Shown: positions 1 to 64,000 of the stretch, one piece after another
Numbering within the stretch: position 1 is the stretch's first letter
Layout of the letters: each line of letters opens with the position of its first letter
DNA from: Elephas maximus
Lineage: Eukaryota
DNA length: 64,000 nucleotides
Assembly: GCF_024166365.1 (NCBI RefSeq)
Contig: NC_064830.1
Coordinates: 89,268,968 to 89,332,967, forward strand
Direction of reading: 5' to 3'
Position numbers and translations under genes: made by a program
Notes under the pieces: generated by a model
Seen by the model: the letters and a program-made list of their open reading frames with translations, nothing else
Told to the model about the DNA's origin: nothing
Databases searched by the model: none

Positions 1-1400
1 ATAGTCCAGCTTTTTGAATTATTTGCTCAGCATGTAAATTGAATAAGTATGGTGAAAACATGCAACCCTAATGCACACCTTTCTTGATTTTAAACCATAC
101 AGTATCTCCTTGCTCTGTTCAAATAACTACTTCTTGGTCTATGTACAGGTTCCGCATGAACACAATTAAGTGTTCTGGAATTCCCATTCTCTGCAATGTT
201 ATCCATAATTTATTATCAGCCACACAGTCAAATGCCTTTCATAGTCAATAAAACACAGGTAAACATCTTTCTGGTATTCTCTGCTTTCAGGCAAGATCCA
301 CCTGATATCAGCAATGATATCCCTCGTTCACAGTCCTCTTCTGATTCCGGCTTGAAATTCTGGCAATTACTTGTCAGTGTCCTTCTGCAACCACTTTTGT
401 GTGATCTTCAGCAAAAAATTTACTTGCGTGTGATACTAATGATATTGTTCCGTAATTTCTGCATTCTGTTGGATCACCTTTCTTTGGAATGGGCACAAAT
501 ATGGATCTCTTCCAGTTGCATGGCCAGGTAGCTGTCTTCCAAATTTCTTGGTATGGACAAGCGAACACTTTCAGTGCGGCATCTGTTTGTTGAAACGTCT
601 CAATTGGTATTCCATCAGTTCCTGGAGATTTGTTTTCCACCAATGCTTTCAGTTTACCTTGGACTTCTTCCTTCAAGACCATTGGTTCTTGATTGTGTGC
701 TACTTCCTGAAATGGTTGAACATCAACCACTTCTTTTTGATACAATGACTCTGTGTGTTCCTTCCATCTGCTTTTGATGCTTCCTGCATCATTTGGTATT
801 TTCCCAGTAGAATCCTTCAATATTGCAACTCGAGGCTTGAATTTTTTCCTCAGGTCTTTCAGCTTGAAAAATGCTGAGCATGTTCTTCTTCGGGTTTTCT
901 AACTCCAGGTCTTCGTACATTTCATTATAATATTTTACTTCGTCTCCTTGAGCTGCCCTTTGAAATCTGCTGTTCAGCTTTTTACTTCAACATTTCTTCC
1001 CTTCACTTTAGCTACTCTATGTTTAAGAGCAAGTTTCAGAGTTTCTTCTGACATCCATTTTGGTCTCTTCTTTCTTTCCTGTCGTAATGACCTTTTGCTT
1101 TCTTCATGTATGAAGTCCTTGATGTCTTCCCACAACTCGTCTGATCTTCAGTCGTTAGTGTTCAGTGCATCAAATCTATTCTTGAGATGGCCTACAAATT
1201 CAGGTGAGACATACTCAAGGTCATATTTTGGCTCTCGGGGACTCGTTTTAATTTTCTTCAGCTTCAACTTGAACTTGCGTATTAGCAATTGATGGTCTGT
1301 TCCACATTCGGCTCCTGACCTTGTTCTGACTGATGATATGGGGCTTTTCCATTGTCTCTTTCCACAAATGCAGTCAATTTGATTCCTGTGAGAGTCAACC
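1..1400 (-). mobile_element. RTE/BovB-type LINE fragment (RTE1-like), 5' portion of the ORF
   Basis: ORF 374..820(-) ...LKEEVQGKLKALVENKSPGTDGIPIETFQQ... parallels the RTE ORFs at 45621..45866(-) and 58550..58918(+). Confidence 0.75.
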
Positions 1401-1624
1401 TTAATGACATGGATAGAGTCAAGCTTTCGGGACCTTCATTTGGGCATGATTCAAAATGAGTAGAAACAGCTGCAAATATCCATTAATTATCAGAATGTGG
1501 AACGTACAAAGTATAAATCTAGGAGAATTGGAAGTTGTCAAAAATGAAATGGTACTGAAGGAAGAGGTCCAGGCTGCACTGAAGCTAAACAAGTCTCCAG
1601 GAATTGATTGAATGCCAATTGAGT
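1400..1624 (+). mobile_element. RTE 5'-region fragment
   Basis: Sequence gaccttcatttg...gaaacagctgcaaatatccattaat is near-identical to 56570-56700 at the start of the long RTE copy. Confidence 0.6.
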
Positions 1625-3062
1625 TTTTTTTTTTAATATAATTTTTGTTGTGCTTTAAGTGAAAGTTTACAAATCAAGTCAGTCTCACACAAAAACCCAT
1701 ATACATGTTGCTACACACTCCCAATTACTCTCCCCCTAATGAGACAGCATGCTCACTCCCCCCACTCTCTTTTCGTGTCCATTTCACCAGCTTCTAACCC
1801 CCTCCACCGTCTCATCTCCCCTCCAGGCAGGAGATGCCAACATAGTCTCAAGTGTCCACCTGATCCAAGAAGCTCACTCCTCACCAGCATCCCTCTCCAA
1901 CCCATCGTCCAGTCCAATCCATGTCTGAAGAGTTGGCTTCGGGAATGGTTCCTGTTCTGGGCTAACAAAAGGTCTGGGGGCTGTGACCACCGGGGTCCTT
2001 CTAGTCTCAGTCAGACCACTAAGTCTGGTCTTATGAGAATTTGGGGCCTGCATCCCACTGCTCTCCTGCTCCCTCAGGGGTTCTCTGTTGTGTTCCCTGT
2101 CAGGGCAGTCATTGGTTGCAGCCAGGCACCATCTAGTTCTTCTGGTCTCAAGCTGATGTAGTCCCTGGTTCACGTGGCCGTTTCTGTCTCTTGGGCTCAT
2201 AATCGCCTTGTGTCCTTGATGTTCTTCATTCTCCTTTGATCCAGGTGGGTTGAGAATGATGGCTGCTTGCTAGCGTTTAAGACCCCAGACGCCACTCTTC
2301 AAAGTGGGACGCAGAATGTTTTCTTAATAGATTTTATTATGCCAATTGACTTAGATGTCCCCTGAAACCATGGTCCCCAGACCCCTGCCCCTGCTACACG
2401 GCCTTCGAAGCTTTTGGTTGTATTCAGGAAACTTCTTTGCTTTTGGTTTAGTCCAGTTGTGCTGACCTCCCCTGTATTGTGTGCTGTCTTTCCCTTCACC
2501 TAAAGTAGTTGTTATCAACTATCTAATTAGTGAATGCCCCTCTCCCACCCTCTCTCCCCCCCCACTCTCGTAACCACAAAAGATGTTTTCTTCTCAGTTT
2601 AAACTATTTCTCAAGTTCTTATAAGAGTGGTCTTATACAATATTTGTCCTTTTGCAACTGCCTAATTTCACTCAGCGTAATGCCTTCCAGGTTCCTCCAT
2701 GTTATGAAATGTTTCACAGATTCCTCACTGTTCTTTATCGATGCGTAATATTCCATTGTGTGAATATACCATAATTTATCCATTCATCCATTGATGGGCA
2801 CCTTGGTTGCTTCCATCTTTTTGCTATTGTAAACAGTGCTGCAATAAACATGGGTGTGCATATATCTGTTCGTGTAAAGGCTCTTATTTCTCTAGGATAT
2901 ATTCCGAGGAGTGGGATTTCTGGGTTGTATGGTAGTTCTATTTCTAACTTTTTAAGGAAACGCCAGATAGATTTCCAAAGTGGTTGTACCATTTTACATT
3001 CCCACCAGCGGTGTATAAGAGTTCCAATCTCTCCACAGCCTCTCCGACATTTATTTATTTAT
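1625..3062 (-). mobile_element. L1 LINE 3' end: poly(A) tail, ~1.1 kb 3'UTR and ORF2 C-terminus (2735-2992). 5'-truncated.
   Basis: ORF 2735..2992(-) is almost identical to the ORF2 C-terminus at 4188-4450. The 3'UTR is repeated at 3090-4190, 43370-44150 and 57645-58150. Confidence 0.85.
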
Positions 3063-6000
3063 TTATTAATAATTTTTATTGAGCTTTAAGTGAACGTTTA
3101 CAAATCAAGTCAGTCTTCTGTCACATATAAGCTTATATACACCTCACTCCACACTCCCACTTACTCTCCCCCTAATGAGTCAGTCCTTCCAGTCTCTCCT
3201 TTCGTGACCATTTTGCCAGTTTCTAACCCTCTCTACCCTCCCATCTCCCCTCCAGACAGGAGATGCCAACACAGTCTCAAGTGTCCACCTGATACAAGTA
3301 GCTCACTCTTTATCAGCATCTCTCTCCTACCCATTGTCCAGTCCCTTCCATGTCTGATGAGTTGTCTTCGGGAATGGTTCCCGTCCTGGGCCAACAAAAG
3401 GTTTGGGAACCATGACTGCCGGGATTCTTCTAGTCTCAGTCAGACCATTAAGTCTGGTCTTTTTATGAGAATTTGGGATCTGCATCCCACTGATCTCCTG
3501 CTCCCTCAGGGGTTCTCCGTTGTGCTCCCTGTTAGGGCAGTCATCGGTTGTGGCCGGGCACCATCTAGTTCTTCTGGTCTCAGGATGATGTAAGTCTCTG
3601 GTTCCTGTGGCCCTTTCTGTCTCTTGGGCTCATAGTTATCATGTGACCTTGGTGTTCTTCATTCTCCTTTGATCCAGGTGGGTTGAGACCAATTGCTGCA
3701 TCTTAGATGGCCGCTTGTTAGCATTTAAGACCCCAGACACCACATTTCAAAGTGGGATGCAGAATGTTTTCATAATAGAATTATTTTGCCAATTGACTTA
3801 GAAGTCCCCTTAAGCCATAGTCCCCAAACCCCCGCCCTTGTTCCGCTGACCTTTGAAGCATTCATTTTATCCCGGAAACTTCTTTGCTTTTGGTCCAGTC
3901 CAGTTGAGCTGACCTTCCGTGTATTATTGTCCTTCCCTTCACCTAAAGTAGTTCTTATCTACTAACTAATCAGTAAATAACCCTGTCCCACCCTCCCTCC
4001 CTCCCCCCCTCATAACCACAAAAGTATGTGTTCTTCTCAGTTTATACTATTTCTCAAGATCTTATAATAGTGGTCTTATACAATATTTGTCCTTTTGCCT
4101 CTGACTAATTTCGCTCAGCATAATGCCTTCCAGGTTCCTCCATGTTATGAAATGTTTCACAGATTCATCACTTTTCTTTATCGATGCTTAGTATTCCATT
4201 CTGTGAATATACCACAATTTATTTAACCATTCATCCGTTGATGGACACCTTGGTTGCTTCCAGCTTTTTGCTGTTGTAAACAGGGCTGCAATAAACATGG
4301 GTGTGCATATATCTGTTCGTGTGAAGGCTCTTATTTCTCTAGGGTATATTCTGAGGAGTGGGATTTCTGGGTTGTATGGTAGTTCTATTTCTAACTTTTT
4401 AAGGAAACGCCAGATAGATTTCCAAAGTGGTTGTACCATTTTACATTCCCACCGGCAGTGTATAAGAGTTCCAATCTCTCCGCAGCCTCTCCAACATTTA
4501 TTATTTTGTGTTTTTTTTTTTATTAATGCCAGCCTTGTTGGAGTGAGATGGAATCTCATCGTAGTTTTAATTTGCATTTCTCTAATGGCTAATGATCGAG
4601 AGCATTTTCTCATGTATCTGTCAGCTGCCTGAATATCTTCTTTAGTGAAGGGCGTGTTCATATCCTTCGCCCAATTTTTAATTGGGTTGTTTGTCTTTTT
4701 GTGGTTGAGTTTTAACAGAATCATATTGATTTTAGAGATCAGGCACTGGTCAGAGATGTCATAGCTGAAAATTTTTTCCCAGTCTGTAGGTGGTCTTTTT
4801 ATTCTTTTGGTGAAGTCTTTAGATGAACATAGGTGTTTGATTTTTAGGAGCTCCCAGTTATCTGGTTTCTTTTCATCATTTTTGGTAACGCTTTGTATTC
4901 TGTTTATGCCTTGTATTAGGGCTCCTAACGTTGTCCCTATTTTTTCTTCCATGATCTTTATCGTTTTAGTCTTTATGTTTAGGTCTTTGATCCACTTGGA
5001 GTTAGTTTTTGTGCATGGTGTGAGGTATGGGTCCTGTTTCGTTTTTTTGCCAATGGATATCCAGTTATGCCAGCACCATTTGTTAAAAAGACTGTCTTTT
5101 CCCCAATTAACTGACACCGGGCCTTTGTCAAATATCAGCTGCGCATAGGTGGATGGATTTATATCTGGGTTCTCAATTCTGTTCCATTGGTCTACGTGCC
5201 TGTTGTTGTACCAGTACCAGGCTGTTTTGACTACTGTGGCTGTGTAAGATGTTCTAAAATCAGGTAGAGTGAGGCCTCCCACTTTGTTCTTCTTTTTCAG
5301 TAATGCTTTACTTATCTGAGGCTTCTTTCGCTTCCATATGAAGTTTGTGATTTGTTTCTCCATCACATTAAAAAATGTCGTTGGAATTTGGATTGGAAGT
5401 GCATTGTATATAGAGATGGCTTTTGGTAGAACAGACATTTTTACTATGTTAAGTCTTCCTATCCATGAGCAAGGTATGTTTTTCCACTTACGTAGGTCCG
5501 TTTTAGTTTCTTGCAGTAGTACTTTGTAGTTTTCTTTGTATAGGTCTTTTACATCTTTGGTAAGATTTATTCCTAAGTATTTTATCTTCTTGGGGTCTAC
5601 TGTGAATGGTATTGGTTTGGTGATTTCCTCTTTGATGTCCTTTTTGTTGATGTAGAGGAATCCAAGTGATTTTTGTATGTTTATCTTGTAACCTGAAACT
5701 CTGCCGAACTGTTCTATTAGTTTCAGTAGTTTTCTGGAGGATTCCTTAGGGTTTTCCGTGTATAAAATCATGTTATCTGCAAATAGAGATAATTTTACTT
5801 CTTCCTTGCCAATCCAGATGCCCTTTATTTCTTTGTCTAGCCTAATTGCTCTGGCTAGGACCTCTAGCACAATGTTGAATAAGAGCTGTGATAAAGGGCA
5901 TCCTTGTCTGGTTCCCGTTCTCAAGGGAATTACTTTCAGGCTTTCTCCATTTAGGGTGATGTTGGCTGTTGGCTTGGTATAGATGCCCTTTATTATGTTG

Positions 6001-6300
6001 AGGAATTTTCCTTCAATTCCTATTTTGCTGAGAGTTTTTATTATGAATGGGTGTTGGACTTTGTCAAATGCCTTTTCTGCATCAATTGATAAGATCATGT
6101 GTTTTTTGTCTTTTGTTTTATTTATATGGTGGATTACATTAATGGTTTTTCTAATATTGAACCAACCTTGCATTCCTGGTATAAATCCCACTTGGTTTTT
6201 GGTTGTGGTGGATTATTTTTTTGATATGTTGTTGAATTCTATTGGCTAGAATTTTGTTGAGGATTGGAACAAAGCATTTTAAATTTCTTTTATTTGCTGT
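3063..6300 (-). mobile_element. L1 LINE, 5'-truncated: 3'UTR plus ORF2 RT and C-terminal region (667-aa ORF 4188..6191)
   Basis: ORF2 contains the reverse-transcriptase motifs FADNMILY and [16 protein letters not shown]. Its poly(A) abuts the preceding L1 copy. Confidence 0.9.
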
Positions 6301-6408
6301 CCATTTTATAAGAATTTCTGTAGATGCCAGTGTTGAGTGTTTTCTGTCAGTAGGAGAGTCTACAGCATGAGGAACTATTACATTCCGTAAAGACCCTAGA
6401 CCTAAAAC

Positions 6409-6552
6409 AGGAGTCCTGGTGTTGCGGTAGTTAAGAGCTCAGCTGATAATCAAAAGGTTGGCAGTCTGAATCCACCAGCCACTCCTTGGAAACCCTATAG
6501 GGCAGTTCTGCTCTGTCCTATGAGTTGGAATTGACCTGATGGCAACGGGCTT
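6409..6552 (+). mobile_element. AfroSINE (tRNA-derived SINE)
   Basis: ggtagttaagagctcagctgataatcaaaaggttggcagtctgaatccaccagcc...ctatagggcagttctgctctgtcctatgagttggaattgac. Confidence 0.85.
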
Positions 6553-7576
6553 AGACCTAAAGCAAGGGAAGTTTTCACATGTATTGCTATTATTGCTACA
6601 GCTGTTAGACAAGGTGGATATGCATTGACTACTGGATCTAATGAAAGGGAGAAACGAGCAGCAGGCATCTGATGATCCCCATGAAATTGAATCAATACCC
6701 CTGGTGCTTATTCAGACTTTTAAGGAAAAAAAGGGAAAAGGGCTTGTGAATATCAGAGCCTAAATCCTGCAAACAGATCTTTTTGTAGATAGTTATAATA
6801 CCAGTCTTCATGCTTAAACACAAATATTTTGTTGTTTTTCTTGAAAAGTATACTCTCTTTGATAAATATTCATATTAATATATTTTACTAATGTGTAAAT
6901 AATCTAGGAAGATAAACACGTTTCAATTTATTAGTTTTTAAAAAATTATTAGTCAACAGCTGCCTCACCAGTTTTGAATTAATTAAAATTTGGAGAATTC
7001 CAGACAAAGCTAATCACTGCTATTGTCCCTCTTTTTACAGAGCGAAGGAGAAGATCTTTGTGTTACCTAATGACCATTTTAGGAAACTCAAAATGTCTTA
7101 ATAATTTTATTAGTCTAAATCTTGACCTGAATATAGGAAAGGCAAAATCAAGAATAGTTGTAGAGTAGACAAGATATAAGTAATAAATATCTAAAGAAAA
7201 TAAATATTTACAGGGAATATTGTAAAAACACACTGCCATAACAATGGTGGTTATTAGGATCTTAACTTTTTCCTAAAGTGAGATTTTTCAAAAATGATCA
7301 AAGAGTGTGCCAAAAAACATCAACAGTTATAAAATATTTTGGTGACAAAAAGGAACCTTTATTAATCTGGGCACAAATTAACTTAGTCATTTTAAAAAAA
7401 GAGAAAACAAAGGACCTAAATTCTAATTTTACTTGTTTTATACATTACTCATGTAACAATTTTCAGTAAAGAATTTAATAACATACCTTTGTACATATGC
7501 ATACACAGATGTATAGCTATACACATAAGCAATAAATTTAAACCTTTAAAATATAACTACTTTATCCATACATTAA

Positions 7577-7770
7577 GGAGCCCTGGTGGTGCAGTGGTTA
7601 AACACTCAGCTGCTAACTGAAAGGTTGGTGGTTCAAACCCACTAGCTACTCCACAGTAAAAAGACGTGGTAGTCTGCTTCTGTAAAGATTACAGCCTTGG
7701 AAACCTTATAAGGCAGTTCGACTCTGTCCTACAGGGTTGCTGTGAGTCCGAATCAACTAGATGACAAGGG
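7577..7770 (+). mobile_element. AfroSINE
   Basis: ggagccctggtggtgcagtggttaaacactcagctgctaac...gggttgctgtgagtccgaatcaactagatgac. Confidence 0.85.
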
Positions 7771-9241
7771 GTTTATTTTGGGTTATCCATATATTAAATA
7801 AAACAATGTATATATATCATATTAACTTTACCATCATGATAAATTATGTAGCATATAGATTAAAATATGTAATAGAAAATCATAACCATTATTTTGTATA
7901 TTTTGCATATTTCTGCACTTATACCTAGTATGGTCATTTATATGATCATCTTTAACCAAAGTAACCAACTTTTCTTTTTTCCAGACACAAGATAAAACCA
8001 GAAAACAGAACACCAAGAATTATTTAGATTTTTTTCTATGAGAATTCAATTCATGCCATTTTAACAAATTTATGGGGGCAAAAAAAGAAAAACATAGTTA
8101 TAGTATCATCCAAAGGCATTTCCCTATTTTGCTAATCTATTGCCATTCTAAGAAATAAGGGTAAAAATTATGTTTAGTGACCAATGTTTTATATTTGTTT
8201 CTCATGTAGAAATTGCCCAGACTTCAAGAGATTATTTATTAATTAACTTAATTATTGGTCTGTGGCCTTCAAATGAGTTAAGGATCTGAAAATTACAATT
8301 TTAGCCAACACATTACAGGTTTCCTCTGCTTTTTGTAAGCTCGCTTTAAGCCACTTCGCTTTTAGGAAACATCTACATTAGTACCTGTTTTTGCTAACTG
8401 AAAGAAATCTGAAAAGGATTTCTACTTTTATGAAAATGGCGAAAAGTGGAAATAGCATTCAGCGTTTGTTTCACAGCCCACCATTAAGGAGGCAGCTGGC
8501 ACCCCGAGAATGGCATTGCCAAGCTCCTCCCCTGGGGACTACTCTCAGGGTTCCTGCTTTTACTATATGCTAGTGTTATTATTATTTTTTTTTTAGTGTT
8601 ATTTTAGGTTTTATGTGCTATTTGGTATGATTTAAGAGGTTGTTTTTTGAGTCTGGGAATGCTCAAAAATTTTTCCCATATAAATCAATGGTAATTACTT
8701 CTTCACGTTACACCATTTTGGCTTATTGTAAAAATTTTACAAAATTAAAACTTTTAAGGAGATATCCCAATAAAAGGCATCCATTATTACCATTCCTTTT
8801 AGTTGAATATGCACACATATATATATAATTTTAAATAAGATTTGAAAACTATAATTAACTGATAAGAAAAAAGTGTAATATTATCAAAATATTGAGAGAG
8901 TTTAAATCATGAGAAAATTAACTTTGATCTTGTACAAAACAATTGTGTTGGCATTACTTTTATATGGCAAATTAAATTTTAAAGACACTGGATCGTGCCA
9001 CAAGCTCTTTTTTATCTTGGAACTAAAGCCTTTTCTTATCTTTTAACTATAATAAAGGCAATTACATAAGTATCCTTTTTCAGTGTCCACAAAGGAAACA
9101 TAAATAGTTCAATAATTTTATATATATTTTTAGACATCGTTTTGTTTTTTTATTGTGATGAAAAAAATATATGCAACAAAACATACACCAATTCAACAAT
9201 TTCTCCATGTGTAATTCAGTGACACTAATTATATTCTTCAT

Positions 9242-9397
9242 GGAGCCCTGGTGGCGCAGTGGTGAGGAACTCGGCTGCTAACCAAAAGATCAGCAGTTCA
9301 CATCCACCAGCCACTCCTTAGAAACTCTATGGGGCAATTCTACTCTGTCCTGTAGAGTCACCGTGAGTCGGAATGCACTCAACAGCAATGAGTTTGG
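9242..9397 (+). mobile_element. AfroSINE
   Basis: ggagccctggtggcgcagtggtgaggaactcggctgctaaccaaaagatcagcagttcacatccaccagcc... Confidence 0.85.
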
Positions 9398-9419
9398 TTT
9401 TTTTAAAGTATATTCTTCA

Positions 9420-11230
9420 AGTTGTGCAACCATTCTCTCTATCCCTTTCCAAAATTTTCCACCACCATTAACATAAACTCACTGCCCACTCAGCAAAAAC
9501 TTCCCTTTTCTTCCCTTTCTCCCGCCCTAGTAACCACTAATAATTTTTCATCTTTATACATTTGCTTATTTCATATGAGTGAGATCATATAGTCTTTGTC
9601 CTTTTGTGACTGACTTACTGAGCTCAGGGTGATGTTTTCCACTTTTCGTTTATCCATTCATCTGCTGATGGACATTTCAGTTGTTTCCACCTTTTGGCTA
9701 TTGTGAAAAGTGCTGCAGTGAACACTGGCGTACATGTGTCTATTTTCGTCGCTACTTTAAAGTCTCAGGTACATATCTAAGAGTGGATTAACTGGATCAT
9801 ATAGTAGTTCTATGTTCAACTTTTTGAGGAACTGCCAAACTATTTTCCACAGTGGCTCTACCAATTTAAACCAGCAATGGATGAGAGCTTTTCCACAACC
9901 TCGCCAACACTTGTTTTGATCGTTGCCATTCTAATGGGGGTGAGATGACACGTTTCATTGTGGTTTTTATTTGCATCTCCCTAAAGGTCAGCGGTCTGAA
10001 TCCACCAGCTGCTGTCTGGGAGAAAGATTGGCAGTCTGCTTCTGTTAAGATTTACAACCTTGGAAACTCTATGGGGCAGTTCTACTCTCACCTATAGGGT
10101 TGCTATGGGTTGGAATCAACTTGATGGCAATGGGTTATGTGTGTATTATTATACCAGTACCAGGCTGTACTAATTACTGTGGTTTTATAGTATGTTTTGG
10201 AGTGTGAGTCCTCCTAGTTTATTCCTCTTCTTCAAGATTCCTTTAGCTATTTGGGGTCCCTTGTCCTTCCATATAAAATTGAAGATTGGCTTTTACATTT
10301 ATCTCAAGAAAGTTGTTAGGATTTTAAAGGGGATTACATTGAATTTATAGATTGCTTTGGGTATTATTGACAAGTTAAGTATATTATGCCTCCCAATCCA
10401 TGAACATGAAATGTACTTCCATGTATTTAGGTCTTCTTTAATTTCTTTTAGTAATGTTTCTAGTTTTCTGTGTACAAATCTGTCACCTTCCTGGTTGAAC
10501 TTATTCCTAGGTATTTCATTCTTTTAAGTGATATTGTAATCGGTAATGTTTCCTTAATTTCTTTTTCTGCTTACTCATTGCTCATATATAAAAACCGGAC
10601 TGATTTTTGAGCTTGACCTTATACCCTGCCACCAGGCTGAATCCATTTCTAATAGCCTTATTGTGGATTCTTTGGGGGGGGGTGGGGGGAGGTTACCATG
10701 TATAGGATCATGTCATCATGTGAAAAGGAATAGTTTTACTTTCTCTTTTCCAATTTGGATACTTTTTTTTCCCCTAACCTAGTTGGTCTGGCTAGGACTT
10801 GCAGACCAATGTGGAGTAACAGTGGTGAGTGTGGGCATCCTTGTCTTGATCTTAATGGGAAAGTTCTCAGTCTTTCTCCATTAAGTATGATGTTAGCTGT
10901 AGGTTTTTCATGAATGCCATTTACTACATAGAGGAATTTCTCCTCTTTTCCTCTTTTGTTGAGTGTTTTTTTATCATGAGAGGGTGCTGAATTTTGTTAA
11001 ATGCCTTTTCTGCATCTGTTGAGATGATCATATGGTTCTTTTCCTTTGTTCTGTTAATTTGGTGTATTACATTGGTTGATTTTCTAATATTGAACTATCC
11101 TTGCATTCCTGAGTTAAATCCCACTTGATCACGGTGTATAATCCTTTTACTATGTTTTTTTATTTGGTTTGCTAGTATTTTGTTAAATATTTTTGTGTAT
11201 ATATTCATTAGGTATATGGGTCTGCTTTTA
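9420..11230 (-). mobile_element. Older, diverged L1 fragment (ORF2 antisense), with a partial AfroSINE inserted at ~9990-10135
   Basis: Sequence is collinear with the L1 ORF2 copy at 4200-6200 but heavily diverged. Confidence 0.7.
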
Positions 11231-12437
11231 GACAATTTTGACTGTTTAACTGAACTAGGTATTTTTAGAGTGTATACATAATAATTGAATAATTTTTTGA
11301 TTAAAGCTTTCCAAGAAAATGGACAGAAAAAAAAAGTGAAAAGGAGCTACATCAGACAAATATAAAATTATTCCTCTAAAAGACTAATTATGTTCCCATT
11401 GCAAAGAAAAGGAAGAATGTCTAAACAAATAAAAACAGGTTCTAACATATACAAACATGAAAAAAAGAGTGAGAGTGACATTAAAGCTGATTTAATAAAC
11501 AACTCGGGCCCTTGACAATTTAATCAGGACCCAGGTTTGATTACCAGCCAGTGCACCTCATCACTCAACAATCAGTGGGGGCTTGTGTGTTGCCATGATG
11601 CTGAACAGGTACAGCAGAACTTCGAGACTAAGATGGACCAGGAAGAAAGGCCTGGTGATCTACTTCTGATAATAAAAGCCAGTGAAAACCCTATGAAAGA
11701 CAACAATCCAATCTGCAAGCAATCATAGGGACGGCACAGGATGGCATTTGGCTCCATTGTGCATAGGGTTGCCATGAGTAGGGGCCAACTCCACAGCAGC
11801 TAAAACAGCCAGTTGTAGGGGAGGGTGGAAAGGAGGCACTCCTCCCTCCATGCTTCCAAGGAGCCCAGATCAGAAGTCCAGAGACCTATTCCAGTTCCTA
11901 ATGCCCCTTGGCAAGTTCCTTCTCCCCAGTCTGAGAGACCCACCTGAAGAGGGACAGGCACGCAGGCCAGGGGCACAGGCCAGGCAGGTACATGGTGTGA
12001 CCAGCAGGTGGTGCCAAAGGGAGCCCCCAAATGTTGGGGGTGGGAAGTGGGAATGGATGACTGGTAGAGAGAGGGTTAGACTTCCAAGAGGACTTCCTGG
12101 CCAGGCTGGGCAGCAGGAAGAATTGGCAGTGAGAAGAGATGTTCCTAGTGCAGGAGTCATTCAAGAGGTGCTTGCTGGCAGGCACTATCCTCTCACCCGT
12201 GGCATTATCTTCCCCACATGAGGTCCAGGGAAGTTGACTACCTATCAAAAGGACAGGTCTGGCTTGGTGGATAAGGCCTTGGGGCCATATTTCTATCACT
12301 GTGACTTCAGGTTAGTCTTCTCCCTGCCTCAGCTTCCTCTCCACTTTACAAATAGGAGTAGTCCCTTGTAACTCATCTCAAGATTTCAGGGGTACTCCCT
12401 CCCACTAAGCTCCCTTTGCTTTAAAGAAACAGAAAAA

Positions 12438-12486
12438 GGCTTAAATGCCCAGAAATGTCAGTTTTATTACTCAGTGCAGTACAGAG
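12438..12486 (-). promoter_or_regulatory. MVP: MVP 3'UTR, about 45 nt, with the AATAAA poly(A) signal at minus 12468..12463
   Basis: AATAAA lies about 20 nt downstream of the stop on the coding strand. Human MVP is also recalled to have a short 3'UTR. Confidence 0.6.
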
Positions 12487-12705
12487 TTAAGGCACAATGT
12501 GGGTACCCCCAAGAGCATGAGAGGCAGGAGGGCAGTGGAGAAGCAAGCTTTCTTGGGGGCTGGGCTCACCAGCCATCTTCTTGGCTGGGGGCTGAAACTC
12601 AGATCCTACCCCCAGTAAACCCAAGGCTGTGCTGAAAAGATTGATGGGAGTGGAGCCATCGGTGATGAGGGTCGATTTCAGGCCCAGGCTCTGGAGCAGT
12701 TTTAC
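12487..12705 (-). CDS. MVP: MVP terminal coding exon, CDS part: [75 protein letters not shown] at 12489..12487. Acceptor CCTCCAG|GTA.
   Basis: ORF 12487..12819(-). The conserved part matches human MVP, after which the tail diverges. Confidence 0.88.
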
Positions 12706-13453
12706 CTGGAGGAAGGGAGAAGGAGGGTGAGAAGATGGGGTCACTTCCCTCATCTCCGTGACTGCCTCTCTAGGACAGGCCCACATCCACTCTTGTCTGG
12801 CACTGCAGCTGTCTGCCACCCCATCCTCAAAGGATCAGTCAGGAAAAATGAACACCACTAGGGAAGCCTGAGGGACTACCTTTCCAACAGCTCAGCACCT
12901 CACCCCTTTGCTTGCTCTGTTGCACCAGAGTCCTTCCCATTCCTTAAATGTACCAAGTTTGTCCTCTTTGTGTCTTTTCACTTCACTTGGACTCTCTGGT
13001 GAGAAACTCTTCTCAACTCCATGAAGGGCTCAAGTGCCTCTTCTCAGAGAGGCTTTATTTAAACTAATGTGAAATGACAACCCTCTACCCATCATCTCAC
13101 CACCCTGCTTGACTTCCTTTGAAGTACTTGTCATAGACTGATGCTGTCCCATCTTTTGCCATCTCTCCATGAGCTCCAGCTCAGTGCTGGGTCTAGTACA
13201 GTGCCTGGCACATAAGGGCAATGCAGTATTTTTTTTTTTTTTTTAGGGTGGCCCAGTATTTGAGCATGATGTTGGGCTCAAATGATACAGAAATCACAAT
13301 ACATGATTTGGGGCAGTTCAGTCACTGTCTGACCTCATCTCTCTGGCCCAACATCTTTTTAGATGTTGTGCTTGCCTTCTTGGCTCTGTCTTCTTAGTTC
13401 TAGTCTGGTCCCAAGACAAACACCCATCCCCCCATGCCTTCCCCAACTCTCAC

Positions 13454-13642
13454 CTGCATCTCTGGCCCAGCCACAGCAAGGTCCCTGATGGTACTGGGGC
13501 CCAAGGCCTCTGTCATCTGCTTGAACTTCTTTACCTCCAACTCACCCAGCTGTTGGGCCCTGTTCACTTCCAGCTCCAGCTGGGCACGGGCATAGACTAG
13601 TTCTAGTTCCCGCACTTTCCGTACCCGCTGGAGCTCAGCCTC
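13454..13642 (-). CDS. MVP: MVP coding exon 13: [63 protein letters not shown]. Acceptor TTCCAG|GAG, preceded by a 15-nt poly(U) tract. Donor CAG|GTGAGA.
   Basis: ORF 13400..13711(-). 189 nt, 63 codons. Confidence 0.9.
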
Positions 13643-16600
13643 CTGGAAGCGAAAAAAAAAAAAAAACACAGAATTCATTGAATAATGTGGCCCTTGGAAA
13701 CCATCCAGCAAGTTGCTCTAGCTGTAAGACTGACAGAACTCAGGTGAAGGGGATGGAGTTGTAAACTGGCAGTCAGGCATAAATCCTGGCTATGCCACCT
13801 TTTGGCTAGTGCATGGGGAGCCTCTTAATGTGACCCTCAGGTTCCTCATCTGTAAAATGGAGATAATGCCGACCTTGATGGGACTTCAAGCATCAAATAA
13901 GATCGTGTATCTAAAATATATGCAATACCTATTACAAAGCTGGCTAACGTTTGAGCACTTTCATGCAAAAAGGTATAATAATCCTTACCTTCGAGGAAGG
14001 TATTAAGTGAATTGATATAGGGCAGAGAACTTTGTAAAGTAGAAAGTACTTGAATAGGACTGTAGATTAGGGTGCTTACTTGGTATCCTACCTGGCTTCA
14101 GGGACCTTAGTGAAAATAGTCAAGACAGACTAAGGTGGGGAAAGCTGCTAGTACAAGGTATCAGGGCTGGAGAAGAGCCTAATGTCCAACTCGGTTGCCT
14201 ATCAGTCATTTCCATGTAAAGATTTTTAGCCAATCTGCCCTTACATAGGAGCCTGAAATTTTTTCTAGGGTCCAAATGCATTCTCCATGGCTCAGAATAG
14301 AGAAGTAGACATTTATGGACACTCACAGGCTACTGGGGAGATAGCTAAGAGTTTGAAGAAGTAGACATGCTCTGGATCCTCAAAGGCTACTAGGGGAGGC
14401 AGCTAAATGTTTGGAAAACAAGATAATGCCAGAGGAAGGAGCAAGATGGCAATGTAAACAGGGGTACACTCCTGTCTCCCCACAATTAAAACAAAAAGCA
14501 GAAATTGATGGAATCCACAGTATCGGAACTCTGGAAACCAGGCAAAGGGTTAGGGAATCTCAGCGAATGCTGCATCAAAAAAGGCGACGTATAAATAGTA
14601 GGAGTGTATTGATCATACACCGTCCATACCCAATCCCCTCTTCAGTTTGGCACAGCAATCTTGTGGAAGCTACAGCAACCAGTACACAACAGTTAAAATA
14701 ACAACAACCATAACAACATAAGAAGAGAAAGCCCTAGGGAAGGGGAAGAAGCTGACTTCCAGAGTTACCACAGTGTGAGTCAGATGTCCTGATTTCAACA
14801 AAAAAAATCATAAGATATACGAAGAAATAGAAAAGAATGGCCCATGCAAAAGACCAAAATAAAGTGAAGTAAACCATCCCTGAGGAAGGACAGATAATGG
14901 ACTTACTAGTAAAAGACTTTAAATTAACAATGCTAAATATGCTGAAAAAGCTAAAGGAAAATATGGACAAAGAACTAAAGAAAATCAGGAAAATGATACA
15001 CGAAAAAAATGAGAATTTCAGTAAAGAGAAATTTTTAAAAAGAACCCAAACAGAAAGACTGATGTTGAAACAGTAATAGAAATAAAAAATTCACTGGAGG
15101 GGCTCAGCAGCACATCTGAGCTGGCAGACAGAAGAATCGGACAATTGAGATTGTCAAGAATGAGGAGCAAAAAGAAAAAAAATGAAGAAAAGAGATCCTG
15201 AGGGACTTGTGGGACACCATCAAGATGACTAATATACGCATTATGGGAGACTACGAAGGAGTAAAGAGTAATGAACAGAATGACTATTTGAGGAAATAAA
15301 AAACTTCCCCAATTTGACAAAAGACATGAATCTACATATCCAAGGAGCTCAGCAAACTACAAGTAGGATAAACTCAAAGATACACACACTGAGACACATT
15401 ATTATCAAATTCTCAAAAACCAAAGATAAAAGGAGACTCTTGAGACCAGCAAGAGAGAAGTGAATCATTACATACAAGGGATCCTCAGTAAAATTAAGTG
15501 CCCATTTCTCAGAAACCACAGAAGCCGGAAGGCAGTGGGATGACCATATTTAAGGTACTGAAAGGAAGAAAAAAAAAAACAACTGTCAATCAAGAATTCT
15601 TTATCCAGCAAAATTACCTTTCGAAAATGAGGGCAAAATTAAGACAATCCCAGATAAACAACAGCTGAAGGGGTTTGTTACATCAAGATGTGGTAAAGGG
15701 AGTCCTTGGTGTTGAAAAGAAAGGACGCTAGACAGTAACTCAAAGACAAATGACGATTAAAAAAAAAAAGGAAGACCTCCAGTAAAGGTAATTTAATGGG
15801 TAAATATCAAGGTTACTTTTATTGTATTTTTGTATTGTAACTCTACTTGTTTTGTCTTACATGATTTAAAAGAAAAATGCATAAAATAATGATAAATCTA
15901 TGTCACTGGACACACAATATATAAAGATGAAATTTGTGACAAAAACAACAATTAAAGGGGGAAGAGGAACAATATAGGAACAGAGTTTTGTATGTTTTTG
16001 ACGTTATCAATTTAAACTAGTTTGCTATAAATATAGCATGTTAAATGTAACTCCCATGGTAACCACAAAGATACCTAAAATATATATATATACAAAAGGA
16101 AATGAGAAGAGAAATCAAAAAAGTTCACTACAGAAAATCAAGTAAACACAAAACTAGGCAGTATTGGAGGAAATGAGAGACAAAAAAAGGTGTAAGACAC
16201 ACAGTAAATAAACGGCAAAATAGAAGGCCTTCCTTATAATAATTCTTTTAATGTAAATGGATTAAGCTCTCCAAACAAAAGGCAGAGATTGGCAGAATAG
16301 ACAAGAAACGTGATCCAACTGTATTCTGTCTATAAGACACCCACTTTAGATCCACTTGTAGTTTGAAGGTGAAAGGATGGAAAAAAATATTCCAATGCAA
16401 ACAGTAGCCAAAAGACTAAACTTGGCTATATTAATATCAGACAAAACAGATTTTAAGACAATGCCAGAGTTTGTAAGCTGAGTGCCAAAGAACATGGTGC
16501 TGACTAGGCAGAAATAATCCAAAGACGGAAAAGATCAAAGGGCTGGAATTCTTGGAGGCTTCTTGGAGGGCCTTCAAGGACTAGGAAGGAAGGCATTCTA

Positions 16601-17390
16601 GGTTGGGCATGAAGGATGAATACACAGACTGGGAAGAGGTAAATTTTGTTGCTAGGAGGGTCAAGGAAGCTGGAGAGCTAGCTTCATATGTGGAGTGAAG
16701 TCAAGTGGTTACAGGCTGGCTAATGTTTCATTGACAACCTTACTACCTCCCAGCTGTGTGTGAACTCGGGCAGTGTTCTCTAGCTCTTTTCAGAGCTTGC
16801 TCACACTCATCTTTGAAGTCAGCACCTCAGAAAAATCTCAGACTATCTTCATCAATAACCCACTACATCGTACACCCTTCACTGCATTTATCGTCCTCAA
16901 GTTCATCTGCCTCTTCAATCAGACTCGGCTCATTCCAGCAGCACATGGAAGTGGTACAGCACGCTGGTCAAGAGGAAAGACTCTGGAGCCAGACTTCCCA
17001 AATTTAGATCCACTTTTTTTACTGGTTGTATGACCATAGGCAAGTCATTTCACCTATGTGTGTGGGTCTTCTCTTCTGCATGACAAAGGACAGTACCTAC
17101 CTCATAGGGTTGTTGTGAAGATTAAATAATACGTGTTCACAGCATTCTCAAGGTGCTTGGCACATAGAAAGCTCAATCTAAGTATGAGCAGTAAGCTCTT
17201 TGAGGGTAGGAGGTAGTCTGTCTGGTTTACCACTCTGCCTTTATAGAACTTTGGTTTCCTCCTCTGTGAACTACATGAGACTATAATGTCTCTTAGAGAT
17301 TGTTACGCATATTAATGAACAGAGGTGAAGAATACCCACCCAGCTCCTGGCCCTGAGCGGGTACTCGGTAAATCCTCGCCTCTCACTCAC

Positions 17391-17517
17391 CGTCTCAATG
17401 GCCAAGGCCTCCGCTTTCAGCTTGGCCTGCAGCACAGAGCCTTCTCCCTCAATCCGTGCCGCCTCTGCGCGAGACTCAGCCTCGGCCTTGGCAGTCCCGG
17501 TGCTCTCCACGGCTGTG
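17391..17517 (-). CDS. MVP: MVP coding exon 12: (S)[42 protein letters not shown]. Acceptor CTCCAG|C, donor GACG|GTGAGT.
   Basis: ORF 17271..17510(-). 127 nt. Confidence 0.9.
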
Positions 17518-17685
17518 CTGGAGGAGGAGGCAGCCTGGTCAGTCAGGACCCAGGAGGAAGCCCTGTCCTCCCCAGCCTTGACTTAGGCTGTAGTAGCTTT
17601 CGCCTGCCCACTTCTCCCTGACTAGCTCCTTTTCCAAGACCTTCAGCCCCCTACCAACCTTTTCTTCCTCTAGTTCTCAATGTAC

Positions 17686-17802
17686 CTCAGAGCCTCCAGC
17701 TCCAAGAGTTCCCTGCGAGCTCTTTCAGCTTCTGACTGGTCCAAGATCTTCTGCCTCTCAAGCCGGCCTCGGGCTTCTTGCTCTAGTCTCTGAGCTTCAT
17801 GC
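17686..17802 (-). CDS. MVP: MVP coding exon 11: (K)[38 protein letters not shown](S). Acceptor TCCAG|G, donor CTGAG|GTACAT.
   Basis: Translation of the minus strand. 117 nt, phase 1 to 2. Matches the start of the human cap-helix region. Confidence 0.85.
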
Positions 17803-18606
17803 CTGGACAGGAGAGGGGACAGGTAGGATGCTAGCAGAGGATCAGACCTGGCATGTGAGCTCTAAGGGAAGGACCACCAATCTATCTGGTGTTCAGGGCA
17901 GACTCTGCCCATGGAAGGCCCTCAAAGTGCAAACGAGGGGACACTGTGGCCGCTCACTGTGAGCCAGGTGCATTCCAGACCCAGGGGAACACAGCATGAT
18001 TGAGGCCCTGCTTTCACACAACTAACCTTCCAGTGGGGACAAGAATAAACAAGGATGATGTCAGACAGTAAGGTAGTAGAATGGGTGCTGTGAGAGCATG
18101 CCTGGGCAAAGAGTGCTGCTTCCCTTGGGGCAAAAAGAAAAATGCCCTCCAAGGAGGTCATCTTTGGGCTGAGGCTGAAAAAGTAGCCTGCCTTGCACAA
18201 TCCTGGGGGATAGCATTCTGGGCAGAGGAAGCAGCCAATGCAAAAGACTGTAATGTGGGAACAAGCTTGCATTCAGGGGCAGAAAGACTGAAGCATCTGA
18301 GCTAGGGGAGAAGGCTAGAAGGCAGGTGGCCAGAAGGCAGGGCTGGATCTCAGGGGGCACGGAAGGTCACAGAAAGGAGCTTGGGTTTTATCATGAGCAA
18401 GGTGGGAAGCCACAAGTACAGGGGTGGCATCTGAATCACACTGAGTCTACTGCCTGTTGGGTAGAAAAAGGATCCTTTGCAGCAGGCGGACCATTAAGGG
18501 TACCGTGTGATTCAGGTCCTTGCAGTGGGATGGAGATACGGACCCTGAGAGAAGGTCTGGCCTGCAGTGGGCAATATGGGCAGCTGGGTCCCCAGGCCTC
18601 ACTCAC

Positions 18607-18993
18607 TTGGCGGCTGCCTCCTGGGAGTTGGTGGTGATCTCGATGGCCAACTGGACACTGCGTTGCAGGGCATCCCGGGTCCTCTGGTCCACGGGCTCCA
18701 CAGACTGTACATCCACGCTGCTGACCACCAGTCCATTCTGGGGGAAGATGGCCTGATCCCGGGGCTGGGGCAGGGCTGTGCCACCAGGCCCCTTGGCTTC
18801 CGGGGTCTCAAAGCCAAAGACAGCAGTGCGGATGATGCGGGCCGAGTTCTTATGGAAGTCATCAAAGGTGACGGAGGCCACGGCACCTCGCACCCGGGAT
18901 GCGATGGCTTTGCAGGCATCACCCACGAAGTCGGGCACTGAGAAGAGCTTGGCTGTCTCTTGGGGGTCCTTCTGGTCACTCAGTTCAAAGTGC
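18607..18993 (-). CDS. MVP: MVP coding exon 10: (W)[128 protein letters not shown](K). Acceptor CACAG|G, donor GCCAA|GTGAGT.
   Basis: ORF 18603..18938(-). 387 nt. Very high identity to human MVP, including the shoulder domain. Confidence 0.9.
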
Positions 18994-19291
18994 CTGTGAG
19001 CAAAGCGGTTCAGAATAGGAGAAGCTGTTTTTCTTCAAGAAGTACCTCAACATTCACCCCTAGGCAGGGTCTCTAACGATAGAGGATGCTAACTGGTACC
19101 AGGAACAGTCCTAAGAAACTCACGTGTGTCTCACTTAATTGTCACAGCCATCCTGTGAGGTGGGGATAAGCATAAGCCCCAATTTACAGCTGAGAGAGGT
19201 GACATGACCGGCCCAAGGTCGCACAGTATGTATTCAGTCAGAAACTTGAACCCAGGCAGTCTGACTCCAGGGTCTGGGTTCCCAATTATGG

Positions 19292-19497
19292 GAGCCCTGG
19301 TGGCACAGTAGTTGAGGCACTCAGCTGCTAACCAAAAGGTTGGCGGTTTGAACCTACCAGCCACTCCATGGGAGAAAGAGGTGGGAGTCTGCTTCCATAA
19401 AGATTTACAGCCTTGGAAACCCTGTGGAGCAGTTCTACTCTGTCCTTATAGGGTCGCTGTGGATCAGAATCAACCCAGTGGCAGTAGGTTTGGTTCT
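19292..19497 (+). mobile_element. AfroSINE, in the MVP intron between coding exons 9 and 10
   Basis: gggagccctggtggcacagtagttgaggcactcagctgctaaccaaaaggttggcggtttgaacctaccagcc... Confidence 0.85.
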
Positions 19498-19527
19498 GAT
19501 TTAGTTCCTAACTACCATGCTATATAA

Positions 19528-19650
19528 CCTGTTGCCATCAAGTTGATTCCAACTCATAGTGACCCTATAGGACAGAGCAGAACTGCCCCATAGGGTTTCC
19601 AAGGAGCAGCTGGTGGATTCGAATGGCTGAGCTTTTAATTAGCAGCCAAG
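19528..19650 (-). mobile_element. AfroSINE fragment, opposite orientation, adjacent to the previous copy
   Basis: ccatcaagttgattccaactcatagtgaccctataggacagagcagaactgccccatagggtttccaaggagcagctggtggattcgaa. Confidence 0.8.
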
Positions 19651-20291
19651 CTTTGACTGGATATGTCAGCACCCCATCTGCCTTGGCCAAGAGGTGAGGA
19701 ACATGTGCTTGGGAGTTGTCCAGCATTACTCCTGTAAGTGATTTATCTCCCTTAATTCTAATAGCTGACATTTGAGCTCTAACTATGTACCAGGCACTGT
19801 TCTAATTCTCATTGCACCATTTCAACAACCTGTGAAGTAGGTAATGTTGTCATCCTCATTTTACAGATTGGGAAACTGAGGAAAGCACTAAGTCACTTGG
19901 CCACGTCTGCAGTTAGTAAAGGGCAGAGCTGGGCTGCAGCTCTAGGTGCTCTTGCCCACCCCTCCCCAACACTGCCCACTCCCAGTTTATTCCCAATTAA
20001 TCTTCTTATAACCTTGCAAACAAGTGTTTGGCTGAACACCTGCTGGGAGTTTGGCTTGGACTGCATCTCGCTCTTGCATCTCTAAAGTCCCCCTCCCTGT
20101 CAGTCCCCCTGGGCATCACACTGGATGGGCATACACTCCTCTTGGCCATGACATGAAGTAAGGCAATCTGCTCTCATTCTAAGCTCAGCACTGGAGGGGG
20201 CATCTCTCTTCCTCAGGGTTCATCTCTCCTCCTCAGGGTTCCCCTGGGACGGCACCCAAACCTCACCAACGTTTCCCCCCGCGCCCGTTAC

Positions 20292-20489
20292 CAGTTGTAA
20301 GCAAGCTGAAGTTGCAGCCTGGCGTGGTCTGCGGTCTCGATGGTGATGACATCCGTAAAGAAATCAGGCCCCAGCAACAGGCAGAGAGCACGCCGGGAGT
20401 GGGGACGCTTAGGCCGCCCGGCCGAGAGGGACAGCACCGTGAACTGCTCCTCAGGTCCTAGGGACACCAGCTCAGGCCCAAAGACCACG
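20292..20489 (-). CDS. MVP: MVP coding exon 9: (R)[65 protein letters not shown](W). Acceptor TGCAG|C, donor AACTG|GTAACG.
   Basis: ORF 20288..20488(-). 198 nt. Confidence 0.9.
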
Positions 20490-20636
20490 CTGCAGAGGGA
20501 GCCTGAGTCAGACAGCTAGAGAGCTCCTGTGGCCCCGCCCACTTCCCCGCCCCTCTCCACCAAGGCCCCACCCCTTTCCCAAGGCCCCGCCCCTCTCTCC
20601 GCCTCCCCTGTGGTCCTCCACCGCGGGGACCCTCAC

Positions 20637-20884
20637 CGAGCTTTCTTCTCTCTGTAGTCATACACCTGCACCGCAGCGTTGTGAGGGACGCGGTAGCTGA
20701 CCACACGGGTTTTGTTCCGGGGGGCTGACGGTTGTTGAAGGACCTTGGCTGTCGCTTTCTCACCCCTGTCAGCCAGGGGGTCTTGCCCCTTGTTGAGCAG
20801 CTCCTCCACTCCGGGAGGCAACTCCTTCTCCCACAGGACTTCATCCTGTGTCAGCATGTAGGTGCTTCCAATCACAGCGCGCAC
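20637..20884 (-). CDS. MVP: MVP coding exon 8: [82 protein letters not shown](R). Acceptor TCAAG|GTG, donor GCTCG|GTGAGG.
   Basis: ORF 20633..20884(-). 248 nt, phase 0 to 2. Confidence 0.9.
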
Positions 20885-21140
20885 CTTGAGAGATGGGGAC
20901 AGGGCTGATGTTACCAGGGAGGGTAAAGGGAGAAAGACCCACCCAGCGGTCCTGAAGCAGGACTGTTCCAGGGAGGCCGTAGAGCATAGTGGTTAAATAC
21001 AGTCTCTGCTCAAATCCCAGTTTGCCATCTGCTGTTTTTGCCATCTTCGAAAAGCTATTTCACCTCTGGCCTTCACTTTCCTCATCTGTAAAATGGACAA
21101 GATAGTGGCTACCTAACTGGGTTGAGAATGAACAACGTTC

Positions 21141-21370
21141 TGTATGTCTAATGGAGTCCCTGGGTGGTAAAAATGGTTAATGTGATTGGCAGCTAACAGA
21201 AAGTCTGAAGGTTTGAATCTACCCAGAGAAGCCTCAGAAGAAAGGCCTGATGTTCTACCTCTGAAAAAACCAGCCGTTGAAAAGTCTGTGGAGGATAGTT
21301 CTACTCTGACACCCATGGGCTCACCGCGAATTGGAATTGACTCAACGGCCACTGGTATATGTCTAGTGCT
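21141..21370 (+). mobile_element. Diverged tRNA-derived SINE, AfroSINE-like
   Basis: ggagtccctgggtggtaaaaatggttaatgtgattggcagctaacagaaagtctgaaggtttgaatctaccc...ctactctgacacccatggg. Confidence 0.6.
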
Positions 21371-21987
21371 GGAAACAGCACTTGTCCTATAGAAAGTGCT
21401 CAATATTATTTCTCCTGCTATTTCCCTTCAAAGGCCAGCTTTGAGGGCACCACAGGGACAGATGCAATCCTAGGAAGTAGGTAGTGTATACTAATACCCC
21501 CGGGATCCTGAGCTATACTTCTGGGTTGGATTCTTAGTGGAAGAAGTTGGAAATGTGGTCCTAATCAACCCATGGCCAGGTTTTAGGGTTTATTTGGGTG
21601 AAGTAGTAAGAAGGAAGAACTCCACCAGGATATGGACATGGGGAGGAGGTAGGTTTTTACTGTTTGTAGGCCACACCCTACTTGGACCTTTATGCTGGGG
21701 GCCGGATCTACAGTGCGGACAGAGTCCCATACTTAAACCATGCTCATCCTTTCAGTTGGGGTCTCTAAACTTTGAAATTTAAGACAAAAAAAAAAAGAGA
21801 GATGGCAAATACTTCAAGGAACACCCTCATGCCTACCAACCTGCTGAGGTACTGCTGTCAGTACAGTTGAAGTCCCTTCCCTCACCTCTACCTTGTACTT
21901 GTCCACTTAAGCATCACTCTCTTTGCCCAGAGAAGTCACTGTGGTGGCTGCACAGCAGTGACAGCTGCCCACCCCCCGAGCTGTTAC

Positions 21988-22269
21988 CCTTCCAGTCTTG
22001 ACATCTTGTACATAGATGCCCTCATTCTCATCCAGAGGGATGGCCTGACGCTCTTCCACAACCTCCACCTTGGCAGATGGCACATACTCCATGGGTCCTC
22101 GGATGAGCCAGCGCTCCCCGGCCTGACGAGAGACCTTCTCCTCGTCCTCTCCTTCCTCCAGGGGCTGCAGGGCCCTCAGCAGCAGGCCCTGCTGCTCCGA
22201 CAGCACATACACGTCCTGGATGCCTCGCTCCAGCTTCTCCCCTGGCTGCAGGAAGAAAGATTTCTCTCC
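21988..22269 (-). CDS. MVP: MVP coding exon 7: [94 protein letters not shown]. Acceptor CCAG|GGA, donor AGG|GTAACA.
   Basis: ORF 21907..22212(-). 282 nt, 94 codons. Confidence 0.9.
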
Positions 22270-22387
22270 CTGGTGGGAGAGGTGGGGTTGGAACAGCTGC
22301 CACCCAGGGTTACAGACACCTCTGATGGCACCTCCCCCAGCTCCATCCGGCCTCCTGCCTCAGGCTTGTGTTGAGGATCAAACAAAA

Positions 22388-22545
22388 AAACAAACCCATT
22401 GCCATCAAGTCGATTCTGACTCATACTGACCCTATAGGACAGAGTAGAACTGCCCCATAGTTTCCAAGGAGCACCTGGTGGATTCGAACTGCCGACCTTT
22501 TGGTTAGCAGCCCTAGCTCTTAACCACTGTGCCACCAGGGTTGAG
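22388..22545 (-). mobile_element. AfroSINE in MVP sense orientation, about 120 nt upstream of the coding-exon-7 acceptor
   Basis: ccattgccatcaagtcgattctgactcatactgaccctataggacagagtagaactgccccatag...ggttagcagccctagctcttaaccactgtgccaccaggg. Confidence 0.85.
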
Positions 22546-23861
22546 GACAGGAGCCTGAAGTGACTATCTACCCCCAGCCCCACCCCATGTCACAACACAG
22601 TGGAGAGTTATCTGGGCTGTGCAGCTCTCTCAGGACATGGAGCCTTACAAGCTCAATGGTTAAGAATTCACCTTTTGTTCCTCTTCAGTTCTCCTATGTT
22701 TTGTTTTCTCAGGATGGTATAGTCCAGGGGTTGACAAGCTCTGGCCTTTGGGCCAATTCCAGCCTGCTACCTGTCTTTTATTTTTTTAATATATATATAT
22801 ATACTTTATTGAGATATAATTCACATACCATAAAATCTATCCTTTTAAGTGTACAAATCAGTGATTTTAGTATATACACAGCGTTATGTAACCATCATTA
22901 CTATTTGATTTTAGAATGTTTTCCATCACTCCTGAAAGAAACCCAGTTCCCACTGGTAATCATTCCTCATTCTTTCTACTCCCAACCCCTGGCAACCACT
23001 AATCCACTTTCTGTCTCTATGGATTTGCCTATTCTGGACATTTCGTATAAACTGAATCATACAATATGTCACCTTTTGTGTCTGGCTTCTTCACTTAGCA
23101 TAATGTTTTCTAGGCTTATCCATGTTGTATAGCAAGTATCAGTACTTCATTCCTTTTAATAGCTGAACAACATTCCATTGTATAATACACATTTTGCTTA
23201 TCCATTCATCAGCTGATGGACATTTGGGTTGTTTCCACTCCCTCTGCCTCCTACTTTTATAAATAAAGGGTTATAATGACATAGCCACACCCACTCATTT
23301 ACCTGTTGTCTATGGCTGCCTTTGTGCTACAATGGCAGAGTTGAATAGTTGCAATAGAAACCATAAGGCTCACAAAGCCTAAAATACCTACTACTGGCCC
23401 TTGGTCGAAAAAGTTTGCTGGCCCCTGGTGAACCAACATATAGTTCCAAGGGGGAAGAGTTGTGTGTGAGGAGAAGGCGAAAGCCAGAAATTTTTAAAAA
23501 ATCAGGTATCATTGAACTCAAGGAAGTTACATGCACATACCCAGGGACAACACAGTTACCAGAAGCGAGGGATGTGTGATGGAAGGGAATGAGCTGCGGG
23601 GTCTCTGGGCTTGGAGGAAGGCCAGGAAGGCTCTCCCAGGGGAGGTGGTTGGGTGGGACATTATTTCAGGTACACATGATGACATGAGTGAAGGCCCAGA
23701 GGGAACCATGGCGAGCTTGGTGTTTCTAGAATGTGTGCCTGGGGTAGAAAGAGGGAAGGGAGAAAGTCAGAGTCTCATGCTATTCCAGGGCATTTATGCT
23801 CCCAGGGCAGGCCTCTGGGTCAAGTGGGGAAGACTTCCAGCAGAGAGGAAGAGGAGGGTAC

Positions 23862-24098
23862 CTTGACAACACGCTTTTGGCCAAGCTGGTTCTTGCCATC
23901 TGGTCCGACCGGGTCGAGGATAACACAGTAGTTGTGGGGGCCCAGGGTGGTGATGGGCACGACCCCCAGCACCAACTCACAGACATCCGGCACATGGGCC
24001 TCTGTGTCCTGCACTGTCACCAGCCATTCCTCCCCAGTGCGGCGGGTCACTCCCCTCAAGTCCCGGAAGTTCTGCCGAGCCCTGAGGTGCAAGGCCGT
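23862..24098 (-). CDS. MVP: MVP coding exon 6: [79 protein letters not shown]. Acceptor TACAG|ACG, donor AAG|GTACCC.
   Basis: ORF 23820..24092(-). 237 nt, 79 codons, phase 0 to 0. Confidence 0.9.
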
Positions 24099-24401
24099 CT
24101 GTAGAGCGAAGACATTGTGGGTGTCTGGGTAAACCTACCTCCAACTTCCTCAGTGGATCTTGGAATGAGCAGCAACTCCACCCAGTGGCCACTAAATGCT
24201 CCCAGGTCTGAGTGACAATTTCTACCAACCCAGGAGGCCTTTTTAGCCTTCTCAGGTGACCCAGAATACTCCTCAGGTGATCTAACCTTTTTTTTTTTTT
24301 AGTGGCCCTAGAAATATGAATTCTTTTCTACTCTCACATTCTGCCACTCTGAGTGCTCCCTATGTGGAGGCCCCTTAACTCACCACCCTCAGAGCACAAA
24401 C

Positions 24402-24496
24402 CTTTTCCGTGAGGATCACAGCATCCACCAAATCCAGAACCTCTTCAAACACTGCTGGTAGGTATGCACCCACTGACCGGACCAGCCATTCTTCTC
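24402..24496 (-). CDS. MVP: MVP coding exon 5: (G)[31 protein letters not shown]. Acceptor CTCAG|GA, donor AAG|GTTTGT.
   Basis: Translation of the minus strand. Length 95 nt fits phase 1 to 0. No ORF-track entry because the exon is short. Confidence 0.85.
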
Positions 24497-24899
24497 CTGA
24501 GCCAAGGACAGAGAGGTGAGGGTCAAAGGTCACTCAGCCTGTTCCCCAGCTGCCCCTTCCCACAGCCTGGCCAACAGGGGACGAGCAGGGCTTTGTAGGT
24601 GACAATGCCACTGCAACTGGGCTCAAGGGCCTGACAGGAGACCTTGTATTGGCTCCTTTCTAACCCAGCCCGGGAGAATAGAAAAGCCCTTCCAAGATGA
24701 CCAAGTTGCTGGTATGCCAACCCTGCTGTGCTTCTCTAACTGCCAAAATCCACCTTCTTCCTGCCCATCTTGGCCCTACAATGGGCAGCAGATTTAATTT
24801 ACTGAATAAGCAGAGTGCCTTGGTGCAAGTCCCCAGCCTCGCCCTTTCTGGCCCTATACCCAGGGGAAGTGCCTCAGTTTTATCATATGGAAAATGGGA

Positions 24900-25140
24900 A
24901 TAGTAGTATCTCAATTGGACATGTTATCAGGAGGAACCAGTCCCTGGAGAAGGACGTCACGTTTGGTAAGGTAGAGGGTCACCAAAAAAGAAGACCCTCA
25001 ACAAGATAGATTTTACACAGTAGCTGAAATAATGGGCTTAAACACAGCAATGATTGTGAGGATGGCTCAGGACCAGGCAGTGTTTTGTACAAAGGATTGC
25101 TATGAGTCAGAAGCAACTCGATGGCACCTAACAACAACAG
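24900..25140 (+). mobile_element. RTE 3'-tail fragment
   Basis: ORF 24815..25009(+) ...GHVIRRNQSLEKDVTFGKVEGHQKRRPSTR matches the RTE ORF C-terminus at 59760-59930. Confidence 0.75.
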
Positions 25141-25544
25141 TATCTCAAGGCTGTCTGAGGATTAAATAAAGTAATATTTGTAAATCATTTAGAATCATAC
25201 CTGGCACAGGCTAAGGGCTGGGTTTGTTAATTGTATCTGAATACCTGTTTTGTTGATCTAGAACCAGACAAGAAGGGGCCATTGCCCCTAGATCATGGTG
25301 AAGAAGGAAAAAAAACCCATGTCAACATGATTATGATCACAGGGTCAGGGCTGGGATAGAGGCAGCATGAAACAGGAGGTGGGGAAGCAGCAGCAGTCCC
25401 CAATGGCTTTCAAGAGATACTGGGGAAGCACTTTCTCCCGGGCTACAAGTAGCTTTCCCCTGACCTTCCCCTACTTCTTCTGCAGCTGAGGCAGTCAGAG
25501 GCACTGCCTGCCCACCCACCATCACAGTCCCTCTATAACTCCAC

Positions 25545-25676
25545 CTGTCACCCTCTCCCTGCCATCCCGGTCCCGGCACTCCTTGCGGGCCCTCAGCCGC
25601 AGGGCCTGGTTCTGCCTGATGACTGTGGCCTGAATGATCTCCACGACCTCCACCTCCTTCTGGGGGATGTATGTGC
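25545..25676 (-). CDS. MVP: MVP coding exon 4: (G)[43 protein letters not shown](G). Acceptor CCCAG|GC, donor ACAG|GTGGAG.
   Basis: Codon-counted against ORF 25337..25579(-), which is the +1 frame. Protein matches human MVP. Confidence 0.88.
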
Positions 25677-25788
25677 CTGGGAAGGGAAGATGAAGTGGAG
25701 ATTAAAGGTCAGAAGATATCAGGGCTAATGTGGGAGGACAGGAAGCCCCTGACCCCAACTGGGGCTCCACAGAAGGAAGTCAACTTAC

Positions 25789-25912
25789 CAGGTCCTTCGA
25801 ATAGCCACTCGTCTCCTGCCACCACCTTGTCTCCGCTCTCATCCTCAAAATCCAGCAATGCCTTAAGATGCAGGGCAGTGTTGGGCAGAACCACCTGCAG
25901 CGGGGTGATGCC
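25789..25912 (-). CDS. MVP: MVP coding exon 3: [41 protein letters not shown](G). Acceptor CTAG|GGC, donor CCTG|GTAAGT.
   Basis: ORFs 25709..25894(-) and 25780..26016(-). Length 124 nt, phase 0 to 1. Confidence 0.9.
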
Positions 25913-26149
25913 CTAGTGGGAGAAAGAGGTTCATGAGCAGCTCTCTTGGGACTCCAGGGGTCAAACCTGATACCTTGGAGGTCAGAGTCCACGGCATCAA
26001 CCTTTACATGTCCCAAAATAAGACCCTGGGTGGAATGTGTAAGGTATGGGCGATCCCAAAGCCACCTGGTCTGAAGAACTAAGCGATGGCATCCACAGAG
26101 CTAAAGGGTGCCGTTGCTGATGAACCAAAGTTACCAGTGGTTAAGTATG

Positions 26150-26300
26150 GTTGCCATTGAGTTGATTCCGACTCAAAGCGATCCTACAGGACAGAGTAGA
26201 ACTGCCCCATAGGGTTTCCAAGGAGCGGCTGGTGGATTCAAACTGCTGACCTTTTGTTTAGCAGCCAAACTCCTAACCACAGCACCACCAGGCTCCTTAG
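26150..26300 (-). mobile_element. AfroSINE
   Basis: ttgccattgagttgattccgactcaaagcgatcctacaggacagagtagaactgccccatagggtttccaaggagcggctggtggattcaaactgctgacc. Confidence 0.85.
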
Positions 26301-26822
26301 AAATGGTTTAGAGCTAGTAATTGACTAGGAGGGAAACTGGGTAGAGAGCTTGGTGGGAGATGTAGGAGAAACATCATGAAGCTGCCTAAATAAATACTTC
26401 ACAGTCTAGTGTAAGAAGGCAGTCCTTCGGACCAGCCCAACAGCTATTCTCTTCCCCATTCCTCTCCCTGAAAACTTTGCCTCAGAACAAGCCACCCCCC
26501 ATGCCTGATGTTTGTCAGCAGGGTTAAAAAGATACAATTCCAGGCTAGGTGCCAAAGTGTCTTGCTACCTCCTGCTTCAGATGGTCAGGTGGGAAAATCT
26601 ATATGTGCTCCACGTAGTGAGTCACATAGGCTTTAAGATATAAAAATGGCTAGGGGAGAGACTTGGAATCCCTCACCTATTGCACACATGTAGCAGATTT
26701 CCATACCACCAACTACTCTACCTAGCCAGGGAGGACTCACTTAAGGAAGACCCTTTGAGTCCCTCACCTATGGTACAAAGTGAGATATGCATAAAAGAGT
26801 CATCATCTCTGCCCACACATCC

Positions 26823-27749
26823 TTTTTTTTTTTTTAAACAGGCTGAATTCACTTTATTTTTCTTGTATAAAAACCACTATGAGGTGGCCACAGCTGGAGC
26901 TTGGGTCCTCTGCACGGAGACTCTGGTGTGAGTCTTTACCAGGTGGTCAGTGAATTCCTGGTAGGGAAACTTAGTGAACACAGTCTCTTTCCAGAGGTCA
27001 GGGGTGAGAGAGCTGTAGGTCTTGGAGATGGCATCAAAGGTGGCCTTAGCGAAATTGCCCAGGGTGGCAATGCAGCCCTTGGCTGAGATGTAGCAGTCAT
27101 CGATACTAGCCATCATCAACAGTTTCTTGGGCACAGGGGCTGAGACCATGCCAGTGCCCCTGGGTGCAGGGATGAGGCGCACCAGCACAGAGCCACAGCA
27201 GCCAGTCACCTTGCAGGGAACAGTATGGGGCTTGTTGATCTTGTTCCCCCAGTAGCCTCGCTGCACAGGGACAATGGAGAGCTTGGCCAGAATGATGGCC
27301 CCACGGATGGCGGTGGCTACTTCCTTGGAACACTTCACACCTAGGCCAACATGGCCATTGTAGTTCCCAATGGCAACAAATGCCTTGAACCTGGTCCGTT
27401 GGCCAGCATGTGTCTGCTTATGCACAGGCATGATTTTCAAAACCTCATCCTTGAGGGCCATCCCCAAGAAGAAGTCAATGATCTCAGACTCCTTGATGGG
27501 CAGGGAGAAGAGACAGATCTCCTCCAGGGACTTGATCTTCATATCCTTGACCAGGCGGCCCAGCTTGGTGACGGGAAGCCACTCCTTCGGCTTTGCCTCC
27601 ACGAGCTCCGCGGCCCCGGCCCCAGCCCGCAGGCCACTGCCAAAGCCTCCGCGGAAACCGCCACGCGTTCCCATCCCTGGGCGCCCGGGGCCTCCAGGCC
27701 CTCCCTCTGCACCGGCGTCATCCACCATTTGGCATTTTCTCAGAGAAAA
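26823..27749 (-). pseudogene. RPS2: RPS2 processed retrocopy. The ORF is intact from ATG 27728..27726 to the stop at 26877. AATAAA at 26868..26863. Poly(A) 26823-26835. Flanked by the TSD GCCCACACATCCTTTTT at 26811-26826 and 27750-27766.
   Basis: ORF 26877..27758(-) aligns to human 40S ribosomal protein S2 over about 280 aa. It is intronless and has a pyrimidine-rich (TOP-like) leader. The Arg-Gly repeat is replaced by [18 protein letters not shown], and there are several substitutions at residues recalled as conserved in human RPS2. Confidence 0.88.
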
Positions 27750-29149
27750 AGCCCACACATCCTTTTTGAGTCAAGGGGGGACCGACTCAAAAATCGATCT
27801 GCATTTATTCTGGTGTGCTGTCTGCTTCTTTTTTAAGTAATAAAAGCTACCTTCCTGTGCTAACACTCTGGGACTGTCTTGTGTGTTCAGGCTCTGATCA
27901 GATGGATGGGATATTCATGGAGGGATCGCTATCAATGGTGTCCTCTTCGTAATGGCCTGGATATTTAGGACCCTGGGACCACCAGAGAGGCAACATGTGA
28001 GTACATCATACCAGTGTACATTGTGACTATCTAGGAAGTATAATGATGCAGGAAGGTATTAACTGACATAACAGGTAAATTTTAAGCATTGGCTTTACCT
28101 CAAGGTTGTGTAGTGGGCAAAAGATGGCCATTGTACTCCAGTCATCACCTCTCTTTCTGCTAGGTAGAAGAGGATCTGGCAAAAAGTACTCAAGCTTTTT
28201 AAAAGTTTAATTTCTAGAAATATTTCTACAAACAGGACTTCATTTGATCTTTGACAATATTCTGAGGGAGGCAAGGAAGCAAGGAAATGGAGGCTCATAG
28301 AGGTCAAGGGACATGACCAAGGTCACACAGCTAGCAGGGAAGAGAATCAAGACTTGAACTGAAGTTTTCAGTGAAGGCTGTCTGCCCCTCTTTACCTTGA
28401 TGCTCTTTACTCTGGCTACATTGGCTCTGAGGTAGAGAAGGAGATGAAGTAACTCTACCCATTGACCATGAACTGAGCCAGGAGAGAGGCAGAGCTACAG
28501 GCTCACTGCTCAGGCAAGCCTTCTCTGTACACCTTCTATGTGCATGGCACTCTGTCAGTTATGGTAGGGGCAAGAGATACCCCCTGTCATCCTGGAGTTT
28601 AAGTTCCATCAGGGTGATAAGACATAGACCACCTTCTCCAAGAAGAGTACAGGCAGTGTCAAGGGAGAGAAGCTCTGCAGAAGTTAGGATGAAGGAAAAG
28701 GTAGGGAAGGTCCTCAGAAGGTGGTGTTTGAACTGGGGCTCAAACACACAGCTGGCTTTTGAGACACATGTGTGGAGGAAGGGGAAGAGAGGTGAGTATT
28801 TTGGGAAAAGTGTAGTCCAACATGTTTTTCACCTCCTGCATCTACTCTATCATCACTGCCTGTCTGTTCCATTGCAAATATCCCAGATCTACTTTGGTCT
28901 ATACCTGCCATCACTGTGGTCTGAGTCATCAACATGTTTTCCTGGTTGATGGACTTATCTTCCTAAGTGGTGTCCTTGCTGCCACCTTAGTCTCCTTCTA
29001 GCCCATTCCCCACACTGTTTAAAGCTTCTAGCTTGGGTGACTGGGTGCACAATAGGTGACCAAGTAAGACTGAGAAAATGGGCAAAGGGACCTGAGGGTA
29101 AGGGAAAGTGGTAGGTTTTGATGTCCAGTATGAGGTAGCGGTAGAACTG

Positions 29150-30000
29150 CTTCATAGGGTTTCAAAGGCTGTAAATCTTTATGGAAGCAGACTGTCACAT
29201 CTTTCTCCCATGGAACAGCTAGTAAGTTTGAACCACCAACCTTTTGGTTAGCAGCCAAGCACTTAACCGTTGCGCCACCAGAGCCTGGTCCTATGCTATC
29301 CTCATAATCGTTGATATGTTTGAACTCACTGTTCCAGCCACCATGTCAGTCCACCTTATTGAGGGCCTCCCTCTTTTTTCCTGACCCTTTACTTTACCAA
29401 GCATGATATCCTTCTCTAGTAACTGGTTCCTCCTGATAACGTGTCCAAAGTAAGCAAAATGAAGTCTCATCATCCTCACTTCTAAGGAGCATTCTGGGTG
29501 TACTTCTTCTGAGGCAGATTTGTTCGTTCTTCTGGAAATCCATGGCAAATTCAGTATTCTTCATCAACACCATAATTTGAATGTGTCGATTCTTCTTCAG
29601 TCTTCCTTTATTATCCAGCTTTCACGTGTACATGAGGCAACTGAAAATAGCATGGCTTAGGTCAGGGGCACCTTAGTCATCAAAGTGACATCTTTGATTT
29701 TTAAAACTTTAAAGAGGTCTTTTGCAGTACATATGCCCAATGCATTACGTCATTTGATTTCTTGACTGCTGCTTCCATGGACATTGATTGTTGATCCAAG
29801 AAGAATGAAATCTTTGACAACTTCAATTTCTTCACCACTTATCATGATGCTGTTTATTGGACCAATTATAAGGATTTTAATTTCTTTAAGTTCAGGTGGA
29901 ATCCATACTGAAGTCTATATAGTCTTTTACCCTCATCGGTAAGTGCTTAAAGTCCTCCTCACTTTCAGCAAGCAAATTTGTGTCACACAATTAAACACAA
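29150..30000 (-). mobile_element. AfroSINE (29150-29290) abutting an RTE 3' portion (29291-~30000)
   Basis: ORF 29291..29548(-) ...HFAYFGHVIRRNQLLEKDIMLGKVKGQEKRGRPSIRWTDMVAGT is the RTE C-terminus. Confidence 0.8.
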
Positions 30001-32141
30001 TATGATTTATATGTACCAACGTGCAGAAATTAATTCCAAATATACTGGCAAACAAAGGTACAGAGCATGATAGCCTTTTGTAAATAGATTATAATGAACT
30101 GGTCAAGGAAAAGGCATAGTAGAGGAGAAGTTACAGACAAAAAGGAAACAAAAACGGTAGATGGGGAAAAGGTCTCAAGAGACAAAGTGGGATAGGCCAG
30201 ATTACTGAGGCCACCTGGATACAGGGGAACCTTCTCCTCCAACAGGTAGAAGGGAGATGAGGGTAGGTAAGGGGATGGGACACAGACCTAGGTATTGCCA
30301 GATGACCTCAATTTTTAAATAAATGGGTAACCAAGTTCTTCAAGAGTAGAAGAAAATAGGAAGAAAGTAGAAAATGATAAGTATTTAGAAGCATACAGAA
30401 AAAATGAAAAGGTAGCTAGAAAGGAAGAGAACTGGTGGACATGGCTTAGGTTGGAAGGAACCCATTAATCCATTAGCTATTTATAATACTGTCATCGTGG
30501 TGGCATCCTTCCACAGGCTATGCTTTTTCTAACAGGAACATTTTTCCTGAGTATGAGAATGGAACGGGTAGGTGGGATGTAACACTGATCCAGGACCAGA
30601 GTATCAAGGGTTTAGTAGTAGAGATAGTTTGCGAGAAGTGTGAAACTAATAAAGTCTTGTCAGAATAGCAAAAAAAGACCAGGAAGAGAATCTAGAGATG
30701 GAAGAGAAGACAACAGAGAAGTGACAAGGAAGGGAGGGAGTTGATGGGAAGGAAGAGGATGGAGTTTAGATCTCAGAGGTGGGGCAGGTAGGAGAGTAAC
30801 CAAGTCCAGAGTGGACATGGTACTGAGCAAGGGGTGAAGCAGAACAGAACTTGTGAGGGTCCTCGGAGTTTGGGTCAATAAGGCCAAGCTATTGGCAGGG
30901 CCATCTGCAAGGATATTAGTAAGGGTTCTAGGAGGACGTAAGAATAGGTGGGGGTGGAAGGGAGGTCTGAGCTAGGGGCCCACTGAGCCAGTGATGGTGG
31001 GAAAGGAAATGATGGTGCTGGCAGAGCTGAATGCCTTGAAGGAGGAGTGTTGACTCAAGGGTAAAAAAAGAATGGGGTCTTAGTGGCATTATGCTCCAAG
31101 GAGGGAGAGGCCTTGACCTCCTGGTCTGGAGCTCCCAGTGTTTGAGAGAATGAGCTGCCACCATGGGCAGGGGCCACTGGGGAAACCCAAATCCTTGAGG
31201 AAGCAGAAGCTGAAACAAGGCAGGGATAAGGAAAGCTTTTACTCTCAGTCCTGGGGAGCTTTTAAATACTGATGCCTGGAATAGCCCTCATCCCACCCAG
31301 AGGTTGACTTAACTGGTCTAGGGTAAGGCCAGGACATGAATTTATGTTTTAACTTTTAATTTGGACAGTTTCAAATTTACAGAAAAGTTGCAAAATAGTA
31401 CAGAAAATTCCCATACATGCTTCCACCAGATTCTCTAAGGGGTAACATTTTAATCACATTGTTTACACCGCCTCTCCACACACACACTATCCCCCTCAAG
31501 CTGTCTGCATCTAAGTGGCCACGAATATTTTAGAAAGCTCCCCTGGTCGTGCTATTATGCACCCAGGATCAGTAACCACCACGAGTTAGTAGAGGAACCC
31601 AGAGTGAAAAAGTATAAAATGGTAAGAAGATAAGCGGAAGAGAACAGTTCAGGACATGGGGGTGGGATGTCCCCTTGCTCCTGGCCCAGGGCCTGAGGGC
31701 AGCATGGACAAGGCCTGGGTGGGATACAGGCCTCCAATGCGCTCCCTTGGAACCGGTCATCTGAGCCTGGACCTTCACTTGTCCATTATTGCCTTGTCAC
31801 TGCCCAACAGTATCTGGCACTGTGAATGAAATTCACAAGTCATTTAGTGCCACAACAGGTTGGGAGCTTCAAGCAGCCTCTGAGCCTAAATAGACTGGGT
31901 GATCAGATGGGCCAACAGTTCACAAAGGAGGGTCCATCTGTTGTGGATGTATATGGAGGAGGGGGTGATTGGGGGAGGTTGGTGAAGAGGGGATGAGTCA
32001 ATTCTGCCCCTGCTGAGAGTCAGCAACTATCCCCTCCCAGCCCTTACCACTGCCCCAGGTATTTTTCCCCTTAGTAGTGTGAAGCCCTAGGACAGGGTGG
32101 CAGGACAGAGAGAGTAGGCATACGGGAGGCAAGCCAGGTAC

Positions 32142-32337
32142 CTTTTCCAGTATCTCCCCCGGATATAAGGGGAAGGGGTCCTGGGCCAGCCGGATCTCCA
32201 GGTCAGCATGGCGAAGCCGTACTTGTCCTGTGACGTCAAACAGCACTGAACCCTCGGCATCCCGGGACACAGGATTGGCCACTGTGCAGTAGTGGCGTGG
32301 GGGGACAGTCACCATGGGCACAGGGGCAAACAGTACC
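32142..32337 (-). CDS. MVP: MVP coding exon 2: (R)[65 protein letters not shown]. Acceptor CAG|G, donor AAG|GTACCT.
   Basis: ORF 31998..32321(-). Matches human MVP residues ~42-107. Phase is consistent with the flanking exons. Confidence 0.9.
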
Positions 32338-32571
32338 CTGTTGGAGTGTAAGAAGAGGGATGAGGACCCAGGCAGGGCCTCCTCTACCTCCTGGAGGAGG
32401 CAGTGAATGGGAGAGAAACCTGCCTACCTATTCCCACAGGAATCCTCCTGTCACCTGAGGGAGGGCTACTCCTGCTTAGAAGCAGGAATAAGGGAACTGA
32501 GACCATGACAGCCAGCCTAATGGGCCCTCCTCAGCCCCAAGGGCTCCACACACAGCGAACCCCACACTAAC

Positions 32572-32708
32572 CTCTCATTGTCCTGCCGGATGTAGGTCTT
32601 TGGCCCGACCTCCACACGGGACACGTTGCTGTTCTGGTCCAGGACATGGATGTAGTGGTATGGGGGGATGCGGATGATGGACTCTTCTGTTGCCATGGTG
32701 ATCAAGGG
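32572..32708 (-). CDS. MVP: MVP coding exon 1 (gene exon 2). ATG at 32696..32694, CDS part 32572-32696, encoding [41 protein letters not shown](R). Donor GAGAG|GTTAGT. The 5' exon edge (acceptor near 32709) is uncertain.
   Basis: ORF 32517..32726(-) contains [42 protein letters not shown], near-identical to the human MVP N-terminus (recalled). Donor GT follows codon 52 of that ORF. Confidence 0.88.
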
Positions 32709-33609
32709 CTGGTCAGAGTACAGCACGGAGAATTACAGACAGGGAAAGGACACAGGATGAGCACATGGAATGAGCCAAGGAGGAAGGAGTCTGAGGAGCA
32801 ACTGTGGATGAAGGAAAGGACCTCCAGCTCCAACCATTCCACACTTCAGCACAGCAAATGCTTGCTGCCTTTCTTCATCGGACACAGCATAACACACCCA
32901 TCGAGGCCTCATTCTTGCCAAGAACTGCCCGATGTGTTAACCATTGAAGCTCAAAGTTCTTTGTTGACTCCCCTCCCTTCCAGCCACTAACATCACCCTC
33001 CTCGAAGCCCCAGGCCCCACAGAATGTCAGGGAGTTGGAAGAGTTGGTCTTTCTATGGATCTTCAGCACAAAGGGAAAACACTCTGAACAGCTCGCTGGC
33101 TCTTGGAAGCAGGCAGCCATTATTCCAGGAGATGCTGAGGGCCTCAACTGTATTCAAATGTTACCCATAAATACACCCCAGAGCCAAAGAATATTTGCAT
33201 GATCTTTACCTGCACCCCTAACCTTCCATGTGCTTTAAACAATTCTGGGGTAACTGTTAAGACTTGGTTCTCCTCTCATAGAGGAAACCCGTGACAGAAC
33301 TGATACTCCCAGGGAGTTAGCTGGACTGGAAATCCACAAGTCCTTCTAGCCTTTTCCTCACCAGTTTCCTTTCTGGTCTGTAGCCACCCTTGGCAGGAAT
33401 AGGGGTGGGTAGGAAGATGAAAGGAGGTAAAAGAGTATTGTATTTCACCCACCCCCATCTGATCCGGGTGGTTGACTGAAACCCCATCGCACTGCCAGCA
33501 CCTTTGGACTTTGGACATGTTGTAGCTCAAAGGGAACCAAGTTTACTGGAGACTTAGAGCCTTGTCCTCTTAGACATTAGCAGACATTTTTGAAGCTAGC
33601 ACCAGAAAG

Positions 33610-33780
33610 CAAATGGAAACCCTAGTGGTGTAGTGGTTAAGAGCTACAGCTGCAAACCAAAGGGTCACCAGTTTGAATCCACCAGGCACTTCTTGGAAAC
33701 CCTATGGGGCAGTTCTACTCTGTCCTATAGGGTCGCTATGAGTTGGAGTTGACTTGATGGCAATGGGTTTACCAGAGAGC
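33610..33780 (+). mobile_element. AfroSINE
   Basis: ggaaaccctagtggtgtagtggttaagagctacagctgcaaaccaaagggtcaccagtttgaatccaccaggc... Confidence 0.85.
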
Positions 33781-33894
33781 AACAGCGCCTCTTTAACTCA
33801 ACCACTTACCCAGCTTCCAACCTGGGTGAGGAATGGGAAGTGAAAAAGAAAAGGGGGTGGCTTGGCGTAGGAAAAATAGGCAAAGCCGAAAAAA

Positions 33895-34060
33895 CCCAAA
33901 CCTGTTGCATTGAGTCGATTTCAACTCATAGTGACACCATAGCACTGACTACAGCTGCCCTATAGGATTTCCAAGGAATGCCTGGTGGGTTTGAACTGCC
34001 GACCTTTTGGTTAGCAACCATAGCTCTTAACCACTATGCCACCAGGGTTTCCAAAAATAG
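33895..34060 (-). mobile_element. AfroSINE
   Basis: cctgttgcattgagtcgatttcaactcatagtgacaccatagcactgactacagctgccctataggatttccaaggaatgcctggtgggtttgaactgccgacc. Confidence 0.85.
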
Positions 34061-35174
34061 GCGGGACCTGTGAAACTATAGAATCGAGGCCAGAAGTGGC
34101 CCAAGAGAAGAGTTTTACACAGTACAGTGTAGTGGGTTTCTCTTATATAGGGCTTTTCTTGCCTAGATTTGTAGTTCTGCCAAAAATTATTGGTTGGGCC
34201 AAAGCCCGCCCCATGATTAGTCTATTTGATGAACTTTGCAGGGATTGGTGAGTCTACTATGCAAACAGAGTGTGTAAAACCACCCATAGGATTAAGTGAC
34301 CTTTCGGGAATTGGTTGATACTAGGCAAATTAAATGACTATGGCCTACCAAGGGGATTGGTCAGTTCGTGATCTGGTAGGAGGGCCATGACTTGAAATTG
34401 ACAGGAAGTAGGCTTACATAAGGGCCAAATGCACAGACGTTAAGGGGGACTTCACTACGATCAAAAAGAGACTATAGCAGAGTGCATCCTTTGGACTCAG
34501 GGTCTCTGCGCTGAGAACCTCCTAAACACGGGAGAGAGAGAGGTATAACACTGAAGACGGGGCAAGACAGCACGTGATGTCTCAGCAGCATGAACGGTAG
34601 CAGGACGAGCGACGGGAATCAGGAGACCAGCAACGATGGACTCACATCTCCACATGGTAAAATTGCCTGGAGCCAAGTGGCAACTGTGCTACATACGTGG
34701 GCACAAGCATTCCACTCGCTGCAGTCCCCACCATTTCCTGGTACCTTAGACCTGGGTCACTGACTCACATCTTCCGGCTAGCTCCTGTGTGCATTTAAAT
34801 TTACCACCACCGCTCCAGTTTAAACTCTAAATCAGCACTGTCCGATAGAACTTTCTGCGATGAATGGAAATGTTCGAAATCTGTGTTCTTTGGACTAGGC
34901 ACATGTGACTTTGGAGCCCTTGAAATGTGGCTAGTGCTACTGAAGAACTGACTTTTAAGTTTGAATTAACTTAAATATAAAGGGCCAGATGTGGCCGGTT
35001 GACCTCACATTGGACATCACAGTTCTAAATGGCTGAGACCCAGATAGGGACAATGAATTATTCAGGATCTTATGTCTGATCCCATCTTTCTAAAAGGTAG
35101 TATGGTACAGCGGTTAGGGGAATGGATTCAAAGCCAGACTGCCCGGGCTTACACTTTCTCACTTGTCCTGTTCA

Positions 35175-35395
35175 TACCTTGAAAAGCCCTGGTTGGGCAG
35201 TGGTTAAGCACTCGGCTGCTAATCAAAAGGTCAGCAGTTCAAACCCAGCAGCCACTCAGAGGGAGAAAGATGTAGCAGTCTGCTTTCGTAAAGGTTACAG
35301 CCTGGCAGACCCTATGGGGCAGTTCTATTCTGTCCTCTAGCGTCACTATGAGTCAGAATGGACTCAACAGCAATGGGTTTGGGTTTTTTTTTAAT
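35175..35395 (+). mobile_element. AfroSINE
   Basis: gccctggttgggcagtggttaagcactcggctgctaatcaaaaggtcagcagttcaaacccagcagcc...tgagtcagaatggactcaacagcaatggg. Confidence 0.85.
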
Positions 35396-37439
35396 TACTG
35401 TTTTCTTAATATCTTACTTCATTTTGAAAGAGGTTATCGTTTTGATCTGCTTTCCTGGTACACTTTCCACACCAGAGGGATGCTATTCTGCTCCTCATAA
35501 ATTCATCTTGTACCTTTGTATGGGACTTGACCTTACATACTTTTCCGTTGCTCGTTTTGATGTGTAAAGCAGGGTGGCTTTTTTAGCTTCAGAGCTCCCT
35601 CTTCTGTTGCTTTCCAGTAGTGTTCAAAAACACACAGGCTCCCTTTCTAATCTCCTGGCTCCCGCCCCTCCTCCATTTGATCTGGCCCTTCTCTCGTTCC
35701 TCTCTATTTCCCTGTCAGGCTCAGTTAGGTCCCACTTCCCTAAGTTGATTCCAGTGTGGAGCCTTGTCCTGGAAGGAGTACTTTCAAGAGTTTCCAGGGA
35801 CAGGAGCTGCCTGGGTCTAAGGCTTATTTGCTGAGTGATTTGAGACAAGTCCATTGACCTCCCTGCACCTCAGGTTCCTCATCTGTAAAATGGGCATGGA
35901 TAATGGCATCTACCTCAGAGTTATAAGGATTAAGAAATTTGCTTTATAAAACCCTTAGAGTCTGGCTCAGGTTTTTCATGTTGAGGCAGGGAATAGCCTC
36001 TGAGGCTCAGCTTTCCTATCCAGTTAGGGGAAGTGACAACACCAGAGGCTCTCTACCCCCCTGGCATCCCAGCCTTAGGCACTCACTTGTTTACTGACGG
36101 GAGGGTGGCAAGTCTGTGACACCCCAGCTGTGGGGCTAGGAGAATAGCAAAGCAGGGGCATTGGACAGCCAAGTAGAGCCTTTTCCAGCCTTTGCCAAGT
36201 TCTCTGTGGGGATGGAAGCCTGGCCAGGAAACCAGATGGGGAAGAGGAAGGGCCAGGGCTGTAGGCAGAAGTGCAGACAAGGCTGTGAGGCTCCCCAAGG
36301 AAAATGTGAATTCTAGAAGGCCACAGAGGGCTAGGAGCAGGCTTTGGGAATAGCCTCGGTTCGCTCCTTGTTGGACGATCCTACATCGCCCAGGGCTGAG
36401 GCCTCGCCACCATCTGCCACCCCAGCTGGGCCCAGTCAGGGGGGCTGAGAGCCTCACCCAGCTCGGTGACTCAGCTGAGAGTCATTCATTTAGCTGGTAG
36501 GGCTGGGCTGGACTCCTGCCTTGTTCCAAGGCCAAGTCCTTATTGCAGTACGAGGACCCCTGTCTTCCCTCCCTCACTACCCACCTGACCTACCATGCCT
36601 AGAAGAAGGCTGTGCCTTCTTCCTGGACCACCTGCCAACTTCACCCAGAATAGGTTTTGTCTTCTTACCCTTGCCACCCCATCGTTCCATGGAGGTGAGC
36701 CCAATAGGGCCTCTCAGGGAATCCAGGCAAACCATGACTCAGCCAGTATATTCCTGACAAGTCTCAGATTTAGACTTTTGTGGTTTACCAGATGACATTG
36801 TGTATAGTTAGATCATTTTACCCCCAATATATCAGGACCCTCAAAAGACAATGGTTACAACTGTGGTAGCATTTAGAAGATCCTCCCTAGTCCTCAGGGT
36901 TGGCCCCAACTGCCCAAATCCACCCACCTACCCACCTACTCAGACCTTCCTTCAGTCTTTGCTGCTGAGACCCAATCTGGGAATGTGCCCAGCCTTGCCC
37001 AAGCACACTTCCTTCAATTGTCATGAAGCTTCTACATGAATCTCACTCTACTAGTGCTAACCACTGCCAACATTCACCCAAAGTCTTACAGAGACCAATG
37101 TCTCCCCTGCACACGAAGAAGGGAGGGGTAATGGCTGGGTAAGACAAAAAGAGAAGAGCCTGTAAGAAGCAGAAGCTAACTTTACCCTGTAGTTAACAGA
37201 CCAGCCTCTTGGCTCAGAAAGTAAATCTATGCTACAGCATAAATACATATATGATGAATGAATGATTACAAGTCACTACAAAGAGATCTTCAGGGTCAAC
37301 TCCAAGTGGCCAAAACAGTGAATCTTAAATAGCAAATGCCAAAGTGACCACGCCGTCTAAAGCCTTCCTACTCAGTCTGGTCTGCAGTGAGCAGCATTGG
37401 CACCATTTGGAAGCTTGTTAGAAATGCTGATGCTTGGGC

Positions 37440-38928
37440 CTCACCCTGTTGTTGTTGTTAGGTGCCACTGAGTCAGTTCCAACTCTATGTACAACAGAAT
37501 GAAACACTGCCTGATCCTACTCCATCTTCATAACCATTGCTATGTTTCATCCCATCGCTGCAGTCACTGTCTCAATTCATCTTGTTGAGGGTCTTCCTTT
37601 CTTTCACTGACCCTCTACTTTACCAAGCATGATGTCCTTCTCCAGATACTGGTCCCTCCTGATAACCTGTCTAAAATATGTGAGACCAAGTCTTATCATC
37701 TTACCTGCTAAGGAGCATTCTGGCTGCACTTTTTCTAAGATAGATTTGTTCATTCTTCTGGCAGTCCATGGTATATTTAGTATTCTTCACCGACACCATA
37801 ATTCAAATGCATCAATTCTCCTTAAAAACTAATTCTTCTGGCAGTCCATGGTATATTTAGTATTCTTCACCAACACCATAATTCAAATGCATCAATTAGG
37901 TCTTCCTTATTCATTGTCCAGTTTTACATGCATATGAGGCAACTGAAAATGCCATGGCTTGGCTCAGGCTCACTTTAGTCCTCAAAGTGACATCTTTGGT
38001 TTTCAACACTTTAAAGAGGTCTTTTGCAGCAGATTTGTCCAATGCAATACACCCTTTGATTTCTTGACTGCTGTTTCCAGAGGCATTGATTGTGGATCCA
38101 AGTAAAATGAAATCCCTGACAACTTCAGTCTTTTTTCCGATTATCATCGTGTGGCTTATTGGTCCAGTTGTCAAGATTTTTGTTTCCTTTGTGTTGAGGT
38201 GTAATCCATACTGAAGGCTGTAGTCTTGGATCTTCATCAGTAAGTGCTTCAAGTCCTCTTGGCTTTCGGCAAGCAAGGTCGTATCATCCACACATCGCAG
38301 GTTGTTAATGAGTCTTCCTCCAATCCTGATGGCACATTCTTCTTCATGTAGTCCAACTTCTCTGATTATTTGCTCAGCACGCAAAGTGAATAAGTATGGT
38401 GAAAGGATACAACCCTGACACACATCTTTTCTGATTTTAAACCACTCAGTATCTCCTTGTTCTGTTTGAATGACGGCCTTTTGGTCTATGTACAGGTTCC
38501 TCATGAGCACAATTAAGTGTTCTGGACTTCCCATTCTTTACAATGTTATCCATAATTTGTTATGATCCACACAGTCGAATGCCTTTGCATAGCCAGTAAA
38601 ACACAGGTAAACATCTTTCTGGTATTCTCTACTTTCAGCTAAGATCCTTGTTCCATATCCTCTTCTGACTCTACTTGAAATCTGACAGTTCCTGGTCAAT
38701 ATACTGCTGCAACTGCTTTTGAGTTAACTTCAGCAAAATTTTACTTGCGTGTGATATTAATGGTAGTGTTCAGTAATTTCTACATTCTGTTGGATCACCT
38801 TTGGAATGGGCACAAATATGGATCTCTTCCAGTCAGTTGGCCAGGTAGCCCTTTTCCAAATCTCTTGGCACGGAAGAGTAAGCACCTCTACTGCTACATC
38901 CATTTGTTGAAACTTCTCAATTGGTATT
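37440..38928 (-). mobile_element. RTE element (RT domain ORF 37911..38534), 3' part. The element is split by the ERV insertion and continues at 45665-47050.
   Basis: RT motifs FKIRKDVCQGCILSPYLF and LRCVDDTTLLAESQEDLKHLLMKIQDYSLQYGLHLNTKETKILTTG. The sequence at 38880-38928 continues uninterrupted at 45665 onward. Confidence 0.85.
37745..37885 (-). repeat. ~65 bp direct tandem duplication inside the RTE copy
   Basis: ttcttctggcagtccatggtatatttagtattcttcacc(g/a)acaccataattcaaatgcatcaatt occurs twice in succession. Confidence 0.85.
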
Positions 38929-39298
38929 TGAAGGGGAAAACAGGCTTTGTGAGGCCAAACATGGCTGCCCTCATGTTTCCGTTAGTTCATTGCTGTTTCT
39001 GTTCACTGCTGTTTTCCAAGCCTGTGTTAGGTGACCTTGCTGCGGCAGTCCTATGTAACTCGCTGGCTTGGAGTCCCCTTTGTGTTTGACCACTGTAAAA
39101 CCTCTGTCCCCTCCTACTGCTGAGTTAGGTGATCTGCCCTGTCCTCCTGCCACCAAGGACCACTACCTCGGCGTATAAAGCTCCCCAATAATAAAAACTC
39201 CTTCCCCACCACACTGGAGTTGCCTGCCTCTTTCTTTGGTCTCTCAACACACTCCAATTTTGAAGGCAAATTTCAAGTCACTGGTCCATATCCAGACA
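38929..39298 (+). repeat. ERV 5' LTR, with TATAAA (~39174) and AATAAA (~39190)
   Basis: ...cctcggcgtataaagctccccaataataaaaactccttcc... about 85% identical to the 3' LTR. Confidence 0.8.
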
Positions 39299-39961
39299 AT
39301 TGGAGATCCAGCCAGCAAACCAAAGAAATGGCAAGTGGGGTGAAATCCCAGGTTGGCCAGCAACCTCCATGTGGGGAGGTCTGGCCCCTACGCTTATATA
39401 CAGCCCACTGTGTGAGTACAGGGATGCCCTGAAAATACCAAGTGGCACAGCATGGTTGTGGGAAAACGCACGCCTTCATATGTGTGGAAAGGAAGCTGTA
39501 GAGTAGCAGCAGCCATGGGATAGCCACAGCTCTGGGCTGTTTGGCTGGCCACCAAGGCCCAGCTAGCTGCTGAAGCACACGGAAAAGCCCTGCAGGAAGA
39601 GCTGCAGTTGGAAAGAGATGCTTGCCAATTCTGTGTGGCAACGAGTTGCATTAGAGAGCAGGATGAGCAATTACAGAGGCTTGTTTGCAGGTATGTAAAG
39701 ATGGGAGACTCAGTCCCCCAGCCATTGCTCAAAGCCCTCCAACAAAGGGACCAGAGATTGTTGGAGGGGCTAAGCAGGTCTCTGCACTGAGAGCACCCTG
39801 TAACACCTAGCACAAAACAAGACTTAAAACAGCAGGAAAAAAGGAAAAAGCCCTTCTAGACAGCCTGTGTTCAGTGGCCTTGAAGAGGCCTTAGAGACCC
39901 TCTCTAAAATTCTAATAACTACTCCCGCCAAGATAAGAAAGCAGTAACTTAGTTGAAGCTG

Positions 39962-40200
39962 CAACAGTAAAAGCCAAAGGAAATCCGAAATCCACTGCCT
40001 TTGAGTCGATTCTGACTCATAGTGACTCTGTAGAACAGGGTAGAACTGCGCCATAGATTTTCCAAGGAGTGGCTGGTAGATTCCGATTTATAATGACCCT
40101 GTACGACAGAGTAGAACTGCCCCATAGGGTTTCCAAGCAGTGGCTGGTGGATTCAAACTGCTGACCTTTTGGTTAGCAGCGAGGTCTTAACCAGGGCCCA
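39962..40200 (-). mobile_element. AfroSINE (one and a half copies) inserted in the ERV leader/gag region
   Basis: ccactgcctttgagtcgattctgactcatagtgactctgtagaacagggtagaactgcgccatag... Confidence 0.8.
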
Positions 40201-40239
40201 ACAACTGTAAGGGGAAAACTAAAAGAAGAGGGCTCACCT

Positions 40240-40790
40240 CCATGTTACCAAACAACCGGACTGTCGTGGACTGAATTGTGTTCCCCAAAAATACGTGTAT
40301 CAATTTGGCTAGGCCATGATTCCCAGTATTGTGTGATTGTCCACCATTTTGTCATTTGATGTAATTTTCCTATGTGTTGTAAAGCCTACCTCTATGATGT
40401 TAACGAGGGTGGAATAGGCAGCAGTTGTATTAGTGAGGTAGGACTCAATCTACAAGACTGGGTTGTGTCTTGAGACAATCTCTTTTGAGATATAAAAGAC
40501 AAGCCAGCAGAGAGACAGGGAGACCTCACACCACCAAGAAAGCAGTGCCAGGAGCACGGTGCATCCTTAGGACCCAGGGTTCTTATGCAGAGATGCTCCT
40601 AGTCAAGGGAAAGGTTGATGAGAAGGACCTTCCTCCAGAGCTGACAGAGAAAGCCTTCCCCAGGAGCTGACACCCTGAATTTGGACTTCTAGCCTACTTT
40701 ACTGTGAGGAAATAAATTTCTCATTGTTAAAGCCATCCACCTGTGGTATTTCTGCTATAGCAGCACTAGGTAACTAAGACATGGACTGAA
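40240..40790 (+). repeat. Unclassified ~520 bp interspersed repeat, copy 1, inside the ERV
   Basis: Shares its entire length with 47050-47560 and 61390-61900: ...gaattgtgt(c/t)ccccaaaaat(a/g)(c/t)gtgt...aaataaatttctc(a/t)ttgttaaagccatcca...tgtggtatttctg(c/t)tatagcagcactag... Confidence 0.7.
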
Positions 40791-43367
40791 GCCACGCTCG
40801 AACTTGGTATAGTGGAGGCATGGCTCCACAAATGAATGAGTGCTCTGCCAACTTTGCCCAGATCTTCTCACTTTCAGAAATAATTAGGACTGTGGATTAA
40901 ACCTGGATCCCTCTGTCACAGGAAGGAAAGTGCCAAAGGCAAGGATTAGGGCAGTGTTCATGAGAGGTGACTGGGATGTGAAAACGTGAAGTCCGTGGGA
41001 GAACGGACCCAGTAGTGAATGGGATGTGGAATTGATAACGGAGGAGGAGTCTGACAGTGCAGAGTGGCCCCCCAGCACAGCTGCTCAGATGAAAGCTACC
41101 CAGGAACCCAGTGACCCCAGAAGTTTGGTTACTATGTCTGTGGGATATGAGGGAGACAGTATCTCTTTAAACAGAGCCAAGACTAAGAAACCTGCAAGGC
41201 TACAGTCCAAGGGCAAGGGCTCTGTGAAAGTGACAGGAAGGCAGACAGAAAGCAGAGGCAGGTGCACTTAGGGGCTGCCAGAATGGCAGTGCATGAGATA
41301 TGGAAGCAATTGAATGCAGTATTGGTTAGTCTTTGGAAGGAAATGAAGCAGGAGCAACAGTACTGCCCTCTGGGTCCTATGCCCTGCTCAAGGAAGTGTC
41401 CTTTGCAGTTGGGTGAACCCCGCCCATCCCTAGGGACTCTGGTTGATACTGGGACAGCGTGCACCCTTATCTTTGGAAAACCTGAGCAGTTTCAAAGACC
41501 ACCCCCTCCCTGCAATTGATGGGTACTGGGGAAGTCCATCTACTTACGCCATGAACTTCTGACCCTGCAAGTAGGATGCACTCCCCCTAGACTGCATCAA
41601 GTTTATACTTGCCCAATACTGGAATACATTCCAGGAATGGATGTCCTCATAAGACTGACTTTGACCACGTCTCTGGGAGAATTCCAACTGTAAGTGAGGG
41701 TGGTAAAAGGGGGCATGCGGCATGAAAACCAGGGGCCCCGCCCCCACCACGAAGGGTGGTAGACATCAAGCAATACAAACTTCCCAGAGGACATAAGGAA
41801 ATTACTAAAACTACGTTGGAATTGAAAAGAGTTGCTATCTTCCAGGAACCCCACAGTGCTTTTAATAGCCCTGTGTGGCTTGTGAAAAAACCAGATGAGG
41901 CCTGGCATATGACCGTGGACTACAGGGAACTGAACAAAGTGACCCCTCCTATACATGCTGCAGTCCTGAGCATAACTCCTCTGTTAGAAACCCTTAGTAG
42001 AGACCTGGGCACGTATCACGCTGTGTTAGATCTGGCCAATGCTTTCTTTCGCATCCCTCTAGCCCTATCTGCCCCAAACCAGCTTGCCTTTACCTGGTTG
42101 GGGGCAGGGGAACGCGGGTGGCAGCAATGGACATTTCAAGTGTTTGCCATGGTATGGTGGCTAGAGATCTGCCTCTTTTCGCCTTCTCTGCTGCCGCCCA
42201 TTGGTTTCATTACCTTGATAACATCATGCTGATGAGGCTATTTCTCTGTTACAGGCGTGTCCAGACGCCCTAATCATTCACCTACAGGGGAGAGGGTGGG
42301 CCATGAATCCCCACAAGGTGCAGGGGCCAACATCATCAGTAAAATTCCTAGGGATTGTCTGGTCACTAAGACCCGTGTGCTGCCTGAAGCCATACACGGA
42401 TGGCTCTAGCCGAGGTATGCCACCAGCCTGCACGGAGGTTGCTGTGCAGGTTTCCACTGATACTACTTGGTTTGAAACCAGCTCAGGGAAAAACAGTCAA
42501 TAGGCTGAATTAACGGCCACGTGGAAGTTCATCACCCATGAACCCTGGCCTTTAACTCTGTGCACAGACCGTTGGGTATGGGCCTGTGGGCTAACTATGT
42601 GGATAAGCCAGTGGCATAAAGAACAGTGGACAGTAACAGGTAAAGTCCTGTGGGGAAAAGCCTTGTGGCAGGACATCTGGAATCACCTTCAAACCCCAGA
42701 TGCTGACCTAACTGTTTTTCACGTAACAGCACATTCACCCCTATAGCAACAGACCCTATAGCACGAGTTAGAATGGTGCATCCTAAGAGGGAAGCTGCCC
42801 ACTAGATTCACCAGCAAAGCAGACGCCACAGTGCTTGTGTTGGTTAGAAAACAGCCAAAGAGACAGGCACAGCAGTAAAGTATAGTGATCTGGTGGGGCT
42901 GTGCAAAATTGCCCTACGGACTCACAACAATACCCAAGGCATCTGCCACACAATTCTGGGCAGACACATAAAGGAACACAGCCAATGACAGACTGGCAGG
43001 AAAATTTTATAGTGCCTCTACCCCCAGTGAAGGGGCAAAGTACGCTCTTGTTTGTGTGGGCATTGTCACCTGCTTGATGGGCATTCCCATGTAAACGAGC
43101 AAACCAGTCTGCTACAATAAAGGAGTTACAAAAACTGAGTATTGTATACGGGATACTCCAAAGGGTTAACAGTGATCGGGGATACACTTTACAGGTCACC
43201 ATGTGTGCAAATAGGCAGCTGAGAACAAGACACAATGGCATTACTACCTACCCCACAACCCCCAGGTACAGACATGGTAGAAAAGAAGAACAGTGTCCTA
43301 AAACAACAAATATGAACACTTAAACAGGCAAGGCTTCCGTGGCGTGGTGGACCAAGGTGCTGCCTGA

Positions 43368-44150
43368 GGTTTTTTTTTTTTTTAATTAATTTTTATTGTG
43401 CTTTAAGTGAAAGGTTACGAATCAGGTCAGTCTCTCATACAAAAATTTACGTACACCTTGCCATACACTCCTAATTGCTCTCCCACCAATGAGACAGCAC
43501 AGTTCTTCCCTCCACTCTCTCTCCTCGTGTCCATTCGGGTAGCTTCTAGCCCCCTCTGCCCTCTCATCCCCCCTCCAGACAGGAGATGTCAACAGTCTAA
43601 TGTGTCCACTTGATCCAAGAAGCTCGTTCTTCACCAGTATCATTTTCCGTCCACTATTCCAGTCCAATCCCTGTCTGAAGATTTGGCTTTGGGAATGGTT
43701 CCTGTCTTGGGCTAACAGAAGGTCTGGGGACCATGGCCTCCAGGGTCCCTCCAGTCCCAGTCTGACCATTAAGTCTGGTCTTTTTACAAAAATTTGGGGT
43801 CTGCATCCCACTGCTCTCCTGCACCCTCAGAGTTTCTCTGTTGAGTTCCCTGTCAGGGGAGTCATTGGTTGTGGCCAGGCACCATCTAGTTCTTCTGGTC
43901 TCAGGCTGATGTAGTCTCTGGTTTATGTGGTCCTTTCTGTCTCTTAGGCTCATAATTACCTTGTGTCTTTGGTGTTCTTCATTCTTCGTTGTTCCAGGTG
44001 GGTTGAGACCAACTGATGTATCTTAGATGGCTGCTTGCTAGCGTTTAAGACCCCAGAAGCCACTTTCCAAAGTGGGATGCAGAATGTTTTCTTAATAGGT
44101 TTTATTATTCCTGTTGACTTAGATGTCCCCTGAAACCATGGTCCTCAAAC
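43368..44150 (-). mobile_element. L1 3'UTR fragment inserted in the ERV between pol and env
   Basis: Poly(T) followed by aattaatttttattgtgctttaagtgaaaggttacgaatcaggtcagtctc..., collinear with 1640-2400. Confidence 0.8.
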
Positions 44151-45110
44151 CCCCGCCCCCGTGCCTGAGGTTTTGAGGTTGATAAATTCGGTCCCCATCG
44201 GGGCTTTAGCCCCATATGCCAGACTAGGACCCCCAAGTGACCCTCCAGCAATGATCCAAATAACGTCAGACTCCAGAAGCATATCCACCAAGGTTGTTGT
44301 CAGAACAAAATAGCATGGTCCTCCAGATACCCCAGGATCTGGCACCAGGAAGTGGAACCACCTATTGATACCTGTCATGGGTCACCCCACCACAGTGGAT
44401 TGGTTACTTCATCCCTCTGGAGGTGGAGGAACTAACTGGCCTAACGTGGGAGCCCACCATCCTATTGCACAGAGGGCCTCTGGAGTCCCACTTCACATGG
44501 AAGGGAATGATGGCTATACGAGGGATGGAAGCGGGTCTCCTTTTCTGGCATAACAGTAAAACGGGTTACTTTACTCACAATCCCTAAAGTGACCTCCCTG
44601 GGGCAGCACGTGTGGTACACTCAGCCAGGAAAAAATGCCTAAAGCAGCTGCCATTTTCACTACCCGAGGGGAAGCCACTGGTTTGATCCCAATAGAAGGG
44701 GAAGATTTACCCCTCTTGGTACCTACTAAACACCTGTCTTTCCGACCATAGGTACAGCCTACTCTTTCTTTCCCTTCAGGGCTGCCAACCTCTTCCTAGA
44801 GTGGGCTCAGAGCTTCACCATAGTCCACATCAAAAGCAGCTGCTGGGTCTGTGGACAGCTCCCCTTCTCAAGTGCCAAAGGCATGCCTTGGAGTGTGGAG
44901 CCCCTGAGAGAAACTGATCAGCAGTCCTCTAGTTGGCATGGTGTTTTAATGGGTCTTGGTCTTTTCCTGGGTATAGGGATGGTCTGCTGTGTTCGCCTAT
45001 ACTGCTGGTGTGGTCCGTACCTAGAGTGACACCTCCTCTTAGGGCCCTCAGGGATGTTGCAGAAGAGGGGAAATGTGTCAGATTGTAAGAGCCAGCCTCC
45101 AGGGGTGGAC

Positions 45111-45664
45111 TGAAGGTGAAAACAGGCTTTGTCAGGCAGACCATGGCTGCCCTCATGTTTCCATTAGTTCACTTCTGTTTATGTTCACTACTGTTTCCCA
45201 GGCCCATGTTATGTGACCTTGCTGAGGCAGTCCAATATAACTCACTGGCTTGGACCCACCTTTGTCCTTGACCACTATAAAACCTCTCCCACTCCTACTG
45301 TTGGGTGGGGAGATCTACCCTCATCCACCTGCCGCCAAGGACCACGGCCTCAGTGTGTAAAGCTCCCTGATAAGAAAAACTCCTTCACCACTATACTGGT
45401 GTTGCCTGCCTCTTTCTTTGGTCTCTCAGCACCCTCTAATTTTGGAGGCAAATTTTAAGTTACTGGTCCATGTCTGGAAACCCCGGTGGCATAGTAGTTA
45501 AGAGCTACAGCTGATAACCAAAAGGTTGGCAGTTTGGATCCACCAGGCACTTCTTGAAAACCCTATGGGGCAGTTCTACTCTGTCCTATAGGGTCTCTAT
45601 GAGTTGGAATCAACTCAACGTCAACGGGTTTGGTTTTTGGTTTGGTTTGGTCCATGCCTGGACA
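45111..45664 (+). repeat. ERV 3' LTR interrupted by an AfroSINE (45481-45647). The AfroSINE is flanked by a ~15 bp TSD ggtccatgYctggaMa.
   Basis: ggtccatgtctggaaa[SINE]ggtccatgcctggaca. The rest of the LTR is collinear with the 5' LTR. Confidence 0.8.
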
Positions 45665-47050
45665 GTATTCTGTCAATTTCTGAAGCCTTGTTTTTCACCA
45701 ATGCTTTCAGTGCAATTTGGACTTCTTCCTTCAGTACCACCAGTTCTTGATCAAGTGCAACCTCCTGAAATGGTTGAATGTTGACCAATTCTTTGTGGTA
45801 CGGTGACTTTGTGTATTCCTTCCATCTTCTTTTGATGCTTCCTGCATCATTCAGTATTTTGCCCATAAACCAAAAAAACCAAACCCACTGCTGTCGAGTC
45901 GATTCCGACTTATAGCGACCCTATAGGACAGAGTAGAACTGGTCCATAGAGTTTCCCAGAAGCACCTGGTGGATTCGAACTGCCGACCTTTCAGTTAGCA
46001 GCCATAGCTCTTAGCCTCTACGCTACCAGGGTTTCCATTTTGCCCATTGAATCCTTCAATATTACAACTCAAGGCTTGAATTTTTTCTTCACTTCTTTTG
46101 GCTTGAGAAATGCCAAGTATGTTTTTCTCTTTTGGTTTTTTAACTCCAGGTCTTTGCACATTTCATTATAATACTTTGTCTTCTCAAGCTGCCATTTGAA
46201 ATCTTCTGTTCAGCTCTTCTACGTGATCATTTGCTTTAGCAACTCTATGTACAAAAGCAAGTTTCAGAGTCTCTTCTGACATGCATTTTGGTTTTTTCTT
46301 TCTTTTCTGCCTTTTTAATGACCTTTTTCTTTCTTCATGTATAAAGTCCTTAACGTCATCCCACAACCCATCTGGTCTTTAGCCATTAGTGTTCGATGCA
46401 TCAAATGTATTCTTGAGATGGCCTCTAAATTCAGGTGAGATTATACAAGGTCTCACTTTGGCTGTAGTGGACTTGTTTTAAATTTCTTCAGCTTCAACTT
46501 CAACTTGCATGTGAGCAATTGATGGTCTCTTCTGCAGTCAGCCCCTAGCCTTGTTCTGACTGATGATATTGAGTTTCTCCGTCGTGTCTTTCTACAGATG
46601 TAGTCGATATGATTCTTGTGTATTCCATCCAGTGAGGTCCACGAGTATGGTCGCCATTTATATTGTTGAAAAAAAGGTATATGCAATGAATAAATCATTG
46701 GTCTTGCAAAATTCTATCACGCGATCTCTGGCATCGTTTCTATTGCCAAGGCCATATTTTCCAACTACCGATCCTTCGTTTCCAACTTTCACATTCCAAT
46801 CAGCAGTAATTATCAATTCACCTTGATTGCATGTTTGATTAATTTCAGACTGCAGAAGTTGATAAAAGTCTTCAATTTCTTCATCTTTGGCCTTAGTGGT
46901 TGGTAGGAAAATAGTCATATTAACTGGTCTTCCTTTTAGGCATATGGATATTATCCTATCACTGACAACGTTCTATTCAGGATAGATCTTGAAATGTTCC
47001 TTTTGATGATGAATGTGACATCATTCCTCTTCAATTTGTCATTCCCAGTG
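45665..47050 (-). mobile_element. Continuation (5' part, APE/N-terminal region) of the RTE element split by the ERV. Carries an AfroSINE insertion at 45868-46030 with the TSD attttgcccat.
   Basis: ORFs 45621..45866(-) and 46658..46918(-). Sequence is collinear with the RTE copy at 1-1400. Confidence 0.8.
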
Positions 47051-47560
47051 TCAGGGATTGAATTGTGTCCTCCAAAAATATGTGTCAGCTTGGTTAGGCC
47101 ATGATTCCCAATATTGTGTGGTTGTTCTCCATTTTGTGATTATAATTTTATGTTAAAGAGGATTAGAGTGAGATCATAACACCCTTACCCAGGTCACATC
47201 CCTGATCCAATGTAAAGGGAGTTTCCCTGGGGTGTGGCCTGCACCACCTTTTATTTTACAGGAGATAAAAGGAAAAGGAAGCCAGCAGAGAGGCAGGACC
47301 TCAGACCACCAAGAAAGCAGTGCCAGGAGCACAGCGTGTCCTTTGGACCCAGAGTTCCTGCGTGGAGAAGCTCCCAGACCGAGGGAAGATGGATGACAAG
47401 GTCCTTCCTCCAGAGCCACCAGAGAGAGAAAGCCTTTTCCTGGAGCTGATGCCCTGAATTTGGACTTGTAGCTTACTATACTGTGATAGAATAAATTTCT
47501 CTTTGTTAAAGCCATCTACTTGTGGCATTTCTGTTATAGCAGCACTAGATGACTGAGACA
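47050..47560 (+). repeat. Unclassified ~520 bp interspersed repeat, copy 2
   Basis: Collinear with 40240-40790 and 61390-61900. Confidence 0.7.
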
Positions 47561-49487
47561 CCGAGCATAGGAGACCATATGACTATCTGATTCAAAATAG
47601 CCAATACCAGTCCATTTCAGCTCATAATGCCTAGAGTATCAATCCTTATGCACTCCCTTTCATTTTTGATGACTTCCAATTTTCCAAGATTCATACTTTG
47701 TACATTCCATGTTCTGATTATTAATGCATGTTTACTGCTGTTTCTTCTCATTTTGAGTTGTGCCACATCAGCAAATGAGGGTCCCAAAAGCTGGACCTCA
47801 TCCACGTCATTAAGGTGGGACACTACTCTGAGGAGACAGCTCTTCCCCAGTCATATTTTGAGTGTCTTCTAACCTGAGGGGCTAATTTCCTGGCACCATA
47901 TCAAACAATGTTCTGCTGCTATTCAAAGGTTTCCACTGGCCAACTTTTTTAGAAGTAGATCACCAGATCCTTTTACCTATTCTATCTTAGTCTGGTAGCT
48001 CTGCTGAAACCTGTCCACCATACATGACCCTGATAGTATTTGGTGGCATAGCTTCCAGCATTACAGCAACACACAACCCACCACAGTACAACAAACTGAC
48101 AGATGAGCTGCAAAATCCTAACCCTAGGGCTTCAAAATCAATCAGCACTGTAACTAGATTCCCAGTGATTTGGGCACTATCAGCAGATCTGAGCCAATGT
48201 AGCTACTCTCAACCCTGGCTGCACAGTTAGAGCCACCTGGAGATCTTTTAAAGTCACTCATCTCTGGTGGTTCTGGTTTAATTGTGTGAGGTTGGGACCA
48301 AGTGTTATTTTTAAAAGCTTTCCTGCTGACTCCAATATGCAGCCAGGGTTGACAACCAGCGGGGGCAATTTGAATCTAGCAGATTCTGTCATTGCCCGTG
48401 TGATCTTGGGCCACTTACTAGCCCCTGAACCTTACTCTCCTCAGCTGTGAAATGACAATAAAAATGACTGCCTCCTGGGGTTGAAGGAATGGAGGATGTC
48501 TCTAGTACAGTGAAGAGACTTACTGAGCAGAGGTGAGAGGAAATAAGAATGAGCTACACACAGGGAACTTCATTTATTCCCCTCCAGCTCCTCTCCCACC
48601 CCAGGTGCTGGTGAAACACGGGGCCAGCCGCCTTCTTGCCAACACAAGCCCCTTGTCCCCACCCCTGGGCTCTTGGTCCAAGCAGCATGATGTTAGAGGT
48701 GAGGCTGATAACCCAGCCCTGCCACCATCACGTCATCAACCTCAGGTTTATTAGACTGGGGCATTATCATCCACTGTCCAATCCCGAGGGAGTGGAAAAG
48801 GCATGTGAAGCTCCGGATAAACAGGGGCTCATCTTCGTGGAGCTTCCCTTCACTGGTTTTTAAGTCAAACGTTCTTTGTTTAGAGAATGTGAGTCACATG
48901 ACTCAGGAAGTACAGAAAAGCTATTTTCACCAGGCAGCCTCTCAGAGGGGAAACCATGGCATCTGCTTTAGAGGACTATTAGTGGAAAGTCTGGAGAAGA
49001 TGCCTCATGTAAACACTGTTTTTAGCAGCCAAGTTTTAGGAACATTTCTTCGTAAGAAAATCTTATCTGAGCTCCAGCCCAGCTGGACTACCTTGTGGGA
49101 GTAGCAGTTGCCTGGTGGGTCTCAGGTCGGGGCAGAAGAGGTGCGGGCAGGTCTGCCAGCCAAGGACTCTGCTCATCCCACTGCCCAGATGCCGACAACT
49201 AGTGGCAGCCACTGTAGTCGGAGGACTGCCGGATGACAAAGGACCAGGAACCAGGTTTCAGAATCCTAGATCAGTGTTTTCAAACCCAGCCAATCACAGG
49301 ACTCTGCTGAGATCGTTAATCCTGTTCATGCTGATTCCCAGGCCTCTTCCCAGGCCCACTGGCCTCTAAAGCTCGTATTTTTGGCAAGTGTTCCCAAACA
49401 ACAGTTACAACTTATTAAGAAATTAATCTGTGCCAGACATTGTGCTAAATGCCTTCAATCAACTTATTTAATCCTCATACCCATAAA

Positions 49488-49688
49488 CGGACTGCCCTCA
49501 AGCTGATTCTGACTCATAGCGACCCTGTAAGACAGAGAACTGCCCCATGGTTTCCAAGGCTGTAAATATTTATGGAAGCAGACTGCCACATCTTCTCCTG
49601 CAGAGCAGCTGCTGGGTTCGAACCTGCTGACCTTTCAGGTAGCAGCCAAGCCCTTAACCGCTGTATCACCAGGGCTCCCTTCAATTTT
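49488..49688 (-). mobile_element. AfroSINE
   Basis: ctgccctcaagctgattctgactcatagcgaccctgtaagacagagaactgccccatgg...gcagccaagcccttaaccgctgtatcaccagggctcc. Confidence 0.8.
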
Positions 49689-50904
49689 CACCAGAGCTTA
49701 GGAAGTAAGGAACTTGCCCAGGACCACAATTATCATGGGGAGGAGCCAGAATTCCATCCTGAGTATTATAACCACAGAGCCACCAAGCCAGGGGGCAATT
49801 AAGCTTTTAAGCAGAAACAGCAAGAAGACTTTAACCCTTTCCTGCCTCGTGGTACATACTTCACTTGACCATGAACTTTTCCAGCCTCTGGGGCTTATTG
49901 GGAAGCTGCTTTCCCACTGATAGTGTGGGCTGCCTCAAGGCAGGGGCCTTTACGACTATTTGGAGTTGAAGAAACAGGCATGTGCCACAAATTACTGTTT
50001 TTACAGGGTATTGTATGAGGTGTCTGAATTTTGGATAGGAAAATTAGAAATTTTGAAAATTTTTATTGCTACCCATATGGACCAAAAGACCCCGGTGGGG
50101 ACTCTGGGGTGTAATTAGTGGTATTTCATACATACTACTAAACGCTTAGGGTAGGCTTGTGGGAGGGAAAAGAAAAATAAAATTCATACTACCTACCAAA
50201 AACTCAGACACACTCAATGATTCAGCATGCTTCTGTTAATGAAAACACATGGTATCAACAAAAAATTCAAAGCAAAAAATAATTGACTCACCAAAGGGTT
50301 AAGTCTAAAACAATGGATTAAGGACCTGGGTGCAGCGGGGCACACCCTCAGGTAATATTGCCAACAGTATTTCAAAGGTGAACATTTTCTGCAATCTGGG
50401 TGAGTGCCCAGATCCTGCTCCCTCAAATCCAGGAGGAGCAGCATCCAACAAGGAGGTACAAGCACCCAGAATTAGCTTGGGGTCCTCAACTCAACGTGGC
50501 TGCTCTACCTGCTCATGGTTATAGAGAGCTGCCTTGCCCAAACAGCCCAGGCCAGGCCAGGCCAGGCCCCCTGTGTGCCAAGGGTGGGAATAGCCAGGAG
50601 TTTCCAGGAGAGCCACATGCCACCCCACGTGAAAGCCAGCCTTTTCTTCATAACTCAGGGGGCCACCCAGGCAGGGAGCAGAGAACGCAGAGGGCATCTG
50701 CCTCAACCAGCTCCCCTATCAAGTGCTTCACACCCAAGTGCCAGCTCTAAGATCTCCAGAACCTTGGGTTGGTGGGTCCAACTGAGCTTCCTGGTTTTTG
50801 TGCAATACTACAGCATACTTCACTTCCCCCTCCCAAGGGGAAAGAAAAGAGCCTTGCTCTCTGAACACTAAGCCCTCTGTCTGGAAATAAAGCCTACCTT
50901 AAAA

Positions 50905-50945
50905 AAAAAAAAAAAAATTTTTTTTTTTTTTTTTTTTTTTTTAAG
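50905..50945. repeat. (A)17(T)25 mononucleotide palindrome
   Basis: ccttaaaaaaaaaaaaaaaaatttttttttttttttttttttttaagatc. Confidence 0.9.
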
Positions 50946-51594
50946 ATCACCCTGCTAATGACTTCTCAGCTGATCTGCCAAGGCCCACAGTTGGCATTGC
51001 CCTGATTGGGGCAGCAAGAGAAACCTCACATTCGGCAGAGATGAGGGGTCTCAATGGGGACAAGTCACATTCTAGGAACTCAACAGGGCAGGTGAGGTAG
51101 GGCCTAAGACCCCAGGAGGAGAGGGGAGGCAAACAGGGGCCAATCTAGCTCCAAGATGGAGCTCAAACAGACCCCTTCAGATCCCCTTCTTACTTTGCAT
51201 GTGGGAACCTGAAGTCACAGATTTTGGGGTCTGTTTGTGCTGAAGAGTTAATCTACCTTTGCTTCAAAACCCAGAAAAACCTCCAATGAGGACAGCAAAA
51301 CCTCCCAAGGCAAAGCCCACTTTCTTCCCCCTCTGGTTCAGTGACGTCTTGCCTGCCCCCGCAGAGGCACGGCCCTATAAAGGGGGCAGCCTAGAGAGGC
51401 TCTTGAGGAGCACAGAGTCTCACCACTGGTTTGGGGTTTGGGGGCCAGTAAGAAGTACTCACATCCAGAGGTGCAGCTGACCAACTCCTCACTCAGATCA
51501 GATCTGGAAACCCCCCCACTCAGGCAGGCTTCACTTCCTAGCAAAGGCAGGGCGAAGCCTAGGGGTGGGGCTTGGCATTTAAAGGGCCCTTGCA

Positions 51595-51940
51595 GCATGT
51601 TCTTAGTGGTTAAGTGCTTCGGCTGCTGATGAAAAGGTCAGCAGATGGAATCCACCAGGCACTCCTTGGAAACTCTATGGGGCAGTTCTACTCTGTCCTA
51701 CAGGGCCACTGTGAGTCAGAATCAACTGGATGGCCACAGGTTTAGCTTTTTTTTTGTTGTTTTGCAGCTGGTGCAGAGCCCTGCTTACACAGTGGTTAAG
51801 AGCTACGGCTGCTGACCAAAAGGTCAGCAGTTTGATTCCACTGATGCTTCTTGGAAACCCTTTGGGGGAGTTCTACTCTGCCCTACAGTGTCACTATGAG
51901 TTGGAATCCGCTGATAGACTCAATGGCAACGGGTTTGGTT
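51595..51940 (+). mobile_element. Two tandem AfroSINEs (about 51595-51745 and 51765-51940)
   Basis: tcttagtggttaagtgcttcggctgctgatgaaaaggtcagcag... and acagtggttaagagctacggctgctgaccaaaaggtcagcag... Confidence 0.8.
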
Positions 51941-52097
51941 TTGTTGTTGTTGTTCGTTTGCAACTGCCGCCCCCCACACACCCGCGCCGCTTCTCTGCAG
52001 CAGAAGGCAGCTCATTCAGAGCTCAGGAATTCCTGCCTCTGAGCCAGCTGGCAGCGCTGGAGTGAGACTGGGAAGGCTGGCAGGACCTGGGGGGGGG

Positions 52098-52117
52098 GGG
52101 CGGGGGGGGCGCAGGTG
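52098..52117. repeat. G11CG8 run, with a C11 run at 52222-52232, inside a GC-rich segment
   Basis: ggggggggggcggggggggcgcagg ... cctgcccccccccccagtg. Confidence 0.9.
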
Positions 52118-52261
52118 CTGACTGAGTCCACCTCTGACTCATCTGGCCTTCATTTCCCAATCTGGATGGGTACAAATCTACCTCTTCACCGGCGCCCCCT
52201 CCTCTCCCACTCCTGCCCCCCCCCCCAGTGTAGTCAACTGTCCAGGCTCAAGCCACAGCCT

Positions 52262-52700
52262 CTCTTTTTTATTATTATTATTTATTGTACTTTAGATGAA
52301 GGTTTACAGAGCAAACAAGTTTCTCATTAAACAATTAATGCACATATTGTTTTGTGACATTGGTTGCCAACCCCTGACATGATCGACAATCTCTGCTTCT
52401 CGACCTTGGGTTCCCTGTTACCAGCTTTCCTGTCCCCTCCTGCCTTCTCACCTTGCCCCTGGGCTGGTGTGCCCACTTAGTCTCATTTTGTTTTATGGTC
52501 CTCTCTAATCTTTGGCTGAAGTGTGAACCTCAGGAGTGACTTCATTACTGAGCTACAAGGGTGTCCGGGGGCCACACTCTTGGAGTTCTCCCAGTCTCTG
52601 TCAGAGCAGCAAGTCTGGTCTTCCTTCTTTTTCAGAGAAGATAATTTTGCATATTTTATTTTAGACTTAGGAAATTCAGCCCCGATTTCCAAATAGATGT
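52262..52700 (-). mobile_element. L1 3'-end fragment of a different subfamily, located between the PAGR1 3'UTR and the GC-rich segment
   Basis: Poly(T) followed by attattattatttattgtactttagatgaaggtttacagagcaaacaagtttctcattaaacaattaatgcacatattg, collinear with 60480-60840. Confidence 0.7.
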
Positions 52701-52859
52701 TCAACATAAACACATACACAGACCCCTTCCTTCCTGGTGCTTTGTCAGGAGCTTGGCATTTCTCTCCTCTGCCCTTGTTCCCTGCTGTCCAGGGCTGAGG
52801 TAGGAGGGCCCGGCCTCAGCAGGGGCGGACTCTGACCCTGGAGGCAGGAGCAGCAGCCA

Positions 52860-53030
52860 TCAGTATTTTCCCCTGCCGGGGAAGAGACTGCTCCCTGAGG
52901 ATGGGACTGCGGGGCTGGAGGGGCTGGGGTCCTCTGAGTCCAGGCTGAAGAGGTCCCTGCCAGTGCGAAGAACCTGCTCCTCCAGCTTCTTGTGCCGCTT
53001 CATGTCTGAGAGGACTTTGTCCAGGCGGGC
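52860..53030 (-). CDS. PAGR1: PAGR1 terminal coding exon segment: [59 protein letters not shown] at 52862..52860. An in-frame TAG lies immediately upstream (53033..53031) and is preceded by ...PTPGSSARSQKR.
   Basis: Near-identical to the human PAGR1 (PA1) C-terminus ...[49 protein letters not shown]..., recalled. It is in the -1 frame relative to ORF 52816..53136(-). Confidence 0.8.
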
Positions 53031-53839
53031 CTACCGTTTCTGGCTCCGGGCTGAGCTTCCTGGAGTAGGGGAAGGTGAGACATGTGGAAGGGATTGTGGC
53101 AGTGGGCACCACACCTGCCTGCATCTTACTCATCACTTGGGGAACTTGTTAAAAATACAGATTTCACCTCATGGGTCTGCTTCCAGGATTCCCTTCCGCC
53201 CAACATTCCCTTTGCCTTCTAGGAGAAAATGACAGAGAAAGCTGGGTTCTGACTGGGAAGGGGATGTGGCAATACTAAACTGCACAGTCATTGTGAATAC
53301 CAGCAATGAGTCTCACAGACAAGAATCCTGTGTCAGAAAGTATCTTCATGTCCGCAGGGCCTGATCTGAAGGAGAACCTCCAGAAACCTAAAGGTTGTCA
53401 GACAACTGAAGCAAAATTGACCAAAGGATTTAATCTAGCTGCCTGGCTTGTCATTCACACACTGGGATCTAAGTATAAGAGCCACTATCACACAGCAGCA
53501 GAGTGCCCTGTACTGTAGCTACAGAAACATACTTTAGCTGGCAAAAGAATAGTCAATGTCTTCTGCTGGGTTCTGTGTCATAAAATCTGCAAAACGAGGT
53601 TATCCTAAAGGATGCAACACACATAGCACTTACAGCTGTAAGGAAATTTCTAGAGATTCATGGGGAGACAGACCATTGAAAAAGTCGTATTTGTCATCTC
53701 TGAACTTGAAGAGGCTACCTACCAAAAGCTGCTACCTCTGTATTTCCCAAGGTCTTTGAAGGAGAAGAGTCACTCGTTGCCATACCTTCCTGCGGATATT
53801 GGAAAAGCAGAAGGGGAGCCTCTGGTACCTGAACGGCAG

Positions 53840-55620
53840 ATTGTTGTTAGGTGCTATTGAGACGGTTCTGACCCATAGTAACCCCATGTCCAATAGAATG
53901 AAACACTGCCTGGTCCTGCTCCATCCTCGTAATTGTTGTTATGCTTGTTACAGCCATGTGTCAGTCCGTCTCACTGAGGGTCTTCCTCTTTTCTGATGAC
54001 CCTCTACTTTACCAAGCGTGATGTCCTTCTCCAGGACTGAGCCCTCCTGATAACACGTCTAAAGTATGTGAGACGAAGTCTCTCAATCCTTCCTTCTAAG
54101 GAACATTCTGGTTGTATTTTAAGACAGATTTATTCATTCTTCTGGGTGTACGTGGTATATTTAATGTTCTTCGCCAACACCACAATTCAAAGGCATCAGT
54201 TCTTCTTTGGTCTTATTCATTGTTCAGCTTTTGCATGCATATGCGGTGACTGAAAATACCATGGCTTGGGTCAGATGTACCTTAGTCTTCAAGGTGACAT
54301 CTTTGCTTTTCAACACTTTAAAGAGGTCTTTCGCAGCAGATTTGTCCAATGCAATACATCCTTTGATTTCTTTCTTTTTTTAAGAAATTGAATTTTTTTG
54401 TGTGTTTACCGTAAGGGAAAGTTCACAATTCAAGTCAGTTTCTCATACAAAAACTTATGCACACATTGTCATATGGCCCTAGTTGCTCTCCCTACAATGT
54501 GCCAGCATACTCTTTCTCTCTGCCCTATATTTCCTGTGTCCATTCAACCAGCTCCTGTCCCCCTCTGCCTTCTCATCTTGCTTCCAGTCAGGAGCTGCCC
54601 GCATAGTCTCACGTGTCTACTTGAGCTAAGAAGCGTGTTCCTCACCAGTGTCATTTTATGTCTTATAGTCCAGTCTAATCTTTGTCCATTAAGTCCATTA
54701 AGCCTATTAAGCCTGGTCTTTTTACTAGAATTTGAGACCTGCATCCCACTTTTCTCCTGCTCCATCAGGGAGTCTCTGTTGTGTTCCCTGTCAGAGCAGT
54801 CATTGGTGGTAGCTGGGCACCATCTAGTTCTTCCGGTTTCCAGCTGATGGAGTCTCTGGTTTATGTGGCCCTTTCTTTCTCTTGGGCTTATATTTTCCTT
54901 GTGTCTTTGATGTCCTTCATTCTCCTTCGGTCCACGTGGGTTGAGACCAGTTGATGCATTCTAGATGGCCACTTGCTAGCTTTTAAGACCCCAGACACCA
55001 CCCACCAAAGTGGGATGCAGAACGTTTTCTTAATACACTTTGTTATGCCAATTGACCTAGATGTTCCCTGAAACCATGGTCCCCAGGCCCCCACCCCTGC
55101 TACTCCGCCCCTTGAAGTGTTTGGTTGTCGTCCTTTGGTTTCTTGGCTGCTGCTTTCATGGAGCAGTGGATCCAAGTAAAATGAAATCCTTCACAACTTG
55201 TCATGATGTTGCTTATTGGTCTAGTTGTGACGATTTTTGTTTTCCTTATGTTGAGGTGCAATCCATACTGAAGGCTGTAATCTTTGATCTTCGTCAGTGC
55301 TTCAGTCCTCTTTGCTTCAGGCAAGCAAGGTCGTGTTATCTGCATATCACAGGTTGTTAATGTCTTCCTCCAATCCTGATGCCCCGCTCTTCTTCATATA
55401 GTCCGGCTTCTCAGATTATTTGCTCAGCATACAGATTGAATAAGTATTGTGAAAGGATACGACCCTGACATACACCTTTTCTGATTTTAAAACATTCAAT
55501 ATTCCCTTGTCTGTTCGATTGACTACCTCTTTGTCTATGTACAGATTCTGCATGAGTGCAATTAAGTGTTCTGGAATTCCCATTCTTCCCAATGTTATCC
55601 ATGATTTGTCGTGACATTAG
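53840..55620 (-). mobile_element. RTE element split by an L1 insertion: RTE tail 53840-54372, L1 3'UTR 54373-55160, RTE RT fragment 55160-55620
   Basis: RTE ORFs 55100..55345(-) and 55411..55617(-). ORF 54398..54847(+) is the antisense of an L1 3'UTR. Confidence 0.7.
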
Positions 55621-55899
55621 CCATTAAAAAAAAAAAAAGCCATTAGGGAGATGTAAATCAAAAGCACAATGAGATATCATCTAAATGAATAATTTCCTTT
55701 ATAAGGATCAGCACAAAGCTGGTTCTATGAAGCGGAAGTTAAAGATGTCCCAAATGTCCAGCTTTTTCAAACTGCTGTACTACTCCATTATCTCTAACAT
55801 CAACTACTTCCCCCTCCCCTCATTACTCTCCCTCCCATCTTTGGGTTTGGTAAATTTACTGCAGTGTGTCACAGAACTCACAAACTACTTACAGTTAAG

Positions 55900-58800
55900 T
55901 GGTTTGTTAGGGAAGTAACAGGATACAGTTCAGGATCAGGGTCAGAAATGACTCAGGATACCGTTCTTTGATCAGGACAGCTTCTTCTCGCCCTCTCCTA
56001 CTAGGCTCTGCTGGGGGCCTTCTTGGGCAAGTGTTACAACTCTTAGTTCCATGGGTAGTGGGTCGGCAACCCCAACTGCAGCCTTCTCACAAAGTTCTCC
56101 TGGTTCCTGCCATCTCCCACTGCCCTCTCTCACTGTCTTTCATGTTACAGCTTCTCTTTCTCTCTCTGTCTCACTTTAAGCCTGGCAGGATGGCAAAACT
56201 GACCAATCCCCTTGTTAGGGTATCATACACCTTACTTGTATGGTCACATCCCACAAGCCCCATTCTATGGGGGCATGCGTGTTGCTGTGATCCTGGAAGC
56301 TATGCCACCGATATTCAAACACCAGCAGGGTCACCCGTGGGGGACAGGTTTCAGCTGAGCTTCCAAACTAAGACAGACTAGGAGAAGGACCTAGTGGTCT
56401 ACTTCTGAAAAGAGTTAGCCAGTGAAAACCTTATGAATAACAGTGGAACATTGTCTAATATAGTGCCGGAAGATGAGCCCCTCAGGTTGGAAGGCACTCA
56501 AAATATGACTGGGGAAAAGCTGCCTCCTCAAAGTAAAGTCAACCTTAATGATGTGGAGTCTAGCTTTCGGGACCTTCATTTGCTAATGTGGCACAACTCA
56601 ACATGAGAAGAAACAGCTGCAAACATCCATTAATAATTGGAATGTGGAATGTAGAAAGTATGAATCTAAGATAACTGGAAATCATCAAAAACTAAATGGA
56701 ATGCATAAAGATTGATACCCTAGGCATTAGAGAGCTGAAATGGACTGGTACTGGCCATTTTGAATTGGAGAGTTGTATGGTCTACTATGCTGGGAATGAC
56801 AACTTGAAGAGGAATGGTGTTACCTTTATTACCACAAGGAACATTTCAAGATCTATCCTGAAGTACACATTTTATCCTGAAGTACAACGGCATTGTCAGT
56901 GATAGGATAATATCCATACGCCTGCAAGGAAGACCAGTTAATATGATCATTATTCAAATTAATGCACCAAACACTAAGGCCAAAGGTGAAGAAATTAAAG
57001 ATTTTTACCATCTTCTGCAGTCGAAATTGGTCAAACATGCAATCGGGATGTGTTGATAATTACTGACGAGTGGAACGCTAAAGTTTGAAAAAAAAGAAGG
57101 AGGATCGGTAGTTGGAAAATATGACCTTGGTGATAGAAACAATGCCAGAGATCACATGACAGAATTTTGCAAGACCAGTGACTTCTTTCTTGCAAAAACC
57201 TTCTTTCAACAGCATCAATGGCAACTATACACGTGGACCCCGCCAGATGGAGTACACAGGAATCAAATCGACTACATCTGTGGAAAGAGACAATTGAAAC
57301 GCTCAATACTGGCAGTCAGAACAAGACCAGGGCTGACTGTGGAACAGACCATCACTTGCTCATATGCAAGTTCAAGTTGAAACTGAAGAAAATTAGAACA
57401 AGTCCAAGAGAGCCAAAGTAAGACCTTGAGTATGTCCCACCTGAATTTAGAGACCATCTCAAGAATAGATTTGACACGTTGAACACTTATGACCAAAGAC
57501 CAGAAGAGTTGTGGAATGACATCAAGGACATCATACATGAAGAAAGTAAGAGATCATTAAAATATAGGAAAAAGAATGAAGAACACCAAGGTTACATGAT
57601 AACTATGAGCCCAAGAGACAGAAAGGGCCACAGGAACCAGAGACTTACATCACCCTGAGACCAGAAGAACTAGATAGTGCCCAGCCACAACCGATGACTG
57701 CCCTGACAGGGAGCACAACAGAGAACCCCTGAGGGAGCAGGAAAACAGTGGGATGCAGACCCCAAGTTCTCATAAAAAGACCAGACTTAATGGTCTGACT
57801 GAGACTAGAAGAATCCCGGCGGTCATGGTCCCCAAACCTTCTGTTGGCCCAGGACAGGAACCATTCCCGAAGACAACTCATCAGACATAGAAGGGACTGG
57901 ACAATGGGTTGGAGAGAGATGCCGATGAAGAGTGAGCTACTTGTATCAGGTGGACACTTGAGACTGTGTTGGCATATCCTGTCTGGAGGGGAGATGGGAG
58001 GGTAGAGAGGGTTAGAAACTCGCAAAATGGTCACGAAAGGAGAGACTGGAAGGAGGGAGCGGGCTGACTCATTGGGGGAGAGTAAATGGGAGTATGTAGT
58101 AAGGTGTATATAAATTTACATGTGACAGACTGACTTGATTTGTAAACTTTCACTTAAAGCACAATAAAAATTATTTTTGAAAAAATACAGGAAAGAAAGA
58201 AAAAAACAAATGGATGTTAGAAGAGACTCTGAAACTTGTTCTTGAACATCAAGGAGCTAAAGCAAAGGAAGAAATGATGAAGTAAAAGAGCTGAACAGAA
58301 GGTTTCAAAGGGCTGCTCGAGAAGACAAATGACATGTGCAAAGACCTGAACATAGAAAACCAAAAGGCTTGGCATTTCTCAAACTGAAAGAACTGAAGAA
58401 AAAATTCAAGCCTTGAGTTGCAATGCTGAAGGATTCTACGGGGAAAATATTAAACAATACAGAAAGCATCAAAAGAAGATGGAAGGAATACACAGAGTCA
58501 CGATGCCAAAAAGAATTGATCAACGTTCAACCATTTCAGGAAGTAGCATATGATTAGGATGGTACTAAAGGAAGAAGTCCAAGCTGCACCGAAGGGAAAG
58601 GCAAAAAACAAGGCTCCAGGAATTGATGGGATACCACCTGAGATGTTTCAACAAATGGATGCAGCTCTGGAAGTACTCACTTGTCTATGCCGAGAAATTT
58701 GGAAGACAGCTACCTGGCCAACCAACTGGAGGAGATCCATATTTATGCCTATTCCCAAGAAAGATGATCCAACCAATTGCAGAAATTATCAAACAACACA

Positions 58801-60060
58801 CAAGGAAAATTTTGCTGAAGACCATTCAAAAGTGGCTGCAGCAGTACATCAGCAGAAAACTGCCAGAAATTCAAGCAGGATTCAGAAGAGGACCTGGAAC
58901 GAGGGATATTATTACTGATGTCAGATGGATCCTGGCTAAAAGGATACCAGAAAGATGTTTACCTGTGTTTTGTTGATTATGCAAAGGCATTTGACTATGT
59001 GGATCATAACAAATTATGGATAGCATTATGAAGAATGGGAATTCCAGAACACTTAATTGTGTTCATGAGGAACCTGTACCTAGATCGAGAGGCAGTCGTT
59101 GGAACAGAACAAGGGTATACTGCATGGTTTAAAGTCAGGAAAAGTGTGCATCAGGGTTGTATCTTTTCACCATACCTATTCAGTCTGTTGCTGAGCAAGT
59201 AATCTGAGAAACTGGACTATATGAAGAAGAACGGGGCATCAGGATAGGAGGGAGACTCATTAACAACCTGCATTATGCAGATGACACAACCTTGCTTGCA
59301 GAAAGTGAAGAGGACTTGAAGCACTTACTGATGAAGATCAAAGACCACAGCCTTCAGTATGGATTACACCTCAACATAAAGAAAACAAAAATCCTTACTA
59401 CTGAACCAATAAGCAACATCATCATAAACAGAGAAAAGATTGAAGTTGTCAAGGATTTCATTTTACTTGGATCTACAATCAACACCCATGGAAGCACCAG
59501 TCAAAAATCAAAAGACGCTTTGCATTGGGCAAATCTGCTGCAAAAGACCTCTTTAAAGTGTTGAAAAGCAAAGATGTCACCTTGAAGACTAAGGTGCGCC
59601 TGACCCAAGCCATGGTATTTTCAATCGCCTCCTATGCATGTGAAAGCTGGACGATGAATAAGGAAGACCTAAGAAGAATTGATGCCTTTGAATTGTGGTG
59701 TTGGTGAAGAACATTTGGACTGCCAAAAGAACAAACAAATCTGTCTTGGAGGAAGTACAACCAGAATGCTCTTTAGAAGCAAGGATGATGAGCCTATGTC
59801 TCACATACTTTGGACATGTTGTCAGGAGGGATCAGTCCCTGGAAAAGGACATTATGTCTGGTAAGGTAGAGGGTCAGCGAAAAAGAGGAAGACCCTCAAC
59901 AAGATGGATTGACACAGTTGCTGCAACAATGGGCTCAAGCATAACAAGGAGAATGAGAATGGTGCAGGACCAGGCAGTTTTGGTTCTGTTGTGTATAGGG
60001 TCACTATTAGTCAGAATCCACTCAACACCACCTAAGAACACAAACAACAACCCCCGCAAG
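55900..60060 (+). mobile_element. Near full-length RTE/BovB LINE (5' region, APE domain 56690-57420, RT 58550-59700, C-terminus/tail to ~60060). The ORF has in-frame stops. Interrupted by an L1 3'UTR fragment (57640-58150, minus strand).
   Basis: ORFs 56696..56902(+), 57156..57421(+), 58550..58976(+), 59292..59707(+) and 59695..60180(+) contain the APE and RT motifs and the tail ...LVRIHSTPPKNTNNNP. Confidence 0.85.
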
Positions 60061-60479
60061 GGTGCCATGCACCTTATTTACATTACTAGCAAGCTATCCA
60101 TTTCCCTTGGTGGCCCACAAGCACCTCATTTGCATTGTCTTACCAAATCATTTGGTGGAAGTTACAAAGACTATGGCTAGAAGGGCTATATTAAGTAATT
60201 CAATGCACCGCAGGCCACCTCCTGCCTCTTCTAGCCATTGGCCGTTTCACACTTGAAGGATTAACTACCACCTCCCAATCATTTTCCTAGTCCAAAATGG
60301 TCACTAACACTTAGTCCTGCATTTGGAGGGCAAAGAGTCCTAAGGGTGAGGCTACTTAGGCACCAGCCATTCAGGTCTGCTGCATATATCCATCTGGTCA
60401 GGTTCTCCAAAAGTCATCTCAGCTTCACCCTCTCTGGCCTCTGATAATAGTTTTTTTTTTTTAAAGAAAAACCTTATTA

Positions 60480-60840
60480 TTTATTTTTGCAGTCTTTTTT
60501 TTTAATTGTACTTTAGATGAAGGTTTACAGAGCAAATTATTTCTCATTAGACAATTGATCCACATATTGTTTTGCAACATTGGTTGCCAATGCCATGACA
60601 TGTCAACACTCTCCCCTTCTTGACCTTGGGTTCCCCATTACCAGCTTTCCTGTCCCCTCCTGCCTTCTCGTCCTTGCCCCTGGGCTGATGTGCCCATTTA
60701 GTCTCATTTTGCTTTGTGTGCCTGTCTAATCTTTGGCTGAAGGCTGAACCCCAGGAATGACTTTATTACTGAGTTTAAAGGGTGTCTGGGGGCCATACTC
60801 TTGGGTGCCTCTGATAACATTTATCTGAGAGGCTATTCCC
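60480..60840 (-). mobile_element. L1 3'-end fragment, same subfamily as 52262-52700
   Basis: ttttaattgtactttagatgaaggtttacagagcaaattatttctcattagacaattgatccacatattg... Confidence 0.7.
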
Positions 60841-61389
60841 TTGCTCTGAATCTCTTGAGGTATCAGCATAATGTTAGATTTCTCCTGCTGCCATAACCTA
60901 TTTATTCATTCCTTTACCTTCAGCTATTATTTCTCCTTCCTTCTACTTGTCATTTATTTTCACCTAAACTTTTCCACCTTTGAAAGGGACATCAGGTTCA
61001 ACTGCTGTGCCAGTCCAAATTTCTGGTAGCAAGTCCACTCCTATTCATGTTGGGTAGGGTTACATAGGTACAACACTAGTGGATTATCTTGACCACTAGG
61101 CAATACGGCAGCATTCACTGTCAACCCCAATTTTGCCACATGCGGGGGGAAGTACAATCCATCTCATCAGGCCTTTGGGAATTTTGGCATACAGGTTCAG
61201 GGATATAGTTAACAGCCTCTTGTTTAGAGGTCACCCCTATTTTCGGTACCCACAGCTGTATCCCTGATCCTGGGATCACAGCATCCGACAGGAAAAAAGC
61301 AATTTTAGGTGATGTGGGGAAAACCGTACAGTGGCACCAGCATCCTCCCCCAACCACTCTTCCCCAGATCCTCCAGAGAAGCATAGGTG

Positions 61390-61900
61390 TCATGGATTGA
61401 ATTGTGTCTCCCCCAAAAATGTGTGTCAACTTGGTTAGGCCATGATTCCCAGTATTCTGTGGTTGTCCTCCGTTTTGTGATTGTAATTTTATGTTAAAGA
61501 GGATTAGGGTGGGATTGTGACACCATCTTTACCCAGGTCACCTCCTGGATCCAAAGAAAAGGGATTTTCCTGGGGGCATGGGCTGCACCACCTTTCATCT
61601 CTCAAGAGATAAAAGGAAAGGGAAGCAGAGAGTTGGGGACCTCATACCACCAAGAAAGCAGCACCGGAAACAGAGCGCGTCCTTTGGACTCGGGGTCCCT
61701 GCGCCTGAGAAGCTCCTCTACCAGGGGAAGTTTGAGGACAAAGAATCTTCCTCCAGAACCAACAGAGAGAGAAAGCCTTCCCCTGGAGCCAATGCCCTGA
61801 ATTTGGGCTTTTAGCCTACTTTACAGTGAGGAAATAAATTTCTCTTTGTTAACACCATCCACTTGTGGTATTTCTGTTATGGCAGCACTAGATGATTAAG
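61390..61900 (+). repeat. Unclassified ~520 bp interspersed repeat, copy 3, abutting the truncated end of ERV2
   Basis: Collinear with the two other copies. Confidence 0.7.
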
Positions 61901-64000
61901 ACAGTAGGAATCCGTCCAATGGTGATCTTCCCTTTGCCCCCTTCATGTTGAGTGTGAGCACACACTCATGAAGACATATAAGCCAGCCCTTCATGCCTTT
62001 ATCTCCCCCTGTTTTAGATAACAAATGTTTCAATTGCGCATTCCAATTCTCTATCAAACCACTATTCTGATGGTATGCAACATGGTATGTCCATTTAATA
62101 CGATGTTTCTTGGCCCACTGCTGCACCCTTTGGGCTACAAAGTGTGTTCCTTGGTCTGATGAAATGTAACTCAGTAGCCCAAATTGGTACAGTATCTATT
62201 GTTCCAATCCCTTAACGGTGTTTTTGGCATTTACGTCTGTCATGAGATATGCAAGGCCCAGTCCTGAGTGAATATCTATTGCTACGAGGACCCATTTGTA
62301 GTCACTTGGTACCAACAGTGTCATTGGTCCAATATAATCAACTTGCCAGCTATGCGTAGGGCCTTCCTCCTGAGGAATCTGCCCCATAGCCATCTGCAAC
62401 CTCTGTCTTTTTTGCTGAGCAGTCCTTGCTAGCATTTTGTGCCCCAAAGGTTGCAAAAGGGTTGTGTCGAGATTCAGCCAATCTCTGCATACTGCAGCAC
62501 CCTCATTTCTGTTCATTTTGTGAACCAACTGTCCACCTCAAGTGTACCAACAAGTCCACTTGCTGATTCCAATAGCCTTCCAATGCAGGAACAGGGTTCT
62601 TCTGATGGGCATCAATATATCCTACTCTTACGCGCCCTCTAAATTCCCAGAGTGCTTTCCATAGGTCCATGCCCCACACGGGTGTCCACTTAATAGTCCA
62701 ATTTTCTATCACCCGTTTGCTTGACCATATAGCCAGACCATTGGCCACTGCCTATGAATGAGTAAAAATCCAAACATATGGGCTCTCACCATTGCCCAAT
62801 TCTTACATCATAACAGTTCAGTCCATTGGGCTAACCTGTTCTTCCGTCTTCAGAGTCTTTCCATCTGCTGGTCTTAATGCAACAGCTTTCCATATCAAAT
62901 GTTGTCCATGTATCCTGGAATGCCATCCATGAACCAAGCAGCCTTCTGCTGGTGAGCAGAAAGTTGTTCATAGGGTACTGTCCATGTAGCAGTGAGCTCT
63001 GGCAGCTTCTCAGGTGGTTCCAGAGTAGGACATATGGGAAAAGAGGCTACCTGCTTGTGGATACAGTGAGTGCCTCCTTGCATTCTCCCGAAAGCTTGTT
63101 CTTGTAGGAACCATTTTCATTTTATTATGGAACTATTCTGGGTACCACCTTCCTTATTAGAGCGTTTCTCTGACATCACCCAAGACATTATGGGTATTTC
63201 AGGTCTCATGATGATTTTACGTCCTTCTGCCATTGAGGCAGTCTCAGTCAACACCCGATAGCAGGTGAGTAACAGCCTTTCAGGTGGCATGTATTGTGCT
63301 TTTGGAAACTTTCTAATTCAGAATCCCAGTGGTCACCGAGGGCAGCATTCTCAGGTTTTGCCATAAGCTCCAGTATGCATAAGCACGTGTGGCAGACACT
63401 TCCAAAATCATGTCTGAATGTGGATCAAAAGGGCCTAAAGGCAGAGAGAGTGAGACCACTTTCTGTAATTCAGACATCGCCTGCTGTTGTTCTGTCCCCC
63501 ATTCAAACATGGTTTTCTGCTGAGTGGTTTTATAGATGGGAGCCAGCAATATTCCCAGATGTGGAATATGCATTCTACAAAATCCAAATAGACCAACCAA
63601 ATGTTGGGCCTCCTGCTTAGTCTTGGTGGTAGGTAGCAACAGTAACTTATTTTTGGTTGCTTATGGAATGTCACAGGTGGCTCCTGCCCAAGTTATTCCC
63701 CAAAATTTCACCGTTTGGGCAAGGCCCTGGATTTTTGCTGCATTTATTAACCAGACTCTGTTGGTCATATGGGCCACCACTGTATTCAAATCAGCCCTAG
63801 CTTGTTCTTCAGTGTTTGATGTTAACATAATATCATCAATGTAATGTATCATTACGCTTGAGATCTGTACCAAATCCAAGTCTCTTCTAATCAAACTATG
63901 ACAGTAAGCTGGTGATTGCAAGTAACCCTGTGATAATACAATGAAAGTAAATGGGATCCTTTCCATGTGAAAACAAACTGCAGCTATTCCAAGATTGGGA
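61896..64000 (-). mobile_element. Second ERV provirus, pol region only: RT/RNase H 63313-63966 and integrase 61896-62528. It extends beyond the window end and is truncated at ~61900.
   Basis: ORF 63661..63966(-) ...LSQGYLQSPAYCHSLIRRDLDLVQISSVMIHYIDDIMLTSNTEEQ... (YIDD RT motif). ORFs 62196..62528(-) and 61896..62126(-) are integrase-like: WQVDYIGPM...VLVAIDIHSGLGLAY and HVAYHQNSGLIENWN. Confidence 0.8.

Follow-up and report, generated by a model that had tools for sequence, protein, structure and literature searches.

An RPS2 retrocopy with a still-open reading frame in the second coding intron of elephant MVP

Ribosomal protein (RP) genes form the largest class of mammalian processed pseudogenes, and RPS2, whose parental gene is multi-exonic, has many such copies. 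Hundreds of intact RP retroduplicates are found per mammalian genome (PMC4219774). One RPS2 copy in Elephas maximus raises a question that this class poses repeatedly. It lies within an intron of the MVP gene, in the orientation of its host, and it retains an open frame of 283 codons. Is the open frame a gene, is the insert a modifier of the transcript in which it resides, or is this a pseudogene that has simply not yet acquired a stop? As argued below, it is most probably (at roughly 93%) an ordinary L1-type processed pseudogene of RPS2 that drifts neutrally and whose frame is open by chance.

Anatomy of the copy and its place in MVP

The DNA analysed (the window) is a single stretch of 64 kb. 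Read on the minus strand, with positions checked by script, 26811-27767 is a full-length intronless copy of RPS2 (uS5), which resolves into the following features.

27751-27767, minus strand: 5' target-site duplication, AAAAAGGATGTGTGGGC, an exact 17-nt repeat of 26811-26827
27729-27750, minus strand: 5'UTR that follows the 5' repeat without a gap, with a pyrimidine leader of TOP type, (C)TTTTTCTCTGAGAAAATGCCAA
26877-27728, minus strand: degenerate uS5/RPS2 ORF, 283 codons plus TAG (ATG 27728-27726, TAG 26879-26877)
27588-27627, minus strand: 40-nt stretch out of the parental frame, between a 25-nt and a 5-nt deletion
26836-26876, minus strand: 3'UTR, 41 nt, with AATAAA at 26858-26853, colinear with the 3' ends of other retrocopies
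26823-26835, minus strand: poly(A) remnant, 13 A long, with its final 5 A inside the 3' target-site duplication
26811-26827, minus strand: 3' target-site duplication, a 17/17 match to the 5' repeat, where the sirenian flanks rejoin

The identity of the copy is clear from both its product and its DNA. The product contains the Pfam domains Ribosomal_S5 (PF00333, 3.2e-29) and Ribosomal_S5_C (PF03719, 4.1e-21), and its best match among solved structures (PDB) is mammalian 40S protein S2/uS5, with an E value of about 1e-160. The coding sequence and the two UTRs align over their whole length with two functional vertebrate RPS2 cDNAs and with other retrocopies, and the two deletions are the sole gaps in that alignment. 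A homologue search with the product returned dozens of models called "40S ribosomal protein S2-like" from many mammals, and a bat protein named uS5 is likewise encoded by an intronless copy. In the ORF listing the frame of the elephant copy is extended to an upstream GTG, which is irrelevant in a eukaryote.

A second RPS2 retrocopy in elephants is a particularly useful reference. It lies on Loxodonta CM057421.1, and the annotations of both elephant genera list it as a protein-coding gene, under the name "small ribosomal subunit protein uS5-like" (XP_064136784.1, XP_049732983.1). This second copy begins CTTTTTCTCC... right after its own target-site duplication, at the same start nucleotide as the copy in the MVP intron, and an RPS2 copy in Elephantulus begins nearby as GCTTTTCTGAG..., where the run of T is shorter. 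The 3' ends of other RPS2 retrocopies are colinear with the MVP-intron copy up to the ...GCCTGTTT that precedes the A run; the poly(A) begins 17 nt past AATAAA, and independent retrocopies stop at the same point.

The direct repeat (plus-strand form GCCCACACATCCTTTTT) brackets the mRNA-shaped insert exactly, and the chance expectation for a 17/17 repeat in that position is near 4^-17. The final C of the 5' duplication could just as well be the C at the cap site of the RPS2 mRNA. On the sense strand the target-site junction reads CTC/AAAAAGG (slash at the junction), an A-rich site of the L1-endonuclease type; we take it to be one mismatch from the L1 endonuclease consensus (TT/AAAA-like), which makes it compatible with that enzyme, not diagnostic of it. 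We also considered DNA-level duplication as the origin of the copy, and rejected it.

Most of this anatomy had been described in a sequence-only reading of the window. The intronless structure with a TOP-like leader, the 283-codon frame (ATG at 27728, stop ending at 26877) and the 13-nt poly(A) (26835-26823) all hold, and the target-site duplication proves on re-inspection to be perfect, 17 nt long, at 27767-27751 and 26827-26811. Several details require correction. The stop is at the place given, 26877, but its codon is TAG rather than TAA; the polyadenylation hexamer had been placed at 26868-26863, 10 nt from its actual position; and the span of the element begins at 26811 as proposed but ends at 27767 instead of 27766.

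The host gene was located with a human MVP sequence that served only as a probe, and its exons form a colinear series on the minus strand from 32696 to 12490. In a search with the stitched product, elephant MVP is the best match at 1721 bits, and the next match scores about 1557 bits. The parts of the gene that flank the insert are these.

32696-32572, minus strand: MVP coding exon 1, GT-AG spliced
32337-32142, minus strand: MVP coding exon 2, GT-AG spliced
25913-32141, minus strand: host intron of 6229 nt between coding exons 2 and 3 (GT 32141-32140, AG 25914-25913)
25912-25787, minus strand: MVP coding exon 3, GT-AG spliced

Joined together, the three exons translate exactly to residues 1-149 of elephant MVP, and the RPS2 insert therefore lies within the intron that separates coding exon 2 from coding exon 3, on the same strand as MVP. 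The earlier placement of a sense insertion in MVP intron 2 is thus correct if the intron is counted as the second coding one. A likely splice acceptor 15 nt ahead of the MVP ATG suggests that elephants may have an upstream non-coding exon, as the human gene presumably does. If such an exon is present in elephants, the host intron becomes intron 3 by transcript numbering. Residue 264 of MVP is Cys in the window, as in Elephas maximus, and Tyr in Loxodonta; this is the one residue by which the MVP proteins of the two elephants differ.

Presence, absence and age of the insertion

The strongest proof of retroposition is the precise empty site in the manatee and the dugong. We compared the MVP loci of Loxodonta africana (GCA_030014295.1), the Florida manatee and the dugong. 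The African elephant carries an orthologous copy at the same site, in an alignment that runs for 2157 bp without a gap at 99.07% identity, with the same target-site duplication, the same internal deletions and a 283-codon frame that is also open. The manatee and dugong MVP introns contain no RPS2 insert: 924 nt plus one target-site duplication are absent relative to the elephant sequence. Their flanks are contiguous, with a 16-nt overlap and a single copy of the target, GAAAAGGCTATCTGGGC, in the arrangement ...CCCCCCTTGACTC GAAAAGGCTATCTGGGC AGAGATAG..., so that the empty-site junction reads CTC/GAAAAGG. The comparison with other afrotherians that the sequence-only reading had proposed thus gives an empty site in both sirenians and an occupied one in Loxodonta. 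The attribution to L1-mediated retroposition, made in the same reading, gains support from the full length of the copy (from TOP start to native poly(A) site), the 17-bp duplication and the sirenian empty site, with L1 as the probable source of the enzyme.

Considering that the insert is present in Loxodonta and that its site is empty in sirenians, the insertion occurred after the split of proboscideans from sirenians and before that of Elephas from Loxodonta. A finer placement comes from divergence. The copy differs from its inferred parent by 2.9-3.5%, and elephant introns are about 11% diverged from those of sirenians (JC about 0.12), which places the insertion about half-way along the elephant lineage. 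In absolute terms this would correspond to roughly 30 Mya, give or take tens of percent. Calibration on the slow recent elephant rate gives an older, less credible age.

The same comparison disposes of the suspicion that the insert is an artefact of assembly or a contaminating cDNA, which could point to the cDNA-like structure and nothing more. The site, the target-site duplication and the private deletions all recur in the independent Loxodonta africana chromosome assembly, the insert is 0.6% diverged from its Loxodonta counterpart, and the copy is about 3% diverged from its parent. The host intron as a whole, insert included, is about 99.3% identical between Elephas and Loxodonta africana (0.64% divergence), which is similar to the value for the insert. 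The orthologous Loxodonta insert refutes an artefact, whose probability is negligible.

How the frame came to be open

Eukaryotic RPS2 has an N-terminal Arg-Gly repeat, a methylated tract, and the product of the MVP-intron copy lacks it. We aligned this region with six comparison sequences, which include the second elephant, elephant-shrew (Elephantulus) and bat retrocopies as well as the two functional cDNAs, one fish-like and one sauropsid-like, that were used only to polarise changes. Relative to all six, the copy has a 25-nt deletion within the repeat (junction at about 27628/27627) and, 40 nt downstream, a 5-nt deletion (junction at about 27588/27587), with positions within the repeat that are ambiguous by a few nucleotides. 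Both deletions are common to the Elephas and Loxodonta copies. Because together they remove 30 nt, translation returns to the parental frame at KEW. Between them, a stretch of 28 nt (GGCCGCGGAGCTCGTGGAGGCAAAGCCG) is identical to the parent but translated in a frame shifted by one base, and the frameshift pair has replaced the repeat and the ARGGKAED that follows it with 13 residues of different sequence. A single in-frame deletion of 30 nt was rejected, since the exact 28-nt match sits in a different frame. The copy has no stop codon, its two frameshifts compensate each other, the RG domain is destroyed and the two S5 domains remain in frame. The claim that the Arg-Gly region had been rewritten is therefore right, and the change consists of two frameshifts that cancel each other (deletions of 25 nt and 5 nt), not of scattered substitutions.

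Does the surviving frame carry a signature of selection? The earlier proposal was to calculate Ka/Ks against the elephant RPS2 mRNA. We used in its place an inferred parent, reconstructed column by column over 269 codons from the second elephant retrocopy and four outgroups, with the RG segment excluded and majority rule over six sequences. Parsimony with only two decayed retrocopies as outgroups was dropped, because parallel CpG decay (as at LGCLV) misleads the choice of parental residues. On the branch that leads to the copy there are 16 replacement (N) and 6-11 silent (S) changes, where the silent range reflects four or five third-position ties and is uncertain because the parent is reconstructed from a second retrocopy and outgroups. 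One further change, R166Q, is common to both elephant retrocopies; it could go back to the parent or have arisen in parallel at a CpG.

The Nei-Gojobori Ka/Ks on the retrocopy branch is 0.46-0.75. When omega is conditioned on mutation class as seen on the branch (transitions at CpG, other transitions, transversions), 15.4-19.0 replacements are expected, omega is 0.57-1.16 and the one-sided P for so few replacements is 0.10-0.70. By comparison, the same inferred parent gives Ka/Ks of 0.03-0.04 against functional sauropsid and fish RPS2. Values of omega at or below 0.1 are rejected at P <5e-6, and those at or below 0.3 at P <0.05. Constraint on the copy is thus relaxed. The test proposed in the sequence-only reading, as carried out with this stand-in for the real elephant mRNA, accordingly yields about 0.5-1.2 and rules out constraint of 0.1 or less. 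There may be room for weak or early transient constraint at omega of about 0.5, under the least favourable resolution of the ties. Pairwise Ka/Ks below 1 in RP retrocopies has been read elsewhere as constraint of that weak or early transient kind (PMC4219774).

Thirteen of the replacements (Y82C, Q113H, R117H, D132N, G175N, R187C, I204M, G218S, T224I, R227K, T230I, Y250S and S264F) fall in the core on residues that human, fish and sauropsid uS5 have in common, a region in which only 12/236 positions differ between human and fish. The suggestion that conserved residues had been altered is in this way confirmed. Since the elephant split, the Loxodonta copy has gained R34W, P101L, H103R and one silent change, and the Elephas copy one silent change; the two ORFs differ at 5 positions in all, 3 N and 2 S. 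Nor does the open frame call for selection. Given the observed substitutions, the probability that no stop codon arises is 0.5-0.6, and a second indel restores the frame with a roughly one-in-three chance. Taken as sequence, the 283-codon frame appears to be a chance survival and no sign of function, and the ratio of 16 N to 6-11 S (omega about 0.5-1.2) favours the earlier view of a decaying pseudogene without a stop as yet.

The course of events that best accommodates these results can be outlined as follows. LINE-1 machinery would have reverse-transcribed a mature RPS2 (uS5) mRNA by target-primed reverse transcription at TC/AAAAA, in a stem proboscidean whose MVP gene received the copy in its second coding intron. 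The copy came without a promoter. Substitutions then accumulated at about the neutral ratio of replacement to silent changes, and the two deletions wiped out the Arg-Gly repeat and, through their 30-nt sum, restored the downstream frame. The resulting pseudogene would be non-functional, probably unexpressed in its own right and carried passively in MVP pre-mRNA.

Gene, modifier or passenger

Two other readings deserve to be weighed against a neutral pseudogene. One holds that the copy is a functional retrogene, a uS5 paralogue without the RG repeat or some other protein, whose frame is under selection in elephantids. Functional RP retrogenes are known, among them RPL10L, RPL36AL and Rps23rg1, and constraint has been reported for some RP retroduplicates (PMC4219774). 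As in those cases, an RP mRNA was retroposed here and the ORF is intact. Moreover, the ORF has stayed so in both Elephas and Loxodonta despite about 3% divergence from the parent, the two deletions together restore the frame, and omega is about 0.5 under one resolution of the ambiguous sites. Yet the known retrogenes are expressed and constrained, whereas the MVP-intron copy has relaxed constraint and has lost its RG domain. Omega is indistinguishable from 1 once transition bias is handled, 13 of the 16 replacements strike residues identical in human and fish, and the Loxodonta branch adds 3 further replacements against 1 silent change. About half of such copies would be open by chance, no promoter was carried over, and the exact protein is absent from a collection of 15 billion protein sequences that includes genome annotations and run assemblies. 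We consider a functional retrogene highly improbable.

The other reading makes the insert a putative cis-acting modifier of MVP. Its sense AATAAA or cryptic splice sites would cause premature polyadenylation or exonisation, outcomes that the sequence-only reading also envisaged, and give truncated or chimeric transcripts. The insert has the right orientation, and its AATAAA and native cleavage region are intact. Sense intronic retrocopies do occasionally donate exons or 3' ends, for example an RPL32 retrocopy in RPS29 (PMC2584115), and the Type I events described by Baertsch et al. 2008 (PMC2584115) resemble the present case in that a sense retrocopy lies within the intron of a host gene with several exons. 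In the three MVP protein models retrieved from elephants, by contrast, the Pfam domains on record are all of the vault family, with no ribosomal S5 domain among them. Nor is the hexamer of the insert exceptional, for the MVP coding span in the window contains, on its sense strand, a further 9 AATAAA and 10 ATTAAA, of which 3 and 4, respectively, lie in the same intron. The Loxodonta MVP models X1 and X2 join directly to coding exon 3. The mini-exon at which the predicted X2 begins (28131-28099) lies 331 bp upstream of the insert, so that transcription has to pass through the insert to reach coding exon 3. The MVP proteins differ by only the one amino acid between the elephants after tens of millions of years with the insert in place. 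These points are indirect, but together they would argue that MVP tolerates the insert, and we regard a modifier as very unlikely. A related idea, that the copy has been kept open for a role in elephantids, whether as an RG-less uS5 or in shaping isoforms together with the elephant-specific MVP exon at 28131-28099, is likewise a long shot.

The L1-mediated RP processed pseudogenes as a class share with the MVP-intron copy a full-length intronless cDNA, a TOP start, a poly(A), a 17-bp target-site duplication and an A-rich target; they also have no promoter and drift near neutrality with frameshifting indels, and many of their frames are open. There is no difference in kind between them and this copy. 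What is particular to it are the compensating 25-nt and 5-nt deletions, the sense orientation within an intron of MVP and an age for which the sirenian empty site sets a bracket. The window also holds an L1-type reverse transcriptase ORF, at 4188-6191.

The second elephant retrocopy offers the closest parallel. It stems from the same parent, transcription start and poly(A) site, has its own target-site duplication, is intronless and has an open ORF, and its N:S of 30:14-19 looks neutral. It differs in lying at another locus, in being 5.5-6.1% diverged as opposed to about 3%, and in having kept the parental 293 aa. It is also annotated as protein-coding, while the product of the MVP-intron copy is not in the protein collection.

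The MVP-intron copy is a further case of a well-known kind of retrocopy, and its importance beyond annotation is small. Its open frame should not be annotated as a gene, and the same caution applies to the second "uS5-like" retrocopy, whose N:S looks neutral and which is already called protein-coding. The copy illustrates how two frameshifts can leave a long, seemingly intact ORF. The insertion is a clean presence/absence marker, in Elephas and Loxodonta and not in Sirenia, and with genomes of ancient or extinct proboscideans it could serve to date events on the stem of that group.

A predicted MVP mini-exon beside the RPS2 retrocopy

The intron of MVP that hosts the RPS2 retrocopy also contains, 331 bp upstream of the retrocopy, a short predicted exon:

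28099-28131 (-), mini-exon of predicted MVP isoform X2; donor GT at 28098-28097; position 7564 in the Loxodonta africana MVP locus

This mini-exon encodes MAIFCPLHNLE, the N-terminus of the predicted Loxodonta isoform X2 (XP_064151885.1, 795 aa), in which it is joined by splicing to MVP coding exon 3. Both the ATG and the GT donor are elephant-specific in comparison with the manatee and dugong, which carry AAG and AT, respectively, at these positions, and the counterpart of the mini-exon in both sirenians also contains an in-frame TGA.

RPS2 copies in other loci and databases

Two intronless RPS2 sequences outside the window are annotated as protein-coding:

1501-2382 of the L004 sequence (Loxodonta africana CM057421.1), second elephant RPS2 retrocopy, with its own target-site duplication
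501-1382 of the L005 sequence (CM040299.1), Desmodus rotundus (vampire bat) RPS2 retrocopy, 882 nt, with a poly(A) tail

The elephant copy, flanked by its duplication on either side (AAAAATTAAT/CATTGCCAC), is called 'uS5-like' in both Loxodonta and Elephas. Relative to the inferred parent it has accumulated 30 replacement changes and 14-19 silent ones, and it is probably another open-frame pseudogene. The bat protein annotated as 'small ribosomal subunit protein uS5' maps to the L005 locus, and its product carries changes at conserved positions, LGCLV and QTCAGQ among them. This locus is a retrocopy and not the parental RPS2 gene.

Among solved structures, the best sequence match to the product of the window retrocopy is chain C of PDB 4kzx, rabbit 'RPS2' (278 aa). 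This chain begins with MVDDAGA, its RG tract is shortened, and it departs from canonical RPS2 at a number of conserved residues. It appears to be a gene model derived from a retrocopy and used in building the structure. A separate observation concerns a 900-nt contig (BMHS01000083.1) of the Massilia psychrophila assembly GCA_014641415.1, annotated there as '30S ribosomal protein S5'. The contig actually contains a full vertebrate (fish-like) RPS2 cDNA, and is therefore contamination in that bacterial assembly.

Retroelement-like reading frames around MVP

Four further ORFs in the window were compared with Pfam domains:

4188-6191 (-), 667-aa ORF with a reverse-transcriptase domain (RVT_1, 7.8e-30)
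37911-38534 (-), ORF
41756-42232 (+), ORF
59695-60180 (+), ORF

Two of the last three match reverse transcriptase (RVT_1), one at 1.6e-10 and the other at 2.5e-4, a value that falls short of the Pfam threshold; the Pfam search returned no match for the third. All three lie upstream of MVP and appear to be decayed retroelements. The 667-aa ORF, positioned past the MVP 3' end, is a LINE-type ORF2 fragment, the type of element that provides the machinery for retroposition.
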